DNA from: Planctomycetota bacterium
GTDB taxonomy: Bacteria; Planctomycetota; Planctomycetia; Pirellulales; Lacipirellulaceae
Direction of reading: 5' to 3'
DNA length: 64,000 nt
NCBI GenBank assembly: GCA_039190745.1
Contig: JBCCXZ010000013.1
Span: 1 to 64,000 of the forward strand
In this document: in pieces, positions 1 to 64,000 of the stretch
Numbering within the stretch: the stretch's first letter is position 1
Layout of the letters: every line of letters begins with the position of its first letter
The notes under the pieces: generated by a model
The model's database searches: none
What the model was told of the DNA's origin: nothing
The model's input: the letters and a program-made list of their open reading frames with translations, nothing else
Position numbers and translations under genes: made by a program

Positions 1-1
1 C

Positions 2-343
2 GTTGAAGCCGACGCGACCCTCGCGCGGATGCACGATGCGTTATCGAAATTTCCAGAGATCGACACCGACACGGCCCGCTACGGTCTAACGGCTCGATTA
101 CTCGCCGACCCGACCGAGTACGTCGAAGCCTGTCGCAAGGTGCTTGTCGCAGAACGGCCCGACTTGAAGGTTGAGCCCGTGGTCACCCTGGGCCACCGGC
201 TCCGCGAGCACACCGAGTTGCTTGAGCGGCACGGCGTCGACCTGCTCGTGCTGAATACCAAAGACGACGACCAGCTCGCGATGCACGGCCTCGCCTACCC
301 ACTGGCGGTCGAGACCCGAGACACGCCGCTGTTGATGCTCTGA
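2..343 (+). CDS. 5'-truncated protein, universal-stress-protein-like C-terminus
   Basis: Frame is open from the window edge. C-terminal 'HGVDLLVLNTKD...LAVETRDTPLLML' resembles the USP-fold end (DLLV...PLL). Sits directly upstream of an ion transporter. Confidence 0.5.
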   Translation, partial: VEADATLARMHDALSKFPEIDTDTARYGLTARLLADPTEYVEACRKVLVAERPDLKVEPVVTLGHRLREHTELLERHGVDLLVLNTKDDDQLAMHGLAYPLAVETRDTPLLML

Positions 344-393
344 CGCTCAACTCCCTGACGCTCAGTCCTCGGACGATTAGCTTTCAGACGATT

Positions 394-1884
394 ATGCCCA
401 TGACGCAGCCCGCTTTCCTGCTCGCCGAGCAAACCCACACGCCTGGCGTGCAAGCGCTGTTCGCCTTGCTGCTGGTCGGGCTGGTTACTTGCCTGGCCCT
501 GGAAGAGAAGCTCCACGCCAAAAAGTCTGTGATCGTCGGCGTTTTCTCTGTGGTTTGCCTGCTGCTGGGGGCGGCGTTCCACCTGCTGCCCACGGAGAAC
601 ATCGTCGTCGGCAGTCACCTGATCGAGCCGGAAGAAGTTGGCGCTGAACTGGACGCGCGTTCCGCGGAGGAAATCGAAGCGGCTTTCGACGAAGAGCTGC
701 ACGAAGGCGGGCACGAAGTCAGCATGCCGGTCTATATCCCCGGCATCGACTGGAGCGTGATTGTCATCCTGCTGGGATCCAGCGTGTTCGTGGACGTCAT
801 CTCGCGCTCGGGGTTGTTCAAGTGGGTCGCGATCCGGGTCACGAAACTCTCCCGTGGCGACCCCGTCATGCTACTCGCCTACTACGGCGTCATGACCGTC
901 GTATTCTCTGCCGTGCTGAACAACGTGACCGCGATGATCATCATCGGCTCGCTCACGGCGGTTTCGCTCGACAAGCTCGGCCGCAACGACAAGCTGCTTG
1001 CGTTCCTGCTCACCGAAGGGCTGCTGACGAACATCGGCGGGCTGCTCACGCTCATCAGCAGCGTGCCGAACATCCTCGTCGGCACCGCCGCGGGTATCAG
1101 CTTCGTCGAATTCTTGGTGTACAGCCTGCCCTACGTCGTGGTTGCCACGGGGCTGACCATCTGGCTCGCGGCCCGCTCGTTCGGCATCCGTCGCCTGCAG
1201 AGTGAGACGGAGAAGCTCGCGGCATCAGAGATGGTCGACAGCTTCGACGAGAACGACGGCATCACTAGCTGGGCCTTCTTCTGGTTCGGGGCCGTCATCA
1301 CGGGGCTGTTCATTGTGACGGTCGCCACCACCAGCGTCCTGCCGTGGGTCAGCGACCTGGGCATGGGGTTTGTGGCGGTTGCGTTCGCGGTGGTCTCCCT
1401 GATCCGATACAAGGCGGAGGCCGACCGCATCTACCGGGTCGTCGACTGGGACCTGCTGGGCTTCTTCGCCGGCTTGTTCGTGGTGATCTACGTGATGGAG
1501 ATGGCAGGGGTGCTCGACGCCATAGGCGGGGTGCTCGCGATGCTCGTGGAGCTCGGCCCGCGCTTTGGCGGCGTCGCGTTGTTGTTCGCGTCAGCCGCGT
1601 TCAGCAGCGTGACCGACAACATCCCGCTCGCGGCGATGCTCGCCAAGATCCTGACCGCACTAGGCGTGGAGGGCGACTCGCCGCTCTGGTGGTCCGTGAT
1701 TCTCGGGGCCAACCTGGGCGGCAACATCACGCCGATCGGCTCGGCGTCGACGCTGGTCGCGGTGACGCTGATGCACAAGCACGAGGCGCCGATCAGCTTC
1801 GCGGGCTTCGTCCGAGTGGCCTGGCCGTTCGCCTTGCTGCACCTGGTGCTGGCCGCCGGCTACTTGCTGCTGCGGGCGGGCTAG
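394..1884 (+). CDS. ArsB/NhaD/SLC13 (IT superfamily) ion transporter
   Basis: 496 aa, many hydrophobic segments, motifs 'SAVLNNVT', 'SSVTDNIP', 'GANLGGNITPIGS'. Confidence 0.85.
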   Translation: MPMTQPAFLLAEQTHTPGVQALFALLLVGLVTCLALEEKLHAKKSVIVGVFSVVCLLLGAAFHLLPTENIVVGSHLIEPEEVGAELDARSAEEIEAAFDEELHEGGHEVSMPVYIPGIDWSVIVILLGSSVFVDVISRSGLFKWVAIRVTKLSRGDPVMLLAYYGVMTVVFSAVLNNVTAMIIIGSLTAVSLDKLGRNDKLLAFLLTEGLLTNIGGLLTLISSVPNILVGTAAGISFVEFLVYSLPYVVVATGLTIWLAARSFGIRRLQSETEKLAASEMVDSFDENDGITSWAFFWFGAVITGLFIVTVATTSVLPWVSDLGMGFVAVAFAVVSLIRYKAEADRIYRVVDWDLLGFFAGLFVVIYVMEMAGVLDAIGGVLAMLVELGPRFGGVALLFASAAFSSVTDNIPLAAMLAKILTALGVEGDSPLWWSVILGANLGGNITPIGSASTLVAVTLMHKHEAPISFAGFVRVAWPFALLHLVLAAGYLLLRAG

Positions 1885-2783
1885 ATCCCCGAGAGCACGT
1901 TGGCGCCCTCGAGCGTCTCTGCCACGCGCTCGGCGATCGCTTCTTGCTGCTCTTCGCCAAAACCCACTGAGCGGCGCACCGCATCGGGGATCGCCGGGGA
2001 CGTATCCATCCCGAGCGAGGTCACACCGTTGACGGAGGCCAAGTGATTGGCGATCTGTACGATCTCCAGCAGCTGAGAATCGTTGCCCTCGAAGAGCTCC
2101 GGCGCGTGGTGAAACTCCACCGCCGCAACGATCCGCTCGGGGAAGTTGCTCGTCCGCGCGACGTAGGCGCCGAGGTCGGTGTGGTCGAACGTCAGCACCG
2201 ACTGCTCAGCTTCTGAGAGTGAGGAGCCTTCATTGATCATGTCGATGACGATGCACAATTGGGGGTGCATATACTGGTCGATGAGGACGAGCCCGATGTC
2301 ATGGAGCAAGCCCGCCATGTAGGCCTCTTCCGGCTTGCCGCAGCCGCACTCCTTCGACACCATGCGGGCGATCTCACCGACGGCCACCATGTGCTTCCAA
2401 AGGCCTTCACGGGAGAAGCTGCCGTAGGAAGAGGACTCCTCGCAAAGCCGCGCCACGCAGACCGTCAGCGCCAGGTTCCGCACTTCGACGAAGCCAAGCA
2501 TCGAGACGGCGGTTTGGAGGTCGCCCACTTCCTGGGGTAGCCCAAAGAAGGACGAGTTTACCGTCCGCATGATCCGCACCGCGAGGGTTGGGTCTTGCTC
2601 CACAACCTTCAGCAGGTCTTCCGCGGTCGAGTCTTCGTTGTCCGCTACTTCGATGATGCGCTGCGCAACGCCCGGCAGAGACGAGAGCTGACCGATCCGA
2701 CGGAACAGCTTCTCCAGCGCAGCCGTGTGGGCGTCCGACATGGCCCGACTCCGGGCGCCGGCTCCTAGTGTCGTGGTGCTCAC
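1881..2783 (-). CDS. HDOD domain signalling protein
   Basis: 'LSSLPGVAQRI', 'QDPTLAVRIMRTVNS', 'AGLLHDIG', 'DHTDLGAY...FPERIVAAVEFHH'. Confidence 0.9.
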   Translation of the reverse strand: MSTTTLGAGARSRAMSDAHTAALEKLFRRIGQLSSLPGVAQRIIEVADNEDSTAEDLLKVVEQDPTLAVRIMRTVNSSFFGLPQEVGDLQTAVSMLGFVEVRNLALTVCVARLCEESSSYGSFSREGLWKHMVAVGEIARMVSKECGCGKPEEAYMAGLLHDIGLVLIDQYMHPQLCIVIDMINEGSSLSEAEQSVLTFDHTDLGAYVARTSNFPERIVAAVEFHHAPELFEGNDSQLLEIVQIANHLASVNGVTSLGMDTSPAIPDAVRRSVGFGEEQQEAIAERVAETLEGANVLSGI

Positions 2784-3127
2784 CGCTACGTCCTCGCTTG
2801 CTCGCGTTTCGCTCTTTTGTGGCTTCTCAATGGTGTCCCCGCTGCAAACGGGTAATCAGTGAAGTGTAGGACCCAAACACGCGCACCACCCACTCGGCAA
2901 CTGGCATTTGCGGGATGCGTGGAACGTGCCTAACCGGGCCATGCCGCAAAGTCAGAGTTTTTGGGCTTTGGGCGGCGGGGGCTTGCCGCATGGTTTGACC
3001 CCGGACGAAGCGGATTGGGCGGGGCCGCAACCTATAGTTTCCGAGCGGCAGTTTGCGATCGCCCCGGCCCCGTCGCCTAGCAAGCTGCCTTTCCCGAAAG
3101 ACAAAGCGGCGCTTCAGGAGAGCCCCA

Positions 3128-4615
3128 ATGAGTGCCAGCCAGCCATCCACAGCCGCCGACGAAGGCGGGGCAGACATCCAATCGGTCCTCGACCGAATCC
3201 AGGAGCTCACACGCACCGAGCCGGACCAGCGTCAGGCGGCGCCTGCTGAGCCGCCCCAGGTCGTCGAGCGCGAGCCCGCGCCGCTTCCTTCGGTTGCCTC
3301 GACGGAGGAAGCCCCGTCTGACGCACCACAACCCGTGGAGACGCGTGCTCCGGACGGGTCGTGGGTCCCTGTCGAGCCGTGCACGCTCGAAGACGCCGGA
3401 GTCACCGAGACCCAGCTGGAACACCTTGTACTTAAGGCGCTCAACGCAAAAGGAGAACTCTCCGGACGCGGCCTGTCCGAGCAGCACACCCTGCCCTTCC
3501 GGCTCGTGAACCCCGTGCTGCAGGCGATGAAGCTTGCGCAGCTGGTGGCGTTCCGCGGGGCGGCTCCGATGAACGACTACGTTTATCAACTCACCGAGCT
3601 CGGCCGGGAACACGCCAAGAAGCTCTCAGAAAACTGCAGCTATTTCGGCTCTGCCCCCGTCACATTGGAAAGCTACATCGCCAGCGTCTCCGAGCAGACG
3701 CTCACGAAGACCCACCCCACACAGTCCGACTTGAAGCGGGCTTTCGGCGACCTGTTGATCAACCAAGCGATGTTTAAGCGGCTCGGCCCTGCGGTCAACT
3801 CAGGCCGCGGGTTGTTCCTCTTCGGCCAGCCCGGCAACGGCAAGACGAGCATCGCAGAGCGGATCACCAAAGCGTTCGGCGACAGCGTCTGGATCCCGCG
3901 GGCGATCGGCATCGACGGCGAAATCATGCGTGTCTTCGACCCCGGGCTGCACGAAGAAGACCCGCTCGAGCTGAACAGCGGACCGTTGAAAGAGCTCTCG
4001 ATCGACCACCGTTGGATCCGTATCAAGCGGCCGACAATCGTAGTGGGCGGCGAGCTGACGATGGATTCTCTCGAGGTGACCCCGGGTGCGGGCAAGAACC
4101 TCAGCGAAGCCCCCCTACAGATGAAGAGCAACACCGGCACGCTGGTGATCGACGACTTCGGCCGCCAACGCATGACCACCGACGAGCTGTTGAACCGGTG
4201 GATTGTCCCGCTCGAAAAGCGGTACGACTTCTTGCAGCTCACCAGCGGCAAGAAAATCCAGGTGCCGTTCGACCAGTTGATCGTGTTCTCAACCAACCTC
4301 GAGCCGAAAGACCTCGTCGACGACGCCTTCCTCCGTCGGATCCCCTACAAGATCGAGGTGCTCGACCCCTCGGAGGACGAGTTCCGGAAGCTGTTCGAGA
4401 TTATGGCGCCGATCGTCGGCGTGGAGTACGAGGCCGGCGCGGTCGATTACCTCATCGACAAGCACTACCGCCCTGTGCAGCGGCCCTTCCGCTGCTGCCA
4501 GCCGCGCGACCTGCTGCTCCAGATCCGCAACTACTGCGCTTACATCGAGGCCGAGCCCAAGATGTCCACGGAGTACTTCGACTACGCGGTCGATAACTAC
4601 TTCGCGGTGATGTAA
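3128..4615 (+). CDS. AAA+ family P-loop ATPase with Pro/acidic N-terminal extension
   Basis: Walker A 'GQPGNGKT', Walker B 'LVIDD', sensor 'FSTN', 'AFLRRIPYK'. ATG at 3128 preferred over TTG at 3053. Confidence 0.8.
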
Positions 4616-4634
4616 CGGCGGGCGGCTTGACGCC

Positions 4635-5210
4635 TCAACCGTGCGAGCGTTCCAACCCGAAGTCGAGCGACATCTGCGGGTCGTTCTCAGACTCGGGGTC
4701 GAGCTCTTTGAATAGCAGGCTGGGCTGGATGTCGGTATTGCCCTGGTACTTGCTGCAGTACTCTTCGACCTGCCCGGTCACCTCGTGGTAGAAGATCTGG
4801 CAGATCGACACGCCGGCGTAAATCCGCACGGGCTGCACCGCGAACATCTCGAGTGTCCAGAAGCCCTCGAACCCCGCGTCTCCGAAGCCCGCGGTGACGT
4901 GAACGAACAGGCCGAGCCGGCCGACCGAAGAGCGGCCCTCGATCTGCGGCACGAGGTTCCGCGTGACCGTCCGCTCGACCGTCCGGCCCAGGTAGACCTG
5001 GTTGGGGCTGAGCACGAAGCCCTCCTCGGGGATGGTGATGCGCCGCACACGGTTGGCCTTGGCCATGTCGAGCACCACCTCTTCGTACACCATCAACTCG
5101 TCGTGCAGCGTGAGGTTGTAGCTGTTGGGGTTCAGCCGCTCGGGGTCGTACGGCGTGATGCCGATGTCCTCGCCGAGCCGGTTGGCGATCTCCCTGCCGG
5201 ACAGGATCAT
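4635..5210 (-). CDS. dcd: dCTP deaminase
   Basis: 'MILSGREI', 'NPNSYNLTL', 'EGRSSVGRLGL', 'AGFGDAGFEGFWTLE', 'KYQG'. Confidence 0.92.
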   Translation of the reverse strand: MILSGREIANRLGEDIGITPYDPERLNPNSYNLTLHDELMVYEEVVLDMAKANRVRRITIPEEGFVLSPNQVYLGRTVERTVTRNLVPQIEGRSSVGRLGLFVHVTAGFGDAGFEGFWTLEMFAVQPVRIYAGVSICQIFYHEVTGQVEEYCSKYQGNTDIQPSLLFKELDPESENDPQMSLDFGLERSHG

Positions 5211-5291
5211 GGGGGGTACCTAGCGGTCACGCGGTGCGGTCGGGCGTCCGTCTCTCTCGGACCGTACTTTTAGCTCGGCGGAACGCCGGAC

Positions 5292-5990
5292 TCAAGCGGC
5301 TACGCCCTCTCTTGGGCAGAAGCGCTTCATGGAGCAGGCTTCGCAATCCGGCTTGCGGGCTGCGCAAACGGCGCGGCCGTGAAAAATCATCCGGTGAGAG
5401 AAGGAGATCCACTCCTTCTCGGGCAGGGCCTCCATGAGGTCTCGCTCAACTTTCACGGGGTCGTTCTCAGCGGTGATCCCCAGTCGACGGCTGAGGCGGC
5501 CAACGTGGGTGTCGACCACCACCCCGCTGGGCACGCCGAACGCCGTCCCCAGCACCACGTTGGCCGTTTTGCGGCCCACGCCCGCGAGCTGGACCAGTTC
5601 GTCGAGTTCTTTCGGCACCTTGCCGCCGTGCTTCTCAACCAGATCGGTCGCGCACGATTTGATGTTCTTGGCCTTGTTGCGGAAGAACCCGGTGCTCTTT
5701 ATCAGTTTTTCGATGGTCTGCAGCGGCGCCGCGGCAAACGCTGCTGGAGATCTGAGCTTCTTGAAAAGCTCGCGGGTGACCAGGTTCACCCGTTCGTCGG
5801 TACACTGGGCCGAGAGAATCGTCGCCACCAGCAGCTCGAACGCGTTGCGGTGGTCCAGCGCACAATCCGCGTCGGGGTAATCCGCCTTCAGCCGCCGGAG
5901 TACTTGTGAAGCCCGCCGCTTCCGGGCTGCCGCCGAGGGTCTCAGCCCAGGCTTTGCGGCTGCCCTTTTATCTGGAGTCTTCTTACCCAT
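5292..5990 (-). CDS. nth: Endonuclease III
   Basis: 'LLVATILSAQCTD', HhH 'LAGVGRKTANVV', 'VDTHV', [4Fe-4S] motif 'C-x6-C-x2-C-x5-C'. Confidence 0.95.
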   Translation of the reverse strand: MGKKTPDKRAAAKPGLRPSAAARKRRASQVLRRLKADYPDADCALDHRNAFELLVATILSAQCTDERVNLVTRELFKKLRSPAAFAAAPLQTIEKLIKSTGFFRNKAKNIKSCATDLVEKHGGKVPKELDELVQLAGVGRKTANVVLGTAFGVPSGVVVDTHVGRLSRRLGITAENDPVKVERDLMEALPEKEWISFSHRMIFHGRAVCAARKPDCEACSMKRFCPREGVAA

Positions 5991-6056
5991 TGCACCAGAG
6001 GATAGGCACCAAGCCCTTGGTTACGATCGACTGGCATTCTCGGGTACGCGGCCAAG

Positions 6057-6084
6057 GTGTCAACCGCGGCGTGTCAACCGCGGC
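6057..6084. repeat. Perfect 14-bp tandem duplication (gtgtcaaccgcggc x2) in the divergent nth/DUF309 intergenic region
   Basis: 6057-6070 and 6071-6084 are identical. Each unit contains TTGACA on the minus strand. Confidence 0.85.
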
Positions 6085-6223
6085 AAGTATCGCGCAAGCC
6101 CCTGATGACGCCTAGCGGCCGCTCGACCAATACTCTGTTTCTGGTCGGCGATTGTGCTCGTGGGTACAATCGCGAATGCTGGTCATACCCCACTCCCACC
6201 CTAAGCCGACGCGGCCGATTGCT

Positions 6224-6646
6224 ATGTCCGACGAAGCCGCTGACGGCCAAGCCACAGACTACGAGCCGCTCTACCTGCAGGGCATCGAGTACTTCAACGA
6301 GTGTGAGTTCTTCGAGGCCCACGAGACTTGGGAAGAACTCTGGACCGAGTACCGTGGCGAGTACCGTCGTTACTATCAGGGCCTGATCCAGGCGGCCGTG
6401 GCCTTGCACCACTTCGGCAACGGCAATATCCGCGGCGCACGCAAGGTGTACCTCACCAGCCGCACGTATTTGGACGACTACCAGCCGAAGTGCCAGGGCC
6501 TCGACCTGACGGCTTTCCTAGATCAGTATGAACTGTGCTTCGCGGAGATCCTGTCGAGCGAAGACGAACGCCCGCGGGTAGAGATCGAGCCGGACTCAAT
6601 CCCCGAGATCCACCTCGACGGCGCCGCCTCGCAAGCAGGCGAGTAG
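6224..6646 (+). CDS. DUF309 family protein
   Basis: 'GIEYFNECEFFEAHETWEELW...YQGLIQAAVALHH...GN' signature. ATG at 6224. Confidence 0.85.
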   Translation: MSDEAADGQATDYEPLYLQGIEYFNECEFFEAHETWEELWTEYRGEYRRYYQGLIQAAVALHHFGNGNIRGARKVYLTSRTYLDDYQPKCQGLDLTAFLDQYELCFAEILSSEDERPRVEIEPDSIPEIHLDGAASQAGE

Positions 6647-6689
6647 CCCAGCCCGCACGCCCCAAAGATTCGAGCACCGAGAGCAACGC

Positions 6690-7391
6690 ATGCTGCCCTG
6701 GACCTCCGAAGACCTGACGCTCGACGAAGACCGTTTCTCCGGCCGCGTGCGTATGTTCCCCCTCCCAGATTTGGTGATGTTCCCGCACGTGATGCAGAAG
6801 CTGCATATCTTCGAGGAACGGTACCAGGAGATGCTGCACGACGCGCTCGACAGCGACGGGCTGATCGCGATGTGCGTGCTCGCGCCGGGCTGGGAGCCCG
6901 ACTACGCCGGCCGGCCCGCGGTGCTGCCTTACGCCTGCCTCGGTAGAGTCGTCGCCCACGAAAAAGCGGCCGAGGGCAGGTACAACATCCTGCAGCTTGG
7001 CCTGCGGCGCGTGCGTATCCACAGGGAACTCGACGCGGTGCGCTCTTTCCGACAAGCCGAGGTCGAGTTGATCGAAGACGTCCGTTACCGTGACGCTGAC
7101 GAGGAGCGCCCTTCCGTGCAGACCGCCCTGACTCAGCTCTTTCAGAAAAACCTGCCCGGGGGCGGCAACGCGGAGTCTGTCCGTGAGCTGTTGGCCTCAG
7201 ACATCCCGCTCGGCGTCTTGACCGACCTCATTAGCTTTTCGATGCCTCTGAGTTTCGACGTTAAAGCACAGCTGCTCGCCGAAGCGATCGTGGACCGCCG
7301 GGCGGAAATTCTGATCGACGAACTTCGCTCATTCAATGCAGCCGCAATCGACGACGGCTCTAGCGATTCCTCCCCCTTCAGCGTTAACTGA
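6690..7391 (+). CDS. LON peptidase substrate-binding (N-terminal) domain protein
   Basis: 'MFPLPDLVMFPHVMQKLHIFEERYQEM', 'GRYNI...GLRRVRI'. No ATPase or protease domain. Confidence 0.88.
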   Translation: MLPWTSEDLTLDEDRFSGRVRMFPLPDLVMFPHVMQKLHIFEERYQEMLHDALDSDGLIAMCVLAPGWEPDYAGRPAVLPYACLGRVVAHEKAAEGRYNILQLGLRRVRIHRELDAVRSFRQAEVELIEDVRYRDADEERPSVQTALTQLFQKNLPGGGNAESVRELLASDIPLGVLTDLISFSMPLSFDVKAQLLAEAIVDRRAEILIDELRSFNAAAIDDGSSDSSPFSVN

Positions 7392-7509
7392 ACCACCAGC
7401 CATTCGGGAAGCCGTGACTCGGGCGACTCAGCGCCGGGGCCGTTGCCTGTCGACCCGGATCGCCTTAGGATCGGTTGTCTCGGAAGCCTCTACAGGAGCG
7501 TTTTGAGCG

Positions 7510-8154
7510 ATGGTCTCCTCTCAGCCCCACCCTCACAGCGAAATGGTAGAGTCGGAGCCCTGCAGCAACTACCAGCCGAGCGACGGCCCCGTCGACCTGC
7601 CTCGGATCCAGCGGGCCGTCCGTGAAATCCTGATCGCCGTGGGCGAAGACCCCGACCGAGAAGGGTTGGAAGAAACCCCGGCCCGCGTGGCCCGGATGTA
7701 CGCCGAGCTTTTCAGCGGGCTCCAAACAGGCCCCTGCAAACACCTGCAGAAGTTCTTCACCGAGGAATACGACGAGATAGTCCTTGTGAAGGACATCTCG
7801 TTCCACAGCATGTGCGAGCACCACATGCTGCCCTTCTACGGCAAGGCGCACATCGGATATGTGCCTGACGGCAAGGTCGTCGGCCTGAGCAAGCTGGCCC
7901 GGGTTGTGGAAGAGGTCTCTCACCGGCCTCAGGTGCAGGAGCGGATGACCGAGCAGATCGCCAACCTGCTGCTAGAGGAACTGCAAGTGAAGGGCGTGGC
8001 CGTCGTGGTCGAAGCTTCTCACTCGCGCATGACTATCCGAGGCGTCCGCAAGCCCGACAGCATGTGCGTTACTTCTGCGATGAAGGGCCTGTTTCGCTCT
8101 AACCTCTCCAGCCGCTCTGAGGTGATGAACCTCATTTACGGCAACCGCCATTGA
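7510..8154 (+). CDS. folE: GTP cyclohydrolase I (one Zn-ligand Cys replaced by Arg)
   Basis: '[20 protein letters not shown]', '[10 protein letters not shown]', 'GLSKLARVV', 'PQVQERMT', '[12 protein letters not shown]'. Confidence 0.92.
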
Positions 8155-8193
8155 CCTAGCCACATGGGCGGCGGTAGCACCGCACGCGCCTCA

Positions 8194-9048
8194 ATGCTGC
8201 TGCTTGTCGACTTCCTGATGCGGCTTTCGTTCGGTCTGTGCTTTGGCATGGCCATCACGCCACACAACAAGGTTACCAGCGGGTACTACCGGAACCATCT
8301 GTACGTGGTGCTCGGGCTAGCCGCCCTAGCAGCACTCTTGAGCAGAACCTCTGCTCCCAGTGCGTTCTGGTTTGCCGCGGTTGTGGCGCTAGGAAGCTAC
8401 GTCGGCTCGGTACTCTACCTGTACGAGCGGGTCGACCTCGGCCGCGGCGTGCTGGTTGCTTTGACCGCGGCCGCCTTGGGGGGCTCGCTTGCTACGACGT
8501 TCGACACTGAGAACGCGGAAGGCGGTACGAATACCGGATACGCATTCGAAAACCCGACCGCTGGAGAGACTCTCACTGCTAAGCAGGCCCAACAACTAGC
8601 CGGTCAGGCCCGCAGGGTCGGCGCTCAGGCGGGCACTATGGCGTTAGTCTCACGGACCACGTCCGGCTTGCTGCTCGGCGTAACTATGGCCGCGATGCTG
8701 CTCGGCCACTGGTACCTCAACACGCCAACGATGGAGCTGGCGCCGCTGCGGCGGCTGCTGCTCGGCATGACGGCGGCGGTCGCCCTCCACTCTCTTGTCT
8801 GTGTCCTCGGCCTGAGCGCTGAAGTCAACGGGCGGACGATGCTCTCTACTCAATGGATGCTGTTCGTCTCGCTCCGCTGGGCCTTTGGCTTGTTTGGGGT
8901 CGCCGTCCTGACATGGATGTCCTGGGAAACGTTGAAGGTGCCCAACACGCAGAGCGCCACCGGAATCCTCTATGTAGCGGTCATCGGCACGTTTGTGGGC
9001 GAGACCATGTCGATCCTGCTCTCCGCCGAATCGCTCTTCCCGCTATGA
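8194..9048 (+). CDS. Polytopic membrane protein of unknown function
   Basis: About 8 hydrophobic segments, 'AMLLGHWYL' and 'TQSATGILYV' motifs. Co-oriented with folE. Confidence 0.7.
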   Translation: MLLLVDFLMRLSFGLCFGMAITPHNKVTSGYYRNHLYVVLGLAALAALLSRTSAPSAFWFAAVVALGSYVGSVLYLYERVDLGRGVLVALTAAALGGSLATTFDTENAEGGTNTGYAFENPTAGETLTAKQAQQLAGQARRVGAQAGTMALVSRTTSGLLLGVTMAAMLLGHWYLNTPTMELAPLRRLLLGMTAAVALHSLVCVLGLSAEVNGRTMLSTQWMLFVSLRWAFGLFGVAVLTWMSWETLKVPNTQSATGILYVAVIGTFVGETMSILLSAESLFPL

Positions 9049-9113
9049 GCCAGCGCTTATAATGCCGGTTCGGCAACGTGCCCCTGCGAACGTCGCCCCT
9101 TCCGAAAGCCACG

Positions 9114-9590
9114 ATGAACATCACCTTCGCTTGCCCGCAGTGCGGCTCCGCCCAGCGGCAACACCTAGAGAACGACGCGAGCAGCCTGCCGTGCCCGGCG
9201 TGCGACCACACGATTGCCATCCCTGCCGGGGCGATCGAGGGTAACCAGGTCCGCCGTTGCCTCGTTTGTCCCAGCACCGACCTCTTCGTCCGGAAGGACT
9301 TCCCCCAACGCGTCGGCGTGGGCCTGGTCGTTATAGGCATCGTTGGCAGCTCCATCGCCTGGTACTACTCAAACCTGCTCTGGACCTTCGGCATCCTCTT
9401 CGCAACGGCGTTGATCGACGTGCTGCTATACGCCTTTGTCGGCAACGCACTGATGTGCTACCGCTGCGGGGCGATGTACCGCGGCGCCGACGAGATTGAC
9501 GTCCACGGCCAGTTCGACCTCGAGACGCACGAGAAGCACCGCCAGATCGAAGCCAGGTTGCGTTCCACTAAGCCAAGCGGAGCCGTCTGA
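9114..9590 (+). CDS. Zinc-ribbon membrane protein
   Basis: CPQC/CPAC, CLVC and CYRC pairs flank two TM helices. Confidence 0.7.
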   Translation: MNITFACPQCGSAQRQHLENDASSLPCPACDHTIAIPAGAIEGNQVRRCLVCPSTDLFVRKDFPQRVGVGLVVIGIVGSSIAWYYSNLLWTFGILFATALIDVLLYAFVGNALMCYRCGAMYRGADEIDVHGQFDLETHEKHRQIEARLRSTKPSGAV

Positions 9591-9650
9591 CTCCGCAGGC
9601 AGCAAACTCCTGCATGCTCTACCGCCCAAACAGCAAACGCCGACTGAAGC

Positions 9651-12626
9651 ATGGACGCTGAGAGGAAACGCATACAGGAAGACCTCCGCGGCGTCCTCAA
9701 GGGCGAGGTCCGTTGCGACGACCTTTTCGTCCAGCTATACGCCACCGATGCCAGCATCTACCAGCTCCGGCCACTCGGGGTCGTCCGTCCAAGGAACGAC
9801 GACGACGTAATCGCTACGATACGCTACGCCGCCGCCAACGGCATCCCTGTCCACGCGCGTGGAGCAGGCTCCGGGCTCGCCGGCGGCGCACTCGGCGGCG
9901 GTCTTGTGATCGACTTCTCTCGTCACATGCGGCGCATACTCGAGATCAACGACGACACGGTCCGCGTGCAGTCTGGCGTTGGTCTAGCAGAACTCAACCG
10001 CCAACTCGGCCGCGTCGGCCGTGTCTTCGGAGTCGACCCCGCCAACCGCGAGGTCTCCACGGTAGGCGGCTGTGTCGGAGTCGACGGCTCGGGCAGCCGC
10101 TGGCCCGTGTACGGCTCGATCCGTTCCCACATCCAAACAGCTTCGGTCGTGATGGCAGACGCCACGCCGGTCCGCCTCGGGCCGCAGCCGACCGGTCGCG
10201 CCGCCGAGCTTACAAGTTCGGTGCAGGGCATCCTCACGCGGCACAGCGACGCGATCGAGAAGCACACGCCCCGCACGTGCGTCAACTCCAGTGGCTACGG
10301 ACTGGGAGCGCTAGCTGCGCACTCAGGCGAGCCGCTCAATCTGGCGCCGCTCCTGGCCGGCAGTGAAGGCACGCTCGCGGTCATGACCGAGGCGACCCTC
10401 CGCACGCAACGGCGCCCGGAACACGTCGGCAGCGCCTTGCTGTTCTTCGAGTCGCTCGACGGCGCCGCCCGCGCCGCGGCGCAGATCAGGGGCCTGCAGC
10501 CCAGCGCCTGCGACTTGATGGACCGCCGCCACCTCAGCCTCGCCCGCGAGATGGACCCTCGCTACGAGCTTCTGATACCGGGCGAAGCAGAGGCCGTCTT
10601 GCTTATCGAGCACCGCGGAGAAACAGAAAACCACCTGGCCGGCGCCATCGAAGACACGCTCCGGCGTTTGCGATCTGACGCATTGCTGAAGTCGGGATCG
10701 TGCGTCGCAGTCCACCCGCAAGACTACCGCTTCGTGTGGCAGCTCGCCCGCAAATTCGTCCCGACGCTCTACCGGCTCGAGGGCGCTACCCGCCCGGTAC
10801 CCTTCGTCGAAGACGTTGCCGTGCCGCCTGATGCGCTGGCGGAGTTCATTCAGCGGGCGCAGGAAGTGCTCAAGCGCAACCGCGTGACCGCATCGGTGTT
10901 CGGCCACGCCAGCCATGGGCAGGTGCACATCCGGCCGTTCCTCAACGTCGACGACCAAGACGACGTACGCTCGATGGGCCGCCTTGCCGATCAGCTCTAC
11001 GAGCACGTCTGGGAACTCGGCGGCACGATCAGCGGCGAACACGGCGACGGTCTCGGCCGCACCCCCTACGTGCCCCGCCAACACGGGCCGCTCACCGAGG
11101 CGTTCCGCAGACTGAAAACGTTGTTCGACCCGCAGGGCATCCTCAACCCCGGGAAGGTCCTGCCTCTTGCCGATACGCAGCCGACGGCCAATCTGCGTCG
11201 TGTGCGGTCATCGCTCACCGAGCACGTCGCGCTCGAAGACCGCGCGCCTGGCACGTCCGGGCCGAGCGGCCAGCCGCTGGTCGAACTACAGCTCGACTGG
11301 AGCGCAGACGAAATGGCCCACGCCGCCCGGGTGTGCAACGGCTGCGCAGCCTGCCGGACAACCTCGTCGGATACGCGGATGTGCCCGATCTTCCGCTACT
11401 CGCCCCGTGAAGAAGCCTCGCCGCGGGCTAAGGCGAATCAAGCCCGCGCCATCCTTACCGAAGCTCTGCCGGCCGGAGCCGCCCTTGAGGAAGATTTCAA
11501 GCAGGTCGCCGACCTCTGCGTCCACTGCCACATGTGTCGGCAAGAGTGCCCCGCGAACGTCGACATCCCCAAGCTGATGATCGAGGCCAAAGCCGCCTAC
11601 CTCGCGGTCAACGGCCAGACGGTGCACGAGTGGTCGGTGACCCATATCGAGACCCTTTGCGCGTTGGCGAGCCAGTTTCACCGACTCGCGAACTGGGGCA
11701 TCCGCAGCCGGCCGACGCGTTGGCTCCTTGAGAAAACTCTCGGGATCGCCCAGGGCCGCAAGCTGCCCCGCTTTGCCGGCAAGCAGTTCCTCCACCGCAG
11801 GCACGAAAGACGCAAGGACAAACGGCAGGAATCGGGACAGGACGGCGGCAAGGCAAAGGTCGTCTACTTCGTCGACACGTATGCGAACTACTGCGACACG
11901 CAGCTCGGCGACGCCCTCTTGAAAGTGCTCCGCCACAACGAAGTAGAAGTCTCGATCCCAAAACTCCAACGGCCTGCGGGTATGCCGATGATTTCCCGCG
12001 GCCTCCTCGACCCGGCCCGCAAAGACGCCGAGCAGAACGTCGGACTGCTCGCCGAGTCGATCCGCCGCGGCTGCACTGTCGTCGCAACCGAGCCCTCCGC
12101 CGTCCTCGCCCTCACGCACGAGTACCCCATGCTGCTGCCAGACGATCCAGACGCGAAGCTGGTCGCCGAGCACGCGGTCGAGTCGTGCCACTACCTCTGG
12201 CGGATGCACCAACGCGGCAAGCTGCGGCTCGATTTCGATCCGGTGCCGCTGAAAATCGGCTACCACCAACCCTGCCACCAGCGGGCGCTCGATGTGGGCG
12301 CCCCCGCCGAACACTTGCTTCGGCTGATCCCCATGCTCCGCGTCGAAACCCTCGACCGCGGCTGCAGCGGCATGGCCGGCCTCTACGGCATGCAGCAGGC
12401 CAACTACCGCCGCAGCCTCCGGGCCGGCCTCCCCCTGCTGGCGGCGGTCCGGAAGGGCAGCTTCAAGGCGGGCGCTACAGAATGTTCCTGTTGCAAGATC
12501 CAGATGGAACAGGGCACGCTCAAACCCACAATTCATCCGCTTAAGCTGGTCGCCTTCGCCTATGGCTTAATGCCCGAGGTGAAGCCGCTGCTGAGTAGGC
12601 CGGGTTCGGAGCTCGTGGTAACATGA
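9651..12626 (+). CDS. FAD-linked oxidase / Fe-S (GlcD+GlcF-like, YdiJ-type) fusion oxidoreductase
   Basis: 'LYATDASIY', 'ARGAGSGLAG', 'GSEGTL', 'SGEHGDG', ferredoxin motifs 'CNGCAAC' and 'CVHCHMCRQECP', C-terminal CCG-like 'YHQPCH...CSGMAG...ECSCC'. Confidence 0.88.
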   Translation: MDAERKRIQEDLRGVLKGEVRCDDLFVQLYATDASIYQLRPLGVVRPRNDDDVIATIRYAAANGIPVHARGAGSGLAGGALGGGLVIDFSRHMRRILEINDDTVRVQSGVGLAELNRQLGRVGRVFGVDPANREVSTVGGCVGVDGSGSRWPVYGSIRSHIQTASVVMADATPVRLGPQPTGRAAELTSSVQGILTRHSDAIEKHTPRTCVNSSGYGLGALAAHSGEPLNLAPLLAGSEGTLAVMTEATLRTQRRPEHVGSALLFFESLDGAARAAAQIRGLQPSACDLMDRRHLSLAREMDPRYELLIPGEAEAVLLIEHRGETENHLAGAIEDTLRRLRSDALLKSGSCVAVHPQDYRFVWQLARKFVPTLYRLEGATRPVPFVEDVAVPPDALAEFIQRAQEVLKRNRVTASVFGHASHGQVHIRPFLNVDDQDDVRSMGRLADQLYEHVWELGGTISGEHGDGLGRTPYVPRQHGPLTEAFRRLKTLFDPQGILNPGKVLPLADTQPTANLRRVRSSLTEHVALEDRAPGTSGPSGQPLVELQLDWSADEMAHAARVCNGCAACRTTSSDTRMCPIFRYSPREEASPRAKANQARAILTEALPAGAALEEDFKQVADLCVHCHMCRQECPANVDIPKLMIEAKAAYLAVNGQTVHEWSVTHIETLCALASQFHRLANWGIRSRPTRWLLEKTLGIAQGRKLPRFAGKQFLHRRHERRKDKRQESGQDGGKAKVVYFVDTYANYCDTQLGDALLKVLRHNEVEVSIPKLQRPAGMPMISRGLLDPARKDAEQNVGLLAESIRRGCTVVATEPSAVLALTHEYPMLLPDDPDAKLVAEHAVESCHYLWRMHQRGKLRLDFDPVPLKIGYHQPCHQRALDVGAPAEHLLRLIPMLRVETLDRGCSGMAGLYGMQQANYRRSLRAGLPLLAAVRKGSFKAGATECSCCKIQMEQGTLKPTIHPLKLVAFAYGLMPEVKPLLSRPGSELVVT

Positions 12627-12865
12627 TCACCCGAGTGCTGCTGTTTGCCGCGGCCCGAGATGCCTGCGGCGACTGGATCGAAGTCGACGCGCCAGAAGGG
12701 GTGACCGCCCGAGAGTTGGTTGCATTGTTGGCGGAGCAGTTCCCAGCGCTTGAGCCGCTCCTGCCTCACTGCCGGTTGGCAATCGGTGAGGCCTATGCGG
12801 CGGACCATGCCACGGTGCCCCCCCACAGCGAGATCGCCCTCATTCCCCCCGTCAGTGGCGGTTAA
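12623..12865 (+). CDS. moaD: Molybdopterin synthase sulfur carrier subunit (MoaD/ThiS family)
   Basis: 80 aa, 'VLLFAAARD', ends 'IALIPPVSGG'. Adjacent to moaE and moaA. Confidence 0.9.
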   Translation: MITRVLLFAAARDACGDWIEVDAPEGVTARELVALLAEQFPALEPLLPHCRLAIGEAYAADHATVPPHSEIALIPPVSGG

Positions 12866-12897
12866 GCAACCCCACAAACGCCCCGCCTCCCATTCCG

Positions 12898-13338
12898 ATG
12901 ATCCGAGTTAGCCCCGATCCAATCGACCTTGCGGAGCTGCACAAGCAGGCAGCCGATCCGTCGACGGGCGCGGTCGTGGTATTCGTCGGGGTTACCCGCG
13001 GCGAGACAGGGGGGCGACTCACGACCCGGCTGGCCTACGAAGCCTACGAATCGATGGCCGCCCGCGAGCTGGAGAGCCTGAAGCACCAAGCTGCTCAACG
13101 CTGGCCGCTTACCGCGTGTCGGCTCGTCCACCGCGTTGGAGATGTCCCCGTAGGCGAGGCCAGCGTCGCGGTTCTCGCTGCCAGCGCTCACCGCAACGAA
13201 GCCTTCGAAGCGGCTCGCTGGCTGATCGACACGCTCAAAGAATCCGTCCCGATCTGGAAGCAGGAACACTACGCCGACGGGTCCAAGGAATGGCAACACC
13301 CTGCGCCGGTGGAAACCCTTGAGAGAGGCAGCCCATGA
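12898..13338 (+). CDS. moaE: Molybdopterin synthase catalytic subunit
   Basis: 'GAVVVFVGVTR', 'LAYEAYESMA', 'HRVG', 'SAHR..AF', 'LKESVPIWKQE'. Confidence 0.93.
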   Translation: MIRVSPDPIDLAELHKQAADPSTGAVVVFVGVTRGETGGRLTTRLAYEAYESMAARELESLKHQAAQRWPLTACRLVHRVGDVPVGEASVAVLAASAHRNEAFEAARWLIDTLKESVPIWKQEHYADGSKEWQHPAPVETLERGSP

Positions 13339-14339
13339 CCAAGCCTCCTCAGGAGTCCACGCTGGTAGACGGCTTTGGCCGCGTCCACACCAGCCTGCGC
13401 GTCAGCGTCACCGACCGCTGCAACCTCCGGTGCACCTACTGCATGCCCGCCGAAGCGGTCTTCCGCCCGCGAGAAGAGCTGCTCACCTTCGAAGAAATCA
13501 CTCGGGTGGTCGAGATCGCCGCCGGCTACGGGGTCAGTAAGCTCCGCCTCACCGGGGGCGAGCCGCTGCTCCGAGCCGGTTTGCACAAACTCATCAGCAT
13601 GCTGCGAGGCGTGCAAGCCATTGAGGAGATCGCGCTCACCACCAACGGACTCCTCTTGCCAGAGCAGGCTCGGCCGCTCGCCGACGCAGGCCTCGACCGC
13701 TTGAACGTCAGCCTGGATGCCGTCGCAGAAGAAGCCTTCCAGCAAATCAGCCGCCGCCAAGGAGTCGACCGCGTCTTCGCCGGCATCGAGGCGGCCCAAC
13801 TGGCTGGCTTCAAAAAAATCCGCGTGAACGCAGTCTCGCTCCGTGGGCTCACCGAGTCTCAGGTCGTCCCGCTCATCGAATATGCTCGCTCTCTCGGTCT
13901 GCAACTCCGGTTCATCGAGTTCATGCCTCTCGACGCCGACGATGCCTGGGTAGGCTCCGACGTCCTCTCCGGCGACGAGGTAAGAACCATCGCCGAAGAC
14001 GCGTTCGGACCGCTCCAACCGACGCCGGGACCCGATTCCCACCAACCGGCAAGCGACTACGTCCTCTCGGACGGGACGCTGATCGGGTTCATCGATTCGG
14101 TGACCCAGCCGTTCTGCGCAACGTGCAACAGATTGCGTCTGACCGCGGAAGGACAGTTCCGGAACTGCCTGTTCTCAACCGAGGACTGGGATGTCCGCGA
14201 ACTGCTCCGCAGCGTAGGCTCCGACCAGCAGATCGCCGAGGTGCTCCGTGAGTGCGTCCGCCAGAAACGGCCTGCCCACGGCATCGGCGAGGCCGGGTTC
14301 CAGAAACCCGAGCGGGCGATGTACGAGATCGGCGGATGA
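13335..14339 (+). CDS. moaA: GTP 3',8-cyclase (radical SAM)
   Basis: 'LRVSVTDRCNLRCTYCMP', 'LTGGEPL', 'FCATCNRLRLTAEG...C', C-terminal 'IGG'. Confidence 0.95.
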   Translation: MTKPPQESTLVDGFGRVHTSLRVSVTDRCNLRCTYCMPAEAVFRPREELLTFEEITRVVEIAAGYGVSKLRLTGGEPLLRAGLHKLISMLRGVQAIEEIALTTNGLLLPEQARPLADAGLDRLNVSLDAVAEEAFQQISRRQGVDRVFAGIEAAQLAGFKKIRVNAVSLRGLTESQVVPLIEYARSLGLQLRFIEFMPLDADDAWVGSDVLSGDEVRTIAEDAFGPLQPTPGPDSHQPASDYVLSDGTLIGFIDSVTQPFCATCNRLRLTAEGQFRNCLFSTEDWDVRELLRSVGSDQQIAEVLRECVRQKRPAHGIGEAGFQKPERAMYEIGG

Positions 14340-15517
14340 GCACGACCGACCGAATCTACCTCGACAACGCTGCTACCAGCTGGCCAAAGCCCGAACCAGT
14401 CTACGCCGCGGTCGAACACTACCAAAGGAATGTCGGCGCGGCAGCCGGACGCGGAGCCTACCGAGCTGGACAACAGGCCGACCGGGTCGTTGCTCACGCC
14501 CGCGCTGCCTGCGCTGAGTTGCTCGGTGTTGCAGCTTCTAACCGTGTTGTATTCACATCGAACGGAACCGACGCACTCAATCTGGCAATCCACGGAGTGC
14601 TCCGTCCTGGCGACCACGCAATCGGCACCCACTGCGAACACAACTCGGTGCTCCGGCCCTTGGAGCACGCCCGCCTAAAACTGGGAGTTGAGGTCGATCT
14701 CGCGCCGATCAATCCTGCCGGCGGCGTCGCCGCAGGCGCAATCGCCTCTCGCATTCGGCCCGAGACGCGGCTCGTTTGTGTTACACACGGTTCAAACGTC
14801 ACGGGGGCCATTCAGCCAATTGCCGAGATTGTTGCCGCGGTCCGGAAGTCGGCCGCCCCGGGAGCCTTGGTGCTGGTCGACGCCGCGCAAACAGCAGGAC
14901 ACCTGCCCATCGACTTCGAATCACTAGACGCCGACCTGTTGGCCACTGGGGGCCACAAGGCCCTACTCGGGCCGCTGGGCACGGGGCTGCTCTGCTTGAG
15001 CGCATCGGCGGCCGAAGCCATCCGCCCGACACGCCAAGGCGGAGCCGGCGCCGACAGCACGATGCGCACCCAACCCACGCCTCTACCCCAGAGGCTTGAA
15101 GCGGGGAACCTCAACCTGCCGGCACTTGCCGGCTTGGCCGCGGCGGCTGACTGGCTTCTCAAAGGAGGCTCAACAGAGTCGTCCGAGAACTGCATCCGTC
15201 AAACGCGGAAGTTGATCGATGGACTGTCCGGAGTAGGCGGCGTACGACCCTTCGGGCCGGGCGTGCAGGACAACCGGCTGCCAGTTGTGGCATTCTCTGT
15301 GGAGGGCTACGATCCGCAAGAGTTCGCGGCGGCTTTGGAGACCGTTGCCCTAGTCGAGTGCCGGGCGGGCCTCCACTGCGCACCGCTGGTCCACCGCACA
15401 CTGGAATCGGATACAACCGGTGGACTCGTCCGCCTGAGCCCCGGCTGGTCCACGACGGACGAACAGATCGACCAAGTCATTGAAGCCGTCGACCAACTGG
15501 TCGCTGCTTTCCACTAG
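14336..15517 (+). CDS. Cysteine desulfurase family protein (class V PLP enzyme)
   Basis: 'IYLDNAATSWPKP', 'EHNSV', 'DAAQTAG', PLP lysine 'GHKALLGP', 'RAGLHCA'. ATGA overlap with moaA. Confidence 0.9.
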   Translation: MSTTDRIYLDNAATSWPKPEPVYAAVEHYQRNVGAAAGRGAYRAGQQADRVVAHARAACAELLGVAASNRVVFTSNGTDALNLAIHGVLRPGDHAIGTHCEHNSVLRPLEHARLKLGVEVDLAPINPAGGVAAGAIASRIRPETRLVCVTHGSNVTGAIQPIAEIVAAVRKSAAPGALVLVDAAQTAGHLPIDFESLDADLLATGGHKALLGPLGTGLLCLSASAAEAIRPTRQGGAGADSTMRTQPTPLPQRLEAGNLNLPALAGLAAAADWLLKGGSTESSENCIRQTRKLIDGLSGVGGVRPFGPGVQDNRLPVVAFSVEGYDPQEFAAALETVALVECRAGLHCAPLVHRTLESDTTGGLVRLSPGWSTTDEQIDQVIEAVDQLVAAFH

Positions 15518-15533
15518 AGCTAGTAGCCACACC

Positions 15534-15962
15534 ATGCCCATAGCCTCTGCCGACGAACCCTGGTACCACGAAGGCCTCAGATTTACCTGCACCGGGTGCG
15601 GTGACTGCTGCACGGGCGCCCCGGGATACGTCTGGGTCAACCAGGCAGAAATCGACGCCATGGCTACCCGCCTTGGCATTTCACCCAACGATTTCGAGTC
15701 AAGGTTCGTCCGTCGGGTCGGCATCCGTCGCAGCCTTAAGGAGCACGCCAATTACGACTGCGTCTTCCTCGACCCCGAAACTCGGAAATGCGGCGTTTAC
15801 GAGCAGAGGCCCCGGCAGTGCCGCACCTGGCCGTTCTGGAAGTCCACGACCAAGACCGAGGCTGCTTGGGAAGAAACTTGCGAGGTCTGCCCGGGCTCCG
15901 GCAAGGGACGCCTCTATCAATTGGAACAGATCGAAGCCCGTGTGGGGGAAATCTCCGTCTGA
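15534..15962 (+). CDS. YkgJ family Cys-cluster (CxxCxxCC) protein
   Basis: 'FTCTGCGDCC', 'CVFLD...CGVYEQRPRQCRTWPFW', 'CPG'. Confidence 0.88.
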   Translation: MPIASADEPWYHEGLRFTCTGCGDCCTGAPGYVWVNQAEIDAMATRLGISPNDFESRFVRRVGIRRSLKEHANYDCVFLDPETRKCGVYEQRPRQCRTWPFWKSTTKTEAAWEETCEVCPGSGKGRLYQLEQIEARVGEISV

Positions 15963-16217
15963 GCCTCCATCGGCCCAGAATCCCTAGGAGACCCCTGCGT
16001 TAATTTGTACCGGTTAGTTCAAGTTTGTCGGTTCAGAGCGTCGATGGTTGTCGCAGGGCCGATTCCGAGCTCCCACGCCCGCGGCCCTGCGTGATCCGTC
16101 GCTTTTTTCGCTCTTTGACAACCGAATTACCGCAAGCTGCAGTTCTGCGAAGGGCTAGCATAGGCCTCTCAACCCCGGCTTTACCCCCGGCGTGACCCAG
16201 AGGGAGTGCCCGCAATG

Positions 16218-16246
16218 TTGACTCTAATGCTTACTGTAACTACACT
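16218..16246 (+). promoter_or_regulatory. Putative sigma70 promoter of the HU/IHF gene
   Basis: TTGACT (16218-16223), 17-nt spacer, TACACT (16241-16246), in an AT-rich patch about 115 nt upstream of the start. Confidence 0.6.
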
Positions 16247-16361
16247 TGGAGCTATTAAGACGCTCCTGTGGCAGTCGCTGCTTTGAAGCTAACCGCTTTT
16301 TGAGCTACCCGCGCCTGCACCTGACCGGCTCCTCTGGACGACCCTCCTCATAGGGGAATTC

Positions 16362-16793
16362 GTGGTGACAAAAAAAGAGATTGTCAAAACGATTTCCGAT
16401 GAAATCGGCCTGACCCAGTTGAAGACGAAGGAAATCGTCCAAAAGACATTCGATGCGATCATCGACACGCTGGTGGAAGACCAGCGGATCGAGCTCAGGA
16501 ACTTCGGCGTGTTCGAAGTGAAGCGGCGAGCCGCTCGGAAAGCCCGCAATCCGCGGACCGGCGAGAAAGTGTTCGTCCCCGAGAAGTTCGTCGTAACGTT
16601 CAAGCCTGGTAAGGAGATGGAAGAACGCGTCCGCGAGATGGAACGCAAGGCAGCCGAGGAGGCAGCCCGCGAAGCCGCCGCGACCGCCGCCCAGAACACC
16701 GGCACGCCGATGAACCACGATATGCCGAACGGGGCTCCGCCTAGTGGCGAAACATACACGCACACAAGCACTTACGAATCGAACAACGGCTAG
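16362..16793 (+). CDS. HU/IHF family DNA-binding protein with C-terminal extension
   Basis: '[10 protein letters not shown]', '[29 protein letters not shown]', 'FKPGKEM'. Confidence 0.93.
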
Positions 16794-17047
16794 GTCGTCC
16801 GGAAGAGCAGGAACTCTTTCGCGAGGACCAGCGGGTAAGCAGGCATCTGGGCTCGGCGCACCGCCGACCCGACTGTAGGATCCGCCGGCTTTTCGACCGG
16901 CGAGCCTTCGCTAGCAAGCTTGCCAACCTATTCTGAGAACACTTTTCACTTGCGGATGGGGCCAACGCCGGCGGAGCCGGTTCGAGCCTCGGGATCGTCA
17001 GGCAGCGTCTACGGACGCCGTCGCGGCTCATGGAGGAGCTAGGAGAG

Positions 17048-17266
17048 ATGCGCAAAGGTCTATTGGCGTTCGCGATGGCCTGCACGCTGGTGTCGAACAC
17101 CGGCTGCTTGCTACCGCTGTATTCGGGCGACCCCGCCCGACGCTCGCAGCAACTGATCCACACCTCCGAGAACCTCCGTGCGATCCTCAACGAGTGGGAG
17201 CGCATCTGGTTCTTGGATCAGCCCTCGCACCTAACGCCTCACAGCGTCCACGGCGGCGTCATCTAG
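17048..17266 (+). CDS. Small lipoprotein of unknown function
   Basis: AGGAG RBS, signal peptide with lipobox-like 'NTGC', compact C-terminus 'EWERIWFLDQPSHLTP'. Confidence 0.7.
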   Translation: MRKGLLAFAMACTLVSNTGCLLPLYSGDPARRSQQLIHTSENLRAILNEWERIWFLDQPSHLTPHSVHGGVI

Positions 17267-17408
17267 CCCGGACGCTGTTTTCTGGCTGGTTTCTGAAACC
17301 TCATCTGTTTGCGCTCTCGGTGTGCGCCAACACCGGTCCGTTTGCCCTCCGCCGCCGGGCGTCTTAGATTGACGGCTTTGCCTACCCCGCCGGTGCCTCC
17401 GTCAGTAG

Positions 17409-18368
17409 TTGCCACACGCTCCACCGCCACCCGCCGCTCCGCCCGCCGTTGACCTGGCCGTCCAGTGCGGCCGGCTCCGCCTGCCCAACCCCGTGCTGGT
17501 CGCCTCGGGCACCTTCGGTTACGCGCGGGAAATGGAGAGCTTGGTCGACCTCTCCCGCTTGGGCGGAATCCTGCCCAAGACCATCACGAAGGCCCCACGC
17601 GCGGGCAACGCCCCTTGGCGTACGATCGAGACCCCGTCCGGCATGCTCAACTCGATCGGCCTCGACAACGACGGCATCGATGCGTTCGTTGAGCACCACC
17701 TGCCCTATCTGAGCGGCCTGGGCACGCCGGTCGTCGTTAGCATCGCGGGACGGAATCACGAAGAATTTGTTGCGATGACTGCGCAGCTCTCCGACTGCGT
17801 GGCGGACGCCGGGCTGCGGATCGACGCGGTGGAGCTGAACATCTCCTGCCCCAACGTCACCGGCGGGGTCGACTTCGGCACCGCCCCCGACAGCTGCGAG
17901 CGGCTGGTCGCGGCCTGCCGAGCCGCGGGCGAAGTACCGGTCATCGCCAAGCTGACGCCGAACGTCACGAGTGTGGTCGACATCGCCAAGGCCGCGGAGG
18001 CCGGCGGGGCAGATGCGCTTTCGTTGATCAACACCTGCCAAGGCATGGCTGTCGACTGGCGTGGACGCAAGCCGATGCTGGGCAACGTCATCGGCGGGCT
18101 GAGCGGCCCGGCCATCAAACCGATTGCCCTCCGCTGCGTTTGGCAGGTCTCGCAGGCGGTCCGCACGCCGCTGATCGGCATCGGCGGCATCGCCTCGATC
18201 GACGACGTGATGGAGTTTCTCGTCGCCGGCGCCTCGGCGGTTCAACTTGGCACGGTCAACTTCTACAATCCGACTGCCTCGATGCAGGTGATCGATGCGC
18301 TGCCTTCCGCTGTGCAAGAACTGGGCGCCAGCCGAGTGCGAGACGTGGTCGGCACGCTGAGCATCTGA
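17409..18368 (+). CDS. pyrD: Dihydroorotate dehydrogenase, class 1 catalytic subunit
   Basis: '[11 protein letters not shown]', 'MLNSIGLDN', 'ELNISCPNV', 'KLTPN', '[10 protein letters not shown]'. Confidence 0.92.
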
Positions 18369-18392
18369 GAATTTAGATTGAAGATTGTAGAT
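18365..18392. repeat. 7-nt periodic array (ctgagaa|tttagat|tgaagat|tgtagat)
   Basis: Four heptamers overlap the pyrD stop. Similar to the array at 19398-19432. Confidence 0.6.
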
Positions 18393-18431
18393 CGGCCTGC
18401 ACCCCATCATTGCTCTCACACAACGGCACAC

Positions 18432-19415
18432 ATGAAGGTTCTCTCCGGCATCCAACCGACCGGCCCGTTCCATTGGGGCAACTACTTCGGCGCCATCCGG
18501 CAGTACATCGCTCTGCAGGAGGCCGAGCAGGCGTACTACTTCATCGCCAACCTGCACGCGCTGACCACGGTGCGGGAGCGGGAACTGCTGGAGCAGTACA
18601 CCTTCGATGCGGCGATCGATCTGCTGGCGTTGGGTCTCGACCCCGAGCAGGCGGTCATGTTCGTGCAGTCGGACGTGCCCGAGGTGAGCGAACTCTGCTG
18701 GATCCTGATGACCGGCACCCCGATGGGTTTGCTGGAGCGGTGCCACGCCTACAAGGACAAGAAGGCGAAGGGCCTGGCGGCGGACGCGGGGTTGTTCGCT
18801 TACCCGGTGCTGCAGGCGGCGGACATCCTGGCGTTCAGCAGCGACACCGTGCCGGTGGGCGAGGATCAGGTGCAGCACATCGAGGTCTGCCGCGATATCG
18901 CGGGGAGCTTCAATCATAAGTTTGGCGACGTGTTTGTTCTTCCGAAGGCCAAGGTGTTGGACGGGTCGGCCCGCGTGCCGGGGCTGGACGGGGAGAAGAT
19001 GAGCAAGAGTTACAACAACTGGTTGGCTGTGTTCGAGCACGCCAACAAACAGAAGAAGCAGATCATGCGGATCGCGACCGACTCGCGACCGATGGACGAG
19101 CCGAAGGAGCCGGAGGGCGACATCCTTTATCAGCTGTTCTCGCTGGTGGCGCCGGAGGCGGACGTTACGGAAATGGCGGCGTTGTACCGTATGGGCGGGT
19201 TTGGGTACGGCGACATCAAGAAGCGGCTGGCCGCGGCGGCGGAGGCTTATTTTGCTGAGGCTCGCGGGAGGCGGGCCGATTGGGAATCGCGTCCCGACGA
19301 CGTGCGCGACATCCTGAAGCGGGGCTCTGCGGCGGCACGCGAGAAGGCGAGCGGGGTTTTGGATCGTGCTCAAGAGGCGTGCGGCTTGGTGGGGCATCTG
19401 GGATCTAAGATCTGA
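18432..19415 (+). CDS. trpS: Tryptophan--tRNA ligase
   Basis: '[14 protein letters not shown]' (HIGH-like), '[10 protein letters not shown]', 'VPVGEDQ', 'KMSKS'. Confidence 0.96.
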
Positions 19416-19493
19416 GATGTAAGATTGAAGATGTGTGGGATGGCTTAGCCATCGTTTTTTCTGATCAGCGATCTGCAATCTTCGGTCTGCAAT
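19398..19493. repeat. Inverted pair of heptamer arrays with an internal terminator-like hairpin
   Basis: Five NNNNGAT units (19398-19432), then hairpin gatggc-tta-gccatc plus T-run (19439-19460), then four ATCNNNN-type units (19464-19491) that run into the acpS ATG. Confidence 0.7.
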
Positions 19494-19893
19494 GGCTCTC
19501 CAAATCCTTGGCATCGGCACGGACATCATCGAGTGCTTGCGGATTGCGCAGATGATTGAGCGGCACGGGGAAATCTTTATCAACCGGGTCTACACCGAGC
19601 ATGAGATCGAGTACTGCTCGACGAAGAAGGCGGCGACGCAGCACTACGCGGGGCGTTGGGCGGCGAAGGAGGCGGTGCTGAAGGCGTTGGGCACCGGCTG
19701 GATCCGCGGGATCGCTTGGCGGGATATCGAGGTGCGGAACCTCAAGGGCGGGGCGCCGACCATCGCTTTGCGGGGCGGGGCCCGAGAGGTTTTTGAGGGG
19801 TCGGGAATGAAGACGATGCACATCAGCATCAGCCACTGCCGGAGCCACGCGACGGCGTACGCGGTGGCGGAGGGCGAGGCGGTTGGGGGTTAG
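19492..19893 (+). CDS. acpS: Holo-[acyl-carrier-protein] synthase
   Basis: 'GIGTDII', 'AGRWAAKEAVLKALGTG', 'HISISH'. Confidence 0.95.
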   Translation: MALQILGIGTDIIECLRIAQMIERHGEIFINRVYTEHEIEYCSTKKAATQHYAGRWAAKEAVLKALGTGWIRGIAWRDIEVRNLKGGAPTIALRGGAREVFEGSGMKTMHISISHCRSHATAYAVAEGEAVGG

Positions 19894-20022
19894 GTTTTGA
19901 CCCTCTGCGGCGTGATTCTCGCGGCGGGGACAAAAGCTCCTTTCTTTTGGCAAAGCAGGCCTTGGATTCTCCGGCGATGCGTAGCATCGCGGCTATTCTT
20001 CGGGTGACAAAAAGGCGTGGGG

Positions 20023-20200
20023 TTTTGTGCCTTTGCGCTCTGCATAAGTAGGTTTGTTTTGACCGATCCGTTGATCGGTTTGGGCTGTGATTGCTGGGTG
20101 ATTCCGATGCATAGGCGGTCAATTCGGGAGCTCGTTTTGCGGGTGAGTTTCCTGTCCGATGGGACGGAAGAGCCTCTCGCAGAGGCGCAAAGACGCAGAG
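20023..20200. repeat. Degenerate 8-nt periodic inverted repeat arms
   Basis: 'cgcagaggcgcaaagacgcagag' (20178-20200) is near-complementary to 'ttttgtgcctttgcgctctgc' (20023-20043). Confidence 0.45.
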
Positions 20201-20430
20201 GGCTGAGCAGCCTTGCGTGGGCTGCTCGCCGCTGGTGGGACGGGGGTTAGATTGTCAAAGAGCGGGGGTAAGTATATGTACTTAGGTATATACCTGGATG
20301 GCCATTTGCAAGGGAAATCGTGTGAAACATGACCGATCATCAGGATGTGCCAGATTGCTGGGCAGGGCACTCCGCCGGGAGTAGACTGCAGGCTGGTTGA
20401 CCGCCTCACCCGAAACCTACGACGGACGCC

Positions 20431-22755
20431 ATGCTTCACTATCGCCCGCTTGCCGTTGCTTCTCTCTGCTACCTTTTCGCGGTCGGCGCTAACCACTCTC
20501 ACGCCACGATCACCGAGGTGGGTGACGTTTCTGTCGGCGCCGATGTTCGGGTCGGTATCCAGTCGGTTGGAACGCTCGCGGTCGAAGCGCCTTCGGCGTT
20601 GGTGAGCGATAGGCTCACTGTGGGTGTCGGCCCGCTTTCGTACGGTGCGGTCCGGCTTAACGGGACCACCTGGGACAATACGGGCAATACAATCATCGGC
20701 GATCAAGGGCGGGGCGTCTTCCGCATCGAAGGCGGCGGGATTTACACCAACGGCCAAGACTTTGTGGTGGGGAGTAGAGCCTCGGGCGACGTTTCCGTGA
20801 GCGGGTTTGGGACCGCTCTGGCAAGCCAAGGAGCGCTGCGGATCGGGGAGTCTGGCTCTGGGCGGTTCACCGTCAGCGACGGGGGGTACGTATCGAGTGG
20901 TTGGACGACGATTGGTAGTCAACAGGAACTGCTGTCCTCGACGATCGCGACCGTGACCGGCTCGGGTAGTTTCTGGGACACCGGTCAGAGCTTGTGGCTC
21001 GGGGAAACGGGGCTCGCAAGCCTACGCATACAGGATGGCGGCGTCGTGCAGTCTGGAGACGTAGACGTTGCCCGGAGTGCTCTCGGGGCCGGCGAAGTTG
21101 AGATCGATGGGCCGGGTTCGCTGTGGGAGGTCGGTTCGCTTGACATGGGCATCGAGGGCCGGGGGGACGTGGTTGTACGAAACGGCGGTTCGCTGCTTTC
21201 GAGTGCCATCAGCCTTGGGTTTTGGTCGTACCCTAGTGGTTCTGTGATTGTGGACGGAGAGAACTCCTACTTGCGGACTGATCAGGGCTTGAGTCTTGGT
21301 AACGGCGATTTCATTGTCCGCAACGGGGGGACGGCCGTGACGAGTGTCGGCCTTAACGGATTAGGGCGGGTTGTCATTGACGGAGCGACTAGCCGATTGA
21401 CGTCATCTGGCCTGTTCGTAGATACGCAGTACGGACAGTTGACCGTGTCGAACGGGGGGACACTGGAGGTCACCTCAGAGGTATTGAACACACCGGAGGG
21501 CACGGAGGTGCTGCTTTCCCAAGGCAACGTCTTGCTGGCACCATTAGGCCGTCAGGGCCGGAATTGGAACAACAGCGGCACGATCCGCGGATCGGGGCGA
21601 GTTCTGGGTACGCTTTGGAATCAAGGGCAGGTAATCGTGGGGGCCGGGGAGGAACTGAATGTCGAACAAGGCCTCAAAAATGGGGGGTCTCCTAATGCCT
21701 CTAACCCCGGGATTGTTTCGGTTGTTGGCGGTCGCCTAGAAACCGGCGGTCGGTGGAACAATCTCGAGAACGGGCTGTTCACTATCAGAGACGGCACGCT
21801 CGTTGTCCGAGGGTTTGCCAGCAGTAGCTTCTTCGCCAGTCAGGGTAACGAAACCGGCGCGATTCTAGTGATTGAAAACTCCGACCTTCAATTTTCACAG
21901 ACCGAATTCAACGGCTTTTTTAACTTTGGGGAGGTTCGGTTCACGGGGGGCGTAAGCCGATTCTCGTCGGGTTTGTTCAACAACTCTGGCGTTGTCTCGC
22001 TAGAAAGCCAGAGCCAGGTGACGTTCGAAGGCCCCGTCCTCAGCAACGAAATTATTTCTGTTGCCGACGGATCGAGCGCCGCATTTCTCGGTGACTACGA
22101 GGGCAGTGAGTTCGCGGGGGACGGCGAGCTGAGCTTTCATGGAAGGCTGCACCCTGGGCAATCCCATGGGCCGTTCTCGTTGGGGGGTGCTGCGGAATTC
22201 ACATCAACGAGTCAACCCCATGTGCAGGTAAGTCCGAACGAGAATAGTGTGGCTACGGAGTATCTGGTGGAGGGACCGGCTGAGCTCGGAGGTGAATTGA
22301 CAGTCGGCGCTTCGCAGCCTGTGGGCTTGCCTGGCGAAACTATAGAGGCTGTTGTCTTGAACGCCGAGACGATTAACGGTGAGTTCGACATTACGCCCTC
22401 TGTCGGCTCGCACCTCGGCTCAGGGGTCATGTTCAACGGCCTTACTTACGACACAGAGAATGGCGTTGTCGTGATGTCGCTGACGCAGGCGATGGAGGCT
22501 GATTTCAATCTCGACAACGTCGTTGACGACGCCGACATGGCAATCTGGGGAGCTAACTTCGGCGACAGGTTTGCCAGTTTCGTCGAGGGCGACGCCGACT
22601 TCGATCGGGATGTAGACCTCGCGGACCTGATGATCCTGCAGCGGGTGATGGGGGCGTCTTCTGCCGCTGTTGCGGCCGTTCCGGAGCCGGGGGCGGGCCT
22701 TATGGTCGTTGCGGCCCCCTTGCATTGCGTCGGACGGCGTCGGCGGCGGGCGTGA
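20431..22755 (+). CDS. Secreted PEP-CTERM protein with Gly-rich beta-strand (T5SS/PEP-CTERM-associated-type) repeats and a dockerin-like EF-hand pair
   Basis: Signal peptide, repeats of 'G.G.L.I..GG.V.S...IG...G.V.V.G.GS.W', 'ADFNLDNVVDDAD...GDADFDRDVDLADL', C-terminal 'VPEP'-hydrophobic-'RRRRR'. Confidence 0.85.
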   Translation: MLHYRPLAVASLCYLFAVGANHSHATITEVGDVSVGADVRVGIQSVGTLAVEAPSALVSDRLTVGVGPLSYGAVRLNGTTWDNTGNTIIGDQGRGVFRIEGGGIYTNGQDFVVGSRASGDVSVSGFGTALASQGALRIGESGSGRFTVSDGGYVSSGWTTIGSQQELLSSTIATVTGSGSFWDTGQSLWLGETGLASLRIQDGGVVQSGDVDVARSALGAGEVEIDGPGSLWEVGSLDMGIEGRGDVVVRNGGSLLSSAISLGFWSYPSGSVIVDGENSYLRTDQGLSLGNGDFIVRNGGTAVTSVGLNGLGRVVIDGATSRLTSSGLFVDTQYGQLTVSNGGTLEVTSEVLNTPEGTEVLLSQGNVLLAPLGRQGRNWNNSGTIRGSGRVLGTLWNQGQVIVGAGEELNVEQGLKNGGSPNASNPGIVSVVGGRLETGGRWNNLENGLFTIRDGTLVVRGFASSSFFASQGNETGAILVIENSDLQFSQTEFNGFFNFGEVRFTGGVSRFSSGLFNNSGVVSLESQSQVTFEGPVLSNEIISVADGSSAAFLGDYEGSEFAGDGELSFHGRLHPGQSHGPFSLGGAAEFTSTSQPHVQVSPNENSVATEYLVEGPAELGGELTVGASQPVGLPGETIEAVVLNAETINGEFDITPSVGSHLGSGVMFNGLTYDTENGVVVMSLTQAMEADFNLDNVVDDADMAIWGANFGDRFASFVEGDADFDRDVDLADLMILQRVMGASSAAVAAVPEPGAGLMVVAAPLHCVGRRRRRA

Positions 22756-22799
22756 GCTAGGCTTGTGCGGGAGCACTGCACACGCCAAGGGTTACGCAC

Positions 22800-23126
22800 A
22801 TGCCAGTTCGGCGAATCTCGGGAGCGGTGGTCGGCGTATTGCTCGGGGCGCTGATGGCGGCCCTGACGTGCCTGCCGCTGTGGCTGTTCTGCTACTTCGT
22901 GATGCTGCTGACGCTGGCGCGGTTGAGCCTCGCGGAGTGGATGGTTGAGAACCTGCTGATCGGGTCGGTTTGGCCGTATGTGATCGTGACGGTCGCATGG
23001 ACCGCGGGCCTGGGCCTGGCGGGCTTCCTGTACGGCCCAACGATCTTCACGCGGCGTGAGCTGACGTGGCTGAACCCCCGGCGGCGCGGGCTGGAGCCGC
23101 TCGATCGCGATATGCTCGCCGGCTAG
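22800..23126 (+). CDS. Small membrane protein
   Basis: 108 aa with 2-3 hydrophobic helices. Fills the gap and has a 4-bp convergent overlap with the next gene. Confidence 0.55.
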   Translation: MPVRRISGAVVGVLLGALMAALTCLPLWLFCYFVMLLTLARLSLAEWMVENLLIGSVWPYVIVTVAWTAGLGLAGFLYGPTIFTRRELTWLNPRRRGLEPLDRDMLAG

Positions 23127-24382
23127 TTGCCGATGGCGACGAGGTACTCCTGCCGCTGGCCGCCTTCGCGCTTGGCGTAGCGGTGGTAGAGGCGGCCGTC
23201 GCAGGGGGTGAAGGTAGCGAACCCTTCGTCGCCGAGTTGGTTTTCGGCGATGGGCTGGTAGCCGTCGGGCGTGGCGGCGTAGACGAAGGTTGTGCCCGAC
23301 TCGTTGGTGACGTAGAGCTTGCCGTCGACCAGAACGGGCGAGGCGCTGAAGGCGCCGCCGAGGCGTTCTTTCCACATCTCTTGGCCGTCGGCCGAACGCC
23401 AGCAGTAGGCGACGCCGCGGTCGGAGACGCCGTAGAGGTAGTCGCCCGCCACGAGCAGCGACTGCTCGTAGCACTTGACGTTGTTCTGCCAGACGATGGC
23501 GTGGTCGCCGCCGGTGCGGACGGCGAGGGTGAAGGAGTCGGGGTAGCCGCCGCTGGCGAAGGCGAGGCCTTGGGCTTCGTCCCAGACCATGGTGCCGCAG
23601 GTGGCGAAGGTGGAACCGGCGACGCCCCAGAGCTCGCGGCCGCTGGCCGGGTCGTAGGCGGCGATGCGGCGGTTGCCGCTCATGATGAGTTGGGTTTGGC
23701 CGCCGACCGGGACGCGGGCGACGGAGGAGTAGGAGAGGCTCTGGGTGCGGGGGCTGAGCCAGGCTTGGCTGCCGTCGGCGGGGTTGAGGGCGACAACGGC
23801 GGACTCTGGGCCGTCGTACTCGCTGGTCACGACGACCAGCCCGCCGGCCAGGACGGGGGACGAGCCGAAGCCGAACTCGTAGCGGCGGGGGTCGAAGCCG
23901 GTGGCGCGTTTCTGCCAGACGGCGTTGCCTTCGAGGTCGAAGGCGGTGACCCACGCGGCGAGATCGTTGCCGAAGAGGGCGTAGACCTGCCGGCCGTCGC
24001 AGGCGACGGTGGGGCTGGCGTGGGTGTTGTTGGGGTGGACCTTGGGGAGTAGTTTGCCGACGTGGGCGGTGGTTTGCTTGAGCAGGCGGCCGGTGGCGCG
24101 GTCGATGACCAGCAACGATTGCGTTTCGGCGTCTTCGTCGCAGGTGGTGAGGTAGATGCGGTCGCCGAAGAGCGTGGGCGAGGAGTGGCCTCGGCCGGGG
24201 ATGGGGGTCTTCCAGGCCAGGCCGGAGGTTTCGCTCCACTGGGTGGGGGCTGCGGCGCCGGGGGCGGCGTGGTTGTTGCCGTTGGGGCCGCGCCACTGGG
24301 GCCAGTCTTGCGCCCGGGCGGTTGAGAAGGCCATCGGGGCGAATAGCAGCAGTGCTGTTTGCAGGAGGCGTGGGCGGTGCAT
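23123..24382 (-). CDS. PQQ-like beta-propeller repeat protein (BamB-like)
   Basis: Signal peptide, 'DWPQWRGPNGN', 'WKTPIPGRGHSSP', 'FSASPV'. Confidence 0.88.
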   Translation of the reverse strand: MHRPRLLQTALLLFAPMAFSTARAQDWPQWRGPNGNNHAAPGAAAPTQWSETSGLAWKTPIPGRGHSSPTLFGDRIYLTTCDEDAETQSLLVIDRATGRLLKQTTAHVGKLLPKVHPNNTHASPTVACDGRQVYALFGNDLAAWVTAFDLEGNAVWQKRATGFDPRRYEFGFGSSPVLAGGLVVVTSEYDGPESAVVALNPADGSQAWLSPRTQSLSYSSVARVPVGGQTQLIMSGNRRIAAYDPASGRELWGVAGSTFATCGTMVWDEAQGLAFASGGYPDSFTLAVRTGGDHAIVWQNNVKCYEQSLLVAGDYLYGVSDRGVAYCWRSADGQEMWKERLGGAFSASPVLVDGKLYVTNESGTTFVYAATPDGYQPIAENQLGDEGFATFTPCDGRLYHRYAKREGGQRQEYLVAIGN

Positions 24383-24583
24383 GGGTCGTTCTCCGTAATC
24401 GTTCCTAAAGGATGGGTTCCAACCGCGGGTCCCTACCCTTGTGGTGTTCTACCTTCGGGCGGTTTGGGACGCTACCGTCGGCGTTCGTAATCGGGGGCCG
24501 TAATCGCGGTTGGCTGCGGCAGGACGCAAGGGCTACGATGGGCTGAGCAGCAACCTCTTCCCGCCGGGACCATCGACGGAACG

Positions 24584-25456
24584 ATGCCCAAACGCAAGAA
24601 AACCAAGCCGAAAACGGTGCCGCCGAGCTGGCGTGAGCGCTGGTACGAGGTGATCTTCGAGGCCGACACGCTGGCCGGCAAGCGGTTCGACGTGCTGCTG
24701 CTGATCGCGATCTTCTTGAGCGTGCTAGTGGTGATGCTCGAGAGCGTGCACTCGGTGCAGGAAGGTAACCGTCAGTTGCTGGTGAATGCGGAGTGGTTCT
24801 TCACGATTTTGTTTACGGTGGAGTACCTCGCCCGTCTGGCGTGCGCGAGGAGGCCGCTGCGGTATGCTTTCAGCTTCTACGGCGTGGTGGACTTGTTGGC
24901 CATCCTGCCGACGTACCTGACGGCGCTGCCGGTGTTAGCCGGTGACGCGGACACGCAGCGGTTGGCGGTGATCCGGGCGATCCGTTTGCTGCGGGCGTTC
25001 CGGGTTTTCAAGCTAGCGCAGATGCTCTCGGAAGCGACCGCGTTACGGCACGCTATCTGGTCGGCTCGGGCGAAGGTGGCGGTGTTCCTGTCGGTGGTGA
25101 TCATCGCGGTGGTGATCGTCGGTTCGGCGATGCACCTGATCGAAGGGCGTGTGGACGAAGGGGACGTCCCGATCCGAAACGGCTTTGAGTCGATCCCGTC
25201 GAGCATGTACTGGGCCGTGGTGACGATGACGACCGTCGGCTATGGCGATGTCTCACCGACGACGGCGATCGGCAAGGGGTTGGCGGCGTGCATGATGATG
25301 CTGGGCTACTGCATGATCATTGTGCCGACGAGCATCGTCTCGGCGGAGCTCGCCTACAAGGGGAAGAACTCCAGCAGCCGCACGTGCTCGAGCTGCATGG
25401 CGGAGGGGCACGACGCGGACGCCGTCTTCTGCAAGCGGTGCGGCGATCGGCTCTGA
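24584..25456 (+). CDS. Voltage-gated potassium channel (6TM) with C-terminal zinc ribbon
   Basis: S4 'RAIRLLRAFRVFK', selectivity filter 'TTVGYGD', C-terminal 'CSSC...CKRCG'. Confidence 0.92.
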   Translation: MPKRKKTKPKTVPPSWRERWYEVIFEADTLAGKRFDVLLLIAIFLSVLVVMLESVHSVQEGNRQLLVNAEWFFTILFTVEYLARLACARRPLRYAFSFYGVVDLLAILPTYLTALPVLAGDADTQRLAVIRAIRLLRAFRVFKLAQMLSEATALRHAIWSARAKVAVFLSVVIIAVVIVGSAMHLIEGRVDEGDVPIRNGFESIPSSMYWAVVTMTTVGYGDVSPTTAIGKGLAACMMMLGYCMIIVPTSIVSAELAYKGKNSSSRTCSSCMAEGHDADAVFCKRCGDRL

Positions 25457-25465
25457 GGCTGGCCG

Positions 25466-26788
25466 CTACTCGGCCCGGAGCTCGACGCAGACGACCTGCT
25501 CGTCGTTGCGAGCGAACACGGCTCCCTGGGCGAAGGCGGGGTGACTCCAGACAACGGGGCGGCCAAACGAGTCGCTGGTCGGCTCGAGGATGGTTTGACG
25601 GCCGACTTCTTCGTAGGCTTCGGGCGTGAGGCGGGCGAGGATGAGCTCGCCGGTTTCGTTGAAGAGCCAGTAGCGGTCGGTCTCGCCCTGGCGGACGGCG
25701 AAGACCGTGCCGTGCCGGCCACGGCCGCCTTCGCCGAGGGTGGGGGCTTTGGTTTCCCAGAGCCGCTTGCCGGTGGCGGGGTCGACGGCGACGAGGATGC
25801 TGTCGTTGGCGTCGACGCCGTAGATGGCTCGGCCGTCGTAGATGGGCGTGGCGTTGGCGCTGGAGACGGAGGTTTTCGGCGTGCCGGCCCAGAGCACGTC
25901 TGGTTCGCCGCCCGCGATGCGGAACGACACCGAAGCGCCGTAGCCGGTTGCGAATAGGGCGTCTCCTACGACGATCGGCTGGGCGATCGACATGCCGTAG
26001 TTGGGCCGGATGGGCACGCTCCACTGATGGTCGCCGGTGGCGGGCGTGAGTCCGACGACCGCTTCGGGGTGGAAGACGACGAGTTCGCCGTCGACGAGCG
26101 TCGGCGGGCAGTAGCCGGGTTCGTAGGCGGAGAGCTTCCGCCAGCGTTCTTCGCCGGAGAGTTTGTCGAAGGCCACGGCCACGCTGCCCTCGCCGCCGAC
26201 GATGCAGTAGAGGAGGTCGCCGACGACGAGCGGGTGCGCGGAGTGGCCCCACAGCGGGGTTTCGGCTCCGTAGTCGTTGGGGAAGGACTTCGACCATAGG
26301 AGCTTGCCGTCGTCGGTGCGCAGGCAGCGGAGGTCGCCCTCGGCTCCGAGAATGTAGACGCGGTCGCCGTCGACGGTGGGTGTGCAGCGGGGGCCGCCGG
26401 GGTAGGAGACGTTGTAGGGCCGGTCGTACTCGTGCCGCCAGAGTTCTTCGCCGGTGGCGGCGTCGAGGCAGCGGAGGCGTTCGACGCCGTCGAGTTCGTC
26501 GCGGCTGCCGGGGTTGTTGGTGATCTCGCCGGCGCGCTTCTCGTACTCGAACAGGTAAACGCGTCCGTCGGCGACGGCTGGCCCGGCGTAGCCCAAGTCG
26601 GCGGGCATTTGCCAGCGCGTCTTGAGGCCGCCCTCGGGCATCGACTCGACGAGGTCGGATTCCCGCCAGACGCCGTCACGCTCCGGACCGCGCCACTGGG
26701 GCCAGTCGGCGGCGTTTGCGGTAGCGGCGATGACGAGCGCAGCGAGCAGCGGGGCCGCCCATGTTTGGGCTTGGCGGAGAGCGTTCAT
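25466..26788 (-). CDS. PQQ-like beta-propeller repeat protein
   Basis: Signal peptide, 'DWPQWRGPERDG', 'GPRCTPTVDGDRVY', 'WSHPAFA'. Confidence 0.88.
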   Translation of the reverse strand: MNALRQAQTWAAPLLAALVIAATANAADWPQWRGPERDGVWRESDLVESMPEGGLKTRWQMPADLGYAGPAVADGRVYLFEYEKRAGEITNNPGSRDELDGVERLRCLDAATGEELWRHEYDRPYNVSYPGGPRCTPTVDGDRVYILGAEGDLRCLRTDDGKLLWSKSFPNDYGAETPLWGHSAHPLVVGDLLYCIVGGEGSVAVAFDKLSGEERWRKLSAYEPGYCPPTLVDGELVVFHPEAVVGLTPATGDHQWSVPIRPNYGMSIAQPIVVGDALFATGYGASVSFRIAGGEPDVLWAGTPKTSVSSANATPIYDGRAIYGVDANDSILVAVDPATGKRLWETKAPTLGEGGRGRHGTVFAVRQGETDRYWLFNETGELILARLTPEAYEEVGRQTILEPTSDSFGRPVVWSHPAFAQGAVFARNDEQVVCVELRAE

Positions 26789-26838
26789 GGCGGGTGCCCC
26801 CTCGCTGATGCTCGGGGCTCCAATGGCTGCTGGGCGGG

Positions 26839-27339
26839 CTAAATGACTATGGGCTTGCTAAGCGTGCGGCGGACCGGGACGAACTGGCCGGCGTGCATCA
26901 TCGGGTGCGTGGCGTTGAGGACAAACATCGAGCCTACCGTCGGGAACATCTGGCGGAAGTTCTCGTCCGGGTGGGGGTTGGGGGCGTCGAGTTCCTCCTC
27001 GGAAACGCCGTTTAAGACATCGTTCGTGGCGGCGCGTACCTTATCGAACAACTCGGCGTACTCGGCCTTGGTGTGGAACTTTGCCGGGTCGTCCTCGGTG
27101 GTCTGCTCTTTGGAGTAACACTCGGCGAAACCTTCGGGCAGATCGGGGGCGGCGCCCGGTTTGATCGTGTTCAGCAGCATGCACTCGGAGGCGATGAGGT
27201 GCCCCAGCTGCCACGCCAGGTGGTTGCAGCCTTCGCCGGGGCGGGTGAACAGCTCGGCGTCTTCGAGGTCGCCGATGTAGCTCTTGAGCACCATCGAGCT
27301 GGTTTCACTGCACGCCTGGATCGCCTGCATCGCGTTCAT
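26839..27339 (-). CDS. DinB/YfiT superfamily protein
   Basis: 'NHLAWQLGHL' and 'HPMMHAGQ' His triad pattern. Confidence 0.85.
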   Translation of the reverse strand: MNAMQAIQACSETSSMVLKSYIGDLEDAELFTRPGEGCNHLAWQLGHLIASECMLLNTIKPGAAPDLPEGFAECYSKEQTTEDDPAKFHTKAEYAELFDKVRAATNDVLNGVSEEELDAPNPHPDENFRQMFPTVGSMFVLNATHPMMHAGQFVPVRRTLSKPIVI

Positions 27340-27389
27340 CGTTGGCCTCAGGAAGGATCGAGAATCTGGTTGATGGGACTAAGCCCGAC

Positions 27390-30170
27390 TCAGAACGGCG
27401 GCTCCTCGTCGACGGGCGCCGGCGTCTCGGACTTTTTCGCGGTCTTCTTGGTCGCGGACTTTTTCTTGGTGCTCTTCTTCGTGGTCGACTTTTTCTTGGC
27501 GGTCGACTTCTTTTTTGCGGATTTCTTCTTGGCCGCTTTCTTTTTCTTTGGAGGTGAAGCTGCGGCCTTCTCGGCGAGCATCGAGAGCGCCTCGTCGTAG
27601 GTCATCTCCTCGACGGTCATCCCCTTGCGTAGCGAGACGTTCGTCTCGCCATCGGTGATGTACGGGCCGTAGCGGCCGTCGAGGATCTTGACCGGCTGCT
27701 CCGTGACGGGAGACGGTTTCTCGTACAACTTAAGCGGTTCTTTGGGCGCCGCGCGGCGGCCGCGGGTCTTGGGCTGGGCCAATAGGTCGACGGCCTGCTC
27801 GATGGTCACCTCCAGCGGCGAGACCTCCGCGGGGAGCGAACGCGTCTCGTCGCCGCACTTTACGTACGGGCCGTAGCGGCCGTTGTGGGCAACGATCGGC
27901 TCGTTCTCTTTGGGGTGGTCGCCGAGGGTGCGCGGTAGGGAGAGCAGCTTGAGCGCCGTCTCGAAGTCGACCGTCTCGGGCGTCATGCCCTTGAGCAGAG
28001 AGGCGTTCTGCGGCTTCTCTTCGTCGTCTTTCTCTCCACGCTGGATGTACGGCCCGAAGCGGCCGACCTTGAGGTAGACCGGTTTCTGTGTGTCGGGGCA
28101 AACGCCCAAGGGTTCCTCGGCCTGCTGGGCCTGCTCGAGCAGCTTCAACGCCGCCGGGAGGGTCACCTCGTCCGGCGGGGTCTCGTCGGGCAGCGACGCG
28201 GTGCGGTCGCCCTGCTCGACGTAGGGCGAATAGCGGCCGACGCGGACGAACACGTCGTCGCCGCCATCGGGCTTGCCGATGAGGATGCGGCCGATCCGCG
28301 CGGGGTCGATCTCGTCGACCTTGTTCTCAAGCTGCTTCTTCAATCCCGGCGTGCCGTTGCCGTAGTAGAACTTTTCGAGGTAGGCGACGCTCTCCTGCTC
28401 GCCGCGGCTGATCGCGTCGAGGTCGTCTTCCATGTTGGCGGTGAACTGGTAGTCGACCAGGCGGGTGAGGTGCTCTTCCAGCAGGGTGACCACGCTGAAG
28501 GCGACCCAGGTCGGGACCAGCGCGCTGCCCTTCTTGAAGACGTAGTTGCGGGCGAGGATGGTGTCGATGATCGAAGCGTAGGTACTCGGCCGGCCGATGC
28601 CGCGTTCTTCGAGTGCCTTGGTGAGCGCGGCCTCGCTGTACCGGCCGGGGGGCTGGGTGTGGTGCTCTTTGGCTTCGAGCTCGGTGCAGTTGAGCAGCTC
28701 GCCCACTTCGACTGAGGGGAGGGCCTTCTCCTGGTCGGCGAGTTCGGCGGTCGGGTCGTCGGAGCCCTCGACGTAGGCCCGCAGGTAGCCGGGGAAGTCG
28801 ATGGTCTTGCCGGTCACCTGGAAGACGCAGCCCTCGCCCTCGATGGTGATGGTCATGCGGCGGCCGCGGCTGTCGGCCATCTGGCTGGCGACGGTGCGCT
28901 TCCAGATGAGGTCGAACAACCGGAACTCGTCTTGGTTGAGCTTGGCCTTCATCACGTCGGGCAGTTCGAACGGGTGGCCCGCCGGGCGGATCGCCTCGTG
29001 GGCCTCCTGGGCGTTCTTCACCTTCGACTGGTAGCTGCGGGGCTCGGCCGGCAGGAAGTCGCCGCCGTAGTGCTCGTCGACCAGCTTGCGGGCGTCTTCG
29101 ACCGCCACCGACGCGAGGTTGGTCGAGTCGGTACGCATGTAAGTGATGTAGCCGTTCTCGTAGAGGCTTTGGGCGACCTGCATCGTGCGGCGGGCGGTGA
29201 AGCCGAGCTTGCGGTTGGCCTCCTGCTGCATCGTGCTGGTGGTGAACGGCGCGTACGGCTTAGTGGTGTAGGGCTTCTCTTCGGCAGAGGCGACGCGGAA
29301 CTCGCCGGAGCGGATACGCTCGACGAGCGCGTTGGCGGCGGGGCCGTCGAGCAGCGCGAGGTCGTCGGTCTTGGTCTTGCCGGTGTCGGGGTCGAAGTCC
29401 TTGCCCGCGGGGATGCGTTTTCCGTCGATCGAGACGAGGCCCGCCTCGAGGGCCCCGGCTTCGGCTCCGGCGGGTTTGGCGCCGCTTACCTTGGAAAAAC
29501 GGCCGAGCAGGTCCCACCACTCGCCGGAGACGAACGCCATCCGCTCGCGTTCGCGTTGGACAATCAGGCGGACCGCGACGCTCTGCACGCGGCCTGCCGA
29601 CAGTTTCGGGCGGACCTTGCGCCACAAGAGGGGCGAGACCTCGTAGCCGTAGAGTCGGTCGACAATACGGCGGGTTTCCTGAGCCCGGACGAGGCCTTCG
29701 TCTACCTCGCGGGGCTCGCGGAGCGACTCTTGGATGGCGTCTTTGGTGATCTCGTGGAACACCAGCCGGTGGACCGGCACCTTGGGCTTGAGCAGTTCCA
29801 ACAGGTGCCAGCTGATCGCTTCCCCTTCGCGGTCTTCGTCCGTTGCGAGGTAGAGGGCCGCGGCGTCCTTGAGCTTGTCTTTCAGCAGCTTGATGTGTTT
29901 GGTCTTGCCGGGCGGGACGACGTAGATCGGCTCGAAGCCGTCGGTGACGTTGACGCCGAGGTTGGACCACGGCTCGGACTTGTACTTGGCGGGAATCTGC
30001 TTGGCGCCCTGGGGCAGGTCGCGGACGTGGCCGATGCTGGCCTCGACGTGGAACCCGCTGCCGAGGTATTTGCCGATGGTCTTTGCCTTGGCTGGGGATT
30101 CGACGATCACCAGCGCTGGGCCGCTGCCCCCCGCGGCCGCTTTCTTGCTTGCTGCCTTCTTTTTCGCCAT
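27390..30170 (-). CDS. topA: Type IA DNA topoisomerase I with C-terminal repeats and a Lys-rich tail
   Basis: 'LVIVESPAKAKTI', TOPRIM 'LATDEDREGE', 'SAGRVQS', catalytic 'GYITYMRTDS', repeated 'GRYGPY/GRFGPY' C-terminal domains. Confidence 0.97.
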   Translation of the reverse strand: MAKKKAASKKAAAGGSGPALVIVESPAKAKTIGKYLGSGFHVEASIGHVRDLPQGAKQIPAKYKSEPWSNLGVNVTDGFEPIYVVPPGKTKHIKLLKDKLKDAAALYLATDEDREGEAISWHLLELLKPKVPVHRLVFHEITKDAIQESLREPREVDEGLVRAQETRRIVDRLYGYEVSPLLWRKVRPKLSAGRVQSVAVRLIVQRERERMAFVSGEWWDLLGRFSKVSGAKPAGAEAGALEAGLVSIDGKRIPAGKDFDPDTGKTKTDDLALLDGPAANALVERIRSGEFRVASAEEKPYTTKPYAPFTTSTMQQEANRKLGFTARRTMQVAQSLYENGYITYMRTDSTNLASVAVEDARKLVDEHYGGDFLPAEPRSYQSKVKNAQEAHEAIRPAGHPFELPDVMKAKLNQDEFRLFDLIWKRTVASQMADSRGRRMTITIEGEGCVFQVTGKTIDFPGYLRAYVEGSDDPTAELADQEKALPSVEVGELLNCTELEAKEHHTQPPGRYSEAALTKALEERGIGRPSTYASIIDTILARNYVFKKGSALVPTWVAFSVVTLLEEHLTRLVDYQFTANMEDDLDAISRGEQESVAYLEKFYYGNGTPGLKKQLENKVDEIDPARIGRILIGKPDGGDDVFVRVGRYSPYVEQGDRTASLPDETPPDEVTLPAALKLLEQAQQAEEPLGVCPDTQKPVYLKVGRFGPYIQRGEKDDEEKPQNASLLKGMTPETVDFETALKLLSLPRTLGDHPKENEPIVAHNGRYGPYVKCGDETRSLPAEVSPLEVTIEQAVDLLAQPKTRGRRAAPKEPLKLYEKPSPVTEQPVKILDGRYGPYITDGETNVSLRKGMTVEEMTYDEALSMLAEKAAASPPKKKKAAKKKSAKKKSTAKKKSTTKKSTKKKSATKKTAKKSETPAPVDEEPPF

Positions 30171-30370
30171 GTCCGTTGAGCCGCAAACCTCTCCAAGAAG
30201 GACCTACGTAAACGCCCACACTGCATAGTGGGATTGCATTTACGTCGATCTGCAATAGAATCCGTCGTTTCGACGCCCCGCGTCGTCAATCATTACTGCC
30301 GCCCGGGTTCGGCTGTCAAGTAGCCGACCCAAGGAACCACCCCAGCGGCCCTGCTCCTCGGAATCTTTCC

Positions 30371-32653
30371 ATGGCTAGCCCGTTTACCTATTTCCGCAAG
30401 TATCAGAAGGTCTTCTTGGCAGTTGCTGGTGTCCTCGCGATCGTTGTTTTTGTCTTTGCAGACGCTCTGTCTAATCTCGTCGTCTCCGCCGCCGGGGGCG
30501 ACGCGGGCGCGGGCAAAAGCATCGTGGCGTCGTGGAATGGCGGCGAGCTGACCGAGAGGAAGTTCGCCCGCTTGGTGCAGCGGCGCAGCTTCGTGAGCAG
30601 CGTGCTGCAGCGGCTGCAGATGACCGGCGTGCAACGGGTGTACGAGGCTGGGCAAGAGCCGACCGAGCCCAGCGTGCCCAATTTTGTGATCCCGGAACAG
30701 ACCGACATCAATCGTCTGCAGCAGGAGGTGGTCAACACCCACGTCATGGCAGACTTGGCCCAAGAGGCGGGCATGACCGTCTCTGACGGGGTGATCTTGC
30801 ACTACCTGCAGCAGATGGGTTTTGAACGTGTGGAGGAATCGGAGATCCCGGCGATCTTGGAAGCGGCCCCCCTGCAGGCCTCGGCACAGTTCAAAGAGAA
30901 CTGGCTCTTTGCGGGGCTCCGTGAGCTGCTGCTGGCCGACCAGTACACGCGGACGTTTGGTTCGGCGATTGCCACGCCGATGCCGATGGAGCGTTGGATC
31001 GATTGGACCTCGGTCAACGAACGGGTGGCGGTGGAGGCCGCGGTGATTCCGGCGGACACGCTGCTCGCGGAAGTGCCGGAGCCTACCGATGCGGAGGTCG
31101 CGGCCTTCTACGACGAACACAAAGAGAGACTAGCGGGCGTGCCGGACATTATCGGCCGTCGCGAACTCCCCGCGGCCACCCCCGGGTTCCGACGCCCGGA
31201 ACGGGTCGTGCTGAAATACCTGGTGGGCGACCCGGTCGAGTGGAGCCAGAAGTACATCGACGAGATCACCGACGAAGAGATCGCGGACTACTACGAGCGG
31301 AACAAACGCTCTGAGTTTGTGATGACCGACTTCGGCTCGGACTTCGCCACGGAGTTTGACGACGACCTCTTCATGGATGAAGGAGAAGGTGAGGAAGAGG
31401 GAGAGCCGGCTGAAGAAGCCGCCCCTGAGGGAGACGTGGAAGGCGAAGAAGCGGCCGAGGCCGAGTCGGGCGTGACGGAAGAGCCCGCCGCCGAAGCTGC
31501 CGATACAGAAGCCGTCGCTGAAGAGGCGGCAACCGAGGAAGAGGAAGAAGAGGAGGAGGCCGACGCCTCTGACGAATCCGCGGACGAGAGCCCCTCCGGC
31601 GAAGGCGAGGGCGAGAGTGCCGACGGAGCGAACGCGGCCGAAGAGGGCGACGCCGCGGCAGACGAAGACGTGAAGTATCAGCCGCTGGAGGAGGTGGCCG
31701 ACCAGATCCGGGCCCGCTTGGCCAACGACCGGGCCGTGGTGGAACTGGAGAAAGTCGCCCAAGGGGCCTATTCCAAACTCAAGAAGAGCTACAGCCGTTA
31801 CGGGCTGGCCGTTGTTGAGGCCCAAGCGGCGGGCGAGCCGGCCCCCGAGCCCCCGGCCGAGTTGCAGGACCTTTCGGCGCTCGCGAAAGAGACGGGCCTG
31901 ACGATCGAAGAGACCCTGCCGCTCTCGCAGCTCGGCGTCCGCGATACGCCGGTGGGGCTGGCGGTCGACACCCGGACGGGCGATCGGTTGATCGTGCAAG
32001 CGGTGTTCGGCAAGCGCGGGACCGACCTGTACGAGCCGATCCTGGGGCGGTCGCAGTTCGACGGCATCTGGTACATCACCCTAAAGACCACGCAGACGCC
32101 CGATACGGTGCCGCCGCTCGAAGAAATCCGCGACGAGGTTGTCGAGGAATGGAAAGCCAAACGTGCGGGCGAGCTGGCGCTCGAGCGGGCGAAGAAACTC
32201 GCTTCGGATGCCGAACAGTCTTCGCAGACACTTGAGCAGATTGCTGAGGCGAACGGCTTGGAAGTGGTGACCACCGACCTGTTTAGTCGGCTCACGCTGG
32301 GTACGGCCCAGAGTGAGCTGCAACGCGGGGCCCGGTTGGGCGAGGCGCCGCCCCTGCAGGACGTGGGCCAGCAGTTCTTGGACGACGTCTTCGGGCTGGT
32401 TGGCGATTCGGTCGGCGGAACGCACAACCACGACCAGAGCGCGGCCTACGTGGTGCGTGTTGCCCAGCGGGAGAGCACCGAAGCGGGGCTTCGGAGCCGG
32501 TTCCTCCGCGAAGCGAACACCTGGAGCGGCGCCATGCCGATGATGCGGGCGCGTCTGGGGGCGACCCAGCGAAACGTGGTGCAGAAGCTGCTCGCCGACC
32601 GGGCCGGGCTCGACCTCGAGCAGGTGGCGCGGGCGCTGCAGCCGCGGGAGTAG
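30371..32653 (+). CDS. Membrane-anchored periplasmic protein, SurA-N/PpiD-like chaperone candidate, with a long acidic insert
   Basis: N-terminal anchor 'FRKYQKVFLAVAGVLAIVVF', 'TDAEVAAFYDEHKE', 'TDEEIADYYERNK', 'PLEEVADQIR', 'PLEEIRDEVVEEWK' resemble PpiD/SurA-N segments. Confidence 0.6.
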   Translation: MASPFTYFRKYQKVFLAVAGVLAIVVFVFADALSNLVVSAAGGDAGAGKSIVASWNGGELTERKFARLVQRRSFVSSVLQRLQMTGVQRVYEAGQEPTEPSVPNFVIPEQTDINRLQQEVVNTHVMADLAQEAGMTVSDGVILHYLQQMGFERVEESEIPAILEAAPLQASAQFKENWLFAGLRELLLADQYTRTFGSAIATPMPMERWIDWTSVNERVAVEAAVIPADTLLAEVPEPTDAEVAAFYDEHKERLAGVPDIIGRRELPAATPGFRRPERVVLKYLVGDPVEWSQKYIDEITDEEIADYYERNKRSEFVMTDFGSDFATEFDDDLFMDEGEGEEEGEPAEEAAPEGDVEGEEAAEAESGVTEEPAAEAADTEAVAEEAATEEEEEEEEADASDESADESPSGEGEGESADGANAAEEGDAAADEDVKYQPLEEVADQIRARLANDRAVVELEKVAQGAYSKLKKSYSRYGLAVVEAQAAGEPAPEPPAELQDLSALAKETGLTIEETLPLSQLGVRDTPVGLAVDTRTGDRLIVQAVFGKRGTDLYEPILGRSQFDGIWYITLKTTQTPDTVPPLEEIRDEVVEEWKAKRAGELALERAKKLASDAEQSSQTLEQIAEANGLEVVTTDLFSRLTLGTAQSELQRGARLGEAPPLQDVGQQFLDDVFGLVGDSVGGTHNHDQSAAYVVRVAQRESTEAGLRSRFLREANTWSGAMPMMRARLGATQRNVVQKLLADRAGLDLEQVARALQPRE

Positions 32654-32674
32654 GGCTTCTCAAAACAGCAAACA

Positions 32675-32700
32675 CGGGGCCCCGAAGCGTCGGGGCCCCG
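32675..32700. terminator. Likely bidirectional intrinsic terminator between convergent genes
   Basis: 11-bp stem cggggccccga/tcggggccccg, 4-nt loop, A-rich left flank and T-containing right flank. Confidence 0.75.
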
Positions 32701-32739
32701 CGTGCGTTGCTTTCTGCTCTCGGCTTCGGCTCTCGTCGC

Positions 32740-34959
<2,220 letters not shown>

Positions 34960-35059
34960 GATTCGTCTTCCTGATACTACTGTTTTAGTCGAAATCGACT
35001 GGGGCGGGGGGTTTTTCTTAGGCCGGGCTGGTACGCGTCGGCGACTAAAAGCTGTGCGA

Positions 35060-35755
35060 CTAAAGGCTGTGCGGCAGCAGCGGTGCCATGAGTGCGGCCG
35101 CTCCGTGCAGGAACTGTTTCGCGACGGCTGCTCCGGTGAGTCGCTTGCTTCGCTCGGGTCGATCCTGCCGACGCTGGGGTGTGCGTCGACGCCTTGCGGC
35201 GAGACCTTCGGAAGGCGTCGCGGCGGCGCTCCGGCGCCCGGTACGGGGCGAGCACTTGTCTTGTGGTTCTTGAGCGGCTGCTGGAGGGGTCGCGTCGCCG
35301 GCTTCGTTGCAAAGCGGTTGGCGGTCTTTCGCGGGCTCGGACTCCGCCGTGCGTTGGTTCGTCTCGCACCGGAAGGGTCGGCACTCGACGGCGTGGATCT
35401 GCATCGCGCGGTCGAGCCGCCGCCAGAGATCGTGGTCCTTCACGGGGACGCGCCGGCCGAAGTGCTCCCAGTGGAAGTCGCCCTCACGCCACTGGCCGAG
35501 GCCGGACTGCAGCCCGCGCCACACGTAGCGGCTGGTCGTAACCAGAGTGACCCGCGCGGGGCCGTCGAGCGCTTCCAAACCGCGGACGACGGACAACAGC
35601 TCCGCGCGTTCGGGCGACTCGTTGGGCTCCTCGTCCCATGCCGAGAGCCGCTCGTCGGAGGCGAGGTCCTCCAGGACGAAGCGCCAGAGCGACGCGCGTT
35701 CGCCGCAGGGGGCGGCCTCGGAGAGCAGCAAGAAGTGGCTGCCGGTGTTCTGCAT
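35060..35755 (-). CDS. RNase H-like domain protein, probably catalytically degenerate, with a disordered tail
   Basis: '[31 protein letters not shown]', '[12 protein letters not shown]' align with the RNase HI core. Confidence 0.65.
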
Positions 35756-36011
35756 AACGCTCTCGGGACGCAATGCGCGAGAACGTTGCCCGCCTTGCCG
35801 GCAGGCAATCCAGATCCGTCGCGTTCCGCAGTGTGGGGAGGTCGACGCGCGTCCGAGCGGCGAGGCGATGCGGGCAGCACCGCCTACAGAAGCCTATCGG
35901 AAAGGTTTACGCAGTCACTCCAGCTTATCAGCAACAGAATTGGCGACTGAATTGGAAGCCGAGCAGGCAAATGGGTTGAGGCCCGTGGATGATTACCACG
36001 AGCTGGCTTCC

Positions 36012-36081
36012 AGGCAGCCTCTCTGAGGCCGATCGCGGTTCGGTCCTCAGGGCGGAATCGGCCTCGGAGAGGCCTCCTACA
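36012..36081. repeat. REP doublet (REPIN-like) family A, copy 1
   Basis: Right arm (minus strand) reads gtaggaggcctctccgaggccgat. Left arm is degenerate: aggcagcctctctgaggccgat. Confidence 0.75.
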
Positions 36082-36122
36082 GAAGCACCGAAGAAGAGCC
36101 CCCCACCCTTGTTCCGGCTACC

Positions 36123-36377
36123 CTACCGGGGTGGACGGCGGTTGTGTTGCTCGGCGACGAGTTCCGCGAGTCGGCGGCGTTGGGCGGCGGTGGCGTTGCC
36201 GTCGAGCACCGACCACGTCAGGCGGTTGATCTCGTTCTCGACGCTCTCCGGGGCCTGGTGGGCCTCCGGGGCCTTGTGAGCCTGGTCACGGCGGGCGTGC
36301 TCTCTGGAGAGAGCTGGGGTTTCCTCTCGCGACGGCTCCAGCCGCGGCGATTGGTTTGTTTCTAAGGGAGCGATCAT
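36123..36377 (-). CDS. Small hypothetical protein
   Basis: ATG at 36377 with upstream AGGTG. C-terminal helical segment 'EINRLTWSVLDGNATAAQRRRLAELV'. Confidence 0.45.
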   Translation of the reverse strand: MIAPLETNQSPRLEPSREETPALSREHARRDQAHKAPEAHQAPESVENEINRLTWSVLDGNATAAQRRRLAELVAEQHNRRPPR

Positions 36378-36799
36378 CGTAACACCTGTTTGGCTCGCTG
36401 AGATTCCGTTACGCGCCGGTGCGTCTGCTATTGCGTATGCAACCGGCGTACCCACCGAGGGCGTCCTGGCCGAAGCAACTCCTAAGTTCCGGCGTTGCAT
36501 GCACTTCCGAGCCCTCCGCGCGTACTTCCATGCTCGGTCCTCTTTGAGACACCCCGAAGGCCGCCAGAGTTCAAGGCAATCGGTGCATTCGATCGATGCA
36601 GCGTCTCAGAACGCTGAATCAAAGGGTTGTAGCGGATTTGCGGCTGTCCGCTGGTCTCGGCCCCACCTTGAAGGCACTCGCGGGGCGCAGCGGCCGCCGT
36701 CAGACCTAGAGTTGTCATGCTCCAAAGAGTTGAAGTACTTGCACATCCATTTGCGCTATCGAGACAAGAACCCCATGTTCCTGAAAGCGGCGTCCTACT

Positions 36800-37189
36800 A
36801 TGCAATTCGGGCTGTTTCTCATTCACCGTCGGGTGATATCGCGTAGCGATTTCGTCCACGCTCTCGAAGTTCAAATGGCGTCCCGGCCCCAAATCGGCCG
36901 GCTTGCGCTCGAGAAAGAACTCCTCTCGGTTTCTCAGGTCTTCCAAGTCCTGAACGCACAGAGCGATATGCCCGATGAGATGTTCGGGGAGCTGGCGATC
37001 GAGTGCGGCATGATGACCGAAGCCGATCTGAAAGAGCTGCTGGACCTGCAGTCGGACCAGACGAAGCCGATGTCGCAGGTGCTTGTCGACCTGGGCTACC
37101 TGACGCCCGAGCAGGCCGGGGAAGAGAAGGCCGAGTACCGCAAGGCGATGGAGAACCTGGGGATCGGCGAGACGACCTCGGTCCTCTAG
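36800..37189 (+). CDS. Stand-alone protein of four MshEN-like repeats
   Basis: Repeats 'FGLFLI..RVIS....ALEVQ', 'IGRLAL..ELLS....VLNAQ', 'FGELAI..GMMT....LLDLQ', 'MSQVLV..GYLT'. Confidence 0.7.
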   Translation: MQFGLFLIHRRVISRSDFVHALEVQMASRPQIGRLALEKELLSVSQVFQVLNAQSDMPDEMFGELAIECGMMTEADLKELLDLQSDQTKPMSQVLVDLGYLTPEQAGEEKAEYRKAMENLGIGETTSVL

Positions 37190-37202
37190 CGGTCGGGCTG
37201 CG

Positions 37203-38549
37203 TTACGCTTGCTCGCTCAGGTCGACGGCTTCCCCGAGCATCTTAGCGACCAGAGCTTTGTCGGGGCCGTCGGCCCCAAACGCTTCGGCAATCCGCGGGT
37301 GGACGAACACGCGGACCCGTTTGACGTAGTCGTCGAACTGTTCTTTGGCCAACGCCCGGACCATGGGCGACACCTCGCCGAGAGGGAGGTAGGCGTCTTC
37401 TGAGCGGTAGTAGACCTCGGTGTTGAACTGCACCTCGAGCCCTGCGGGCGGGGCGTCGATCAGCACGTCGGTCGCCGAGGCCTTCATGCCTGTGTGTTCG
37501 GCGACGAGCGACGCCAACGCTTCGGAGCAAGCCGCGAGGTCGGAGTAAGAGCGTCGCCGCAGGCGGGAGTAGACATCGGGGGATTCAAAAAGGCTGTACT
37601 GCCCCACGCACTTGTAAAGAACGCGGCCGCCGAACAGGCCGTCGTAGAGAACTCGGTTGTCGGGGTCTTCGATCAGCCCAGCGAGGATCGGCGGGAGCGA
37701 GGCGTCGGTCGAGCGGAACACGTCGTCCCAGGGCAGCCGGTCGGCGAGGTTGTAGACCAGGCGTTGGAGCATCGCCGTGGCAGAACGCACGGTCTTGTGC
37801 CAATAGACTTCGCTGAACATGACGTACCGGGCGAACACCATGCTCTCGGCGGCCGTCTTGCCCTTGTCGGTGATGGCGAGCCCGTTGCCCGCTTCGTTCA
37901 GGCACAGGCTCTGCACGAGCCGAGGCACGTCGAGGTGCCGGCCGTAGGGGACGCCGGCGTGGAGGCTGTCGCGGGTGAGGTAGTCGATCTTGTCGATGTC
38001 GATGGGCCCCGAGAGCATGCTGCCCAGGATCGAGCCCGCGGGGTCGCCCCGCTCGCCGGCGAGCAACGCGGAGACCTCCGCCGCCTGAAGGCCCCAGTCT
38101 TCTTCGAGCGCTGCGGCGAGTGGTTCGGCGGCGAGCAGGCCTGCGGCGAGCGTTTCGTGCTCGGGCACTCCAGGCAGGTCGAGGTCTTCGATGGGGTGGC
38201 AGTAGGGCCAGTGTGCGACGTCGTGCAGCAAGGCGGCCGCAAGGAAAAGTTCTCCGTCTCGGGGGTCGACTACTTCGCGGAAGGCTTGCTGCGTGGAGAG
38301 TCGGTCGAGAAACAACAGGGCCGTGCGGTATGCTCCGAGCGAGTGCTCGAAGCGGCTGTGGGTGGCTCCGGGGTAGACGGTGCGGACCAGCCCGAGTTGG
38401 CTGACGCCCGCGAGCCGTTGGAACTGGGGGGTCTCGATCAGCCGACGCACACGCGGCGTCGTAGGAACGTCGGCGTCCGGAGGGATACGGACGATCTGCG
38501 CCCCGGAGCGGAGGGCCGCCAGTTCGGGGATGTCTGCCAGACGCGTCAT
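37203..38549 (-). CDS. HD-domain phosphohydrolase (dNTP triphosphohydrolase/SAMHD1-like)
   Basis: 'FQRL...QLG....YPGATHSRFEHSLG', 'LLHDVAH', 'DIDKIDYL.RD', 'VYWHKTVR'. Confidence 0.88.
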   Translation of the reverse strand: MTRLADIPELAALRSGAQIVRIPPDADVPTTPRVRRLIETPQFQRLAGVSQLGLVRTVYPGATHSRFEHSLGAYRTALLFLDRLSTQQAFREVVDPRDGELFLAAALLHDVAHWPYCHPIEDLDLPGVPEHETLAAGLLAAEPLAAALEEDWGLQAAEVSALLAGERGDPAGSILGSMLSGPIDIDKIDYLTRDSLHAGVPYGRHLDVPRLVQSLCLNEAGNGLAITDKGKTAAESMVFARYVMFSEVYWHKTVRSATAMLQRLVYNLADRLPWDDVFRSTDASLPPILAGLIEDPDNRVLYDGLFGGRVLYKCVGQYSLFESPDVYSRLRRRSYSDLAACSEALASLVAEHTGMKASATDVLIDAPPAGLEVQFNTEVYYRSEDAYLPLGEVSPMVRALAKEQFDDYVKRVRVFVHPRIAEAFGADGPDKALVAKMLGEAVDLSEQA

Positions 38550-38573
38550 CCGAGGCCTCCGGTGCGGGCGCGG

Positions 38574-39287
38574 CTAAGCCCCGCCGAGTTGCAGCCCCGG
38601 CAGGACCGTCAGCCCCATCACGGCCCGGAGCAGCACGGTTGCCAACAGGTAGAGCGCGTAGTGGAAGAAGCCGGTGGTCATGTCGAGGTCGAAGCACACC
38701 AACGCGGCTCCGGCGCCCACCAGGGCGATCGGGATGATCATGCTGCCGACCCACATTGGCGCGAGGCCTGCTTCGAGCTGGTCGGGCCCGAACATCTGGT
38801 TCGCGACGAACAAGTAGACGCCCCAGAGCAATGCGTAGATCAGACCGCAGGCGAGCGATCGCACCGCGACATCGGTTCCGGTGTAGGCGCCCAGTTCGGG
38901 GTCTTTGAGGAACGAGTACCCGGCGTAGGCCAGCGGCGGCCCGAGCAACACGGCTCCGGTGGTAAGCACCCAGAAGAGGTTGTCTCCCAGGTCGCTGTTC
39001 CGTAAGAGCCACGCGATCGCTACGGAGAGGATCACCAAGCCGGCGGTCACGGCGAAGACGTTCAGGCTGAACTTGGCTTCCTTGCGGCGGATCGGCTTGA
39101 GGACCGACTTGCCCTTTGAGTCGACCGCCCCCGGCTCGGGCTCGGGGGCGTGGATGACGACCTGGTCTTCGAGCTTGGGGATCTCGATCGACGCCTTGCA
39201 CTTTGGGCAGGGGCCGGTCTTGCCGGCGTGCTGGTCGCCCACCGTGAACCGGGCATGACAACTGGGGCAGGTGACGTTGATAGCCAT
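38574..39287 (-). CDS. Zinc-ribbon membrane protein
   Basis: N-terminal 'VTCPSC...GPCPKC' followed by about 5 TM helices. Confidence 0.75.
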   Translation of the reverse strand: MAINVTCPSCHARFTVGDQHAGKTGPCPKCKASIEIPKLEDQVVIHAPEPEPGAVDSKGKSVLKPIRRKEAKFSLNVFAVTAGLVILSVAIAWLLRNSDLGDNLFWVLTTGAVLLGPPLAYAGYSFLKDPELGAYTGTDVAVRSLACGLIYALLWGVYLFVANQMFGPDQLEAGLAPMWVGSMIIPIALVGAGAALVCFDLDMTTGFFHYALYLLATVLLRAVMGLTVLPGLQLGGA

Positions 39288-39339
39288 TCGCGGTTGGTGC
39301 GGGGTCGGTGGCGGCTGGTGACGAGCGGGCGCCGGCGCG

Positions 39340-39831
39340 TTAGTCGGTGTGTTTCAGGTCGTCTTCGTTGATCGCCAGGAAGCCCTTCGACTCGAGCGTG
39401 TCGAGCGCGATGTCGATGTTGTCGACCATCAGCGCGACCACCGGCAGGTCGTGCGGGCGTGCGATTACCGGGTAGACCTGCGAGATGTTCACCTCGGCCT
39501 GCAGCAGCGCCGTGCAGACCTGCAAGAGCGGCTGCGGACCCTCGGGCAGTTCGACCGCGATGAGGTCGGACTCGACGATGGCCAGACCGGCGCGTTCGAG
39601 AACCTCCCGCCCTTGTTCGGGGTCGCTCAGCAGGAACCGCACCACAGCGCACTCGGTGGAGTCACTGATCGTCAGGGCGACGATACGGACGTTGCTGCCC
39701 TCGAACCTGCGGACCACCTCGAGTAGCTGTCCGACGCGGTTCTCCAGGAAGACGGTGAACTGCCGGATCGAGGGGTAGTCCCGTCCGTGGAGGGTGGCGA
39801 AGCCGCTGCCGGCTCCTTCGCCGCTGCTCAT
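39340..39831 (-). CDS. Tandem ACT domain protein
   Basis: 'IRQFTVFLENRVGQL...NVRIVALTI', second ACT 'AEVNISQVY'. Confidence 0.85.
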   Translation of the reverse strand: MSSGEGAGSGFATLHGRDYPSIRQFTVFLENRVGQLLEVVRRFEGSNVRIVALTISDSTECAVVRFLLSDPEQGREVLERAGLAIVESDLIAVELPEGPQPLLQVCTALLQAEVNISQVYPVIARPHDLPVVALMVDNIDIALDTLESKGFLAINEDDLKHTD

Positions 39832-40083
39832 GCGTTGCTCCTAGGACACCCTTTTCCAGCCCGCTTCGCAGGAAACTCTCTGGAAAGCTATAGGTCTGGA
39901 GAGCCTCGGGGGCCGGCCCTGACTCGTGGTTTGCCGAGGGCGGTTGCCCTCTAATCCGGGGAGTATACGGCTCAGCGTGGGCGGTTGCAACGTTCGCGGC
40001 GCGGGGGCCGGTTGGCCCCCAAAGCGGCATGGGATACGATCCACGACCCAGCCGACCAGCCAGATGCCCACCGACGGATCGCT

Positions 40084-40479
40084 ATGCAACACGAAATCGA
40101 GATCGAGGTCCGGTACTACGAGACCGACGGCCAAGGGGTGGTGCACCACGCCAACTACATGCAGTACTTTGAGCTGGCGCGGGTGAAGATGCTGCAGTCA
40201 ATGGGCCACGACTACGCCGACCTCGAGCGAGACGGAGTGTTCTTGGTGGTCCACAGCATCAGCTGCCGGTACCACCGGCCGGCGTTGTTCGGCGACACGC
40301 TGCGCATCGTGACAAAGGTTGCCCGGGCGACCTTTGCCCGTATCGACCACACCTACGAAGTCTTCCGCAACGAAGAGCTGCTGGTCGACGGCAAGAGCAC
40401 GATCGCCTGCATCGACCGCAACGGCAAGATCCGCCGGATTCCTTCGCATGTGCTGGGCGAGCCGGAAGAGCATCTGTAA
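40084..40479 (+). CDS. Acyl-CoA thioesterase (4HBT/YbgC family)
   Basis: 'VRYYETDGQGVVHHANYMQYFELAR'. Confidence 0.9.
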   Translation: MQHEIEIEVRYYETDGQGVVHHANYMQYFELARVKMLQSMGHDYADLERDGVFLVVHSISCRYHRPALFGDTLRIVTKVARATFARIDHTYEVFRNEELLVDGKSTIACIDRNGKIRRIPSHVLGEPEEHL

Positions 40480-40510
40480 AGCCGCGAAGATTCCAAGGGG
40501 GCGTGAGGCG

Positions 40511-41086
40511 ATGGACAAAGTCTTAATGCTGGTGGGCGACTTCGTGGAAGACTACGAAGCGATGTGCCCCCTGCAGATTCTGGAAACGTTCGGCTACCAG
40601 GTCGACACGGTCTGCCCCGAGAAGGGGCCGGGCGACACGGTGGTGACCGCGGTGCACGACTTCGAGGGTCACCAGACCTACTCGGAGAAGCGCGGGCATA
40701 ACTTCCCCGTGACCACAGCTCTTCAGGAGGCGCGGGCGGCGGACTACGCGGCGCTGGTCGTGCCCGGCGGTCGCGCTCCGGAGTACTTGCGGCTGTTCCC
40801 GTCTGTGCTCGATCTGGTGCGTTCGTTCTTCGAGGCGGGTAAACCCGTTGCCGCGACGTGCCATGGGCCGCTGATCCTCGCCGCCGCAGGGGTGCTCGAA
40901 GGCCGTACCTGCCAGGCTTACGTGGCACTGCAACCAGACATCGAGCAGGCCGGAGCGCACTGGGACGCTCCGAACCAAGGCATGAGCAGCGTGTGCGTCG
41001 ACAGGATGCTGGTTACTGCCCCGGCGTGGCCTGCCAACGCGGCTTGGATGCGCGAATTGCTGAAGCTGCTGGGGCACGACCTCTGA
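40511..41086 (+). CDS. DJ-1/PfpI family protein
   Basis: 'GDFVEDYE', 'PGGRAPEYL', nucleophile 'ATCHGP'. Confidence 0.9.
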   Translation: MDKVLMLVGDFVEDYEAMCPLQILETFGYQVDTVCPEKGPGDTVVTAVHDFEGHQTYSEKRGHNFPVTTALQEARAADYAALVVPGGRAPEYLRLFPSVLDLVRSFFEAGKPVAATCHGPLILAAAGVLEGRTCQAYVALQPDIEQAGAHWDAPNQGMSSVCVDRMLVTAPAWPANAAWMRELLKLLGHDL

Positions 41087-41088
41087 TT

Positions 41089-41160
41089 ATGGGAGGGCTC
41101 TCTGAGCCCGAGTTCGGATAGCTAAGTGACCGTAATCGGCCTCGGAGAGGCCCTCCTACA
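41089..41160. repeat. REP doublet family A, copy 2
   Basis: atgggagggctctctgagcccga ... atcggcctcggagaggccctcctaca. Confidence 0.8.
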
Positions 41161-41198
41161 GAAGAGGCTTGTCGCTTCCATCTACTATTCGGCGCAAG

Positions 41199-41235
41199 AA
41201 AAAACCCGGCCGCGGCTTTGGAGGCCGTGACCGGG
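41199..41235 (-). terminator. Intrinsic terminator for the PuuD-like gene
   Basis: A6 run, then stem cccggccgcggc/gccgtgaccggg, about 30 nt after the minus-strand stop. Confidence 0.65.
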
Positions 41236-41264
41236 CGACGGAATTGGTCGGTGGGGCGGAAGGG

Positions 41265-42008
41265 CTAAGCGACGAGCTTCATCGCGTCGGCCGCCTCGGT
41301 GGCGCCGGCGACGAACTCTTCGAAGATCCGCATGTCGAGCGCCGACGCGGTGTCGGCCTCGGGGTGGAACTGCGTGCCGACCGCGAACCAGTCGGGCATG
41401 GCGCTCTCGATGGCCTCGATGACGCCGTCCGGGCAGCGGGCGGTGACCTCGAAGCCGGGCGCCAACTCGTCGACCGCCATGTGGTGCCGGCTGTTCACGC
41501 GGAGCTCGCCGTCGCCGTAGACGCGGTCGATCAACGAGCCGGCAACGATCTCGAGCGTGTGGCGGTGGGCCGGGTCAAGCGGGTCGCGGTGCGGAAGGGC
41601 GGTTGGCATGTCCTCGGGGATGTGGAGCAGCAGGTTGCCGCCCTGCGAGACGTTCAAGAGCTGCATGCCGGCCCCGATCGCGAGGACGGGCAGGCGTTGC
41701 TCGGAGACGACCCGCATCAGCAGCCGGTCGAAGTTCTCCCGCCGCGGGTCTTGCAGCTTGACGGTCGGGTGGAGCATCCAGCCGTCCCGGCGGGGGTCGA
41801 GGTCTGCGCCCCCGACGAACAGGACGCCGTCGAGGCGTTCGAGCACGGCGGCCACGTCGGCTTCGTCGTCGCAGGGCGGGAGGATCACGGGCACGCCGCC
41901 CGCTTTCTGGACCGCGTCGTAGTATCCAGATGAAACGAAGGTGAAGGCCGAGGTGTCTTGCTTGGGGCCTCGGTAGTCGGCGTTAAGTCCAATCAACGGC
42001 TTGGGCAC
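41265..42008 (-). CDS. Peptidase C26 / gamma-glutamyl-GABA hydrolase (PuuD-like) family protein lacking the catalytic Cys
   Basis: 'KPLIGL', 'LDGVLFVGGADLDP', 'LAIGAGMQLLNV', 'VNSRHHMAV', 'GTQFHPE'. GTG start at 42008 with an AGGGA RBS. Confidence 0.85.
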   Translation of the reverse strand: MPKPLIGLNADYRGPKQDTSAFTFVSSGYYDAVQKAGGVPVILPPCDDEADVAAVLERLDGVLFVGGADLDPRRDGWMLHPTVKLQDPRRENFDRLLMRVVSEQRLPVLAIGAGMQLLNVSQGGNLLLHIPEDMPTALPHRDPLDPAHRHTLEIVAGSLIDRVYGDGELRVNSRHHMAVDELAPGFEVTARCPDGVIEAIESAMPDWFAVGTQFHPEADTASALDMRIFEEFVAGATEAADAMKLVA

Positions 42009-42524
42009 GGTAATGCATTCCCTTTCTGGCGACACGTTGCGCGACGCCTCATTACCAGGAGAGTCGTGGGCGGCCAGAAGGGCGCGGGAAGCGGCGGAGC
42101 GGTTGTTTGGTAACCTAACCAACCGCCGCACTGGGATAGGTCGCTTCAGGCAACCACCCAGAATCGATCGTCCGGACAAGCCGACACGATGCAAAGAAAC
42201 CAAGCCGGCGGTTGCCGGCGGTCGCGCCTTCCGTGGCACGGGGTTCAAAGATCACGCACGAGGCAGGTCCGACCGCAACCAGGGCGGGCAGGCAAGGCGC
42301 TTGCCCGGAACGGTGTGCGGCCAGATCGACGTCCCTTTCGCTGGCCTCAAAAACTCCCTTTTTTGTGTGGCCGTGTCACGCGGCCGGATTGGAGATGCAA
42401 GTCTGAGGTGGAAAATAGGTCGATGCTGTCGGCGCGGCAAGTACTTGGAACATATTGGGTGGGATTGGGCAGTGCTTGCACAAGTTTTGCCGCAGTCGGG
42501 CTTGCGTGATTCGTAAAGGTCGGC

Positions 42525-43262
42525 TCAGAAGGCCGATTCGCAGACCCAGTAGCCGACCGCAAAGATGCCGGCGTCCACGAGCACGTGGCTCAACCAAGGC
42601 CCCCAAAGCGAGCCGGTCTTGTGGTAGAGCCACGCCCAGAACACCCCGCCGACTGCTACGCAGAGCGAGAACACCCAGGTCGTGGGCGATGCCCAGCCAA
42701 AGTAGTGGGCGAGCACGATGACGTGGTGGGCCATGAAGCCGAGCGAGGAAACAACAACCGCTGCGGCCAACGGGACGTGTTTCGCCATCCGGCCGAAGAC
42801 GAACCACCGCCAGTAGTACTCTTCCAGGAAGGCGTGGGCGGTGCTGCAGAACAACGCGAATGCGGCAAACTTGGCGGGCGAATCCAGGCCGAGCCCGAGC
42901 AGTTTTTCTTGCATGGGGCCGATTGCCGACTCGAAAACGCCCGCGGGCTCCAGGACATAGCGGAAGCCGAGCACGGCCCCGAGGAAGACGGCGCTTCCGA
43001 ATGCTAACCCCGCCTTTGTGCCGGAGGTCGAGAAAGGCCATGGACGGGGGAGGCTCCCCACGGCGTACCAGACCCACGCGACCGGCAGAGCGAACTGGAC
43101 TGTTTTCATCACTGCGTAGGCCTGCCGCTGAACGCCCGTTGCGGCGTCGGCCGCCCACACGAAGTAGACGAGCGTCACCAGGCTGGGCAGCAGCATGGCC
43201 ACGGCGAGCACCGCTAGCTCGGCCCCCCGTGAGGGGGAGTGGCGGTCGGGGGTTTCTTGCAT
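42525..43262 (-). CDS. CPBP (CAAX protease/Abi) family intramembrane metalloprotease
   Basis: 'FLEEYYWR', 'FMAHH', 'SHVLVD' motifs in a multi-TM protein. Confidence 0.88.
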   Translation of the reverse strand: MQETPDRHSPSRGAELAVLAVAMLLPSLVTLVYFVWAADAATGVQRQAYAVMKTVQFALPVAWVWYAVGSLPRPWPFSTSGTKAGLAFGSAVFLGAVLGFRYVLEPAGVFESAIGPMQEKLLGLGLDSPAKFAAFALFCSTAHAFLEEYYWRWFVFGRMAKHVPLAAAVVVSSLGFMAHHVIVLAHYFGWASPTTWVFSLCVAVGGVFWAWLYHKTGSLWGPWLSHVLVDAGIFAVGYWVCESAF

Positions 43263-43417
43263 AGCGAGTGGCGTGCTTGGTCTGACCTGATTGGCTCAGC
43301 TGGTGAGGCCGCTTTGGCCGCACTTGCTGTTCGCTGGGCCCGCCGATAGCTTGGGGTTTTGCCAGAGCAATTCAACCACGTCTGGATCGACCGCGATGCA
43401 CTCGTGGTTCCCCGCGC

Positions 43418-44590
43418 ATGCAATATGAACGCGTCTGCATCGAGTCCCTCGGCTACAGCCTCCCCCAGGAGGTGGTTACCAGCGATGAGATAGAACGCCG
43501 TCTCGGGCCCGCCTACGAGCGGCTCCGGCTGCCGGCCGGCCGGCTGGAGCTGATGAGCGGCATCCGCGAGCGGCGGTTCTTCCCGCCCGGCACGCTGCCG
43601 AGCGACGTGAGCAAAGTGAGCGCCCGCCGGGCGTTGGAAGCCTCGGGGCTGGAGCCCGAGCGGATCGGGGCCTTGATCCATGGCTCGGTGTGCCGCGACG
43701 TGCTGGAGCCCGCCACCGCGTGCGCTGTCCACGAGGCGGTCGGCCTGGGTCCCAACTGCGTAGTGCACGACGTTTCGAACGCCTGCCTGGGCATCCTGAC
43801 GGGCATGGTGCACGTGGCCAACATGATCGAGCTGGGCCAGATCGAGGCGGGCATTGTGGTGGGTACCGAGTGCGGACGCACCCTGGTCGAGAACACGATC
43901 CGGCTTCTGAACGAAGACGCTTCCATCACCCGCCGCGACGTCAAGCAGTTTGTTGCGTCGTTGACCATCGGCTCGGCCAGCGCGGCGGTGTTGCTCTGCA
44001 GCAGCGACGTCAGCCGCACCGGCAACCGCCTGCTCGCGGCACGGGCGGTCGCGCACACCGACCACAACGCGCTCTGCCGCAGCGACGGCATGGACGAGTT
44101 CATGCGGACCGACAGCGAGCAGCTGATGCGCCGCGGCGTTGCCGCCGCGGCGGAGACGTTCGACGGTCTGATGGGCGAGCTCGGTTGGCAGGCCGGCGGG
44201 ATTCAAAAATCCGTGTGCCACCAAGTCGGCTCGGCGCACCGGAAGCTCCTGTTCGACCGCCTGGGGCTGAACCCCGAGATCGACTTCTCGACCTTCGAGA
44301 CGCTGGGCAACACGGGCGCGGCGGCGTTGCCGACCACGCTGGCGATCGCGGCCGAAGCGGGCCGGCTCGACCGGGGCGATCAGCTGGCTTTGATGGGCAT
44401 CGGCTCGGGGATCAACTGCCAGATGCTCGGCGTCGACTGGCAGGAGCAACGGGTATCCGGCGGCGAGTGGGGCGCTCAGGAGGCGACCGACGACGTGAAG
44501 AAGGCCGCGGTAAATAGAGAGGCCGTGCCAGAGCCCAAGATGCTCAAGCGCCAGGCGCTAGCCAAACGCGTAGAACACTACGAGCACTAA
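43418..44590 (+). CDS. OleA-type thiolase / 3-oxoacyl-ACP synthase III family condensing enzyme
   Basis: 'SVCRDVLEPATA' (OleA-type Glu), 'DVSNACLG' (catalytic Cys), 'CHQVG', 'GNTGAA', 'MGIGSGIN'. Confidence 0.8.
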   Translation: MQYERVCIESLGYSLPQEVVTSDEIERRLGPAYERLRLPAGRLELMSGIRERRFFPPGTLPSDVSKVSARRALEASGLEPERIGALIHGSVCRDVLEPATACAVHEAVGLGPNCVVHDVSNACLGILTGMVHVANMIELGQIEAGIVVGTECGRTLVENTIRLLNEDASITRRDVKQFVASLTIGSASAAVLLCSSDVSRTGNRLLAARAVAHTDHNALCRSDGMDEFMRTDSEQLMRRGVAAAAETFDGLMGELGWQAGGIQKSVCHQVGSAHRKLLFDRLGLNPEIDFSTFETLGNTGAAALPTTLAIAAEAGRLDRGDQLALMGIGSGINCQMLGVDWQEQRVSGGEWGAQEATDDVKKAAVNREAVPEPKMLKRQALAKRVEHYEH

Positions 44591-46177
44591 CAACAGCAGC
44601 GACACGCCGACGCCGATGCCGACGTAGAGCCCTACGGGGGGGCCGTAACGCGGCCCGCTGTAGCCCGGCGGGCGGAGCGGGTCGATTTCGCCTGGGGCAC
44701 GGCTCGGACGCTTCGAGACTGGGTCTTTGCTCCGCTCGGCCTCGAGCGCCTCTTCGATGAGCGACTTCTTCGGCTTCTTCGGCTCGGGCTTCTTGGCGAC
44801 GGTGTCGATCGCCGAGGTGAGGTCGTCGGTCGGCGTGGCTGTCTGCGAGAGGACGCCGTGGTCGGTCGATTCGGTCGCCTTCGCGGCGTTGGACTTGGCA
44901 GGAGACTTCGCGGTCTTGCGTTGCTGAGGGGAGTCTTCCTCGAGGGGCGCGAGTTCGAGGTCTTCTTCGTCGATCTGCGGCACGGGCGTGCTACGGCCGC
45001 CGGAGGAGCCGCCATCTAATACGCCGCTGCCGCTGTCGGTGCCCGCCTTGCTGAGCGCCGCGGCGAACCGGCCGTAGATGTCGCTGCCGACGCCGTCACT
45101 GCCTCCGCCTGGCTTGGCGGTCGACCCGCTCGCCACGTCGACGCCACGGTCGGCGAGCCAGTCCGCCATGCGGTCGGCGACTTCCTGGGCGGTCTGGTAC
45201 CGGTCGGCCGGGTTCTTGGCCATCATGCGGTTGCAGATGGTCACCAGGCTCGGCGGTGCGTCGGGGCGGTCGATCAGGATGCTCGGGGCCTCGTCGCGTT
45301 GGTGCGCGAGCAGCCGCTCGGTGATCGTGCCCTCTGGGAATGGCGGGTGGCCGGTGAGCAGGAAGTAGAGCGTGCAGCCCAGGCCGTAGATGTCGGCTCG
45401 CTCGTCGGCGCCGTGGCTGTCGCGGGCCTGCTCGGGGGCGAGGTAGTCGGCCGTGCCGAGCACGTTCTCGTTGTTGTCCATCGTGAGCGACGCTTCGTCG
45501 CCGATCAGCCGGGCGAGGCCCATGTCGAGCACTTTGACCGTGCCCTTGGAATCGACCAAACAGTTCGCGGGCTTGATATCGCGGTGGACGAGGCCCATGG
45601 CGTGGGCGTGCGCGAGCCCCCGCGCGGCCTGAGCGATGTAGTTTGCTGCCGTGTTGTAGTCGAGCGGCCCGTTCGTCTTGACCAGCACGTGGAGGTCTTT
45701 GCCGTCGACGAACTCCATGACCAGGTAGTGCGTCTTGCCGTCCTGGTCGAAGTCGTAGATCCGGACGATGTTGGGGTCGTCGAGCTTGGCGGTGGCGCGG
45801 GCTTCGATGCGGAAGCGTTCGAGGTAGGTGGCGTCCTCCACTCGGCTCGAAGGCAGCACCTTGATGGCCACCTTGCGGTTCATGAGGGTATGCTCGGCGG
45901 CGTAGACGCTGCTCATGCCGCCCTTGCCGAGGTGGCCCAGCAACTTGTACTTTCCGAGCTTGAAGCCCTTGTACTTGCCGGCCAGCAGCTTATCGACCTG
46001 CCACTGAGTGAGGATGCCCTCTTCGATGAGGCGCTTGGCCAAGTCCTCTTGGGTGTCCGGCAGATCGCCGCCCGCCTTCTCGCGGATTGCGGAGAGCGCC
46101 CGTTCGAGCTGCTCGTCCTCGACGAGCTGGCTGCGTCGGATCAGTCCTACAAAGCTGTCGGACACCGTTTTGGTCAT
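44558..46177 (-). CDS. Hanks-type Ser/Thr protein kinase with C-terminal TM anchor
   Basis: 'LGKGGMSSVY', 'VAIKVL', 'HRDIKPAN', 'DMGLA', 'GTADYLAPEQ', hydrophobic C-terminus. Confidence 0.93.
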   Translation of the reverse strand: MTKTVSDSFVGLIRRSQLVEDEQLERALSAIREKAGGDLPDTQEDLAKRLIEEGILTQWQVDKLLAGKYKGFKLGKYKLLGHLGKGGMSSVYAAEHTLMNRKVAIKVLPSSRVEDATYLERFRIEARATAKLDDPNIVRIYDFDQDGKTHYLVMEFVDGKDLHVLVKTNGPLDYNTAANYIAQAARGLAHAHAMGLVHRDIKPANCLVDSKGTVKVLDMGLARLIGDEASLTMDNNENVLGTADYLAPEQARDSHGADERADIYGLGCTLYFLLTGHPPFPEGTITERLLAHQRDEAPSILIDRPDAPPSLVTICNRMMAKNPADRYQTAQEVADRMADWLADRGVDVASGSTAKPGGGSDGVGSDIYGRFAAALSKAGTDSGSGVLDGGSSGGRSTPVPQIDEEDLELAPLEEDSPQQRKTAKSPAKSNAAKATESTDHGVLSQTATPTDDLTSAIDTVAKKPEPKKPKKSLIEEALEAERSKDPVSKRPSRAPGEIDPLRPPGYSGPRYGPPVGLYVGIGVGVSLLLLVLVVFYAFG

Positions 46178-46577
46178 GAATGGTTTACCAACTACCACGC
46201 CCTCCGCCGCCGGGGCCTCCGCGAAGGCGGAAGCCCTTTCGGTGTTGGGACGCTTCGTTGTTCTGGGAACGCGATGATCGCGCCCCGGAAAAGGTGCTCT
46301 TTCTCTGTTGGGGGCTGTGGCTCCAACACATAGGGCCCGTGCTTCCCTGCCCCGTCGCTTCCTGAAACCCTTGCAACTGGTTGGACTCGGTAGTGTTGCC
46401 CGCGGGAACTCGGTAAACCGGTTTGCCGCGTGCTAGGTAGCCGCCTCCGGCTTCGATGATATCACAGCCCCGCTGCTCAGGCCATTATCTCCGGGTGCGT
46501 CGCGGCATATTCCCGAGCAACCGCCCGTGGAACCATCCCAGTCCGTTCAATCGCGCACAGGACACTTCGGATTACGA

Positions 46578-47387
46578 TCAGCGGTCGTCCGCAGAGGGTC
46601 GCACGAACTGCTCGTCGAAGTAGTTGACGCCCATCCCAGCGTCGATCACGAGGCTCTGGGCGTTGATGCCGCTAGAGCGGGGGCTGAGGAGGAAGGCCGT
46701 CGCCGCGGAGACTTCTTCGGTCTGCACAGCCCTGCCGCGGAGGGTGGCCCGTTCGGCGTAGAGGTAGGAATCGACGTAACCCGGGATGCCGGCGGAGGCT
46801 GAGGTCTTTAGGAGCCCGGGGGCGACTGCGTTGAACCGCACTTCGGAGAAACGGCTGAAAGACTTGGCGAGAAACACAAGGCTCGAGTCGAGCGCCGCCT
46901 TCACAGGGGCCATGAATCCGTAGTTCTCCGCCGCCATTCTCGTGGTAGAGATAGAAACCGCCACCACCGAGGCGTCGCTGGAAAACTGTTTCTTTAGAGC
47001 ATTGGACAGGGCAACCAGGGAAAAGCAGGAGATGTCGAACGCACGCTGCATTTGGTTCCGACTGGTCTCGTGGAACGGCTGAGGACCACCCTCGTAGTCA
47101 GCGAACGCGATCGAGTGGGCCAACCCGTGGAAGCCGTCGTAGGCGCCGGCGAGTTCTTCGGCGAGGCGGTCGATCTGGTCCTGGTGCTCGACGTCGCAGA
47201 CGTGCACCGGCGAGCCTGCGAGCAGCTTGGCAGTCGATTCGAGCCGCTGTGGTGAGCGGACGACGTAGACCACCTCAGCCCCGGCGTCCCGCAGGTCGCG
47301 GCCGACGTGGTAGGCGACGCTCTTGCGGTTCGCGACGCCGAAGACCACGATCCGGCGGCCTTCGAGTTGGAGGAAGTCAGTTGGCAT
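46578..47387 (-). CDS. fabI: Enoyl-ACP reductase (FabI-like SDR)
   Basis: '[11 protein letters not shown]', 'HSIAFA', '[12 protein letters not shown]' (YxxMxxxK), 'TSASAGIP'. Confidence 0.8.
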
Positions 47388-47395
47388 TCGGAGGA

Positions 47396-47586
47396 TTCAC
47401 CACGGAGACACGGAGGGAGAGGGAGTGCTGAAATGAGGAGGAAGGAAGTTTCCTAACTGTGGGAGGCCTCTCCGAGGCCGATTTCGGAATCGTAGCAAAG
47501 CGGAATCGGGCTCGGAGAGCCCTCCCACAAGGACAAGATTGAAAATCCCTCATCCGTCTCCACGCCCACCGTGCCTCTGTGGTTAA
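47396..47586. repeat. 8-nt periodic inverted repeat pair enclosing REP doublet copy 3
   Basis: Left arm ttcaccacggagacacggaggg (from 47396). Right arm on the minus strand reads ttaaccacagaggcacggtggg (to 47586) and contains the fabZ stop. Confidence 0.75.
47458..47529. repeat. REP doublet family A, copy 3
   Basis: tgtgggaggcctctccgaggccgat ... atcgggctcggagagccctcccaca. Confidence 0.85.
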
Positions 47587-48035
47587 CTCCCCTCAGGCTC
47601 GGCCACCGTGCAGGCGAACTCGCAGCGGCAGGCCACTTTGCCGTCGACGGTTACTTTGCCCTTCATGAAGTAGGCGTTGGCCAGGCGGTCTGTGAGCTCG
47701 ACGTCGATCTGGATCGTGTCGCCGGGGCGGACCATCTTCTTGAACTGCACGTTGTTCAGCCGGGTGGCAACCGGCACGCCGCCGGCGTTGCCCTGGCCGG
47801 CTTGGGCCTCGACGGTGATCTTTGAGAGCAGCACGGCTCCCGCTTGCAGCGACGCCTCGCAGAGCAGCACCCCGGGCGTGAGCGGGTAGTCGGGGTAGTG
47901 GCCGCGGTACCAGAACTCGTCGCCGCTGAAGGTCTTGCGGCAGACGATGTGCTTGTCGTCTTGCTCGACGATCTCGTCGACGAGCAGGAACGGCTCGCGG
48001 TGGGGGATGGCGGCTTGGATCGCTTCTAGGGTCAT
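47583..48035 (-). CDS. fabZ: 3-hydroxyacyl-ACP dehydratase (FabZ-like)
   Basis: 'IPHREPFLLVD', 'GHYPDYPLTPGVLLCEA', 'FKKMVRPGD'. Confidence 0.85.
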   Translation of the reverse strand: MTLEAIQAAIPHREPFLLVDEIVEQDDKHIVCRKTFSGDEFWYRGHYPDYPLTPGVLLCEASLQAGAVLLSKITVEAQAGQGNAGGVPVATRLNNVQFKKMVRPGDTIQIDVELTDRLANAYFMKGKVTVDGKVACRCEFACTVAEPEGS

Positions 48036-48042
48036 TCGGATT

Positions 48043-48155
48043 TAGCCACAGATGGACGCAGATGAACACAGATTAAGAAAGGAGATTGAAGCCACACAAC
48101 AGTCTGGACGGAACGCCGTAACTTATCTGCGTTTATCTGTGTCCATCTGCGGCTA
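48043..48155. repeat. 10-nt periodic inverted repeat pair
   Basis: Left arm tagc|cacagatgga|cgcagatgaa|cacagattaa. Right arm on the minus strand reads tagc|cgcagatgga|cacagataaa|cgcagataa. Confidence 0.85.
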
Positions 48156-48166
48156 TTCTCTTCCCA

Positions 48167-49624
48167 CTACGACGCCACTTCGCTGACACTCTCGGCCGGG
48201 CGGGAGCTGCCGGTCATCAGTTCGTTGTCGACGTCGCTGGCGACCATGCGGCCGTAGTTCATCGCGCCCAGCCAGCCGGACATGATAATGCCGACGCTGC
48301 CGGCGTGGTAGAGACCGCGGACCTGCTCGGGGATCGAGCGGCTCACGGCGAGGCCCTCGAACTTCGTGCCGAAGCTCGCCCCCGCGACGTGGTGCGTGTA
48401 GTGCTGGAACGTCCGCGGCGTAGACGCCTCGACGTGGTCGACGCGGTCGCGGATGTTGGGCACGTACTTGTCGAGCGCGTCGAGCGTCGTCTCGCAGAGG
48501 TCGGCTTTGCTCGCCTTGTATTCGTCGTCCGGCAGGTGGGCCCAGTCGTCGTAGTTGGCGTTGGTGCTGGAGACGATCAGGCAACGCGGCTTCCCCTGCG
48601 GGCGGGTCCGCGGGTAGTAGAACGAGTACGTGCGGCTGGTGATGTCGCGGGAGAGCAACAGGTCGGTGCGGAACAACGGCGCGGTGGAGCTGAACAGCAG
48701 GTCGCCGGTCGACTCGTCGATCCGCTCGTCGGGCTTCAGCGCCATGTAGACCTGAGTGCTGCTGTTGTTGAGCCGCACGGCCTTGGCGTTGTCGACGAAG
48801 TTCTTGTCGAACTTGTCCTCGCCAATCAGGCGGAAGATCGTTTGCTTGAGATTGGCGTTGGAGACGACCGCGCGGCACTTGATCCGGCGGCCGTTGACCT
48901 CGACAGCGCGGACGCGGCCGCCGTCGCAGTCGATGCGCTCCACGTCGCAGCGGATGCGGATGTCGACGCCACTCTTCTTGAGGTCGGCTTCCATGAGCTC
49001 GATGAGGTGGTCGGTTCCGCCCTCGAAGGTGAAGACGCCCTTGGACATAAAGTTGCTGAAGACGATGCCGTAGCTGATGGCGGGGTCTTCGAGCGTGCTG
49101 CCGTTGGCGTAGGTGATGGGCTCCATCAGCAGCCGGATGACGTCCTCGCGGCCGGGGAAGTACTTGTCGAACAGCTCGCGCGTGGTGGTCTGCTGGTCGT
49201 CGTAAAAGTCCATGCCTCGGGCCTCGTCGAAGAAGCCTTGCACGGCAGCCGGCTCGACCTTGAAGTGCTCGATGAGCAGCTTGGTGAAGTCCTCGCGGTT
49301 GAACGAGGTGGTGAGCGAGAACATCGGGTTGTCGAACCGGATGCCCTTGAGCTGGACGATGCTGTCGGCGATCTCACGGGTCCAGTAGCGGCGGCAGCTC
49401 TTGACCATGCCGTAGGGGAATCCGTGGAGCGAGACGTCGAAGATGTGCCCGCCGGGCCGTTTGAACCAGGTGGCCATGCCGCCGAGCTTGTAGTGCTGTT
49501 CGAGGAGGATGACGGAGTAACCGGCGCGGGCGAGGATATTGGCGGCGGTGAGCCCGCCGAGGCCGCTGCCGATGACGGCGACGTCATACTCGTCCTTGGC
49601 ACCTGCTAGAAAGTCTTTGGGCAT
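48167..49624 (-). CDS. CrtI/phytoene desaturase-family FAD-dependent oxidoreductase (paralog 2)
   Basis: '[13 protein letters not shown]', 'LEQHYKLGG', 'FDVSLH', '[10 protein letters not shown]', 'GLYHAG'. Confidence 0.85.
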
Positions 49625-49704
49625 GAGTGCTGCTTACGCTGCTCGTTCGCGAAATCGAAACCCCGATGGTATCCGACCTGGGCCGCCGCGGTAAGGCTCG
49701 GCAC

Positions 49705-51081
49705 TCACCGCAAACAGTGCTGGTTCGCCATGCCGATGCCGCTGACGATGCTGCCGATAATGCCCACAAAGCCCTGGTCGGTGCCGCAGACGAAGAGGTT
49801 CTCGAGGTGCGTCGTGCCGTCGAGCTGTTTCTCGGGGGCGCCGTAGATGGCGCCGTTGTCGTGGCCTGTGAAGCGGACAATGGTGGTCGGGGTGAACATG
49901 TCGGTGTCCACCACGCGGTGGCGGTAGTCGGGCACGAAGCGGCAGGCCGAGTCGGTGATGCGGTCGTACCAGCGGAGCTTCTCCAGGCGGTACTCTTCCT
50001 CGGGCAGGCCGGCCCAGTGCTCGAAATTCGCCAGCGCCGTGATGCGCATCACGCCGTCGGGCAGCGGCTCGTCGTAGACGAAGTTGTTCGGGCTGCAGAT
50101 CACGCCGCTGCGGAGGTCGCACGGCTCTTCGGGCGGCTCCCAGGCAAACTTGTCGCAGTCGTTGTAGAAGGTGATCGTGCGGTCGTGCCCCACGTCCTGC
50201 GGCTGCACGTCGAGCGAGGCGATCGTCTCGCAGAACGTCAGCCGCCCCGGGCCGCGATCGGTCGGGGGCTGCGACGCGTTGCCGCAGAGCCGCATGGTTT
50301 CGACCCAACCGGCCGAAGAGAGCACGCGTTTGCCTTCGAGCCGCTCGCCCGACTGAAGGACGGCGCCCACGATTCGGCCGTCTTCTACCTCTAGCCGATC
50401 GACGCCGGCGCGGAGCTTCAATTCGCCGCCCAGCCCGCGGAACTTGCGGACGAGTTGCTTCAGGATGAGCCGCACGCCCGCGTGCGGGCGGCCAAGGCCC
50501 TCCATGAAGATGCTGCGGAACATGATGGAGAACTGCCCCCAGTCCATGTCGTGCTCGCGGGCCGAGCCGTAGAACATCAGCGGGCAAAAGAGCATCTCGA
50601 CGAGCAGCGGCTCGCCGAGGATCTCGTTGAGCCGCTCGCGGGCGGAGATGTGCTGGTGCTCCTCAGCGAGGTCGTCGTACTCGACGATCGCGTCGATGAG
50701 CCGGTCGAAGTTGGCGGCCTCGCCGGGGAAGGCGGCGGCGATCTCGGAGCGGAGCAGGTCGAGGTCGTTGTCGAACCGGAACCGCGCACCGGGGAAGACG
50801 ACCTCGGAACCGACCTGCGGGGAGATCTCCAGTTCGTCCCAGCCGATGCGGAGCTGCCGCAGCAGACGCGCGAGCGGGCCCTTCTTCGTGCCCTTGGGCG
50901 TAATGTTCGTGAGCGCGTGCAGGCCGACGTCGTAGTCGCGGCCGCGGAGGCGGTAGAAGGAGTTCAGCCCGCCGATGGTGTAGTGCCGTTCGAGGATGCA
51001 GACGCGCTGGTCGTAGTAGGCCAGGCGGATGCCGGCAGCCAGGCCCGACATGCCGGCGCCGATGATGATCGTGTCGTACAT
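49705..51081 (-). CDS. CrtI/phytoene desaturase-family FAD-dependent oxidoreductase (paralog 1)
   Basis: 'YDTIIIGAGMSGL', 'LERHYTIGG', 'YDVGLH', 'FTPTTIVRFT...GAIYG', 'NLFVCG'. Confidence 0.85.
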   Translation of the reverse strand: MYDTIIIGAGMSGLAAGIRLAYYDQRVCILERHYTIGGLNSFYRLRGRDYDVGLHALTNITPKGTKKGPLARLLRQLRIGWDELEISPQVGSEVVFPGARFRFDNDLDLLRSEIAAAFPGEAANFDRLIDAIVEYDDLAEEHQHISARERLNEILGEPLLVEMLFCPLMFYGSAREHDMDWGQFSIMFRSIFMEGLGRPHAGVRLILKQLVRKFRGLGGELKLRAGVDRLEVEDGRIVGAVLQSGERLEGKRVLSSAGWVETMRLCGNASQPPTDRGPGRLTFCETIASLDVQPQDVGHDRTITFYNDCDKFAWEPPEEPCDLRSGVICSPNNFVYDEPLPDGVMRITALANFEHWAGLPEEEYRLEKLRWYDRITDSACRFVPDYRHRVVDTDMFTPTTIVRFTGHDNGAIYGAPEKQLDGTTHLENLFVCGTDQGFVGIIGSIVSGIGMANQHCLR

Positions 51082-51162
51082 GGGCGTCGAGAGTGGTTGG
51101 TCGTGGGGGTTGGGAGGGACAAGCTGACGAGCAGTTGCTCCCACTCCCTGCTCCCGCTCCCA

Positions 51163-51423
51163 CTACACCTTCTGTACGTCCTTCATGAGCGGCTCGAGGT
51201 ACGTCACGGTCGACTGCATGCTGGCGAGGTTCACGTAGTCGTCCTCGGGCACCTGGACGCGGTGGCGCTTGCGGAGCTCCATGACGATGTCGAGGAAGTC
51301 CATGCTGTCGAGTTCGAGCTGCTCGCGGAAGCTCACCTCGTCCTTGAGGTCGGTGAGGTCTTCGTCGGGGGCAATGGACTCGAGGATGTCGAGGATCTCT
51401 TCGCGGATTTCGGGGGGTGTCAT
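51163..51423 (-). CDS. Acyl carrier protein
   Basis: 86 aa, acidic, phosphopantetheine site 'LELDSMDFLDIVMEL'. Confidence 0.92.
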   Translation of the reverse strand: MTPPEIREEILDILESIAPDEDLTDLKDEVSFREQLELDSMDFLDIVMELRKRHRVQVPEDDYVNLASMQSTVTYLEPLMKDVQKV

Positions 51424-51484
51424 CTGACGCTAACTCCTCCTGCGGGCCGGCGTCCACGCCGGCGTGTGGGTCGGGCGGGGCTCG

Positions 51485-52726
51485 CTAGGGCTTGGCGACG
51501 ATCAACACCGAGTTGATGCCCAGCATGCCGAACGAGTTGTTAAGGATGTACTGGATGGGCTGCTCGCGGGCCTCGTTGAGCACCAGGCCGGGCAGATCGC
51601 ACTCGGGGTCGAGGTTGTCGACGTTGATCGTCGGGTGGCAGACGCCGTCTTCGAAGCTTGGGAGATTGCCGGCGAGTTCGAGCGAGCCGGCGGCTCCCAT
51701 CGCGTGGCCGATGAAGCTCTTGGTGTTGTTGATCATGGTGCGGTCGCTGCCGCCAAAGACGCGTCGCAACGCCTCGCACTCTTGGATGTCTCCGCTGGAC
51801 GTGGCGGTGGCGTGCGTGCTGACGATGTCGATGTCTTCGGCGTTTAGCCGGGCCCGTTGCAAAGCGAGCTCGATGCAACGAGACTGCTGGTCGGGGTTGG
51901 GGAGGACGAAGTCGCTGGCGTCGCTGTTCATGGCGTAGCCGACGATCTCGCCGTAGACTTTGGCGCCGCGTCGGCGGGCAACGGGCAGGCGCTCCAGCGT
52001 GTAGAGGCAGCCGCCCTCGGAAACGACGATGCCGTTGCGGTCGCGGTCGAAGGGGCGTGAGGCGAGCGCCGGGTCGTCGTGCTCGGCCAGTGCGCCCTGG
52101 CTTGCGAAGCCGGCGAAGATGCCGAACGTGTGGATGCTCTCAGAGACGCCGCCGGCGATGGCGAGGTCGCACTCGCCAAGGGTGAGCATCTGGAGCCCTT
52201 GGATCAGGCCCGCGTTGCCGGCGGCGCAGGCTGCGCCGAGCGTGTAGTGGGGGCCGGTGATGCCCATATTGAGCGAGATCTCGCCCGCGGGGTTGTTCGC
52301 CACGGTGCGGGGGTTGTGGTGGTGGGACCACACCTTCGTGTCGTAGTCGAAGGCTTTGATTTCGTTGATCTCGTTCTCGGTCTCGACGTTGCCGTGCTCG
52401 GTGACGCCGATATAGACGCCGACGCGCTCACGGTCGGTGGCGTCCCAGTCGACGCCGGAGTCGGCCACGGCCTCGCGGGCGCAGAAGATCGCGACGCCGC
52501 CGGCGCGGGTGCCTCGGCGGACCTCCTTGCGTTTCTGGTACCGCAGCTCGTCGAAGTCGCACTGGCCGGCGAGCGTCTTGCCGACGTAGCGGATCTCGTA
52601 ATCGCCCACGCCGCTGCGGCCTGCGAGCAACGCCTCACGGTACTCCGAGAGGGAGTTGCCGTTGGGCGAGGTGAGGCCGACGCCTGTGATCACGATGCGC
52701 TGGTCGTCGTTGGCCGTACGGATCAT
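51485..52726 (-). CDS. fabF: Beta-ketoacyl-ACP synthase (FabF/FabB family)
   Basis: 'RIVITGVG', active Cys 'AACAAG', 'SRPFDRDRNG', His 'STHATAT', 'KSFIGHAMGAAG', 'NNSFG'. Confidence 0.88.
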   Translation of the reverse strand: MIRTANDDQRIVITGVGLTSPNGNSLSEYREALLAGRSGVGDYEIRYVGKTLAGQCDFDELRYQKRKEVRRGTRAGGVAIFCAREAVADSGVDWDATDRERVGVYIGVTEHGNVETENEINEIKAFDYDTKVWSHHHNPRTVANNPAGEISLNMGITGPHYTLGAACAAGNAGLIQGLQMLTLGECDLAIAGGVSESIHTFGIFAGFASQGALAEHDDPALASRPFDRDRNGIVVSEGGCLYTLERLPVARRRGAKVYGEIVGYAMNSDASDFVLPNPDQQSRCIELALQRARLNAEDIDIVSTHATATSSGDIQECEALRRVFGGSDRTMINNTKSFIGHAMGAAGSLELAGNLPSFEDGVCHPTINVDNLDPECDLPGLVLNEAREQPIQYILNNSFGMLGINSVLIVAKP

Positions 52727-52838
52727 TCGTGCAAGCGGTTCCGTCGCGAACGGAGTCGGGCTAAGGGGTGTACCGGGAGAATCGAATCGAACTTCCGAAA
52801 CTACCCGCACCCCCCCGTTTTGACAAGGCAGCAGGGCC

Positions 52839-54131
52839 TCAGCGGCGTCGGGGCTCGGTTTCTAAGTGTGCCCGGTATTGCTCAGCTTGGGTCTGGCGGC
52901 CGAGGCGTTCGGTGATCGCCTCCCAACGCTGGGCGGCAACACGCAGGCTTTCGGCGGGTTGCGCATCACCGGCTGCGGCCGCTAGTACGGCTTCGCCCAA
53001 AGCCGCGGCGTACTCGTCCCAGCCGGCGATCCGCGGGAGCAGCAGCGGGCGCTCTACTAGGAGGCTCTCGGCCGCTGCTTCGGCGGCCCCCGGCCAAGCA
53101 CTGACGCCCGGCCAGAGGTTTGCCTGCTCGATTTGGGAGCGTCGGAAGAACAGCGTCTCATCGCTCGACGAACTGAGCTGGGCGGCCGCGTCGCCGCTGG
53201 CCATCCACCCCAGCAGGCGGAAGGCCGAAGTCGCGTTCCGAGAGTCGGCGCTGACCGAAGCCACCCGGCCGCGGTAGCCCAGCAGCGTGACGGGCCCGCG
53301 GCTCGTCGTAGAGCGCCACTTGTCGGTGACCTCGTCGTAGACCTGCGGCTTGCGCTGCAGAGACTCGGCGGCGGGCACCCCTTCGGGCGGCTCGCCCCAG
53401 AGAGCGGGCCATCCCAGCTGCCATGTGGGTAGATCGTTGGCGGTTCCTCCCGGCGGACGAAGCTCTGCGGCCAGATTCCCAAGAGCACGCTCCATGACCG
53501 GGGTCGTGAGCCGCGGCCGCATCGAGTCGGGGTCGAAGAGCAATGCGTCGGTCCGTCGCTCGGGCAGCAGCGCGAGAGCCCGCGCGATCAGTTCGTGCGC
53601 AAGGGCTGTCGGGTCGGTCGCGCCACTCTTCACCGCCGTACCGTTAAGGCGCATCAGCGGCGGCAAGCCTAAGGGGACGGCAACCGTTTGGCCGTCGAAG
53701 ACCATTGCCGGCCGGACCGCGGGCAGGAGATCGCCGTAGTCGAAGTCGTCGTCATCGAGAACGGAGTCTCGCACCGGGCGGAGCCAGCCGCGGCCGTGCA
53801 AGGCGCCCGTAGCGGACGGCGGGTAGATCAACACGTCGGCGGGCAGCGTTTCGGACTCGAGCAGCTCGGCGAGCGAGGCCTGCTCGACGCGCAGTTCGGC
53901 GCCGGCGCGCTCGGCCCACTCGCCGCGGAGGCGGCCCAAGGCTTCGGCGACCACACCGTCGCCGACGACCAGCACGCTGAGGTTGGCGGCTCTTGGGCGG
54001 GGCTTGCTCAGGGCGCTGCTCGGCGGGGGCGTCGCCTCGCGCTTGCCGCAGCCCAGGGAGCAGAGCAGCAGACAAACCGCCAGCGCAAGCCGCTGACACC
54101 CAACGGCGTGCCTAGAATTGATGGACCGCAT
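52839..54131 (-). CDS. Lipoprotein, extracellular solute-binding protein-like
   Basis: Lipobox-like 'SLGC', 'ADVLIYP', 'DGQTVAVPL', C-terminal 'AAQRWEAITERLGR'. Confidence 0.6.
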   Translation of the reverse strand: MRSINSRHAVGCQRLALAVCLLLCSLGCGKREATPPPSSALSKPRPRAANLSVLVVGDGVVAEALGRLRGEWAERAGAELRVEQASLAELLESETLPADVLIYPPSATGALHGRGWLRPVRDSVLDDDDFDYGDLLPAVRPAMVFDGQTVAVPLGLPPLMRLNGTAVKSGATDPTALAHELIARALALLPERRTDALLFDPDSMRPRLTTPVMERALGNLAAELRPPGGTANDLPTWQLGWPALWGEPPEGVPAAESLQRKPQVYDEVTDKWRSTTSRGPVTLLGYRGRVASVSADSRNATSAFRLLGWMASGDAAAQLSSSSDETLFFRRSQIEQANLWPGVSAWPGAAEAAAESLLVERPLLLPRIAGWDEYAAALGEAVLAAAAGDAQPAESLRVAAQRWEAITERLGRQTQAEQYRAHLETEPRRR

Positions 54132-54203
54132 GTGTTTTCCGAATGCTGCGATTGGACGACACGCACAGGGCGCCTAAGCTGGCGTGGCAGGCAACCATTC
54201 TCT

Positions 54204-54276
54204 TGTGGGAGGCCTCTCCGGGGCCGATTACGGCTCGGGATACTGAGCGTAATCCGGCTCAGAGAGTCCTCCTACA
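54204..54276. repeat. REP doublet family A, copy 4
   Basis: tgtgggaggcctctccggggccgat ... atccggctcagagagtcctcctaca. Confidence 0.8.
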
Positions 54277-54341
54277 GAATCACTCGTTTCAAGACTAACG
54301 CCGGAATGGGCCTCCGCGAAGGCCTCGTGAGAACGCTGCCG

Positions 54342-55984
54342 ATGGACGCCGGTCCCCCGCCACAACCGACGCTCATCATCCGGCTGGCTGAGGTTGCGCT
54401 GATCACGGCGGTCTTCTGGATCGAGGGCGGAGCCCCGGCGCCGCACGTCAATGAGACGTACTACTTGGTGAAGGCCCAGCACTATTGGGACCCCGGGTTC
54501 TGCGCGGGCAACCGGTTCCTGGAATCCGCCGACGCCCACGAGACGTTTTATTGGAGCGTCGGTTGGCTCGCTCAGTGGGTCTCGCTGCCCGCGGCGGCTT
54601 GGATCGGGCGGGGCCTCTGCTGGAGTCTGCTGGCGTTTGCCTGGCAACGGTTGAGTTGGGGGGTGGCGCCGGTGCGGTTCGCCTCGGTGCTTTCGGCGGC
54701 GCTGATGGTGTCGCTGGTCGGGCAGCTGCACTTCGCCGGGGAGTGGGTTGTGGGCGGGGTGGAGAGCAAGTGCTTCGCCTACCCGCTCGTGATGCTGGGA
54801 CTGCACTGGATCGCAGAAAACAAATGGAACCGTGTCTGGCCGGCGCTCGGCTTGGCGGGGGCGTTCCATCCGCTGGTGGGGGGTTGGTCGGTACTGGCCG
54901 CGGGGTGCGTCTGGCTCACCGAGCCGGCAGACTCCCGCCCTGCCCTCCGCGGGATGGCGCCGTGGATCGTCCTGGGCGGCGTTCTCTCCCTGCCGGGCCT
55001 GTGGCCAGCGTTGCGGCTGAACGCGGGCGTCTCGCCGGAAGTCGCCCGGGAGGCGGCCCGGATCTATGTGTTCGACCGATTGGCGCACCACTTGGCGCCG
55101 CTCAGCAAGCCGGGGTTCTGGATTCTCGACCGCGCCGCGCGGCACGCGGTGATGATCGTGCTGTTCGTCGTAGCGTGGCAGTGGCTGAAACCGCGGGCGG
55201 CAGCGCAAGGCTTGGAGAGGGTCTGCCGCTTCGCCGCGGCGACGCTGCTGTTCAGCGCGGCGGGCTTAGCCTGGGAGACGGCGACGGCCGGGGACGAAAC
55301 GCTCGCCGCTTCGCTGCTCCGGTACTACCCTTTCCGGATGGCCGACGTTGCGCTGCCGGTCGCGGTGGCGTTGGCCGCCCCGGCGGTGCTCGTAGCGGTC
55401 GACCGCCGCACGCGGTACACGGCGCCGGCGACCGTGCTGCTCTGCCTGCTACCGGCCTGGCACTTCAGCAGTGTGGTCGCAACACGGCTGGTCGACCCGA
55501 CCGCGCCGGCCGACCGCGGCGTGCTGCTGCCCGACGACTGGGTCGATGTCTGCCGTTGGACCCGGGAGAACACGCCGCCCGACGCGGTGTTCCTCGGCCC
55601 CCGCAGCGGCCAGTCGTTCCACTGGCGGGCCGGGCGGGCCGACGTGGCCAACTGGAAAGACATCCCGCAGGACGCGGCGGGGATCGTCGCCTGGCGTCGG
55701 GTCTGCCGCGACCTGTTCGAAGGGGTCGACGAGGCCGGCCACTGGTACACCTTCTACTCGTTGGCGTCGCAGGGCACGGCCAAGGTCGCCGACAACGCCT
55801 ACCGCTACGGAGCAGACTTCGTCCTCACCGAGCGGTACCCTGTGCTGCAGTTGCCGGTGGTTTACGGCAACGGGTCTTACACGGTGTACTCGGCGGAGGC
55901 CGCCCTGCCCGCTTCTGGACTCCGGCCCCCCCAAACCGAACCTCCTGCGATTCCGCCGCCGCGCCAGACCGAAGATACCGCCCC

Positions 55985-55988
<4 letters not shown>
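54342..55988 (+). CDS. Polytopic membrane protein (DUF6798-like, GT-C-like topology)
   Basis: N-terminal loop 'PHVNETYYLVKA.HYW', many TMs, 'GEWVVGGVESK', soluble C-terminal domain 'WTRENTPPDAVF'. Confidence 0.6.
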
Positions 55989-56677
<689 letters not shown>

Positions 56678-56771
56678 GAACCTAGCGTTCCGTCTCAACC
56701 GTCCCCCCGCCAGTCGCCGATGAGAGGGACGTGTGCGTTTCCCGTACGCACAGACCCAGGGGGAATTCCAA

Positions 56772-57032
56772 ATGAAACGCGCTCTTTGCGCGGGGGCCCT
56801 GTGCATGCTGGCTGCCGCCGGCTGCCGCTACTGTAGCCCCTGCCTCGACTACACGCCGCCGGTCGCTGAGATCCAGTACGACCCGTGCGGCCCACGGGTG
56901 GGCTCCGCCTTCGGCGGGCCTCAGTTTGTCTCGCAACGCGCTGTCACCTCGCCGACGCCGCTACCCGAGGGCGAGCCGATCGACCCGCAACCGACGGCGG
57001 AAGCTAGCGCTCCGGGTGATGCCGCTGATTGA
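56772..57032 (+). CDS. Small Cys-containing lipoprotein
   Basis: GGGGGA RBS, 'MKRALCAGALCMLAAAGC' lipobox, 'CSPCLDY'. Confidence 0.65.
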   Translation: MKRALCAGALCMLAAAGCRYCSPCLDYTPPVAEIQYDPCGPRVGSAFGGPQFVSQRAVTSPTPLPEGEPIDPQPTAEASAPGDAAD

Positions 57033-58110
57033 ATCGGTCGGGGTCGAAAGGGTCTTCAAGACGAGGCTTTTTTGCCGGCGCCGATAGCCGCTGCGCTGAG
57101 GCGGCATGCTTTTCGGTGGAAGCGGAATCCGAGCCGCTGTAGCTAGGCCCCTGGAACTCGACCCGCCCCGGGACCACGCTGGCTGGGCCGGGCTCGACCG
57201 ACGAGGCGGCGACGCGCGCCAGCACTTCTTTCTCAACACCGGCGAACCAGTCGCGGACGATGGCTTGCTGCTTCGGGTTGAGCGGCTGCGAGAGCCGGGC
57301 CCCGGCGAGGCCGTGGGGCCGTCCCGCATGGTCGACCATCCGTTCGGTCGCCTCGGCATCTGCGGTGAGCATCTCGAAGAGCCGGCGGAGGTTGGCCGTG
57401 GTCACGGCGGCGTGGCCGGCGCCGTCGATCGCCAGGCGATCGATCTGGAAAGTTCGGCCAGCAGTGGGAGCATGGCAGCCCGCGGCTCCGCATCCGCGGG
57501 CAAGGATCGGCTGCACACGCGACACAAACTCTCCGCGGATGTCTCGCGGAACCCTCCGCAACCAGCGGGCGTCTTGGAGCGGGTCTTCGAGCTCGGCCTT
57601 GGCCGGCTCTTCTAGAGCCGTGGGCTGCATTTTACGGGCGTGTCGGACCGCTGAGCGGCTCGCCATTGCGGGTTGGACTTGGGCCGCGTTCAGCCGGCGC
57701 ATCAGTGCCGCCACCCGCAGGTTTCGCGGGTCGAGCCGGGTGAGGTCGGCCATGCATTGCTCAGTTATGCCATGCCTTAGGCCCCAGGCGATCAGCTCGC
57801 ACAGCTCGGCGGGATCAGCGGCGGAATCGTCCGTCTGCAGTTCGCGCCGCAACTGGGCGTAGGCTTCTTCGAGCGATCCGCAGATCATCCGCACCTTGTG
57901 GCGGGGCATCCGCAGCAGGCCGTGCGGCTGGGACACGACGTAGCGGTCGTTTTCCAATGAGACGCGCCCCACTAGGACGTTGCTGTTGTGGAGCAGCACC
58001 ACCGAGTCGCCCGGGCGAGCGGGCGTAGCGTGTCCCGCGCGGCCGCAGAAGGCCGCGAGAGCCGACCCGAAGGCCAGAAACCACCACAGTTTTCCGGCGT
58101 GCGGGTGCAT
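57004..58110 (-). CDS. Secreted hypothetical protein with a Cx4CH motif
   Basis: Signal peptide, 'FVSRVQPILARGCGAAGCH'. Confidence 0.6.
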   Translation of the reverse strand: MHPHAGKLWWFLAFGSALAAFCGRAGHATPARPGDSVVLLHNSNVLVGRVSLENDRYVVSQPHGLLRMPRHKVRMICGSLEEAYAQLRRELQTDDSAADPAELCELIAWGLRHGITEQCMADLTRLDPRNLRVAALMRRLNAAQVQPAMASRSAVRHARKMQPTALEEPAKAELEDPLQDARWLRRVPRDIRGEFVSRVQPILARGCGAAGCHAPTAGRTFQIDRLAIDGAGHAAVTTANLRRLFEMLTADAEATERMVDHAGRPHGLAGARLSQPLNPKQQAIVRDWFAGVEKEVLARVAASSVEPGPASVVPGRVEFQGPSYSGSDSASTEKHAASAQRLSAPAKKPRLEDPFDPDRFNQRHHPER

Positions 58111-58263
58111 GGCCGGGGGAGGCTAGGAAGGGCCGCCGGTTGGGTCAAGCCTGGAACGCCCGGTCGGCCGCTTCTATACTATCGCGCCTCGATACTGTCG
58201 CGATCGCGCGGAAGCTAGCGAGCCGCTCTACTGGAAGCCCAGCGTCGGGGTTCGAATAAGCCT

Positions 58264-60078
58264 GTGTCCGATCCCCCGCGAGAACAACTCCGGGCCCGTT
58301 TTGAGGGCCGCGTTCAGGGCGTGGGCTTCCGGATGACCGCACAGGGGGTCGCCGCAGGGTTGCGGGTGGCCGGCTATGTGAGGAACCTCGCCGACGGACG
58401 GGTTGAGCTGGTGGCCGAGGGCCCGCCGGCCGAGTTACACTCATTACTCGCGGGAATCCAGCAGCGGATGCGGGCCAACATCTCCTCGACCGAGCAAGCT
58501 TGGCACGCCGCAACCGGCGAGTACACGGGCTTCGAGATCCGCCGCCAGCTAAGCACCGTACGCCTGCACGACTATCGAATCCGAAATCCACGAACCGAGA
58601 CCGATCCCCGTCCTATGTCGAACCTCCCGATCTGGTTGACCCCCATCTGGCTCTTCTCCGTCGGCGTCGCCGGCGGCCTGCTCGTGGTAGCCGCGGTGGT
58701 CGGCGTCTGCTGGCTGGTGAAACGCCCCGCCGCGGAGGCGATGATCGAGGCAACGAAAGAGGGCATCCTGCTGCCGATCACCTACGTGGCGATCGCGATG
58801 ACCGTGCTCGCCGCGATCGCGGCGCCCATCATGCCGGTGGACCGGATGCTCAGCTCGGTGAAGCGGTTGGGCGCGGTCGGCACGATCGAAACAACCACCA
58901 CGGTGCCCGCGGGCACGAACGACCACAAGCTCACGGTCTCGTTCCGGGCCGACGAGCTGCAGAGCTACTTCTTCAGCAGCGAGCAGGACATCGCGATCAG
59001 CACCGAGCCGGAGAAGGGCTTCATCCAGCCGCTGATCCAGACCGACGGCGGCGCCCCCTACGAGTGGTCGCCCAGCAGCGAGTTCGGCCGCGGTTTCGAG
59101 GACGAGGTCACGGTGCTCTACCTGAGCAACCAGAGCGACCTCGACTCGGAGTTTACCGCCGAGTTTGTGACCGACGTCGAGATGCCGGAGGTGCATCAGC
59201 TCTCTGCGACGGCCTTTTCGGTAATCGGTCTCTACGGCCTCTACTTTTTGCTGCGGATCGTGGCGCCGCGGGCGTCGATTGTCGCCGCGGCGACCGCCAA
59301 GGAGGCCGTCTCGCAGCCGCTGTTTATCTTGCTCACCATCGCCGGCGTCGTGGCGTTGGTCTCCTACATCTTCATCCCGTACAACACGTTCGGCGAAGAC
59401 GTGAAGATGCTGAAGACCTCGGGCATGACCACCATCAAGGTGCTGGCGATCGCCGTTGCGCTGTGGACCGCCAGCGTCTCGATCGCCGACGAGATCGAGG
59501 GCCGCACGGCCCTGACGGTACTCTCTAAGCCGATCGGACGCCGCCAGTTCATCCTCGGGAAATTCTTAGGGATCGTCTGGCCGATCGTGCTGATGTTCGT
59601 GATCCTGGGCATCGTCTTCTTGTTATCGGTCTCGTTCAAAGTGGTGTACGACGCCCGCGAGTCGTCGAAGGTCACGCCGGTTTGGCAGGACTGCTACGTT
59701 GAGGTGGTGCGCATCATCCCGGGGCTGGTGCTCGCTTTCCTTGAGTCGGTGGTCCTGGCTGCGCTCAGCGTTGCGATCTCTACCCGCTTACCGATGCTGC
59801 CGAACCTCATCATCTGCGGCTCGATCTACGTGCTCGGGCACCTGGGGCCGCTGATCGTGAAGAGCGCCGCCGGCGAAATCGTGTTCGTCCGATTTATCGG
59901 GCGATTAATCTCAGTGCTGCTGCCGGTGCTCGACCATTATGAGATCGAAGGGGCGATCGCGGGCGCTTCGACCGTGCCAATGGAGTACCTCGGCTGGGCG
60001 CTGCTGTACACCCTGCTGTACTGCGCCGTGGCGATGCTGCTGGCTCTGATCTTCTTTGAAGACCGCGACTTGGCGTAG
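58264..60078 (+). CDS. Acylphosphatase domain in frame with an ABC-2-type permease (the permease may start separately at ATG 58615)
   Basis: N-terminal 'FEGRVQGVGFR...GYVRNLADGRVELVAEG...FEIR'. C-terminal 'DEIEGRTALTVLSKPIGRRQFILGKFLG', ends 'IFFEDRDLA'. Confidence 0.8.
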   Translation: MSDPPREQLRARFEGRVQGVGFRMTAQGVAAGLRVAGYVRNLADGRVELVAEGPPAELHSLLAGIQQRMRANISSTEQAWHAATGEYTGFEIRRQLSTVRLHDYRIRNPRTETDPRPMSNLPIWLTPIWLFSVGVAGGLLVVAAVVGVCWLVKRPAAEAMIEATKEGILLPITYVAIAMTVLAAIAAPIMPVDRMLSSVKRLGAVGTIETTTTVPAGTNDHKLTVSFRADELQSYFFSSEQDIAISTEPEKGFIQPLIQTDGGAPYEWSPSSEFGRGFEDEVTVLYLSNQSDLDSEFTAEFVTDVEMPEVHQLSATAFSVIGLYGLYFLLRIVAPRASIVAAATAKEAVSQPLFILLTIAGVVALVSYIFIPYNTFGEDVKMLKTSGMTTIKVLAIAVALWTASVSIADEIEGRTALTVLSKPIGRRQFILGKFLGIVWPIVLMFVILGIVFLLSVSFKVVYDARESSKVTPVWQDCYVEVVRIIPGLVLAFLESVVLAALSVAISTRLPMLPNLIICGSIYVLGHLGPLIVKSAAGEIVFVRFIGRLISVLLPVLDHYEIEGAIAGASTVPMEYLGWALLYTLLYCAVAMLLALIFFEDRDLA

Positions 60079-60084
60079 AACGGC

Positions 60085-60159
60085 TGGTGCCATGCCCACG
60101 CTTGCGTGGGCATGTGGTCTGGATTCAGCATGCCCACGCGAGCCTGGGCATGGCACCCA
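60085..60159. repeat. Palindromic doublet, REP-like family B
   Basis: tggtgc-catgcccacgc-tt-gcgtgggcatg ... catgcccacgcgagcctgggcatg-gcacc. Two hairpin units in inverted orientation between convergent genes. Confidence 0.8.
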
Positions 60160-60171
60160 GAACTAGGGGAG

Positions 60172-61287
60172 CTACCCCGCTTTGCGGCGGAGGATGACGG
60201 TGTCGACGGTCGACCAGTTTTCCGCGGCTTCGATGACCGCCGGTACGGGCGTCGCGTGCGGGCCGATCCGACCGCTGTGCGAGCCGTCCCACTGGTGCGC
60301 CTCGACGCACTCGATCACCTGCTCGGCGACGGCCACCGCGTCGCAGCCGTCGGCCCCGCTCACGATCGGCGTCTCGTTGGTGCGGATCGCACGCAGGAAG
60401 TCTTTCTGCTCTTCCAGGATCGCGTTGGCCTCCTCGCCCGGCACCTCTTTGCGGACCAGGTACTCCTGGAACAGCTCGTCACGGAGCCGGCCCAACGCCT
60501 GGGGAGACATGTCGCGGGCCTGCACCTCGCGGCTGAGGACCTGGTCGGTCGGCTCGACCACGGTCGACTTGCGGTTGCCGAAGTCGATCGAGGCGAACCG
60601 TGTTGGTGTGAATACCGACATCGTCCGCTTCACGGCGTAGCTGACCCGCGAGGCGGTGAGCGTGGCGATGCAGCCGGTGGCGAATTTCAGCCGCGCGTTG
60701 ACGATGTCTTCCCCGCCGCCGAAGACGCTCACGCCGAGGGCTTCGACCTTCTCCACGGGGGACTGCACGAGCGAGAGCACCGCATCGATGTCGTGGATCA
60801 TCAGGTCCATCACCACGCCGACGTCGATCGACCGGCCGGTGTAGCCGCTGGCGCGTTCCGCCTCGATGTACTTCGGGTCGTGCAGCCGGCCACAGACGGC
60901 GGTGAACGCGGGGTTGAACCGCTCGACGTGCCCCACCTGCAGGACGAGTTGTTGCTTCTGGGCGAGCTGCACCAGTTCGTCTGCCTCGGCGGCGGTCGGG
61001 CAGATCGGTTTCTCCACCAGCACGTGGACGCCGGCCCGCATGAGGTCGGACGCCACGTCGCGGTGCGTGACGGTGGGTGTAGCGACGACGGCGGCGTCGA
61101 TCTCGCCGATCAGCTCGCGGAAATCGGCGACGGCGCGGCAGCCGTACTCGGCGGCGACGGCTTCGCGGGCCTCGGGCGAAGCATCAGCCACGGCCACAAG
61201 CTCCGTGTCCTCGAGCGACGCCGCGAGCTTGGCGTGGATTTTCCCTAGGTGCCCGACCCCGATAACCGCCAGACGCATTCGACTCAT
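60172..61287 (-). CDS. Gfo/Idh/MocA oxidoreductase (GnnA-like)
   Basis: 'AVIGVGHLGKIH', 'HVLVEKP', 'VGHVERFNP', 'DLMIHDID'. Translationally coupled to lpxA. Confidence 0.85.
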   Translation of the reverse strand: MSRMRLAVIGVGHLGKIHAKLAASLEDTELVAVADASPEAREAVAAEYGCRAVADFRELIGEIDAAVVATPTVTHRDVASDLMRAGVHVLVEKPICPTAAEADELVQLAQKQQLVLQVGHVERFNPAFTAVCGRLHDPKYIEAERASGYTGRSIDVGVVMDLMIHDIDAVLSLVQSPVEKVEALGVSVFGGGEDIVNARLKFATGCIATLTASRVSYAVKRTMSVFTPTRFASIDFGNRKSTVVEPTDQVLSREVQARDMSPQALGRLRDELFQEYLVRKEVPGEEANAILEEQKDFLRAIRTNETPIVSGADGCDAVAVAEQVIECVEAHQWDGSHSGRIGPHATPVPAVIEAAENWSTVDTVILRRKAG

Positions 61288-62093
61288 GCCGCTCTCCTTA
61301 TGCTCTCTCGTCCCCGGCCGTGCCGACCTTCCTGCTGGTGTTCGATGAACCCGAGCAGGCGGCCGACCTCGTCGGTGAGTTGACCTTGTGCTTTCAGCAA
61401 CTCCGTCGCGTGCGTGAGCCCCACCTTCGAGCGGTAGAGCAGCCGGTGCGCGGCGGCCAAAGAGTCGATTGACGCAGGAGAAAAGTGGTTTCGTTTGAGG
61501 GCCACGATGTTGATGCACCGCGGCCTGGCCGGCAGGCCCTCGACCAGCATGTAGGGGGGCACGTCGTGCAGTGCGCGGCTGAGCCCGCCCAGGAAGCTGT
61601 AGCTGCCGATCGAGACGAAGTGGTGCACCGCGCAGCCGCCCGAGAGCGACGCGTGGTCGGCCACGTGCACGTGCCCGGCCAGCAGGGTGCCGTTGGCGAT
61701 GATGATGTGGCTGCCGAGTTTGCAGTCGTGCGCCACGTGGCAGTTGGCCATCAAGAGGTTGTCGTCGCCCAGGCGGGTGACGCCGTCTTCTTTTTCACTG
61801 CCGCGGTTGATGGTGACGCCTTCGCGGAGGGTGTTGCGGTCGCCGATGTCGACCCGGGTGTCGCCGCCTTGGTAGCTGATGTCCTGCGGCTCGGCCCCGA
61901 CCACGACATTGGGGTACAGGACGTTGTCGGCTCCTAGCGCGACGCGCCCCATCAGATTGACGTTGCTGATGAGCCGGGTGCCTCGACCGATGCGCACCTC
62001 CGGGCCGACCACGCAGAACGGGCCGATCTGCACGTCTTCTTCGATGACGGCTCTCGGGTCGACCCAGGCGGTGTTGGCTATGCTCGCGGTCAT
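61284..62093 (-). CDS. lpxA: Acyl-ACP--UDP-N-acetylglucosamine O-acyltransferase
   Basis: Hexapeptide repeats, 'GAEPQD', 'REGVTINRG', 'HVAHDC', 'LAGHV', 'DVPPY'. Confidence 0.95.
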   Translation of the reverse strand: MTASIANTAWVDPRAVIEEDVQIGPFCVVGPEVRIGRGTRLISNVNLMGRVALGADNVLYPNVVVGAEPQDISYQGGDTRVDIGDRNTLREGVTINRGSEKEDGVTRLGDDNLLMANCHVAHDCKLGSHIIIANGTLLAGHVHVADHASLSGGCAVHHFVSIGSYSFLGGLSRALHDVPPYMLVEGLPARPRCINIVALKRNHFSPASIDSLAAAHRLLYRSKVGLTHATELLKAQGQLTDEVGRLLGFIEHQQEGRHGRGRESIRRAA

Positions 62094-62148
62094 CGCGGCG
62101 GGCTCAAGCGTTTCTAGGGGGGGTGGGTTTCGTGTGGTCGGCTGGCCG

Positions 62149-63021
62149 CTAGGCCGCTCGGGTGTTGATCTCTTGTTGCGCAGCGGACCGTAGTTTGGCA
62201 GCGAGCTCGGCGTTGAGCTTGTGCCCGCTGCGGCTGGCGATCACCCGCGCACGCAGGTCGAGCCCGGCCAGCGCCAGGTCGCCCACCACGTCGAGCGTCT
62301 TGTGCCGGGCGCACTCGTTGTCGAACCGCAGCGTGTTGCCGATCAGGCCGGAGTCTCCGAACACCAGCAGGTCGGTCGGTTTGACGTGCGTGCCCAGCCC
62401 CTGATCGATAAGCGTCTGGGCGGCGGACTTCAGCAGGAATGTTCGGGCTGTCGAGATCTCCTTGCGGAAAACGCTCGGCGTGATCTCGGCAGAGTACGAC
62501 TGCTTGGGCACGCCCGACCCGCGGGGGTACTCCAGGCGGAACTCGGCGGAGAAGCCGCCGGATTCGTGCGGCCGGGCCTCGACCCAGGCGTCGCCGCTCT
62601 CGACGCGGAACGTCTCACGGACCTCGTAGAGACGCGTCGCGGCGTCTTGTTCGACGACGCCGACCGCGTCGATGGCGTCGACGAACACCGAGGCCGAGCC
62701 GTCCATCCCCGGCGCTTCGGGCCGATTCATCCAGATCTCGCAGTTATCGATCCCTAGCCCGTAGGCGGCGGCCAAGAGGTGCTCGACCATTTGCACCTGA
62801 ACACCCCCGGTTTCGAGGTTGGTGCGTCTGGGCACGTCCACTCGGTGAGCAGCGTCGGCGGGCACTCGTGCCCCGGGCCCCAGGTCGTCGCGGACAAAGA
62901 CGATACCCGCCCCGGGCTGGGCCGGGCGGAACCGGACCGTTACCCGTTGGCCAGACCAGTAGCCGTGGCCGTCCACCGCCACCTCGCCGCCGAGTGTACG
63001 CTGCTTGCGTGACTGGACCAT
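62149..63021 (-). CDS. lpxC: UDP-3-O-acyl-N-acetylglucosamine deacetylase
   Basis: 'QRTL', 'VEHLLAA', 'PGMDGSA', 'ARTF', 'RHKTLDVVGDL', 'SGH'. Confidence 0.93.
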   Translation of the reverse strand: MVQSRKQRTLGGEVAVDGHGYWSGQRVTVRFRPAQPGAGIVFVRDDLGPGARVPADAAHRVDVPRRTNLETGGVQVQMVEHLLAAAYGLGIDNCEIWMNRPEAPGMDGSASVFVDAIDAVGVVEQDAATRLYEVRETFRVESGDAWVEARPHESGGFSAEFRLEYPRGSGVPKQSYSAEITPSVFRKEISTARTFLLKSAAQTLIDQGLGTHVKPTDLLVFGDSGLIGNTLRFDNECARHKTLDVVGDLALAGLDLRARVIASRSGHKLNAELAAKLRSAAQQEINTRAA

Positions 63022-63134
63022 CTACCAACCATCCCTGCGGCCGCCGCGCGAAGAAGCGGGCGGGGCCGCGGAAGCATCCGGGCAACACCGGCCCGGCCTA
63101 TCTCGACCGGGCCCCAATAGGGCAGAGCGACCGT

Positions 63135-63773
63135 CTAGCGGGTCTGTCCGCTCCCGGGCTGGTTGGCAACGCGACGGTTCAGCAGCGCCAGGATGTCCGG
63201 AGTGATGTCCACGTTGTTCTGGAAAACCACCGGCTTGTTGATCCCGCGTAGCACGTCCTCGCGGCGGTTCGGGTCGACCTGCTCGCCGTTGAAGCGGAAG
63301 ACCAGCCCGATGTTGTTCTGCTGCGCGAAGTAGCTCACCGCGTTGTTCACTTCGAGGTAGGTTTGGTAGTAGACCTTGGCCTCTTTCTCGATGATGTCCT
63401 TCTGAGCACGCTGCAGCTTGAGGGTGAACTCAGCCTTCATGCGGGCGATGTCTTCGTCCGCCTGGCGGAACTCGGGCGTCCCGGCGTTGAACTGCCCCTT
63501 CTCGGCCTCCTTGGCCTGGATCGCGTCGCGCTCGCCCTTGAGGCTCGTGTCGGCGGTCTCCTTCTCGGTCTTGAGGGCCTTCATCTTCGCGTCGAACGCC
63601 TGATAGTTCTTGAAGATGTACGGCACGTCGACCACGGCGATGCCGAAGCGGTTGGCGTTGGCGCCAGCGGAGTTCTGCTGTGCCTGGGCCGGGAGGGAGG
63701 TGAAAAGCCCGAGAGCGAAAAGCCCGAGGGTATAAGGTCCGAGGACCTTGGCGGGGACCATCAGAGTCTTCAC
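63135..63773 (-). CDS. skp: OmpH/Skp family periplasmic chaperone
   Basis: Signal peptide, 'IAVVDVPYIF', coiled coil, 'VDITPDILALLN'. AAGGAG RBS. Confidence 0.85.
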   Translation of the reverse strand: MKTLMVPAKVLGPYTLGLFALGLFTSLPAQAQQNSAGANANRFGIAVVDVPYIFKNYQAFDAKMKALKTEKETADTSLKGERDAIQAKEAEKGQFNAGTPEFRQADEDIARMKAEFTLKLQRAQKDIIEKEAKVYYQTYLEVNNAVSYFAQQNNIGLVFRFNGEQVDPNRREDVLRGINKPVVFQNNVDITPDILALLNRRVANQPGSGQTR

Positions 63774-64000
63774 GTCAGCACTCCTTGCTGAAATCGGTCG
63801 TCCTGACCGGCGTCATGGGACCCGCTCGCCACGGCGTGGCGCCGCTGTTTCGGGCGGCGGGAAAAATTGCGGCGAGTATTCTGCCGACGGGCCCTCTCCC
63901 CGTAAAGGGCACTTCCGCCCTGGGGAGAAACGCACTTCGTTTCCGCGCCATGAGGTGGGAAGCCGCCACCGCGTCGCGCCAACCTGCACGCACTACGCAA

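What the first reader, a model, noticed from the sequence alone, without database searches (positions are those of the whole stretch)
46578..52726. Self-contained type II FAS/PKS-like cluster with two CrtI-family oxidoreductases: candidate uncharacterised lipid pathway
Seen: six co-oriented genes, fabF-like, acp, two divergent phytoene-desaturase-family FAD enzymes, fabZ-like and fabI-like. There is no crtB/crtE or other carotenoid gene nearby, and no fabD/fabG/plsX. The KS has 'HATAT' instead of the usual 'HGTST', and the FabI-like enzyme lacks the first Tyr of the usual Y-x9-YxxMxxxK, so both look specialised. Established: the CrtI superfamily includes desaturases, cis-trans isomerases and saturases. 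From memory, anammox candidate ladderane clusters also combine ACP/FabF/FabZ with phytoene-desaturase-like genes; no radical-SAM gene is present here. Inference: a dedicated ACP carries an acyl chain that the two flavoproteins desaturate or isomerise (possibly as a heterodimer), giving an O2-independent route to an unusual or polyunsaturated lipid.
Basis: partly seen in the sequence, partly recalled or inferred. Interest (0 to 1): 0.85.

Follow-up and report, generated by a model that had tools for sequence, protein, structure and literature searches.

The report
Pfa-free chain supplier for olefin lipids
This planctomycete carries a private six-gene fatty-acid assembly line that occurs only in genomes with the olefin-forming enzyme OleA and almost never together with the known polyunsaturated fatty-acid synthase, so it likely makes the polyunsaturated chains of a C31 membrane hydrocarbon by an undescribed route.

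Summary
The six genes are real, and a separate housekeeping fab set exists.

In 382 Planctomycetota genomes:
- All 98 with the marker flavoprotein carry OleA.
- 92 of the 95 OleA genomes without it carry a PfaA-like PUFA synthase instead.
- 3 genomes have both.

One relative has a single run KS-ACP-A-B-fabG-fabZ-fabI-oleA-oleB-oleC. Pfa-linked OleA proteins mostly form their own clade. Lacipirellula parvula has an 80%-identical flavoprotein A and makes n-C31:9.

Best reading (0.75): a type II substitute for the Pfa synthase that builds a methylene-interrupted chain, likely 16:4n-3, for OleABCD. The two CrtI-fold flavoproteins probably set the cis double bonds, most likely as isomerases (inferred, untested).

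The genes are not orthologous to the ladderane clusters tested, and no phytoene or squalene synthase was found. Eight literature searches found no description of this cluster. The scan reported the same module before on other DNA (8 notes seen).

The parts
51485..52726 (-). Dedicated FabF-type ketosynthase, 413 aa; Cys-His-His triad intact; C-terminal loop SFGM[L/V]G in 53 of 53 rows where the housekeeping FabF has SFGFGG
   Evidence: same 50 of 251 genomes as A and B
51163..51423 (-). Dedicated acyl carrier protein, 86 aa; attachment motif DSM in 55 of 55 rows (housekeeping ACP has DSL)
49705..51081 (-). CrtI/CRTISO-fold FAD protein A, 458 aa; intact GxGxxG; predicted cis-double-bond-forming enzyme
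48167..49624 (-). CrtI-fold FAD protein B, 485 aa; intact GxGxxG; model pLDDT 91, closest fold 4rep gamma-carotenoid desaturase (Z 32.9, rmsd 2.9, 434 aligned, 17% identity)
47583..48035 (-). FabZ-type dehydratase, 150 aa; His plus Glu catalytic pair, i.e. not the FabA isomerase type (the Asp rule for FabA is recalled)
46578..47387 (-). FabI-like enoyl-ACP reductase, 269 aa; Ile146 in place of the first Tyr, Tyr156 and Lys163 kept
43418..44590 (+). OleA-family head-to-head condensing thiolase (NF006720, 429 bits vs cut-off 285), convergent on the cluster across a Ser/Thr kinase gene; likely consumer of the acyl-ACP

Best explanation
The six genes form a discrete (type II) fatty-acid synthase that co-occurs strictly with OleA and likely replaces the Pfa PUFA synthase, building a methylene-interrupted polyunsaturated acyl-ACP (predicted 16:4n-3) that OleABCD would join head to head into the C31:9 hydrocarbon.

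Shown: gene content, linkage to ole genes, and near-exclusive distribution against Pfa.

Inferred chemistry: the KS elongates on the private ACP. FabD is borrowed, and FabG is borrowed here but private in some lineages. FabZ gives trans-2-enoyl-ACP. 4Z,7Z,10Z,13Z-16:4 needs three fates of that intermediate: reduction at C4, C10 and C16 (the FabI-like enzyme), trans-2 to cis-3 shift at C6 and C12, and trans-2 to cis-2 isomerisation at C8 and C14. In Pfa the DH domains do the last two jobs. Here no FabA-type enzyme is in the cluster, and exactly two FAD proteins are always kept. The most likely assignment is one isomerisation each, by reduced-flavin non-redox chemistry as in CRTISO, with the altered KS pulling the cis products onward (about 0.5 for this step alone).
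For: 1. Phylum sample: KS, A and B occur in the same 50 of 251 genomes, even where the genes are scattered. All 50 have OleA. Of 37 other OleA genomes, 36 have a PfaA-like hit, 31 of them over the cut-off.
2. Class sample of 151: 67 of 67 cluster genomes have OleA, and 56 of 58 other OleA genomes have a PfaA-like hit. In family f12, 33 of 36 have the cluster and the 3 lacking it have PfaA over the cut-off.
3. Union of 382 distinct genomes: 98 of 98 and 92 of 95.
4. Linkage: oleA lies within 16 kb of B in 23 of 50 genomes, in 8 families. An ole gene lies in 43 of 80 related loci. L084 is one strand of KS-ACP-A-B-fabG-fabZ-fabI-oleA-oleB-oleC, with gaps of 0, -34 and 3 nt from fabI on. L086 has oleABCD, a conserved small gene, then the cluster.
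5. Own genome: oleC-oleD and oleB on C1; no PfaA over cut-off and no PfaD.
6. OleA tree: 17 of 19 Pfa-linked OleA form one 100/100 branch holding no cluster-linked OleA, including those from the mixed families f12 and f56.
7. L. parvula has an A ortholog (BBO32435.1, 80%) and n-C31:9 at 2.8% (PMC6995999). In the window's family 0 of 89 genomes pass the PfaA cut-off.
8. C31:9 comes from two 16:4n-3, and Pfa needs both isomerisations (PMC4882568). OleA appears to take chains directly from ACP (PMC6463001). CRTISO and anaerobic CrtI isomerise with reduced FAD (PMC3382138).
Against: - No biochemistry or genetics exists; all support is comparative.
- Three genomes have both the cluster and a PfaA-like hit (G013, G274, G266). 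G274 has a real Pfa-like set with PfaD. G007 in the window's family also has flavoprotein B and a sub-cut-off hit.
- Three OleA genomes have neither (G022, G281, G318). Two Pfa-linked OleA (L118, L122) fall outside the Pfa branch.
- 'PfaA-like' at E<=1e-130 also catches other iterative PKS.
- Kin are not independent: 10 cluster families against 16 Pfa families in the phylum sample, so Fisher P values overstate.
- Only one cultured C31:9 producer could be tied to this cluster, through one gene. Its full cluster and lack of Pfa were not checked directly, and its double-bond positions are not given in the passages read.
- The genome has 5 membrane desaturases that could add double bonds aerobically.
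- B's best sequence and fold matches are desaturases, not isomerases.
- Trans-to-cis shifts are uphill and need pulling (own knowledge).
Confidence: 0.75

Rival explanations
1. Same role (supplier of OleA), but A and B are true dehydrogenases. They remove allylic hydrogens from enoyl-ACP to give 2,4-dienoyl-ACP, and the Tyr-less FabI reduces it to cis-4 or cis-3 products, with quinone or oxygen as acceptor. This is a variant inside the best explanation, not added to it.
For: B's best NCBIfam and fold matches are CrtD/CrtI desaturases. CrtI is a FAD oxidase/dehydrogenase (PMC3382138). FabI lacks its first Tyr in 59 of 59 rows. Rattray 2009 proposed such desaturases for D. psychrophila.
Against: CrtI-type dehydrogenation extends conjugation, whereas C31:9 is methylene-interrupted and all-cis. 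A's best model is the isomerase CrtH/CRTISO.
Confidence: 0.3
2. The cluster feeds OleA but builds a different chain (shorter, conjugated, branched or less unsaturated), giving another olefin, ketone or beta-lactone; C31:9 in these bacteria has another source.
For: Cluster-linked OleA proteins lie outside the Pfa-linked branch, which allows a different substrate. Five membrane desaturases exist. Some genomes keep both systems.
Against: L. parvula makes n-C31:9, the only hydrocarbon in its table. The near one-for-one exchange with Pfa argues for the same product. oleB is present.
Confidence: 0.15
3. The cluster makes a membrane acyl lipid unrelated to Ole (for example the very long omega-1 hydroxy acids, or a ladderane-like precursor), and its tie to ole is inherited synteny.
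For: L. parvula has C28-C35 hydroxy acids. In the window a kinase gene separates the cluster from a convergent oleA.
Against: 98 of 98 co-occurrence, several different fused gene orders and exchange with Pfa. Such hydroxy acids also occur in Gemmataceae, and C85 holds another fabZ-acp-fabZ-fabF set. No orthology to the ladderane clusters tested.
Confidence: 0.07
4. The flavoproteins are carotenoid desaturases or isomerases that happen to sit among fab genes.
For: CrtI-family annotation and fold.
Against: All scores are far below cut-offs. No squalene/phytoene synthase was found in the genome. L. parvula is non-pigmented. Distant anammox relatives made no lycopene (PMC4790861).
Confidence: 0.03

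Closest known systems
Pfa (polyketide-type PUFA) synthase coupled to OleABCD, making C31:9 (Shewanella, Photobacterium, Geobacter bemidjiensis)
   Same: Same downstream ole genes and the same genomic slot; predicted same 16:4n-3 precursor; same KS/ACP/KR/DH/ER logic.
   Different: Discrete type II enzymes with one ACP; FabI-type ER instead of PfaD; FabZ instead of FabA-type/PKS DH domains; two CrtI-fold flavoproteins; OleA outside the Pfa-linked branch.
Anammox candidate ladderane FASII clusters (kuste3603-3608, kuste3335-3352) and the syntenic Desulfotalea psychrophila loci (DP1860, DP2405/DP2406)
   Same: ACP, FabF, FabZ and phytoene-dehydrogenase-like genes together. Rattray 2009 proposed an anaerobic FASII extension to PUFA and found C31:8/C31:9 in D. 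psychrophila with no polyketide route.
   Different: No radical SAM, no KS/CLF pair; flavoproteins 21-25% and KS 31-34% identical to a ladderane-type genome; those genomes lack OleA (0 of 14). Whether DP2405/DP2406 are orthologs of A/B could not be tested. That paper does not link the genes to ole in the parts read.
CrtI / CrtD / CRTISO carotenoid flavoproteins
   Same: Fold (4rep Z 32.9; 4dgk Z 23.7) and FAD fingerprint.
   Different: 17-18% identity, below all family cut-offs, no carotenoid precursor synthase found, FAS/ole context.
Propionibacterium acnes PUFA isomerase (2b9w)
   Same: Same flavoprotein superfold (Z 23.4, rmsd 3.6, 389 aligned) acting as a fatty-acid isomerase.
   Different: 15% identity and tied in Z with amine oxidases; it conjugates free PUFA (recalled) rather than building cis bonds on ACP.

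Membership tests
OleABCD pathway (as partner) | OleA thiolase with OleB hydrolase-fold, OleC AMP-ligase and OleD SDR in the genome | tested here: met
   OleA over NF006720 cut-off (that this model is OleA is recalled, backed by its position before oleB/C/D in L084, L086). OleC over NF006754 cut-off. OleD best hit NF042422 at 378 bits, below the 580 cut-off. OleB 38% by tblastn.
OleABCD pathway (as partner) | Olefin product made from this cluster's acyl-ACP | not testable with these tools
   Only indirect: n-C31:9 in L. parvula.
Pfa PUFA synthase | Multidomain PfaA with tandem ACPs, PfaBC, and PfaD | tested here: not met
   No TIGR02813 match over cut-off, no TIGR02814 match in G000.
Type II fatty-acid synthase elongation module | Discrete KS with Cys-His-His, ACP with Ser motif, DH and ER | tested here: met
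   Motifs conserved across 53-76 rows.
Type II fatty-acid synthase elongation module | Own ketoreductase and malonyl transferase | tested here: not met
   Neither is in the window cluster; a FabG sits inside it in 6 of the 100 loci clustered, e.g. L082, L084, L100; their best match in G000 is the housekeeping FabG.
Anammox ladderane candidate cluster | Radical SAM/B12 enzyme and FabF plus non-canonical FabF pair | tested here: not met
   Absent from the window cluster; present in comparison loci L150/L151.
Anammox ladderane candidate cluster | Orthology of the flavoproteins | tested here: not met
   21-25% identity; best profile E 1e-17, N-terminal part only, in 3 of 3 genomes of that family.
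CrtI/CrtD/CRTISO carotenoid enzymes | Family score above curated cut-off | tested here: not met
   A 86/587 (carot_isom), B 107/550 (CrtD) and 89/238 (crtI_fam).
CrtI/CrtD/CRTISO carotenoid enzymes | CrtI fold with FAD-binding GxGxxG | tested here: met
   B model matches 4rep at Z 32.9; fingerprint kept in both alignments. No model of A was obtained.
CrtI/CrtD/CRTISO carotenoid enzymes | Activity on carotenoid substrates | not testable with these tools
   No PF00494 synthase found in G000.

The most novel reading that the evidence does not exclude
A third biosynthetic route to methylene-interrupted all-cis polyunsaturated acyl chains, beside oxygen-dependent desaturases and Pfa megasynthases: a small type II synthase in which two CrtI-fold flavoproteins act as chain-length-programmed trans-2 to cis-2 and trans-2 to cis-3 enoyl-ACP isomerases, interchangeable with Pfa as a module and present beyond Planctomycetota.
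Probability: 0.45. Interest if true: 0.9.

Novelty: new variant of a known kind. Interest (0 to 1): 0.75.

Why it matters
It gives a concrete gene set for an open question: how bacteria without a Pfa synthase make the omega-3-type C31:9 hydrocarbon. Rattray 2009 raised this for D. psychrophila. If confirmed, omega-3 chains can be built by six or seven small soluble proteins in about 6 kb, which is easier to dissect and engineer than Pfa. It would give the CrtI fold a role on acyl-ACP, informative for the still unassigned phytoene-dehydrogenase-like proteins of ladderane clusters. It also bears on reading C31:9 as a biomarker.

Tried and rejected
- The structure job for A did not finish.
- No RNA holder was listed; this is no evidence either way.
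- Sukovich 2010 (PMC2893475) is not held, so its strain list is known only through citing papers.
- The promoter scan found nothing above shuffles.
- PDB sequence searches gave only weak CrtI matches.
- First OleA tree: its FabH outgroup was translated out of frame by my error and is meaningless. One search was rebuilt without it and without a divergent second copy (L138). That tree is unrooted, holds 52 hand-picked rows of the 193 OleA genomes plus named loci, and its bootstrap had not settled.
- The C21 polyketide synthase is a two-KS modular PKS beside halogenase-like genes, not Pfa.
- The ladderane and carotenoid readings were rejected as above.
- Literature searches finding no description of this cluster or its ole link. 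The library lacks most subscription journals, and no supplements were read.
- The Pfa/cluster test was not run outside Planctomycetota.
Full report
OBSERVATION. Pfam and NCBIfam give KS, ACP, two amine-oxidase/CrtI-family proteins, FabZ and FabI, and only FabZ reaches a curated cut-off. The genome (3.9 Mb, 95.5% complete) has a separate fabD-fabG-acpP-fabF operon on C10, fabI on C15 and fabH on C16, so this is a second, specialised set. Relatives place it in Pirellulales: 594 of 599 pattern hits were confirmed and the 80 loci kept are all titled Planctomycetota or its subgroups. Protein B was found in 21 of 21 genomes of the order-level sample. All six genes lie together in 38 of the 80 loci.

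THE MISSED PARTNER. The ORF at 43418-44590 scores 429 bits on NF006720 (cut-off 285). That this model is OleA is recalled, and the context confirms it. L084 is one strand of KS-ACP-A-B-fabG-fabZ-fabI-oleA-oleB-oleC, the last four genes abutting. L086 has oleA-oleB-oleC-oleD, a conserved small gene, then the cluster. L085 has an oleBC fusion, oleD and oleA divergent from it. In the 80 closer loci oleA occurs in 25, oleD in 26, oleC in 11, and any ole gene in 43; oleC-oleD typically precede the KS. The window's genome has oleC-oleD at C1:124314-121560 and oleB at C1:107113-107967, no PfaA over cut-off, no PfaD and no squalene/phytoene synthase.

DISTRIBUTION. In 251 genomes across the phylum, the KS, A and B each occur in the same 50 genomes, even where the genes are scattered over the chromosome. 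OleA occurs in 87 and a PfaA-like gene at E<=1e-130 in 43, 31 over the cut-off. All 50 have OleA; 36 of the other 37 OleA genomes have the PfaA-like gene; one has both and one neither. A class sample of 151 repeats this: 67 of 67, and 56 of 58. In family f12 the 3 of 36 genomes lacking the cluster are exactly those with PfaA. Over 382 distinct genomes: 98 of 98, 92 of 95, both in 3 (G013, G274, G266), neither in 3 (G022, G281, G318). G274 has a true Pfa-like set with PfaD, unlinked to its oleA; G013 and G266 have other iterative PKS layouts. In the window's family 0 of 89 pass the PfaA cut-off and 3 have weaker hits. Kin are not independent, so the family counts (10 cluster, 16 Pfa, f56 mixed) matter more than P values.

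OLEA TREE. In an unrooted tree of 52 chosen OleA rows, 17 of 19 Pfa-linked proteins plus G281 and G318 form one 100/100 branch with no cluster-linked row. The Pfa genomes of f12 and f56 fall in it, away from their cluster-bearing family members. The 'both' genomes have cluster-type OleA, and two long-branch Pfa rows fall outside. So OleA appears to be exchanged together with its supplier.

LIPID EVIDENCE (passages read, no supplements). C31:9 is predicted to arise from two 16:4n-3 chains, and Pfa needs trans-2 to cis-2 and trans-2 to cis-3 isomerisation (PMC4882568, passages). OleA likely takes chains from ACP directly (PMC6463001, passages). Gemmata and Planctomyces limnophilus have pfa-like genes proposed as olefin suppliers (PMC3098273, passages), and Gemmataceae make n-C31:9 (PMC7534041, passages). 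Lacipirellula parvula makes n-C31:9 at 2.8% and lists no polyunsaturated fatty acid (PMC6995999, passages with Table 1); it has an 80%-identical A. That it has the whole cluster and lacks Pfa is inferred from the family survey, assuming the window's family is its family; it was not checked on its genome. D. psychrophila makes C31:8/C31:9 without a polyketide route and has tandem phytoene-dehydrogenase-like genes (PMC2649909, passages and sections 10 and 11 part 1); orthology to A/B is untested.

ENZYME ANATOMY. The KS keeps Cys-His-His but has HAT[G/A/S]T and Met for the Phe of the FGFGG loop in 53 of 53 rows (the gatekeeper role of that Phe is recalled). FabZ has the His/Glu pair. FabI has Ile for the first Tyr in 59 of 59 rows with Y-x6-K intact. 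The ACP has DSM in 55 of 55. A and B are homologous over 419 columns and both keep the FAD fingerprint. The B model (pLDDT 91) matches gamma-carotenoid desaturase best (Z 32.9), with CrtI, amine oxidases and a fatty-acid isomerase at Z 23-24. A's best family is the cis-trans isomerase, B's a desaturase, both far below cut-off. CRTISO and anoxic CrtI isomerise with reduced FAD (PMC3382138, passages).

MECHANISM (inferred). Seven elongation rounds to 4Z,7Z,10Z,13Z-16:4 need reduction at C4, C10 and C16, a cis-3 shift at C6 and C12, and cis-2 isomerisation at C8 and C14 (my derivation from the structure). The cluster has an ER, no FabA-type isomerase and two obligate flavoproteins, which fits one isomerisation each. 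A dehydrogenase-plus-reductase route is the main alternative. OleA would condense two chains from the private ACP, and OleD, OleC and OleB finish the olefin.

COMPARISON AND NOVELTY. It works like Pfa plus Ole but is not a Pfa member. It resembles ladderane candidate clusters only in gene types: the two loci of a ladderane-type genome carry radical SAM genes (TIGR04072 over cut-off), and their flavoproteins are 21-25% and KS 31-34% identical. Their flavoproteins made no lycopene (PMC4790861, passages) and remain unassigned (bioRxiv 10.64898/2026.05.19.726425, one passage). B relatives are named in Deltaproteobacteria and Bdellovibrionota and one Atlas cluster is mostly Verrucomicrobiota; their contexts were not examined. 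Searches found no paper describing this cluster. The scan's earlier notes on other genomes reach the same reading (8 shown of 22 look-alike windows). I reached it before seeing them; they are leads, not support.

VERDICT. A real, widespread, uncharacterised supplier module for the Ole pathway, likely a Pfa-independent route to omega-3-type chains. Role as OleA supplier about 0.9; C31:9 precursor 0.75; isomerase chemistry about 0.5.

Noticed in passing
window 44558-46174 (-): Ser/Thr protein kinase between fabI and oleA, same strand as the cluster; a homolog family recurs in 22 of 100 loci, so it may be co-transcribed or just syntenic.
   Followed up: no
window 48043-48155 and 47458-47529: Two intergenic palindromes (31 and 29 nt arms) inside the operon; similar sequences occur at about 17 and 80 places in the genome, so they look like REP-type repeats.
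   Followed up: partly
L081:11845-12558, L086:6570-7172: A conserved ~200 aa gene (40% identical) directly upstream of the KS in 3 loci of distant families; no NCBIfam hit at 1e-20; looks like a small DNA-binding regulator (own reading).
   Followed up: no
G000 C85:4521-7612: Another fabZ-acp-fabZ-fabF set, reminiscent (recalled) of very-long-chain fatty-acid clusters; a candidate for the C28-C35 hydroxy acids of planctomycetes.
   Followed up: no
G000 C21:1-15000: Two-KS modular type I PKS (2681 aa) with two halogenase-like flavoproteins and an adenylation enzyme: a secondary-metabolite cluster.
   Followed up: no
P0003: A natural fusion of flavoprotein B with FabZ (625 aa), suggesting the two act in sequence on one intermediate.
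   Followed up: no
L140 (G274:C1:256000-275000): A genome with this cluster and a cluster-type OleA also has a stand-alone Pfa-like synthase with PfaD; product unknown.
   Followed up: partly
L003, L004, L005, L009, L023, L024, L079 and others: Lineage-specific insertions of 1.3-4.5 kb between flavoproteins A and B, an insertion hot spot inside the operon.
   Followed up: no
window 39985-40479 (+): Acyl-CoA thioesterase-like hot-dog protein (own reading of the sequence) about 3 kb from oleA; it did not recur among the neighbour families listed.
   Followed up: no
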